This document shows positions 1-64,000 of a stretch of 64,000 nucleotides of DNA, in pieces. Location of the stretch: positions 32,302,001-32,366,000 of the forward strand of contig OZ024756.1 of assembly GCA_964016885.1 (NCBI GenBank). Reading direction: 5' to 3'. The DNA comes from Eledone cirrhosa. Taxonomy: Eukaryota. The first letter of the stretch is position 1. The number at the start of each line of letters is the position of its first letter. The notes under the pieces are model-generated. The model had not been told where the DNA came from. It searched no databases and was given only the letters and a program-made list of their open reading frames with translations. A program made the translations under genes and the position numbers.

Positions 1-223
1 ATTTTAGTATCTCATCTTCTACTCAGTATGTTGTCACCTTGTATAGATTGTTTTGATAAATCACATGAATATCATGCCAAGCCCTATTTATCTACTTAGT
101 GTCATGCTTAAGACGAAAGCCGATAAATAAGATCCTGTGTGACTGCTAGATAAATGTAATGAATGAACGTTTGTAGAAAAATATGTTAGTTTCACTCTGT
201 ATCTCACTTCAAATCTCAGATAC

Positions 224-291
<68 letters not shown>

Positions 292-399
292 GTATATGTA
301 TACATATATACGTATATATAGGTATATATATGTATATATGTATACATATATAAATAGGTATATTTATAGTTATAGGTATATATATGAATATATGTATAC

Positions 400-446
<47 letters not shown>

Positions 447-732
447 CTTATCTGACGCAATGATAGAACACCATCTTTTGATGAATGTAAAATCAGTTTT
501 AATTATTTATGCGTTCAACTACTTCCTGGATGTACAACATTCCCTTCAGTACTATTTTATTTGTTATTGATTTATTTGTACATGTACTTACATTTGTTTA
601 TGGAAGCCATGTTAAAGTAAAAAATTAAAAACAGGAAAGCTAAATAGAAATTCCGAGAGGTTTGGCACTCCTTGGAATTAATTCTGAGATGTCTTTTACC
701 CTTTCCTATTTTGTTAAATTAATGATGTCAGT

Positions 733-942
733 CAGTAAACCGCGCCATAATGCGACACTGCTTTTATTTAGTCGATCGTTTCGACCCTTGTAATTGTATT
801 TTGAATCTGGTCCTTATTTTAGCGATCTCGTTTTTGTCGAAGAGACATAAACATACAAATATACCAGATTCAAAATACAATTACAAGGGCCGAAACGATC
901 GACTAAATAAAAGCAGTGTCGCATTATAGCCGCAGTTTACTG
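733..942. repeat. Fold-back inverted repeat of a diverged SINE 3' part
   Basis: 747-811 (ataatgcgacactgcttttatttagtcgatcgtttcgacccttgtaattgtattttgaatctggt) is the reverse complement of 863-927 with one mismatch. Imperfect pairing extends to 733/942. Confidence 0.9.
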
Positions 943-1082
943 AAATTATTTAGGCGGCATCTCGATTGTGGTATAACATCGGCTTGGCTACCGTATTGTG
1001 AGTGGAAATTTGCAAATGAATATTGTCGAAACAGGGCTTTATATATATATATATATATTTATTTATCTATATATATATATGA

Positions 1083-1148
<66 letters not shown>

Positions 1149-1370
1149 ATATTTGGGGAGGGTCATATTTGCGTAATATTGCCAGAATTAATAACAGAAC
1201 ACACTCACTGTTTGGTTGGTTTTCGCTTCTCGCTGTCTTTTATATATATATATCTGCGATCTAACTTACTCGGTCCTCAATGTTGCCATTGACTGACCGG
1301 CGGTCAAAAATAATACAGATACAATATAGACACAAACACATATATATAGTTTACATAATTTACATAAATC

Positions 1371-1398
1371 TTTCGTTGCACATCTGCAACATCGTCAG
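1371..1398 (-). ncRNA. Hammerhead ribozyme core, partial or degenerate
   Basis: Minus strand reads CTGACGA-T-GTTGCA-GATG-TGCAAC-GAAA, with both conserved boxes and a perfect 6-bp stem II. Stems I and III cannot be cleanly recovered. Confidence 0.55.
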
Positions 1399-1669
1399 TG
1401 GTGTTATATTCATTGTTCCTCCTGTTGTGTTGTATGTCTACGCCATTTTTTTTTTTGTTCAGTCTGTCTATATATTTATTTATTTATTTGCTTGTTTGTT
1501 TATCTTATTTTATTTTGTCTTCTTTGCGCATGCGTTTGCGTGTGTGTATAGTGTTATGTGTGATGTGTGACTAGTGTGTATAGTGTTGTGTCTGCTGGGT
1601 GACTAGTGTGTGTTTATGTGCTTGTGTATGTATTTGTTTATCTTATTTTATTTAATTTTATTTACTTAT

Positions 1670-1870
1670 TTATACTTCTCTTAGGTCAGTGTTGTTTGTT
1701 TGGGTGTTGTTGTTGTTCCACTCATTCTTTCTGTTTAGCTTTGGTCTTCTAATTTCTATTTCACTGGCCTCTCTGATTTGCCTATCTGCTGGGTCATTCC
1801 TATGTTTAGATATTATTCTAATTTCTATGTTGTCTATGTTACCGTCATGTTGTTGTCTAGCATGTTCTGT
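1670..1870 (-). pseudogene. GIY-YIG endonuclease C-terminal fragment (PLE type)
   Basis: Part of ORF 1670..1945. The motif HxxxxH...I.II.KH..DP..RQI.EA..I....P.LNRK.EW was recognised by eye. Confidence 0.65.
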
Positions 1871-1977
1871 TATTAATTCTGGCAATATTACGCAAATATG
1901 ACCCTCTCCAAATATAACAATATCTGTTTCGACACACGATTTCATATAAAAAACCTCGCAAAACTAATTCATCGCCG

Positions 1978-2040
<63 letters not shown>

Positions 2041-2048
<8 letters not shown>

Positions 2049-2141
2049 GGAACAACCGGCATACCGCCTACGGACGCATTTACCTGCAACCCTACTGCAA
2101 CTATATATATATATATATATACATACAAGCCCCACCCCGCC

Positions 2142-2172
<31 letters not shown>

Positions 2173-2222
2173 GCTGTAGGGTTACAGGTAAATGCGTCCG
2201 TAGGCGGTATGACGGTTTTTCC

Positions 2223-2230
<8 letters not shown>
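2041..2230. mobile_element. About 190-bp palindromic element embedded in (TA)n, MITE-like or fold-back
   Basis: tattataaggaacaaccggcataccgcctacggacgcatttacctgcaaccctactgcaac pairs with gttgctgtagggttacaggtaaatgcgtccgtaggcggtatgacggtttttccttataata (4 mismatches). There are (TA)n tracts on both sides and in the spacer. Confidence 0.8.
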
Positions 2231-2291
<61 letters not shown>

Positions 2292-4320
2292 TCATATATA
2301 TATATAGATAAATACATAAATAAATATATATATATATATATAAAGCCCTGCTTCGACAATATTCATTTGCAAATATTCCTTTGCAAATTTCCACTCACAA
2401 TATGGTAGCCAAGCCGATGTTATACCACAATCGAGATGCCGCCTAAATCATTTTTAACCTTTTTTACATTAAGTATTTGAGTGACTTCGTAAATATATGT
2501 AATCGTTCAGAGTTTCGTATATCTTAAGATTTTGTTAGTTGTGCACATATAAATTACTTCTGAGATTTCTATTTCCGATTAAATCGGGCGTTCTTTAATT
2601 AGAAAGCTTGTAGATATCAGTGTCTTATAGTTTAAAATAAAATGGTGTACTTAACTTTAATACGTTTTTAAAACTTTATAATGATTCTTTATATTCTACA
2701 TCTTTATTTCTTATCTCTATCGATTTGTCAATATGATATACTAGATAAGGGTGCTGGATTCGCAGTATGGATAGAACTTCAGACATGTTGCAGAATTCTG
2801 GCGTCAAGAGTATAAACTACCAGTTAAGTACAAGGTCGATATAAAATATTATCTCTTCATCCGAAATTGTTGGTCTTGAGCCAATGTTATACATTCTAAA
2901 CATATGAAACTTCTATCGTCTTACAGATAATTTGCCATGTCACAATTAATTTCTAACATAGAAAAATACCTCCATGTTCAGTAGAGTTAATTTCTCACAT
3001 TAATTGAACATAGTAATTGTCTTGAGCATCTGAACGATGAAATGTAAAGTGAGTTTGATTTGAACTCTCAACGGAAGGGTTATAACTGAATACTGCAGTG
3101 TAGTATATACGACATAGTCACGTACCATTACTGATTTCTAGCCCACATACAATTCTATACTGAATATGTCGGCCTTTTTAAATATGTAATATAATTGGTG
3201 TCTTACTGATAGTGTCATATTTACGATTTGAGCTCTCCCCACTCTTACTTGGAATCTAAATAGGAGTCAAAGCCTACCAGTCAAGGCATGATTAAGTTGT
3301 GTGAAGGAGAACCAAGCAAGCATGAGCATTGCCTGTCATAAGAATATGCTCGTAACAGAGCCTGCACCCATACTGGAGATGTATCTCTCTTCAACCAATA
3401 CTCTATAGTGATCAAGAGAACTGAAGAATAAAGATAATAAGAATATTATAAAATAGAGACAGATTTAGAAAGCAAAGTTAGTAAAGAACTACGAAAAATA
3501 CATTTTTCTCTGTAGTGGCGTTTTGTGAATCATAAGCTTTGCCATACAAAAGGTATTTACAAACCTTGAATAGAAAATCTCAAGCTATAAAAACTTTTAC
3601 ATTTACATATACCACATTCCCTTTAAAGTAAACATTTCGTTTCATTAAAAAAAACTAACAAAAGTCTACTTTGATTTCTCTCTGTACGTTTGCAATAAGA
3701 TTGATAATATATCCTTAGAATATGAATATTTGCTAGTTAATAATATTTATGCTCAATAAACCATAAACAATGCGTTATTATTTTTGTTTTTACTCCAGAT
3801 TATTTGATTAAAATGCAACAGGAGCAAAAGGAACAGTAATAAAAATTCATTACAATTATTGATTGATAGAGTGTGAAATTTACGATGTTCCATTGCAACA
3901 AATAAAAGCCAGTTTTCTAGATTGCGTTTGCATATTTTTAGTTTGAAGTTTTAAAACAACAAACAAACGTGTAATTATCAATTATTGCGCTTGTTACATC
4001 AACTTAATTCTACAATTTCAGTTTATTATTTCAATGAAGCTTTTCTTCTACATTGGTTATATTCCAAAATATACAAAACAAAATGCAAAACAAGTGACAA
4101 TAACATCAACAACAACAATAACAAGACCAAACAAAATGGAGGAAGAGAATCAGGAAGAGTAAGAACAACTATGATCATATAACAGCATTTATTGATTATT
4201 TTAAAGAAAAATATTTTTAGTGCGTCTCTGTTCTTTTCTCATCTATTTTGTGACTGTAGCTTGTGTTTCTGATATGCATATATATATACACTAACACACA
4301 TATACACCTATACATACTCA

Positions 4321-4440
<120 letters not shown>

Positions 4441-4482
4441 TATACACACTAACACACATATACACTTATACATACTCAAACA

Positions 4483-4536
<54 letters not shown>

Positions 4537-4817
4537 ATTTGTTTTATGAAATATTCTGCCAACTGCGTAATTGATATGGAGCAGTGAGACTCTAAACATC
4601 AAATACAATTTTTGTATTGAATTTCTACAGATTTTTGTTTGTACTATAAAGCAGAGCAACTTGTGTGTATGAACCTCTGTGTGTCTTTCCATTTTCGTGT
4701 GTGTTGGCACTAAAAGTGTGTGTATATTATGAATCAGGTTATATATCTAAATTTCAGAGGGAGTAATGAGCACTTTGATATGGGAATTTTGCACATAATA
4801 TATAGCCAGGGAAATAT

Positions 4818-4943
<126 letters not shown>

Positions 4944-5104
4944 AAACATGTCAATAAATATATATATATATGTGTGTGTGTATGTAAACATGTCAATAAA
5001 TATAAATATGTTTATGTGTATGTATATAAATGTTTGTATACATGTGCAATTATGTAAGTGTGTATGTATTCGCGAGCACATAGAAATAATCGGGCTGGAT
5101 ACCC

Positions 5105-5490
5105 GATCGCGCGGTTAAACCACTGGGAGTGAAGGGCCCCTAGCCTTTGTCAGAGCATTCTTCTAGGAGATGGCAACTCAGGAAACTGGGATAACTCCGA
5201 CATAAAACCTGCGGCTCAGTAGTTGTCGATGATGTTGATATTTTCTTCTTTTCATGTTATAGATAATGTCGCTCAGAGAGTGGGATTGGCTCAGTGCACG
5301 GTCTTTCTTCACTTTAAAAACATCTTCACGCACAGGCATTGCACGATAGAATAAATTGATACTTATTAATAATGGTATATCGTGCAATGACCATACTCGA
5401 TATAGAGGGGGCAGCCATCATGTATGTATGTATGTATGTATGTATGTATGTATGTATGTATGTATGTATGTATGTATGTATGTATGTATG
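5105..5490. mobile_element. (TATG)n-associated interspersed repeat, diverged copy plus (ATGT)n tract
   Basis: Similar to 5684-6073 (cccctagcctttgtca...ggcagcca), followed by (atgt)n at 5420-5490. Confidence 0.65.
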
Positions 5491-6093
5491 TCAGGTCACC
5501 AGTTGGTGCTACTGGTAACATGTATCCCAGTACAACCTGTCTCATGGTCGGGTCGTTGGCGACTAAACTGGCAACCCCACCAAGGTTTCTTGGTGAAGAG
5601 GGTGACTTTGGACATCCTGCAGGACTAAAAACAAAACCTGTCAAAGGGCAAAGGAGCTCTTAAGAGTCAATGGCCATCCAAAATCACTGGGAGAGATGAC
5701 CCCTTAGCCTTTGTCAAGGCAGAATTAACACAAGCAACCCTCATGGTATCCAATGATGTTGAATTGTTCTTCTTTTTGGTAAATATCATCTTGGTTAATA
5801 GAGTGGGACTGGCTTTTTACAGTGCCTTTGCTCACTATAAAAGCTTCACGACACAGGCATTGCTTTATATCTGGAGATCTCTCTGCACTTGTCGTCACAT
5901 GCTACCATGGGCCCAGCACTATGTGTCAATAATTGTCACAAGTGTAGTGTTTGTACCAGAGTTTTCAAGTCGCTGGCTGCACTAAAACGTCACACTCGTT
6001 CAGCGCATCGGTAGGGGTTCTCCTACATGGATATAAAGTAGTGGCCGTACTCGAAAACGAGTTGGCAGCCAGCATGTATTTATGTATGTATGT
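5490..6093. mobile_element. (TATG)n-associated interspersed repeat, longest copy
   Basis: 5692-6073 is nearly identical to 52855-53259 and 53661-53924. It ends gagttggcagccagc followed by atgtatttatgtatgtatgta. Confidence 0.8.
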
Positions 6094-6271
6094 AGTCTCA
6101 GTAGAATTAACATAGCATGAATCACTAATGTTTCAGGTGCATGTTATATGATCTCAGTTTAAAAAACCCTAGGGCACACCTTAGGTATATTTTTTTATAC
6201 ATAAATATATTGTAAACCCTGACATCGATATCATTTACCTCATTCACTCAAAATTCTCCAAGTTGAAGTTT

Positions 6272-6272
6272 T

Positions 6273-6328
<56 letters not shown>

Positions 6329-6377
6329 TCTACTACTACTACTGCTGATGCTGCTGATGCTGCTACTGTTGCTGCTG

Positions 6378-6443
<66 letters not shown>

Positions 6444-6503
6444 TTGCTGATGCTGATGCTGATGCTGATGCTGTTGTTGCTGCTGCTGTTACTGCTGCTG
6501 TTG

Positions 6504-6549
<46 letters not shown>
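6272..6549. repeat. Compound (CTA)n/(GCT/GAT)n microsatellite
   Basis: Direct reading. Confidence 0.95.
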
Positions 6550-6865
6550 ACTTCTTCGCCAGCTTATTCTTGAGAGGGTTGTTGGAGCGGAGCAGGGTTA
6601 TCAGACACGCCTTTTAGAAACCGACTCATGGTCCACGTCTGGATAGCCCCGGCTGGTTATTTTTTTTTTCGAAACATTTCCCCCCTCCCCGATTCGGAGA
6701 AGTAGTGGCTCTATCTGGAACGACTAACGTTATTCCAAGGACAAAACCCCATTTCGACCGCTATTATCCACGATCCAATTCTTTCGTAAACACTTCGTAA
6801 TTATTTCATAATTCTAGGATTGTAAAAGTACTCGAGGTATCAATGTATAACCCATTTAATTAAAA

Positions 6866-7057
6866 ATAATTGTTTCTACTATTGGCACAAGGCCAGAAAA
6901 TTACCCAGTACATTACTGGTACTTTATTTTATCGACCCCGTAAGGATGAAAGGCAAAGTTAACCTCGGCGGGATTTGAACTCAGAATGGCAAGGGCCGTA
7001 ACTCTATGCGTCAAAGCATGGCGTCCGAACCTCTACCGATACTGCCAATCCACCGCC
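6866..7057 (-). mobile_element. tRNA-derived SINE, main family, full length with target-site duplication
   Basis: A-box-like tggcagtatcgg, B-box gagttcaaatccc and core gaggttaactttgcctttcatccttacggggtcgataaaataaagtaccag. Flanked by the direct repeat ccatttaattaaaaataatt (6852-6871 and 7056-7075). Confidence 0.9.
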
Positions 7058-7599
7058 ATTTAATTAAAAATAATTCACTCTAGGTACATTCAATACTAGT
7101 AGAAATAGTAATAACAATCAAAAGCAGTCTCTGGTATCCCATACGCCTTCAAGCCTTTTATGCAACATCGGTTTATTATATTTTACAATTAGACTTATGA
7201 AAAAAAAATCCATGTTATACCTACAGCGATAATATTGTTGGTTTCATTATAATTATTATTATCCTCATCATCACTATTCGAATTAAAATATAAATAGAAG
7301 CATCGCCATTACATTTACTGCATAATGTAGTCTAATAATGGCGGCTTATAACCCTGGACGGAAAACGTTCGGTATCAGCACATTATAATGATTATTGCTG
7401 TTATTATTATCAATCAGAAAACATTATTTCAAGTTTGCCAGTTCTTAGACTGATGATGATCTCTATAATAGGTGGCCGTGTGCCTTAAACCGAAAAATTA
7501 TTGTTAATATTAATAATAGTAGTACTACTGGTATTGTTGTTGATGTTTTTATAGCCTTATTTTATTTCATTACTTAGCATAGCTTGGTGTGTCTTGGTT

Positions 7600-8100
7600 A
7601 TGTGCAGTGTTGTTTTGTATCCACACGTATTTCCATGGAATGTATGCTTCCCATTCTGCCTTTATTCAATGCTGCTTTCGTGCATTTTCCCAGACAAAAT
7701 TTCTTCCCTACATCATCGCTGAACACCTTAACTGTCTTAAACAGTCCTTCCTGTTCACTGACATTTTTTGGCATACGGTTTCAAGTCATCCATATAAAAC
7801 AGATGATTTATAGTTTCACCGTCTATTTTGTAGCCATCTTTCATTTTGTTGAGCTCAAGAGTCAAACGTATGAGTGGAATGCAAAATATAAGGGATAAAA
7901 ACGAATCACCTTGAAAAATACCACATTTAATGCTGACGTTACTAGAATTTATAGTTTCATCAGAGTGTGAGAGTAATAGATTTATATTCCATAGAGACAT
8001 GTATTTAGGAAGGTTTGATAATACTAGCGGAAATTTCAAAAACATTCAAACATTCAAAATATTCAAAGTTTCCCAAATCCTATCCATAATAGGGGCACAC
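7600..8100 (-). pseudogene. R4/Dong-like non-LTR retrotransposon reverse transcriptase fragment
   Basis: ORF 7755..8045 reads IKCGIFQGDSFLSLIFCI...INHLFYMDDLKPYAK (RT motifs QGDS and YMDD). After a stop it continues with ..KTVKVFSDDVGKKFCLGKCTK. Confidence 0.85.
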
Positions 8101-8244
8101 GATCACACACTTTTTTAATAGTTAATCCAAGCAGTAATCAAATTCCTCCTTTGTCTGTCTGTCTGTCTGTCTGTCTTCCTTCTTCTTCTTCTTCTTCTTC
8201 CTTATCCACCGTCATCATCGCCGTCATTCTTCTTCTCCCTATTC

Positions 8245-8301
<57 letters not shown>

Positions 8302-8494
8302 CCACCATCATCATCATTCAACTCAGAATCTTATGTAAGTATTCACGTCTGTGACATACCATATAAACCATCACTCTTTCCACCCTAACTTTCATTGTTC
8401 CTCCCACACACCATCACAAAGTATTACCCCTTCCTCTTCTTCTCCTCCTCCTCCAACTCCTTCTTCTCCTTCGTATTATTATCATTAATAATAT

Positions 8495-8680
8495 TATAAG
8501 GCTGGCAGATTGACGAAGTCGGTAGAGCGACGGACAAGTTGTTTGCAGTACTTAGTTACGATGTTCTACGTTCTAATGTCTAATCCTGGCGATGTTATCT
8601 TTGAATTAAATCCTTCCAGGGTCAAGAAATTATAATACCAGTAAAACACTGTGGTCAATTGACTCCCCCTTCAAATTAGG
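8495..8680 (+). mobile_element. Old diverged SINE copy
   Basis: ggctggcagattgacgaagtcggtagagcgacggac...tccttccaggggtcaagaaattataataccagt resembles the main SINE. Confidence 0.6.
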
Positions 8681-8867
8681 GTAAAAGATTTGATAGCTAA
8701 CCCAGAAAATGAAATTTTCCTAACATCTATGTTCAAATACAGGACATGAGTTCTGTGCTGTCTGTTCTTCTAGTTTGCATAATACCTTAGAATAATTTAT
8801 ATTACCACACTACGGAAGATTTATGTTAGATGCAGTAGTGAAGTAACATATACATACACACACATAA

Positions 8868-8899
<32 letters not shown>

Positions 8900-8953
8900 A
8901 ATATCTATGCCCATAAATATGAATATCTATTTGTCTATCTATTTCTCCCTCTT

Positions 8954-9612
<659 letters not shown>

Positions 9613-9912
9613 CTAAGTGATATTTGCAGCATGTAAGGATGTAAGGAGTATAGTAAATACTTTGACTTGCGGTTAAAATGATCGATGTAGGGTTAAGACC
9701 AGGTGAAATGTGAATGCCAAACTGTGAACTTAAAAAATTTATAGAATCACATGGCAAACGGAAACAACGTAATTGACGATTTCCATCCAGACTTTCGAAA
9801 CGATCATTCATATTATATTAGAGAATAATAATTATGAGGACTTCTGTTGAATATATTTAATCTATTATATATATAAATTTCTCCTTGTTTATTATTTATT
9901 GACATTGTACGT

Positions 9913-9996
<84 letters not shown>

Positions 9997-10037
9997 GTAT
10001 ATAATTATAAACAATAGTTTCTATGGTATCAAATGTG

Positions 10038-10155
10038 TTATTTTATCGACCCCGTAAGGATGAAAGGCAAAGTTAACCTCGGCGGGATTTGAACTCGGAC
10101 CGTAAAGGGACGTAACTATGCTGGAAAGCATGGCGTCCAACTCTTTACCGATAAT
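10038..10155 (-). mobile_element. SINE internal fragment
   Basis: ttttatcgaccccgtaaggatgaaaggcaaagttaacctcggcgggatttgaactc. Confidence 0.85.
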
Positions 10156-10382
10156 TCCAATGAATAATGATATATATTTATGTGTATATACATACAATAT
10201 ACATACACATACACACATTAAGGGTGAAAAGAGGGATTCTTTGTTTAAACTTTAATCTGTTCTTATAATAAATAAATAAATAAATAAATAAATATATATA
10301 TATATATATGTATTTATGTATGTATATACACATACATATTAATATACATATATATATATATATTTATACATATATATATTAA

Positions 10383-10485
10383 TGTTGACTACATCGGAAT
10401 ATCACAGGATACCTCTCATATGCATATATATATATATATATATATATGCATATGAGAGGTATCTTGTGATATTGTGATGTCATCA

Positions 10486-10488
<3 letters not shown>
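10383..10488. repeat. Imperfect palindrome centred on (TA)n
   Basis: tgttgactacatcggaatatcacaggatacctctcatatgca-(TA)n-tgcatatgagaggtatcttgtgatattgtgatgtcatcaaca. Confidence 0.85.
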
Positions 10489-10516
<28 letters not shown>

Positions 10517-11352
10517 ATTATTTCAAATTACATCAACACATTTGATACCATAGAGACTGAACCTACTTATTTTAAACCTTGCACCATAATGTTTTGTAAC
10601 GCTGTTTGTATTATATTCAAACAACCAAAGTATTAACGAGAAAGGCGGTTATCTTATCTTCCTAAGACTTTTAAATTGTTGTTGGTTTTTCAATTTATTT
10701 TAAAATCATTGTCAATATCTTTCTTTTAAAACATGGTAAGGCAAGGGTTAATTGGTTTAATAATATATAACAGTAAGTGTGGTCAAAGAATGAACTGAAA
10801 GACATTGAAATCGTTGGTGTTGTTGTTGATGTTGTTGTTATTGTTACTCATCATTATATTGTATTCGTTGCTTTTGTTTTTCAGATAATGTTATCTCCAG
10901 TTAAACAGGCTTACAATCAAAGAAACTCCATTCATCAAAATATCTTGTTCTTTTTATTCGGTTTATTTATATAATATGTATCTACGGCTATCTTGAACCA
11001 TCAGCCATTTTGTGTTTAGTTTTGTAGTTCACATTTGGTTGAGTTTTGTTTGGTATTTATTGTGGATTAAACCACCTCCGCCGAGAGAAATTACACAGGT
11101 TTATACATCTCGGGGTTGGCCAAATAAATACCAGTAATTAGCCAGTATTAATTATAAACATTACACTAATGTAATGGTAGAGGATACTTTCCTATTGATT
11201 TTGAAAAAAATAATGATGTTTGTGATTTCATTCATCAAAAGATAATTTAATTGTAATTCATCTTTTTTCTATTGATATTCATAGATTTTTATTAAAATAA
11301 TTTATTTATTTACATGTATTCAACTTATTATAGCTTGTTATTTTATGTTATT

Positions 11353-11463
<111 letters not shown>

Positions 11464-11492
11464 CTATGTATATGTATGTGTGTATGTGTGTT

Positions 11493-11529
<37 letters not shown>

Positions 11530-11574
11530 TATATGAATATATATATATATAAATATATCTATCTATATCTATAT

Positions 11575-11653
<79 letters not shown>

Positions 11654-11713
11654 GTATGTGTGTGTGTGTACAAATATGAATATATGTATGCACATATATA
11701 TATTTAAATATGT

Positions 11714-11785
<72 letters not shown>

Positions 11786-12132
11786 TCTAACTTATTTTCA
11801 GTATTTATTTTATGTATTTACTTATTTATTTATACTTTGTTAAAATTTTAATGAATTGAATAAAAAAGAGCGTTGTCAAAATTAATAGCAGATTATCTGA
11901 ACGCGAATACTACAAAAATAATCTCATCAGCTAAAATAAAAAGAATGAATATTGCTTCCAAATACAATATAGATGGCTTGACACGATCGATCAGTGTTCA
12001 TTAAGCTTAATTGTGTAATCTTGGTACACAAAAGAATTTCATTTAACACATTTGAATGTCTTTTACTAATACACCATTGCAGTGTGTCACAAATCGCAGG
12101 AGATGAAAGCAATACTTCACTTTCTTAGAACA

Positions 12133-12166
12133 TAACAACAACAACAACAACAACAACAACAAAAAT

Positions 12167-12222
<56 letters not shown>

Positions 12223-12401
12223 AAACAGCAACAATAATAACAATAATAATACAATTAGTATTCTTATAAATAATAACGTGAGTTTTAGAATAATTATTAA
12301 ACACATGATTATAGATACTTACTGCTACTACTACTACTACTACTACCACTACTACTACTACAACTACTACTACTACTACTACTACCACTACTACTACTAC
12401 A

Positions 12402-12473
<72 letters not shown>

Positions 12474-12556
12474 GTAGATAGTACTGCTGCTACTATTATT
12501 ACTATCAATGTGAATAATAATAATTTTGACAATCACCTCCACCACCCAACATCACA

Positions 12557-12587
<31 letters not shown>

Positions 12588-12610
12588 AAGAAGAAGAAGA
12601 AGAAGAAGAA
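12133..12610. repeat. (CAA)n, (CTA)n and (GAA)n microsatellite cluster
   Basis: Direct reading. Confidence 0.95.
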
Positions 12611-13859
12611 TCCCTTTTATTGTCCAGAAGGGCGCACAACTTTGAGTAACAGCAGAAACTCTTGTTTGACATAGAGTAAATGCTAAAAAACATCAGCATA
12701 CTTATGAAAATATATATATAGGTAGTGTATGTAATAGCACCCAGTGGTGCGAGGAGGCGAAAGTTGATTAAACTGACCCCATTATCAAACTGGTACTTTA
12801 TTTTATTGAACCCAGTAGGATACAAACAACGTTGACCTCGTCTGAGTCAAGATCGAGGTTTCAATATTACAAATAAATTGCTACAATTCATTTTGTCTGA
12901 TGATGCTCTAACGATCCTGTCCATTGTCAGCTAATGATAATACTTTAATTCAGGCAAAAGATCAGCAATTCCGAATGAAGCAGAAAGTGGATTAAATCAA
13001 CCGCATTGCTTGCTCTCGGTACGATTTAAACTCAGATCATAGTGAGCCAGATCAAATACTGACCCATTTATCCCGAACATATAACGACTCTGCCAATTCG
13101 CCAACAGCGACAGAAACGATGCAAAGAAGCACCTAAACTTAATCGCTAATGGGGTTTTCTTTGTTATTAAGAAATTCAGTTGCATTTTAAACGGACCTAT
13201 TACACATTGCGCTAACGTGTAAGTAAATTATCAAATATTTCATAGAAATGTGTACATATAATGTAATTATGAAGACGAATCAATGATACACAATATATAA
13301 CGAAGCTGGACTCTTCGCATACAGACACAATCCATCTGACAAATTCCACTCACTTTCCGTCAACCAAATGTCACTTAAAATGCTTAGGTAGACCCAATGC
13401 TAATGTAAAACAATATTTCCAAACCAAAATATGTAACGATTATCTGTATTATGAGAACCAACCGTATTTTAAAAATATACATTTAAAAACAAGTGTAGTA
13501 TGTAAATGTGTAGTAGAATTGAATCAGTGAAGAAAACGCGACAAGATAATAAACCTTATAGGCACATAATAGAAAGTAATATTGAGAATAGCGAAAAATT
13601 GAAACTAACATATTTTGCCGTTTCTTAAATGGCAAAATTTGTCTTTGGTGCTGAGAAGTGTTTTCTAATTTCAACAGACGCTTTCAGCTCAAATTACCCG
13701 CAACAAAAGAACGGCACAGAAATAGTTTAATGGAAGTATTTTAGTTACAAATACCTAAAGACAGTGAAAAGTTAAGGGAATGGGAATTTAATATAGGAAA
13801 GTATGAAATTTAATTATATACTTAAATGTTTAAGGGATTTTGGTCTTCATAATTATTAC

Positions 13860-13890
<31 letters not shown>

Positions 13891-14067
13891 GTATGTATTT
13901 ATGTATTTATGTATGTATTTGTGTGTGTGTGTGTCTTTCTCTCCCACTTTCCACTTGTTCTACCTCTATCCGTCTCTCTCTTCCGTTCTCTTCCTTTCAC
14001 TCTCTTGTACACAACCTTCGCAGCTGTGTCTCTTTCTCTCCCTCTTATCCTGTCTTAACTACCCTTA

Positions 14068-14411
14068 GGACCGGTGGATTGGCAGAATCGGTAGAGCATT
14101 GGGCACCATGCTTTGTAGCATGGAGTTATGGCCCTTTACGATATGAGTTCATATCCTGCCGAGCTCAACTTTGGCTTCCATCCTTACGGGGGAGTTAAAT
14201 AAAGTACCTGTAATGCACTAGGGTAATTGCTGGCCATGTCCCAAAAATAGAAACAATTATTTAATAAATGAATACTCCGTCTATCATTATCTATGAGTTC
14301 AAATCCCGCCGAGGTTAACTTTGCCTTTCATCCTTACGGGGTCGATAAAATAAAGTGCCAGTAATGCACTGGGTATTTGCTGACATTGTGCCAAAAGTAG
14401 AAACAATTATC
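14068..14411 (+). mobile_element. Two SINE copies in tandem (14068-14261 full, 14293-14411 5'-truncated)
   Basis: Both match the main SINE and end tagaaacaattat. Confidence 0.88.
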
Positions 14412-14759
14412 ACCTACCTAGGATGTATATATACTGACGGGGAGTGCTTTGTGTGCTAGGAGCTGCTTATTCTTAGAAAGTTACAACGTAACAATTAATA
14501 TAAACAACACGCTTCTTCAACTGTATATACATTGGCAAAATCAACTGCGTATGTATATTTATAAAATATATCACAAATACGAGAACAAAGAGGGAGATAA
14601 AAAGAAAGTGAGAGCCAAATCTACGGGAACAAACACATAAACACACAGACATACTTAAACTGAAACAAACACACAAACATACACGCGCAGGCACACGCAG
14701 TACCTATATATATATATATATATATATATATACGCAAATTCATATATGTGTATACACAA

Positions 14760-14826
<67 letters not shown>

Positions 14827-14919
14827 TATCTATACATATATTCATATATATATATATATATAAAATATATATATATATATATACATATACAAATATATAT
14901 ATATGCATATATGCATATA

Positions 14920-15015
<96 letters not shown>

Positions 15016-15450
15016 TATATATAGATACACACATATATAAATATATATATTTAGTGAGAAGAAACAGATTTACTCTAAAGTTACTAAGCAACATGGATGC
15101 CGATTGAAACTACTGTTAATGTTAGCGTTTCAATGTATATCTTTGCTACCGCGTTTCTGTAGTATCGCCATTGTTATTGTTTAGTGAGAAAATATAGAAA
15201 CTTTTCTTCTCTTTACATTTATCATGTTTTACTTCTGTACTATGTTGTACTATGATTGTGTATTATTCTAGACTCTTGTATGCTATTGTTGTTCGGTATT
15301 ATTTCTATATATTATTGTATTATATTATGTTAGAAACAATTATGTTATCAATCAAACTGTTCATAATACAAATACTCACGGAAATACAGACAGAGACGAG
15401 TGACATAACAGAAATAAGTCCATATATGGGAAAAATACGTATATGTATTC

Positions 15451-15503
<53 letters not shown>

Positions 15504-15519
15504 TAGATATATACGTATA

Positions 15520-15552
<33 letters not shown>

Positions 15553-15731
15553 ATACATGTATACGTATATACATATACACGTATATATGTATATACATAT
15601 ACATATATACGAATATACATATATACGTATATACATGTACATATGTACATATATACGTATATATATATATATACATATATACGTATATACATTTACATAT
15701 ACACGTATATACTTATACACATACATATGCA

Positions 15732-15847
<116 letters not shown>

Positions 15848-15898
15848 TGCAAACATATCCATACATACACACACACACTACTATATATATATATATAT

Positions 15899-16093
15899 AG
15901 TTTTAATATAGAAGAGCTTCTACAGGACTAGAACTGGTTCATTCGTGAGAAATCATCCGGAAGCTTCCTGATGATTTCTCACGAATGAAACAATTCTAGT
16001 CCTGGAGAAGCTCTTCTATATTAAAACTTTTAAAATCTGCTATGTATTGAGTACCTTACTTACTGTGGTTACCCCATATTCAACGCGGAATAA

Positions 16094-16097
<4 letters not shown>
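15899..16097 (+). mobile_element. (TA)n-anchored asymmetric hairpin element, family H2, with hammerhead-like core
   Basis: Hairpin 15899-16028 is centred on ggaagcttcc. CTGATGA (15968) and GAAAC (15987) are present. Tail tgtattgagtaccttacttactgtggtta. Homologous to 32062-32271. Confidence 0.75.
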
Positions 16098-16128
<31 letters not shown>

Positions 16129-16261
16129 TTCATTCTATCTATGTGTCTTTCTGAGTATATATTCATATGTGCATGTGAGCGTGTTAGCGTGTGTGTTTGT
16201 ATATTTATGTTTACGTATGTTCCACGTAAGTTTGTGTCAGTGTGCGTATGTGTCATTGTAA

Positions 16262-16316
<55 letters not shown>

Positions 16317-16914
16317 AGTATATATATGTGGTCTGTATGTGGTTGTGTTTGTGTGTGCGTTTTTCTGTTCCTGAGATCCACCTTCGCAAATACGTCAAGG
16401 GGAGTTTACATTTTCGAATGTATATTATCAGTACATTTTTGTAATGACGCTGTCAACATTTCGTTTGGTGACACAAGTATACAAATAAAATATTGAATCA
16501 TTTGTATAGGGTTTCGCATTATATCTCGTTATCGCATTCACTCGTGACTTTCCAGCTGATTTTTGTTTGTTGTTGCATTTTGTGTCGTCTTGTCAGTTAT
16601 ACCGTTGGCAAATTATTTGGTTGCCATCATTATTCTTTTGTTTCCCTATCTCATTCGATTTAAAATAAAACAAGCCACCATTTTGTAATTTCTAACTTTT
16701 GCCGTAATGTCTCCTACCCACTAAAACTCGCATACTTAGAGTAATAAATTAAATACATTAATCATTGACACGTAGTAATACTAACGGATCATATTTAGTA
16801 GAGGGCTTTTCTGCATTGACGTCAAGACAATCCTACACCTGTATAGTTTCATGAATGGTACGAGGTCGCTCTGTTCATATTAACGGGGCGTCATTTTATT
16901 TAGTATCGTATGAA

Positions 16915-17343
16915 GTTCGTGTATGGGCTCCTATACGAGCATTGAGTGCAGTGTCAACACTAAATGTCGGTGAGTTTGTCCAGCTAACCCCAGTCTCCTC
17001 TGTGCCACTTTCGAGCTCACTTTTGGGAGACTCCCGTACAGTTCTGAGTTTTTCATCCTCAATGTATACTGATTAATGTTCAGAGCCATTATCAGCATTC
17101 TCGTGTAGCAACCATCCACCATCTGAGTGAGTTTGTTGGTCAGTGTCCAGGTCTCAGACACGTACAGCGGCTCAGACTCCACTGTAGCAACGACACTAGA
17201 AGAGAGAGACCGAGGTAGACATATGTTGATACCCTTAGGACAGACACCGGCCTCTTGGAGACACAGGACATGTCAGCGATGATGAGGGACAGAGACCGCT
17301 GGAAAGAACTCGTCCAGAGATCTCGGGAATTTTACCCGCCCTA
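16915..17343. mobile_element. RTE-like LINE 3' fragment with 5' inversion
   Basis: Minus strand about 16915-17190 encodes ESEPLYVSETWTLTNKLTQMVDGCYTRML...QRRLGLAG. Plus strand about 17192-17343 encodes the directly following TRRERPR*TYVDTLRTDTG...RDRDRWKELV..SREFYPP*. Confidence 0.85.
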
Positions 17344-18063
17344 GATAGAGAGATTGTATGAAGTCAACGTATGTTTTGTTTTCGTTTTTATTTTTGCTTT
17401 TTTCATAATCGACTCTGAAAAAAGTCCAAACGTTTCTATAGTATTTCATATTAAAATCTCTCAATGTTTTGCCTCTGTGTGTGTCACACAGAAAAATATT
17501 ATTTAAAAACACAAGAAACTAGAACAAAATGTATTTTGTTCTAGTATTTTGATTTAGTTAAAATATAGTACAAGTAAATTAGTGGAATAAATATAATTGT
17601 GTCTATTCTTGTTACTATGTTAAACATTATTGTTAACGGCGCTGGATTGGTTCAAATATTTGAGCGTCGGATTAAGTATCATGTGATACGTATTCAAAAT
17701 CCATCATACCGGGATGAGGAAAGAAAGAACCAGACAGGTACTGGTGTCTATATAACTGATTTCTTTCAATGAATTGCTGGCCTTGGGTGTTTAATTAGAA
17801 ATCCTAAATTCCGGAAGATAAAGAAAATTGTTACAGCGTGATGATGCTTTGCGTTTATTGTTCAGGCATATTCCATCCGTTGGGGGTCACAATCCTTTTG
17901 AGGCCAATTTTCTATTTAATTTTCGTGGAGTTCAATAAGATAAGGCATGAGGCAAGTACCAGGGTCAATTAAATCTGCTTTCCCGTATCCCTAATTAATT
18001 AGCCTTCACCATTAATTCAATTATTATACTTTGTTGAAATAAAGAAAATAGTAATATTAGTAA

Positions 18064-18770
18064 GGGTGGAGGATTGGCATAATCGGTAGAGCGTCGGACA
18101 GCTTGCTTAGTGGCATAGAATTATGGCCCTTTATGTTCAGAGTTCAAATCCCGCCGAGGTTAACTTTGCCTTTCATCCTTATGAGGTCGATAAAATAAAG
18201 TACCAGTCACGCACTAGGGTCGATATAATCGACTTTCTCCTCCTCCTGAATTACTGGCCTTGTGCCTATACTAGAAATAATTATTAAGGGCGGTGGATTG
18301 GCAGAATCGGTAGAGCGTCGGACAATTTGCTTAATGGCATAGAGTTATGGATATTTATGCTCTGAGTTCAAATCCTGCCGAGGTTAACTTTCCCTTTCAT
18401 CCTTACGGGGTCGAATAAAATAAAGTACCAGTAATGTACTGGGATAATTGCTGGCCTTGTGACAAAAGCAGAAACAATTATTATTACTACGAATATACTT
18501 GTTCTTTTCCTATAACAAGAAAAAAAAAACAGAAAAAATAAAATAAAATAAAGAATAAAAAATTCGCCGAACACCAAAAAATATAAATAATTGTTTTTAC
18601 CTTATGCACAAGCCCAGCAATTACCCAGTGCATTACTGGTACTTTATTTTATCGACCCCGTAAGGATAAAAGGCAAAGTTAACCTTGTCGGAATTTGAAC
18701 TCAGAATGGCAAGGGCTGTTACTCTATACTTCAAAGTATGGCGGCCGCCCCTCTACCAATACTGCCAAAC
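18064..18770. mobile_element. SINE cluster: 18064-18285 (+), 18288-18485 (+), 18587-18770 (-)
   Basis: All three match the main SINE. The first has the longer 3' variant (ggtcgatataatcgacttt). Older copies lie just upstream (about 17640-18010). Confidence 0.88.
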
Positions 18771-19181
18771 CATGTTATATGAATTATAATTGTTTTAATA
18801 GTTATGTATTGTTATCTTTGGTTATTTTATTTTAAGTTTATTACGATTATTTTTTTGAATAATTCTATGTTGTCTATACGCATTGTTACTGCTATCTTAA
18901 TTCATATGAGTTTATATTTTTACTTTGCTTTTAATCATTATTTTCTATAAAATACGTCATTATGATGTATTTTATATTTTCCTTACAAAGTTAAAGAATT
19001 TTATCTACGGAAACAACCATTATTCGCATTACACATTTCCTTTTTCGGTATTAGCAATGAAGAAGAATAGAATTGTTGGATACTATGAGAAAGATGTACT
19101 GCTTCCAGCGAAAGCTATTGTACAACAAATGAAAATTGAATATATATATATGTGTGTATATATGTATATATGTATGTATAA

Positions 19182-19218
<37 letters not shown>

Positions 19219-19285
19219 CTATATATATTTACATATATATGTATATATGTATGTATATATATATATATATATATGTATATATACT

Positions 19286-19317
<32 letters not shown>

Positions 19318-19537
19318 CATGTATGTATGTATATGTGTATGGGTGTATGCGTGTATGCATATGTGTTTGTATATTTTGCGGTTTATTGTTGTTCCTTCTC
19401 GCTCGATATCTTTCGATAAAGGAATAGAAATTATTCCAAAGAAACCTTGCAACCAAAAGTGAACCAACTGAAACATAACAGTTATAACATATAGTAATAT
19501 GCATATATACACAGATCCTGTATGCATACAAGCATGA

Positions 19538-19662
<125 letters not shown>

Positions 19663-19820
19663 TACATGTATGTATAAATTTATATATATGTATGTATACA
19701 TATGTATGTATATATATATATATATATATATGTATACTTATGTATGTATATATATATGTATATATATATGTATGTGTACATATATGTATACACCCCTACA
19801 CACCACACACACACACACAC

Positions 19821-19856
<36 letters not shown>

Positions 19857-20087
19857 AGCATTTATCAGTGTATGTGCATATAGAATAATATGTACGGTCG
19901 TAAGAAATACAATGCTATTTTCTTTCGTCATAGACAACGCAATATTTAAAAGTACGCCATAAAAAAATTATGTATACAGACAGCTATGCACATTTTGATA
20001 TGAAATACGTAGGATTTCTTTTTTACTTGTTTTGTAATATGACTATATAAAGTCATTATTGTAGTCATCATATAATAATAATAATAA

Positions 20088-20177
20088 TTGGCACAAGGCC
20101 AGCAATTACCCAGTGCATTACTTGTACTTTATTTTATCGACCCCGGAAGGATAAAAGGCAAAGTTAACCTCGGCGGG
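20088..20177 (-). mobile_element. 5'-truncated SINE
   Basis: ttggcacaaggccagcaattacccagtgc...aaagttaacctcggcggg, next to a (taa)n tract. Confidence 0.85.
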
Positions 20178-20259
20178 TTACATAAGGTACTTTACATAAA
20201 GGGTTTACATAAAGTAGACTTAATGTCTACTTTATGTAAACCCTTGTGGTTAATAAAGA

Positions 20260-20672
20260 AAGTATTATTATTATTTTATTTCAATAATAGTAATATAAAT
20301 GTTATTGTTATTCCTTGAATCTCAGTCATTGATGTTGGTTAACTGGAAAGTCCGTTGGATTGAATATCAAGCCACTACCTGCAGCCTCAGATATTCAGGA
20401 CGTATCGGAGGGTTCTTGCCGTTCCAAGCAAGCATGCCTTTTGAAGCGTTCCAAAAAGCGTGAAGGGGCCGATTTTCTTTAACCATCCCTGGAAACCTTT
20501 GGAGATAGTCCCCAGTGCGCCTATGACAATCGGGATCACTTTGACTTCATGGCAGTTCCAAATCCTTTTCACCTCCCACTTTAGGTCCTGGTATCGGTTA
20601 ATTTTCTCCCTCTCCTTCTCTTGCACTCTCGTGTCGAACGGGCAGGCCACATCCACAATCAGGCACGATATA
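20260..20672 (-). mobile_element. R4/Dong-like LINE 3' end: restriction-like endonuclease C-terminus, 3' UTR and TAA-rich tail
   Basis: CLIVDVACPFDTRVQEKEREKINRYQDLKWEVKRIW..KVIPIVIGALGTI...LQKACLLGTARTLRYVL*. Flanked 5' by (TAA)n at 20677-20790. Confidence 0.88.
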
Positions 20673-20700
20673 AATGTTATTATTATTATTATTATTGTTA

Positions 20701-20782
<82 letters not shown>

Positions 20783-20819
20783 CATTATTCATTGGGGGAT
20801 TTTTTAGAACATCTGATGA

Positions 20820-20880
20820 AATGCTTTGCTACAATCTCACGGTTGCGAATCCCATTCGCTTACCACTCAGCCACGCGCCT
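20820..20880 (-). mobile_element. tRNA-derived head of a second SINE family
   Basis: Minus strand reads ggcgcgtggctgagtggtaagcgaatgggattcgcaaccgtgagattgt, related to 29078-29180. Confidence 0.55.
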
Positions 20881-20896
20881 TCACAAACATTTATGA

Positions 20897-21393
20897 AATA
20901 ATTGTTTCTACATTTGGCACATGGCTAGCAAACACCCAATGTATTACTGGTACTTTATTTTATCGAGCCCATAAGAATGAAAGGCAAAGTTAACGTTGAC
21001 AGGATATGGACTCAGAATAGCAAGGGCCGTGAATGTATGCGTCAAAGCATGGCGTCCGGCGCTCTACCGATACTGCCAATCCACTTCTGGTTTCATTATA
21101 GGTTTACTTTGCCTTTCATCCTTACGGGGTCGATAAAATAATTGCTGGCCTTGTGCCAAAAGAAGAAACAATTATTTAGAAATAAATGTTTCTAATTATT
21201 TATAAATAATTGTTTCTACTTTTTGGCACAAGGCCAGCAATCACCCAGTGCATTACTGGTACTTTATTTTATCGACCCCGTAAGGATGAAAGGCAAAGTT
21301 AACCTCGGCGGGATTTGAACTCAGATCATAAAGGGACGTAACTCTATGCTTCAAAGCATGGTGTTTGACTCTCTACCGATACTGCCAATCCAC
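20897..21393. mobile_element. SINE cluster: 20897-21084 (-), 21100-21175 (+, deleted), 21205-21393 (-)
   Basis: All match the main SINE. Confidence 0.85.
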
Positions 21394-21837
21394 TAATGAA
21401 ACCAGAAGAGAATAAATACAAGCATAAATATGTGTGTGAATTTTCCAGATTACTTTCATAAGGTAGTGGTATTGGTCAATGTCAAGCTACAGTAGAAGCC
21501 ATTTGCCAAGATAACCGCAAAGAATCATATCCGCTGGTATTCATTAGTAGTACATTTGCAGTTTCAAAATGGAAGACGTAATGTTTCCATATTCACGGCA
21601 ATTCTTTTAAATGCAAAACAAATATGAGTAGCTCAATCAGATATCGTATTAAATGACTTTGAAGTACATGTAAAAAAACGTTAGTTACTGGCAATATAAT
21701 GTGTTATATGTTCACGTTAATTCTCTCGTTTACCAATTAAGAATAATATTGAATTTTTGCTTGAATCAGACAAAACCAAAATACAGGATATGCATATAAA
21801 TATGCATACATACATAGAAATATATATATATATATAT

Positions 21838-21899
21838 AGTTCGGATCTAGCTGTCGAAACGGCCGGAGCTCAGCCGTCGGGGATCTGGGTCTTTTCCTA
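21838..21899 (+). mobile_element. Family H1 fragment in (TA)n
   Basis: agttcggatctagctgtcGAAACGGCcggagctcaGCCGTCgggg...cttttcctata. Confidence 0.7.
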
Positions 21900-21924
21900 T
21901 ATATATATATATATATATATATTT

Positions 21925-21961
<37 letters not shown>

Positions 21962-22170
21962 GTATATGTATGTCTAAGTGCATCTGCCCTACTGCAGCTA
22001 CAACATTTATATATATTTACCGCATATATATATATACGGTATATGTATATATATATGTATATATATATATATCTAAATATATATACCTTAATAAATATAT
22101 GTATATATATATTTATATATATATATATGTATATATATATAAAGTACACACACACATTATATATATATAT

Positions 22171-22227
<57 letters not shown>

Positions 22228-22258
22228 TGGTACACACACACACACATATATATATATA

Positions 22259-22330
<72 letters not shown>

Positions 22331-22404
22331 TATATATATATATATATATACATCTAAATATATATATATACATACATATATATATATATATATATACATC
22401 TAAA

Positions 22405-22464
<60 letters not shown>

Positions 22465-23150
22465 TATATATATATACATCTAAATATATATACCGTATAT
22501 ATATATATATATATATATATACGGTTTATGTATTTATGTATATATATATATAAGGTATATATATATATATATACAGTATATATATATATATATATAATAC
22601 TTGTGGAACTCAAGTTGGAACGGATTCTACTTCGTGTGTATGTACGTGTGTGTATGTGTGTGTATGTGGGTATGTGTGTATGTGTGTGTGCACGTGTGAG
22701 TGTGTGTGTGTGTACGTGTGTTTATGTACGTGTGTGTGTGTAAACCACTTAGATAATTGTTTTATCTTCTTAACGCCATTTTCACTTTCTTTGTTTTCAC
22801 TAAGATTACTTTTTGTTAATATAATTTTTTTAAATATTTCTTTTCTTTGTCGGTTTTGCGAATTTTTTAAAATTCTAGCTCTGGTTTAATTTTATTTTCA
22901 TCTCTTTATTATTATTATTATCGTTAGAGATTACAGTTCATTCATTGTATTATTACATTCAGCCATGAGATTGCGGCCAGACTGGGCTACCACTGTGGTT
23001 TAATCGGTCTTATCGTCCTCACTAAGTATGCCATTTAAATCTAGTAACTACTTTATCAACCTCTTATTATCAAACTGTTAATTTACAGAAAATAATACAT
23101 ATCACCATTTACGGAATACTTATACACAGATATATATATATAGTTAGAAT

Positions 23151-23570
23151 TTTAGTCTACGACTTCTGCTTACCATTTACGTGATTTTGTCTTTGCGTGC
23201 TATTGTTCTCCACGCTCCACATATGACTTATTATCTTCGTTTTTTCGTTCATTGCCAGAGAATGTCTCTATGCACCACCTAAGAGAACATTAGTCTACGA
23301 CCTCTTTTATACCATAAACGTGGTTCTGTCTTTGCGCGTAATTGTTTTTTACCGCTCCTATTAATGACGTATTATTCGTTTTTTCCCGTTCTTTGCCAGC
23401 GAACGTTTCCACGAACCAAAGTATCGTCTTCCTGTCTTCCCCCGGTTGCAACGTTTTTTGAAATATCCAGTTCTGCGTTTATAGATTGACTTTGTTAGTT
23501 TCAGAAGATCCCGTTAAGGGTGAAAGCAGCGATTCTTTGCTTAAACTTTAATCTGTTATTTTAATAAATA
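23151..23570 (+). mobile_element. Putative PLE-like relic with an internal tandem duplication of about 140 bp
   Basis: ttagtctacgac...tgtctttgcg...ttgccag occurs twice (about 23152 and 23290). Then comes cagaagatcccgttaagggtgaaa..., AATAAA and (TA)n. The 3' end matches 10218-10275. Confidence 0.45.
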
Positions 23571-24399
23571 TATATATATATATATACATTTATGTTCATA
23601 AAATTTTGTAGTTTATTTGAAGCATTGTATATATGGAAAGTGACATATGTAAGAAGGTTCAAAAATGCAAAATGGACGGTATCATGAAGGCAACGAAAAC
23701 GTTAGTTACTTGGTTGTTTCTTTGTTGTTTCTTTCGTCCTAATATTTCATGACATAAATGCCCTTCATCAGAGCATAAATAACTTTCAGAGTAAAACGTT
23801 CCGGTCTCTTCGTTTTTATGAGTTTCAGCAGGTTCCTTTTATCAATTTCCACTCTCATGGCTTGGATCAACTCGATGTTATTTTAGAAGTCACTTGCCCC
23901 ATCTGAATCTTACCCAAAACATCGTACTTGCGAATTGAATTCCTTAACGACACAGCCAAACATCTACCTGTTTATCTATTTTATTTTTGATCATTTTTAT
24001 TTATATATTTATTTTATATATCTATATTTATTTATATATTTATTTATATATTTTTAATGATTTATTTATTTATTTATTCATTTGTCTATATTTAATTTGT
24101 TTTTAAATTTATTTTTTTCTATCGATTTCAAATGTCAGTAAACGCTCCTAACCTCTCTTAGTCTCTTTTGCAATAAACTTAGAAATTAAACAAACATTAA
24201 AAAACAAAACAGCGCATACAACACCAAACAACAAAACAAACAAATGTCACAATCTACCAAGACAAACAACATAAATAAACAAGAAACAATGAAATAATAA
24301 AGCGGAATATAAAAACATATAAAGAAATATAAGATAAAAATATAAATATAAATATTGTTACTTTTTATGGTTGAAACTATTCTTATATTTTCTTGTATT

Positions 24400-25760
24400 C
24401 TTGCAACTGTTGTTGTTGTTGCTGTTGTTTTTTTTAAAAAGTTATTGTTGTTGTTGCTTTCATTATTGTTGTTAATGTTATTGTCACCGTTATTGTTGTT
24501 GTTGTTATTATAGTAGTTTCTTATTGAAACTGATGTCGTTGTTGCTTTCATTATTGCTGTCAACGATATAGACATTACTGTTGTTGTTATTCTTGTTGTT
24601 ATTGCTGCTGTTATTGTTGTTGTTATTGTTGTTGTTATCGTTGTGAATCTCGTTGTTCTTTTTTTTACTAGTGTTCATGTCCTTCTTGTTTTTATTATTG
24701 CTGTTACTTTCATCGTCATTATTGCTGTTATTGTTGTTATTGTTGTTGTTGTTGTTGTCGTTGTCGTTGTTGTTGTTGTTGTTGTTGTTGGTGGTGGTGG
24801 TGTGGTTGTCGTTGTGAATCTCGTTGTTATTTTTTTACTAGTGTTCATGTCGTTGTTGTTGTTGCTTTTATTATTTCTCTTACTGTTATTGTCACCATTG
24901 TAGTTGTTATTGTTGCTGATGGAGTTGTTTTTGTTATTGTTGTTATTATTGCCGTTATAGTTATTTTATTGAAGTTGATGTCGTTGTTGTTGCTTTTATT
25001 ATTGCTGTTAATGTTATGGTAATCACTGCTGTTTGTTGCTATTGCTGTGGTTCTTTTTTGTTGTTGATATTGTTGTTATTGATATTGTTGTGTTGCAATT
25101 ATGTTCTCATTGTTATTGTTGTTATTAACATTTATCATTGCTTTTAGCTATGTTAATAGCAAAGCTATTGTTACATTCCTTGTCGTTATTACTGTTGTTG
25201 TTGTTGTATTAGTGTCATAATTCTTGCTATTACTGTTATTGTTGCCAATACTGTTTCGTGTTGTTATTGCTGTTGTTATTGTTGTTGTTATTGTTGTTGT
25301 TGTTGTTGTTGTTATCGTTGTGAATCTCGTTGTTATTTTTTTTACTAGTGTTCATGTCCTTCTTGTTTTTATTATTGCTGTTACTTTCATTGTCATTGTT
25401 GGTGTTTTTCCATATCAATTATTGTCGCTGTTGTTGTTGTTGTTGTTGTTGCAATTTTTGTTGTTGCTCTTCGGATTTTTAAAATTATTTTTATTGTTGG
25501 TGATCGTAACATTATCGCTGTTTATTATTATTGTGAATTTTATTGCTTTAAATAATGTTGTTGATGTTATTGATGTTCGTCATTAATATCGGTGTTGATA
25601 TCAATGTTGTTTATATTGGTTTTTGCTGAGATTTATGTTGTTGCTATTGCTCTTGTTGCTAATATCAATATGTTGTTGATATTTATGTTGTTGCTATTGC
25701 TGTTGTGACTAATATTAATAGATTTGTTGCTATTAATGTTGCTGCTATTGATGTTGTGAC
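24400..25760. repeat. Degenerate (GTT/ATT)n low-complexity tract with internal duplications
   Basis: tcgttgtgaatctcgttgtt..ttttactagtgttcatgtc occurs three times (about 24638, 24809, 25316). Confidence 0.9.
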
Positions 25761-25921
25761 TAATATTAATATTAGTATAGTGTGCCTATTGATATTATAC
25801 ACAAATATATATATACATGTAGATATGATACATCAAATGAAATTGTAATTGACAATATGCACAGAAATTGAACGAAGACTGTGTTACACTCTCAACAAAA
25901 AAAAAAAAAAATAGCGATAAA

Positions 25922-26378
25922 TCTTTTTAAAAATATCTCTCAACGAACGTGGAAGAAAGAAGTATCAGTTTATTTACTATACACAATAATATCCTCTATG
26001 AGGTCACTAAACCTGCTAGAAACAGCAGCTAACTCTCCCCCATATCATACCCCTCCCTACTGTCTTAAATTTAGAAAACACACATTAGACAACCATGCAG
26101 AACAGCTCCATCGCAGCTCTGTTGTTCGGCTGGCATCGTCTACGCGCGTGTTGCGCAAGTACTGTGAAACAATAAATTTCAACACTTCTTTGCACAGAGA
26201 TAATATCCATAGGCGAAACTATAATTGTCACTGCTGGAGCAGCTCCTGCTTCGGCAGTCCAGGTTTGCAATTCATTCACCCAGTGCCTAGTAGACAAAGA
26301 AGTGCTGCCATAAAATGGGTGGTGCGACCTAATTTTGGTAACTTACTGACCCCGAGTAACGCCGGGCTTTAATGCTAG
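25922..26378 (+). mobile_element. Non-autonomous Helitron; 3' end supported, 5' boundary uncertain
   Basis: Subterminal hairpin cccg-agtaacgc-cggg, then CTAG (26375-26378) followed by T, the canonical Helitron 3' terminus. Confidence 0.65.
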
Positions 26379-26926
26379 TATATATATATATATATATTTA
26401 CATATATATAAATATATATATATTTATATATATATAAATATACATATTTATATATATATAAATATACATATGTATATATATATATATATAAAAGATGAAT
26501 TTAAAATGAAAGTGCTTTTATAAAGAATTTATTAGGTATTGACATATGTTTCTGTAACAGACGGAATACCTATGTATCGCTGCTTGCATCATCATATAAT
26601 GTTAGCAAGTATTCGATAGCAAATGTATAATCAGTTGTCACTTCTTCAAAGATTTTGGATAAATTGGAAAAAATCAGAAAAATTGAAGTATTTATATTAG
26701 TTGTAAGAAAGTAAGAACAGAGGGGATAGTATATGACATATGGCAATTCAATTTACTGGTAAACAAGTATATAGAAGGTTTAAATTCCTTTATAAAAGCA
26801 CTTTCATTTTATATTCATCTTTTCTACATTTTCTCCGGAATAATTTATACTCGTTGAGTAAACCTACACATACGCTGTTCATCTCTAACGTGACGATATA
26901 TTATCACTACATTATTGATAACTTGA

Positions 26927-26993
<67 letters not shown>

Positions 26994-27035
26994 CTGTATA
27001 TTATATATATAAAATTAAATATATTAATATATATA

Positions 27036-27090
<55 letters not shown>

Positions 27091-27414
27091 TTGTGTGTGT
27101 ATGTCTGTGTGTGTGTCTATGTGTGTGTCTCTGTGTGTGTCTGTGTGTGTCTGTGTGTATCTACGTTGTTTTTTATGTTATTATTCACTGCGTTTGCGAA
27201 GATAATTATGCTATCTTTGGAAATTTAATGAGTGTTTTTTTCTCTACTTCAGATATCATATTCTAATATTCTAATGAAGGAACACCATAAAATTATAGCC
27301 ATTTAAATATTCAAATGTGTGAATATATCAGCGCAGGAGGTCCGCTGCTAGACACATAATCTTCATTGGTTTCTATGTGTTCATTGTTGCTGCTGGTGAT
27401 GGTTTTGAGACATG

Positions 27415-56667: not shown

Positions 56668-56699
<32 letters not shown>

Positions 56700-57359
56700 A
56701 AAATCTAAAAGGACCATTATGTCAAAATAACCCGATGTGTGCTGCTGTGGCTGCTGATATATACCTTTGCAAGTTTGCAAATTAAAGTCAGCTCGAGGCG
56801 ATGTGAATACCTAGCTATGTAATCAGACAGAGATAACATACGTATGAATATGTGAATATGTTTTTCAAACTACTTTGTCCATTCTTGTTGAAAAGTAGTT
56901 TACAACTAATGTTTGTTGTAACTAAAATATGTTATACATTCTGGAACATCATAGCTGTTAATTACAGATAATGCTCAAAAATAAATGTACATACTCGTTT
57001 TTTTCATAACACTTATACTTCTGTACCACATGAAACAATAGGAGGCTGGCATTTTTGAAAGGTACAAAATCCCCCTATGATAACATCATGTGAAAGATTA
57101 AACCTTTTAACCCTCTACTGAATGTTTTCATAAGGTTTTCTCCACTAGTAATGATACTGTAACATGCCACATAATAGAGCATTAGCAAGACTGCTTTGAG
57201 AAGTGTGAAATAGCACAATGACTGCCTTATATGAAAAGTTAAAAGCTTCTACTCTAATACTGTAAATATTTAAAACGATCTTTCCACTATGAAATATATT
57301 ATAAATATTTGAATTAAGAAACTAATTTTAAATATTTTCTGTTAGATTATTCATGATTA

Positions 57360-57690
57360 CGTGAGCACGTGCTTTGTATGTCCCATGAAAGAATCGAAGG
57401 ACAGAGTTTTCGGGCCAAACCAACCTGCAGGAAATCCAAGGGTAGAACCCGGACCAAGATGTTTCAATAACAACCATGAGCTTGGCTGGTTTTACTTTGG
57501 GATCCAGCCGAATCAGTTGGAGACGGTTGCATCTGACAGGGCCCGGTGAAAGAAGTGTTCGAGGACTCTGCCCCCTAGACCCTCTCAGGAAGAAGAAGAA
57601 GAAGAAGAAGAAGAAGAAGAAGAAGAAGAAGAAGAAGAAGAAGAAGAAGAAGAAGAAGAAGAAGAAGAAGAAGAAGAAGAAGAAGAAGAA
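57360..57690 (+). mobile_element. RTE-like LINE 3' end with (GAA)n tail
   Basis: Frameshifted remains of HV..M..ER....P.G.NPRGR.....FNN.HELGW...GIQPNQLETVASDRAR*..PRPS, followed by (gaa)n at 57589-57690. Confidence 0.6.
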
Positions 57691-57764
57691 TGATGACGAT
57701 TGTGTTAACAGTGAATGTGACGGCGGTGGAGTTGATGACGGTAATACATAGGGGTATCTTCTGT

Positions 57765-57958
57765 AGGCACAAGGCCAGATATTTGTGGTTGGGGAAGAGA
57801 AACTCGATTAAATCGACCCCGGTGTATTACTGGTACTTTATTTTATCGAGCCTGTAAAGTTGACAACGGTGTGATTTGAACTCAGAACATAAAGGGATGT
57901 CAATATATGCTACAAACCCTGGTGTCAGACGCTCTACCGCTACTGTCAATCCACCGCC
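57765..57958 (-). mobile_element. SINE, long 3' variant, internally deleted
   Basis: ggcacaaggccag...atcgaccccggtgtattactggtactttattttatcga...tcaatccaccgcc. Confidence 0.82.
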
Positions 57959-58269
57959 ATGACAGCATGAGTTTATATAACAATTCCGTTGACGACGTGA
58001 TGATGACGGTGACATTATGGTTACATTATTGACGTCAACAATAAATATGTTTACTGAACATTCAAAGGTCAACTATGACGTTATAAAAAAAAACAATTTC
58101 CTTTTAAAGAGAATATTCTTTTCTGAATATGTTTAGTTGATTGCCTGCTGCATGTCATGGCATTCCTATGGGTTGGCATGATTATGTAGAAAGTACTATC
58201 TCATGAAGTATGTAGCTATGCTAAACATCATATGTAGCTATATATATGATATATATGTAGCTATATATA

Positions 58270-58383
<114 letters not shown>

Positions 58384-58384
58384 C

Positions 58385-58419
<35 letters not shown>

Positions 58420-58467
58420 TAGTTATATGTGTATATATATGATATATATATATATGATGTATATATA

Positions 58468-58552
<85 letters not shown>

Positions 58553-58569
58553 TAGATAGTTATATGTGT

Positions 58570-58656
<87 letters not shown>

Positions 58657-58745
58657 TAGACAGGAACAGGAACAGAGAGGCAGTACAAATAGTGGTTTAT
58701 TAGGTTCACGCTTTTGAGAGTGTGTGTGTGTGTGGGGGGGGGGGG

Positions 58746-58787
<42 letters not shown>

Positions 58788-59437
58788 CATATATATGTAT
58801 AAATATAAATGTATATATATATATATATATACATACATATACAGGCACAGGCACGGGCAGACACAAGCAAACGAAGAAATAAATACACAAGTTCATTCAT
58901 ATACGTTTTAAATACTTCTGATATTGATGATCTTTCAGATAGAGGATGATGATAAGGATGATGGTGATGGTGATGGTGATGATGATGATGATGATGATGA
59001 TGACGACAATGATGATGATGATGATTGTGATGGTGTCGTTGTTGATGACGATGATGATGGCGGTTGTTTTGATGACGATGATTAAGAAGATGGAAAGTTA
59101 TAGTAGAAATATCTATATAGGCTTAACATTCATTTAAATTTATATTAAATACATATATGTCATTCGAAGCCATTACAATATTTTAAACTCTAAAACCCAT
59201 TAAAATATATTACAGCACGGTAAACCTTATAAACAACATAACAGCGTTTCTTAGTCTTGAACTTGACATTATATATATATATATATAAATTTTGAGTATA
59301 TGTTGGTTGTATACCAACACATCAATATGCAGAGTGGAGCACTCGACAGAGTGCGCAGATTGGTTTGGTTACTCCGGAGTAATGTAAAATAAAATAAAAT
59401 AAATAAGTCAAATGTTTAAAATTTGGCTTCGTTTATT

Positions 59438-59492
59438 ACTGCTATATATATTTCGGTGACAGCCATCTTTGACTGTGACCTCTTCAGGCAGT
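59438..59492 (-). ncRNA. Minimal type I hammerhead ribozyme
   Basis: Minus strand reads ACTGC-CTGAAGA-GGTCACAGTC-AAAGAT-GGCTGTCACC-GAAA-TATATA-TA-GCAGT. Stem I is 5/5, stem II is 9/10, stem III is short and palindromic, the cleavage triplet is AUA, and AATAAA follows immediately. Confidence 0.8.
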
Positions 59493-60029
59493 CCGAATTA
59501 GTGTGGTAGGACGACTACACATGTTGTTGAGGTTATTTAACTTTGTCAATACTCTGATATGCCCAGTTACTGGTTGGGTTGTTGTTTCACCGAGGAACTG
59601 GAATCATATGAATTTAAACAAACGAATTTCAGTATCAAAGGACATCCTCTCCTCTCATTGGTCAGTTGTGAGAACATACCTCAGTCAAAAGTCTATAGAA
59701 ATTCGTTCTGAGGCAAGGCAATCTGTAGTGGTTGTTCTTGTTATTGTTAAGTACATCTGACCTCTACTCTTATGTTGGTAGTGGTGTTGGTGTTAGAGTC
59801 AGCTCAATAAAATGATAAAGTGGTAGAAGGAATAAGGTGGTAAAGGAACAAAATAAAATAATCAAATAAAATGTGTGTGTGTTATACCCAATCTCAATGT
59901 TATAAAAATTTGTACGGTCACTCCTCCCATTGGTCAGTTTTGGTCTGCCATGTATATGAAGAAATGGAAGGCAATAAAATGAACAAAACAGAAAATAAAT
60001 AATAAATAGAAAATAAATGAAAAATTAAT

Positions 60030-60350
60030 GAAAAATAAAAAATGAAAAATGAAAAATGAAAAATGAAAAATGAAAAATGAAAAATGAAAAATGAAAAATG
60101 AAAAATGAAAAATGAAAAATGAAAAATGAAAAATGAAAAATGAAAAATGAAAAATGAAAAATGAAAAATGAAAAATGAAAAATGAAAAATGAAAAATGAA
60201 AAATGAAAAATGAAAAATGAAAAATGAAAAATGAAAAATGAAAAATGAAAAATGAAAAATGAAAAATGGAAATTGAAAAATGAAAGATGAAAAATGAAAA
60301 ATGAAAAATGAAAAATGAAAAATGAAAAATGAAAAATGAAAAATGAAAAT
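60030..60350. repeat. (AAAAATG)n heptanucleotide array
   Basis: Direct reading, roughly 45 units. Confidence 0.95.
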
Positions 60351-60914
60351 GAAAAGTGGAAAATAGAAGTGAAGATTCAAATCAAATAAAATGTGTGTGT
60401 GCTATAACCAATCTCAAGGGCAGAAAGATGTTGGATAAAGTGGTAGGAGAAACAAGATGGTAAATGAATAAGACGAAATAAGATAATCAAATAAAATGTG
60501 TGTGTGTTATAACCATTCTCAACTTAAATAGAAGGCAATAAAGTAAAGAAAACAAAACAAATGAAAAATCAAGTAAAATAAAATGTGTGTGTGTTATAAA
60601 GATGTTGGCCAAATTAGAAAGGCTGTGTCAGAATCAATCTCTAGATATATTTATTTCATTAAGGCTAAATAATGAGTTTTGTTACTTTGAACATTTGCCT
60701 GCTCATCACAGGGTCATCAGGCAAGAACAGACGAAACTCCAGAGTAATAAAACTCATTATTTAGCTTTAAAAAACTTGAATTTATAATTCTATTCCGGTA
60801 TTGAGTACTCATTTTATCAGAGCCGTCAACCATATGCGGATATATATGCAGTATATATATCTATATGGAGCATATATATCTATATGCAGCATGTATATCT
60901 ATATGCAGTATATA

Positions 60915-61225
60915 TATAGCGTGGTGGCTTGCCATATTGTGGCCTATAGTTACGGACGTTTCATCCTAACGGGGTTGATAAAATAAATTACTGGCTTACG
61001 ATAATTTCTGGCTTCTGCCAAAAGTAGAAACATTATTCAAGAAAACTTTGCAGCATAGAGTAACGGCCCTTTATGATCTGAGTTAAAATCTCGCCCAAGT
61101 TAGCTTTGCCTTTCATCCTTACGGGATCGATAAAATAAAGTACCAGTCACGCATTGGCGCAGATTTAATCGACTTTCCCCTCCCCGAAAATTGCTGGCCT
61201 TGTGTCTAAATCAGAAACCATTATT
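60915..61225 (+). mobile_element. Two partial SINE copies
   Basis: Main SINE core at about 60960 and 61100-61145. Confidence 0.78.
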
Positions 61226-61547
61226 CAAGAAAATTGAATATGAAATGCCAACATGATCTGCCTAAAGAAGGTGACGTGATTATATATAAGTATTATAAAT
61301 CTATTAATGAAGCTGAAGAATCAGCCATTGTCTAATGGTCTACTCACAATCACAGAAGGTGAAATATATTGCTAAAAGCGAAATGTTCAAATGTATTTGG
61401 TCGAGTAAGTTGCAGTTCTCAGAGTAGATTTTGTTAAATTCCCAAACGAAATGTAGGAAATAGCTGAGAGTTCCATTCATATATATTACATCCATAACAC
61501 ATTTGATAACTATTTTATTGATAATTGGGTGTATGTGTATGTTAGTA

Positions 61548-61610
<63 letters not shown>

Positions 61611-61619
61611 GAATCTACA

Positions 61620-62460
61620 GAATGCCATGTTGAAACGATGGCAAGAAAACCCTTACATAGCCAATACCAAAAAGTGCTGAATAGGAAGGAAGTGGACAAG
61701 AAAAATTCACAAAATTGTTTAAGAACTCTGGACTAAAGACCAACACAGAAGGATCTTTAACTGTGGCACAAGAAACCACACATAAACACAATGAAGGACA
61801 AAACAGTAACTGCAGAATATGTGTTGATGGAGAGAAAACAATTATCCATATTCTCACTGGCTGTCCAATATTAGCCAAAAACATTATACATCCACAAATA
61901 TGTTAGAATGGAGATTTATATACACTGGATTTATATACACTATGAAATACCAACAGAAGAAAACATGGTTAAAACATATACCAGCAACGGTCTCATTGTG
62001 ACAAAGCAACCAGATTCTGGGATATGGCAGTATACATAGATAGAGAGATCAAATACGAGCGACCAGCTGTTATAGTCGAAGCCAACATAGAAAAAGTTTC
62101 TCTTCTAATTGATGTATCAAATCACACAAACAAAAATATATCTATTAAGAACATGGTAAAAATATCTAAACATAATGTTATAGTTATAGAAATAACCCGA
62201 ATGGGGATGATAAAAAACAGAAACAATCCCTATAATAACAGATTCTCTGAGAATAATGAAAAAAGAAAAAAATATTCACAGGCATATACATAAACAAGGA
62301 CTTACAAATATATAAAGCATACAGAAAAGAGCACTGCGTACATATTACAAAGTGTCCTCACAATACAATAGAAATAACAACACCGAGAATCACACTAAAT
62401 GGACCAAATTCACACAGAGCTGTCCTCGGTAACGCAGTGAAAACACGCAATAAAACGACT
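61620..62460 (+). pseudogene. R4/Dong-like LINE 3' portion (CCHC knuckle plus restriction-like endonuclease), decayed
   Basis: KPLHSQY; GLKTNTEGSLTVAQE; CRICVDGEKTIIHILTGCPILAK; WDMAVYIDREIKYERP...LLIDVS. There are several frameshifts. Confidence 0.85.
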
Positions 62461-63027
62461 ACTACTTCTAAAAATAATGATAATACTAATTTTAAAATGA
62501 ATTCATATATTTCTCTCAAATTTGATAATAATCTGAAAGATTTCCAAATGATTTCCATCTCTCTTAAACTTCTGGCAAATTATCTATTAACGACTTCCTT
62601 GTAGAAAAGATCATAAAGAATTCAGCATTGTTGTATCAATTTCAGGCGACTTTCTGTCGCTACAGCTGTCGATACTCTGGATCACACTTCAGGTATTGTT
62701 GTCATTTATTTTCACTTCCTAGATATTTTTTCCCTTTACATATTTCCTACCCAGCATGGTGTTATTGATCTAACTCCAATATTGTTAACCCCATCACGAG
62801 TAAATTTGTATGTTGTTGTTCTTGTCGCTGTTGTAGTTTCCATGTAATTTAATATTGTTTTTGGTTTGTTTCATCAACGAGCAAATAGAATATGTTATTT
62901 TATTTTTTCTATCCAAAATCTTAAGGAAACAATCACCTTTATACAAGATGTCATTGAACACCAACAAACACACAGCATTGCGCTTCAACACTTCAATTCA
63001 TCTGTCCATAATGTATATATATATATA

Positions 63028-63070
<43 letters not shown>

Positions 63071-63907
63071 GATATGTCAAACGGTTTCCCTATGCTCGTC
63101 ACACTTCCACTTTGCAGGGCGCAACGCCTTGTAATATACGAAATGTTGAAATTTATACGAACGTGTGATATATTATTTATTTATTCATTTTCGATGAAAA
63201 CGTATAAAAAAAATCATATTTACATATATTTATATGTATGGACTGTTAATACAAAATATTCCACTACGTCATACAGAGAACAAAAATCGCCAAAAAACAA
63301 ACAAAAGTGGCGTACAGCTCAACAATAAAAATATCGAGCAACAAACAAACAAAAAAAAACAATCCTTAGAAAATAACAATAAAACATGAAGAACTGAAGA
63401 TATACTCAAACACGAATTTTTAAAAAAATGTCTACAAAGAAAATGAAAATTGTGTACAGCACGAAGAACAAAAACAAAACAAAAAACAAAAAATAATAAA
63501 TAAAACAACAACTGTAAATTAAAAACAAAACAATACTGAAGCAAGAAAAGATATTATCAAACATGTATTTAAATAAATTCTACAAGAGTTTGTTCAACTG
63601 TCAACGCATAAAGGAGACAAACACAAAACAACTTCACTTCTACAATGGATCGAGTTCAGCCATTTTGTTTAGCACTCTTCTCCTAAATCACAGCGAGAGA
63701 AATAAAAGAAAGAAAAGAGCAACATGTTCAAGCTGCATCTCCCTACATCCTTTCAAATAATCCCAGAAGAATGAGCAAAAGAATGAGTTGAACGAGGCTG
63801 ATAAAATGTCGACGCTATGATATTTTCAATGATAAAAAAGAAAATACAGAGAGGTTATCGGTCATTGCCCACTGAAAGATATATGGTATTGTATTCGAAG
63901 AGAGATT

Positions 63908-63960
<53 letters not shown>

Positions 63961-64000
63961 ATGTAAATATATACATATATATATATATACACATATTTAC

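What the first reader, a model, noticed from the sequence alone, without database searches (positions are those of the whole stretch)
59438..59492. Complete, potentially active minimal hammerhead ribozyme
All conserved core nucleotides and three stems are present. The tiny palindromic stem III (TATATA) is the form known from PLE-associated minimal type I hammerheads, which are thought to cleave as dimers. AATAAA follows directly, and a CCAAT-containing motif (aactgaccaatg.gagga) occurs twice upstream (about 59650 and 59925), consistent with a pseudo-LTR.
Basis: partly seen in the sequence, partly recalled or inferred. Interest (0 to 1): 0.72.

Follow-up and report, generated by a model that had tools for sequence, protein, structure and literature searches.

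The report
Hammerhead in a Hydra-clade Penelope retrotransposon
This is a real hammerhead (self-cutting RNA) motif at the end of one broken copy of a known kind of jumping gene that has thousands of copies in this animal genome; it is predicted to cut only slowly and only in pairs, and it keeps an odd unpaired C-C that sister families share.

Summary
The motif is real: minus strand, 59492-59438, with all core bases, a 5-bp helix I, a long helix II and an 8-nt (UA)4 palindrome in place of helix III. It was the only descriptor hit in the window, with none in 100 shuffles. Rfam does not detect it. It lies in the pseudo-LTR of a Penelope-like retrotransposon of the Hydra clade: full copies read hammerhead-ORF-hammerhead about 4.1 kb apart, with an intact 892-aa RT/GIY-YIG ORF bearing the clade's motifs. 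The window copy is a 5'-truncated, ORF-less end (about 60644-59285) in a (TA)n run, one of at least 1,421 and roughly 10,000 copies. Sister families change helices I and II with compensation but keep a C·C mismatch (18 of 19). Copy ends do not map to the cut site (1 of 71), so insertions appear to come from uncut or re-joined RNA. Cleavage is untested. Hydra hammerheads are published, and this scan noted the C·C mismatch before on another piece of this genome (e1-8670794). New member of a known kind.

The parts
59438..59492 (-). Type I hammerhead motif, whole
   Evidence: sequence; fold; descriptor and shuffles
59488..59492 (-). Helix I, 5' arm (pairs with 59442-59438)
   Evidence: compensatory changes across families
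59481..59487 (-). Core C3-A9 (CUGAAGA)
59455..59480 (-). Helix II: 3 bp, C·C mismatch (59477·59458), 6 bp, 6-nt loop; the window copy has a G·U at 59472 where most copies have G-C
59444..59454 (-). G12-A15.1 and the 8-nt (UA)4 palindrome (helix III, predicted to form between two copies)
59442..59443 (-). Predicted cleavage site after the AUA triplet
   Evidence: hammerhead numbering applied to the sequence; not assayed
59285..59437 (-). Pseudo-LTR tail; in full-length copies the same sequence runs on into the 5' leader and the ORF start
59271..59286 (.). (TA)n run at the 3' junction (insertion target)
   Evidence: the 30 loci end likewise
59285..60644 (-). Whole window copy: 5'-truncated, ORF-less 3' UTR/pseudo-LTR of a Hydra-clade PLE; starts about 170 nt after the ORF stop
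59650..59667 (-). CCAAT-containing motif, end of a ~155-nt UTR sub-repeat (59803-59649)
59922..59939 (-). Second CCAAT motif: remnant of the upstream sub-repeat unit, most of which (about 225 nt relative to L013) is missing in this copy
60038..60355 (-). Expanded 7-nt microsatellite inside the element's UTR
   Evidence: variable length among copies

Best explanation
The motif is the hammerhead carried in the pseudo-LTR of a high-copy Hydra-clade Penelope-like retrotransposon, here in a 5'-truncated solo copy without ORF, and it likely cuts slowly and only when two copies pair through the (UA)4 palindrome. Shown: the fold elements, the family, the hammerhead-ORF-hammerhead layout, the clade motifs, compensatory change across sister families, and that genomic copies run through the cut site. 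Inferred: a full-length or tandem transcript brings two motifs together; they swap helix I arms and form an 8-bp A-U helix III; the cut falls after AUA and trims precursor RNA to unit length or circles. The element's RT would start about 160 nt downstream of the site, at a nicked (TA)n target, on uncut or re-joined RNA, and stopped here after about 1.36 kb. This solo copy would be silent as a ribozyme unless transcribed and paired in trans.
For: Family: 40 of 40 scored candidates match at 93-100% over 401 nt; 1,421 exact matches to a 37-nt core-helix II pattern against 0 for the reversed control. Layout: hammerheads on both sides of the ORF in 7 of 12 long loci, 3.5-4.3 kb apart (L104 also). 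Intact ORFs of 892 and 891 aa in L099 and L100, 99.1% identical over 3,994 nt. RWK, DKT, YRDD, CxCx5C, YIG, CxxC and CxH all present, matching the Hydra diagnosis (PMC8557442 section 11). Selection on structure: 19 hand-picked family representatives give 83% of cells paired, 14 of 19 pairs with two-sided change, covariation score 0.574 against 0.07-0.15 for slid controls. Dimer: two copies fold at -37.0 kcal/mol as a double hammerhead against 2 x -14.9; closing helix III in the monomer costs 2.7 kcal/mol. Published PLE hammerheads of this kind showed no monomer and low dimer activity (PMC4209133). AUA was the slowest of four triplets in a viroid hammerhead (PMC1636495 abstract). In an anole PLE, cleavage was not needed for insertion in vitro (PMC11167929).
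Against: No cleavage or expression data for this family. Copy ends give no sign of cutting in vivo: 1 of 71 5' ends within 3 nt of the site, 8 of 71 within -9..+13, 33 of 71 run at least 9 nt through it; only 13 copies have a long TA run after GAAA, 8 of which stop there. Rfam has no match. Pfam and PDB sequence searches did not recognise the ORF; RVT_1 hit 1 of 3 homologues tested. Clade placement rests on motifs and by-eye comparison with the published alignment, not on a tree. The 19 rows were found with a pattern that fixes the core and the palindrome, so their invariance is by construction. Only 1 of 9 Xenopus retrozyme dimers cleaved in one study (10.64898/2026.07.22.740005).
Confidence: 0.8

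Rival explanations
1. The fold is kept mainly as a binding or pausing signal for the element's RT/EN protein, with the C·C mismatch as the mark, and catalysis is negligible in vivo.
For: C·C at the fourth position of helix II in 18 of 19 representatives and never a standard pair; by eye 192 of the 200 listed pattern hits; ends ignore the cut site; the pair next to the core is often G·U or A·C (G-C in only 5 of 19).
Against: About 40,700 genome matches keep the exact catalytic words and spacing against 56 in the reversed controls, and helix I closes exactly at the cut position in families with unrelated helix I sequence. The anole PLE hammerhead does cleave.
Confidence: 0.13
2. A non-autonomous retrozyme (small tandem repeat giving circular RNA) rather than the end of a coding element.
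For: The window copy has no ORF; ORF-less copies far outnumber those that reach the ORF start (73 exact matches to a 5'-leader pattern).
Against: No tandem unit containing the hammerhead in the window (1 hit); upstream sequence runs straight into the endonuclease end in longer copies; 5' ends are scattered as expected from truncation.
Confidence: 0.04
3. This particular copy has been taken over by the host as a transcript-processing or poly(A) signal.
For: The 55-nt motif differs from the family majority at 1 position, against 16 in the other 346 nt; AATAAA follows.
Against: One change in 55 against 2.5 expected is within chance; AATAAA is a family trait; nothing marks this copy out from thousands. 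Host gene context was not examined.
Confidence: 0.03

Closest known systems
Hydra-clade PLEs and their hammerheads, including Hydra-1_Obim (Craig et al. 2021, PMC8557442; seen: passages, section 11, supplement part 2 of 59 and search passages)
   Same: Single ORF with RT and C-terminal GIY-YIG; RWK, DKT, CxCx5C, CxxC, CxH; insertion into (TA)n; hammerhead near the 3' end; inverted 5'-truncated partners.
   Different: Unit about 4.1-4.3 kb and ORF 892 aa, against under 3 kb for most published families (Obim 2,507 bp, 709 aa), owing to two low-complexity inserts and a 1.2-kb sub-repeat-rich UTR. By eye 0 of the 26 Hydra rows of the published hammerhead table have the (UA)4 helix III or the 3 bp + C·C helix II. 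True pseudo-LTRs are present, whereas Obim was listed without.
Minimal hammerheads of metazoan PLE pseudo-LTRs (Cervera and de la Pena 2014, PMC4209133; seen: parts 1-2 of 4)
   Same: Type I topology, long helix II, 5-bp helix I, palindromic helix III, thousands of dispersed single copies, opposite-strand pairs 100-700 bp apart.
   Different: No extra base between A9 and 10.1; internal C·C mismatch (the Drosophila virilis motif has a single bulge instead); palindrome of 8 nt; low sequence variability within the family.
Poseidon element PAc of the green anole (PMC11167929; seen: part 1 of 4 and passages)
   Same: Genomic ends lie downstream of the hammerhead, in sequence that leads into the ORF; uncut RNA appears to be the template.
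   Different: Different clade; there the ORF starts inside the hammerhead, here about 200 nt after the cut site.
Animal non-LTR retrozymes (bioRxiv 10.64898/2026.07.22.740005; seen: passages only, supplements not seen)
   Same: ORF-less, hammerhead-bearing, PLE-derived sequence.
   Different: Not a tandem unit; a truncated end of the coding element.

Membership tests
Hammerhead ribozyme, type I | Core CUGANGA, GAAA and NUH with helix I open-ended | tested here: met
Hammerhead ribozyme, type I | Helices I and II kept by compensatory change | tested here: met
   6 of 7 and 8 of 10 pairs change on both sides; rows hand-picked and related
Hammerhead ribozyme, type I | Self-cleavage after H17 | not testable with these tools
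   no assay; no RNA run listed
Rfam hammerhead models | Score at the curated threshold | tested here: not met
   0 matches at E<=10 in 59300-60000
Minimal PLE hammerhead (Cervera 2014) | Palindromic, unstable helix III favouring dimers | tested here: met
   (prediction)
Minimal PLE hammerhead (Cervera 2014) | Unpaired base between positions 9 and 10.1 | tested here: not met
   helix II starts directly after A9
Minimal PLE hammerhead (Cervera 2014) | G10.1-C11.1 pair | tested here: met
   G-C in the window copy; G·U in the youngest subfamily
EN+ Penelope-like element | One ORF with RT and GIY-YIG endonuclease | tested here: met
   892-aa ORF with RT motifs and YIG; 42 full-length homologues, one with Pfam RVT_1; Pfam does not hit the ORF itself
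EN+ Penelope-like element | Pseudo-LTRs with hammerhead, tail, inverted 5'-truncated partners | tested here: met
Hydra clade | RWK and DKT motifs | tested here: met
   positions 37 and 120
Hydra clade | CxCx5C linker, CxxC and CxH, C-terminal EN | tested here: met
   positions 752, 850, 878
Hydra clade | Insertion into (TA)n | tested here: met
   30 of 30 loci have an AT-rich or (TA)n run at the 3' end
Hydra clade | Generally under 3 kb | tested here: not met
   unit 4.1-4.3 kb; the paper gives this as a tendency, not a criterion
Hydra clade | Groups with Hydra RTs in a tree | not tested
   reference proteins were seen only as supplement text and compared by eye
Non-LTR retrozyme | Head-to-tail non-coding units each with a hammerhead | tested here: not met
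   single hammerhead; continuous with the coding element

The most novel reading that the evidence does not exclude
A radiation of Hydra elements in this genome (about 40,000 motifs, at least 8 helix II types) uses a distinct hammerhead subtype in which a fixed C·C mismatch three pairs from the core and an invariant (UA)4 helix III act as a switch: the mismatch is read by the element's own RT/EN or tunes docking of helix II, so that cutting is held off on the RNA that is to be copied and allowed only in tandem precursors.
Probability: 0.2. Interest if true: 0.6.

Novelty: new member of a known kind. Interest (0 to 1): 0.27.

Why it matters
As found, it is one of thousands of ends of a known retrotransposon type, and hammerheads are already published for this clade. 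Its use is as a test system: the role of hammerheads in Penelope-like elements is still open, and this family offers near-identical intact ORFs, many natural helix variants and one fixed irregularity (the C·C mismatch) that can be paired or moved in a simple cleavage and binding assay.

Tried and rejected
Rfam scan of the whole window: the 150 listed of 435 matches were microsatellite-driven miRNA-type hits, no hammerhead among them; focused scan: 0. Sequencing runs: no RNA holder listed; three contig sets of unrecorded kind from one sample hold the family and its variants but cannot show ends or expression. Idea that insertions end at the cut site by pairing of the (UA)4 end with the (TA)n target: rejected, 8 such copies among roughly 10,000. 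Idea that 5' ends mark the cut site: rejected, 1 of 71 within 3 nt (several far-upstream values there are alignment breaks, so minimum extents). Idea of a tandem array of fully paired variants on C28: rejected; the six matches examined in L115 are an unrelated satellite without GAAA or helix II (script then failed before L116), so the 138 hits overstate the paired variant. Programmed frameshift in the ORF: rejected, intact single ORFs exist. Pfam and PDB searches of the ORF: nothing significant. Literature: 'hammerhead ribozyme'+'octopus', 'hammerhead'+'Penelope'+'cephalopod' and 'hammerhead'+'C-C mismatch'+'helix II' (0 occurrences of the mismatch phrase in the 15 listed of 55) found no account of the mismatch; the library lacks most subscription papers. 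No earlier scan note lies near this place. Host gene context and a phylogenetic tree were not attempted.

Full report
Observation. The minus strand at 59492-59438 holds a complete type I hammerhead: helix I (5 bp), CUGAAGA, helix II, GAAA, an 8-nt AUAUAUAU palindrome, A17 at 59443, and AATAAA directly after. Helices I and II are the lowest-energy fold. My descriptor found this one motif in the window and none in 100 of 100 shuffled windows. Rfam gave no match at E<=10. Helix II is interrupted by a C·C mismatch after three pairs.

Family. The window lies in a 3.0-Gb genome with 1,796 contigs; the two named protein relatives come from octopods, so a cephalopod host is likely (inference). All 40 scored candidates matched the 401-nt query at 93-100%. 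A 37-nt exact pattern has 1,421 matches, control 0. A looser pattern has 13,933 matches against 27; by eye 70 of the 100 listed belong to this family, which suggests roughly 10,000 copies. The window copy differs from the majority of 30 close copies at 17 of 401 positions, one inside the motif, where a G-C becomes G·U.

The element. Longer copies run upstream into an endonuclease and an RT. In 7 of 12 long loci a hammerhead stands on both sides of the ORF, 3.5-4.3 kb apart, so the motif sits in a true pseudo-LTR. Two of 6 loci chosen for long open frames hold complete ORFs of 892 and 891 aa, 99.1% identical in DNA, which points to recent activity of one subfamily; the window copy is 88% identical to it near the hammerhead and belongs to an older one. 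The ORF has RWK, DKT, YRDD, CxCx5C, YIG, CxxC and CxH. These, with insertion into (TA)n, are the published marks of the Hydra clade (PMC8557442), whose supplement lists an octopus member with a hammerhead. Pfam and PDB do not recognise the ORF; 1 of 3 homologues tested hits RVT_1. No tree was built.

The window copy. It spans about 60644-59285, begins some 170 nt after the ORF stop and ends in (TA)n like the 30 loci (those were found with a query that included the tail). It has no ORF and one hammerhead. The two CCAAT motifs belong to a ~155-nt sub-repeat within the UTR; most of the upstream unit is missing here. Its 5' end abuts the TA-rich end of an older, hairpin-shaped hammerhead-bearing repeat.

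Selection on the fold. With CUGAUGA in place of CUGAAGA the pattern has another 26,749 matches against 29. Sister families, 5 of whose fetched loci carry a related ORF at 38-65% identity, have unrelated helix I and II sequences. Nineteen hand-picked representatives give 83% paired cells, 14 of 19 pairs with change on both sides, and a covariation score of 0.574 against 0.07-0.15 for slid controls. Core and palindrome are fixed by the search pattern, so their invariance is no evidence. The mismatch was not searched for: it is C·C in 18 of 19 rows, never a standard pair, and by eye present in 192 of the 200 listed hits. By eye none of the 26 Hydra rows in the published table shows it, and three paper searches found no account. 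I saw it and noted it; the scan's note e1-8670794 reports the same feature from another piece of this genome, which is not independent support.

Mechanism. Closing helix III in the monomer costs 2.7 kcal/mol and has probability 0.006; two copies fold best as a double hammerhead with swapped helix I arms and an 8-bp helix III, -37.0 against 2 x -14.9 kcal/mol. Published PLE hammerheads of this kind cut weakly as dimers and not as monomers (PMC4209133), and AUA was the slowest triplet tested in a viroid hammerhead (PMC1636495 abstract). So slow, dimer-dependent cutting of tandem precursors is the likely function (inferred). Copy ends argue that cutting does not define the inserted DNA: of 71 distinct junctions near the ORF start (from 72 loci covering most of the 73 matches), 1 starts within 3 nt of the site, 8 within -9..+13, 33 run at least 9 nt through it, and 7 start at the unit boundary (+149..+153). 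Only 8 copies were found that stop in TA at the site. The window copy itself is continuous across the site, so its template was uncut or re-joined. This agrees with the anole PLE, where cleavage was not needed for insertion (PMC11167929). No RNA data were available, so activity in vivo is open.

Verdict. Observation confirmed; reading partly supported. A new family member of a known kind: the pseudo-LTR hammerhead of a Hydra-clade PLE, in an ordinary truncated copy. The conserved C·C mismatch is the one feature worth a bench test. Interest 0.27.

Noticed in passing
window 60646-60840: An older hairpin-shaped repeat (950 candidates, 73-86% identity) made of two back-to-back partial hammerheads of another family (4-bp helix II flanked by C and C, 3-bp helix III, GUA site in relatives); the window copy is decayed, and the studied element sits in its TA-rich end.
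   Followed up: partly
G000 genome-wide: About 40,700 matches to hammerhead cores with the same (UA)4 palindrome, in at least 8 helix II types, many as inverted pairs 100-5,000 bp apart.
   Followed up: partly
L147, L160, L213, L219, L232, L235, L240: 7 of 71 near-full-length copies begin at the same point where 3' ends stop (+149..+153 from the cut site), a TA-like word; may reflect exact unit-length copies or microhomology with the (TA)n target.
   Followed up: no
L068, L077, L099, L100: The youngest subfamily, with intact ORFs, has G·U rather than G-C at the helix II pair next to the core.
   Followed up: partly
L099:1919-4594: The ORF carries two low-complexity inserts (about 130 and 55 aa) absent from published Hydra proteins; most copies are frameshifted at G or C runs.
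   Followed up: no
L115 (G000:C28, about 21.6-21.9 Mb): A higher-order satellite with 1.3-1.5-kb spacing that shares a 17-nt word with the motif by chance; not a hammerhead in the six units read.
   Followed up: partly
window 739-936: A long near-perfect inverted repeat (scores 96.7 bits on a plant miRNA model, below its threshold of 144); probably a MITE-like hairpin.
   Followed up: no
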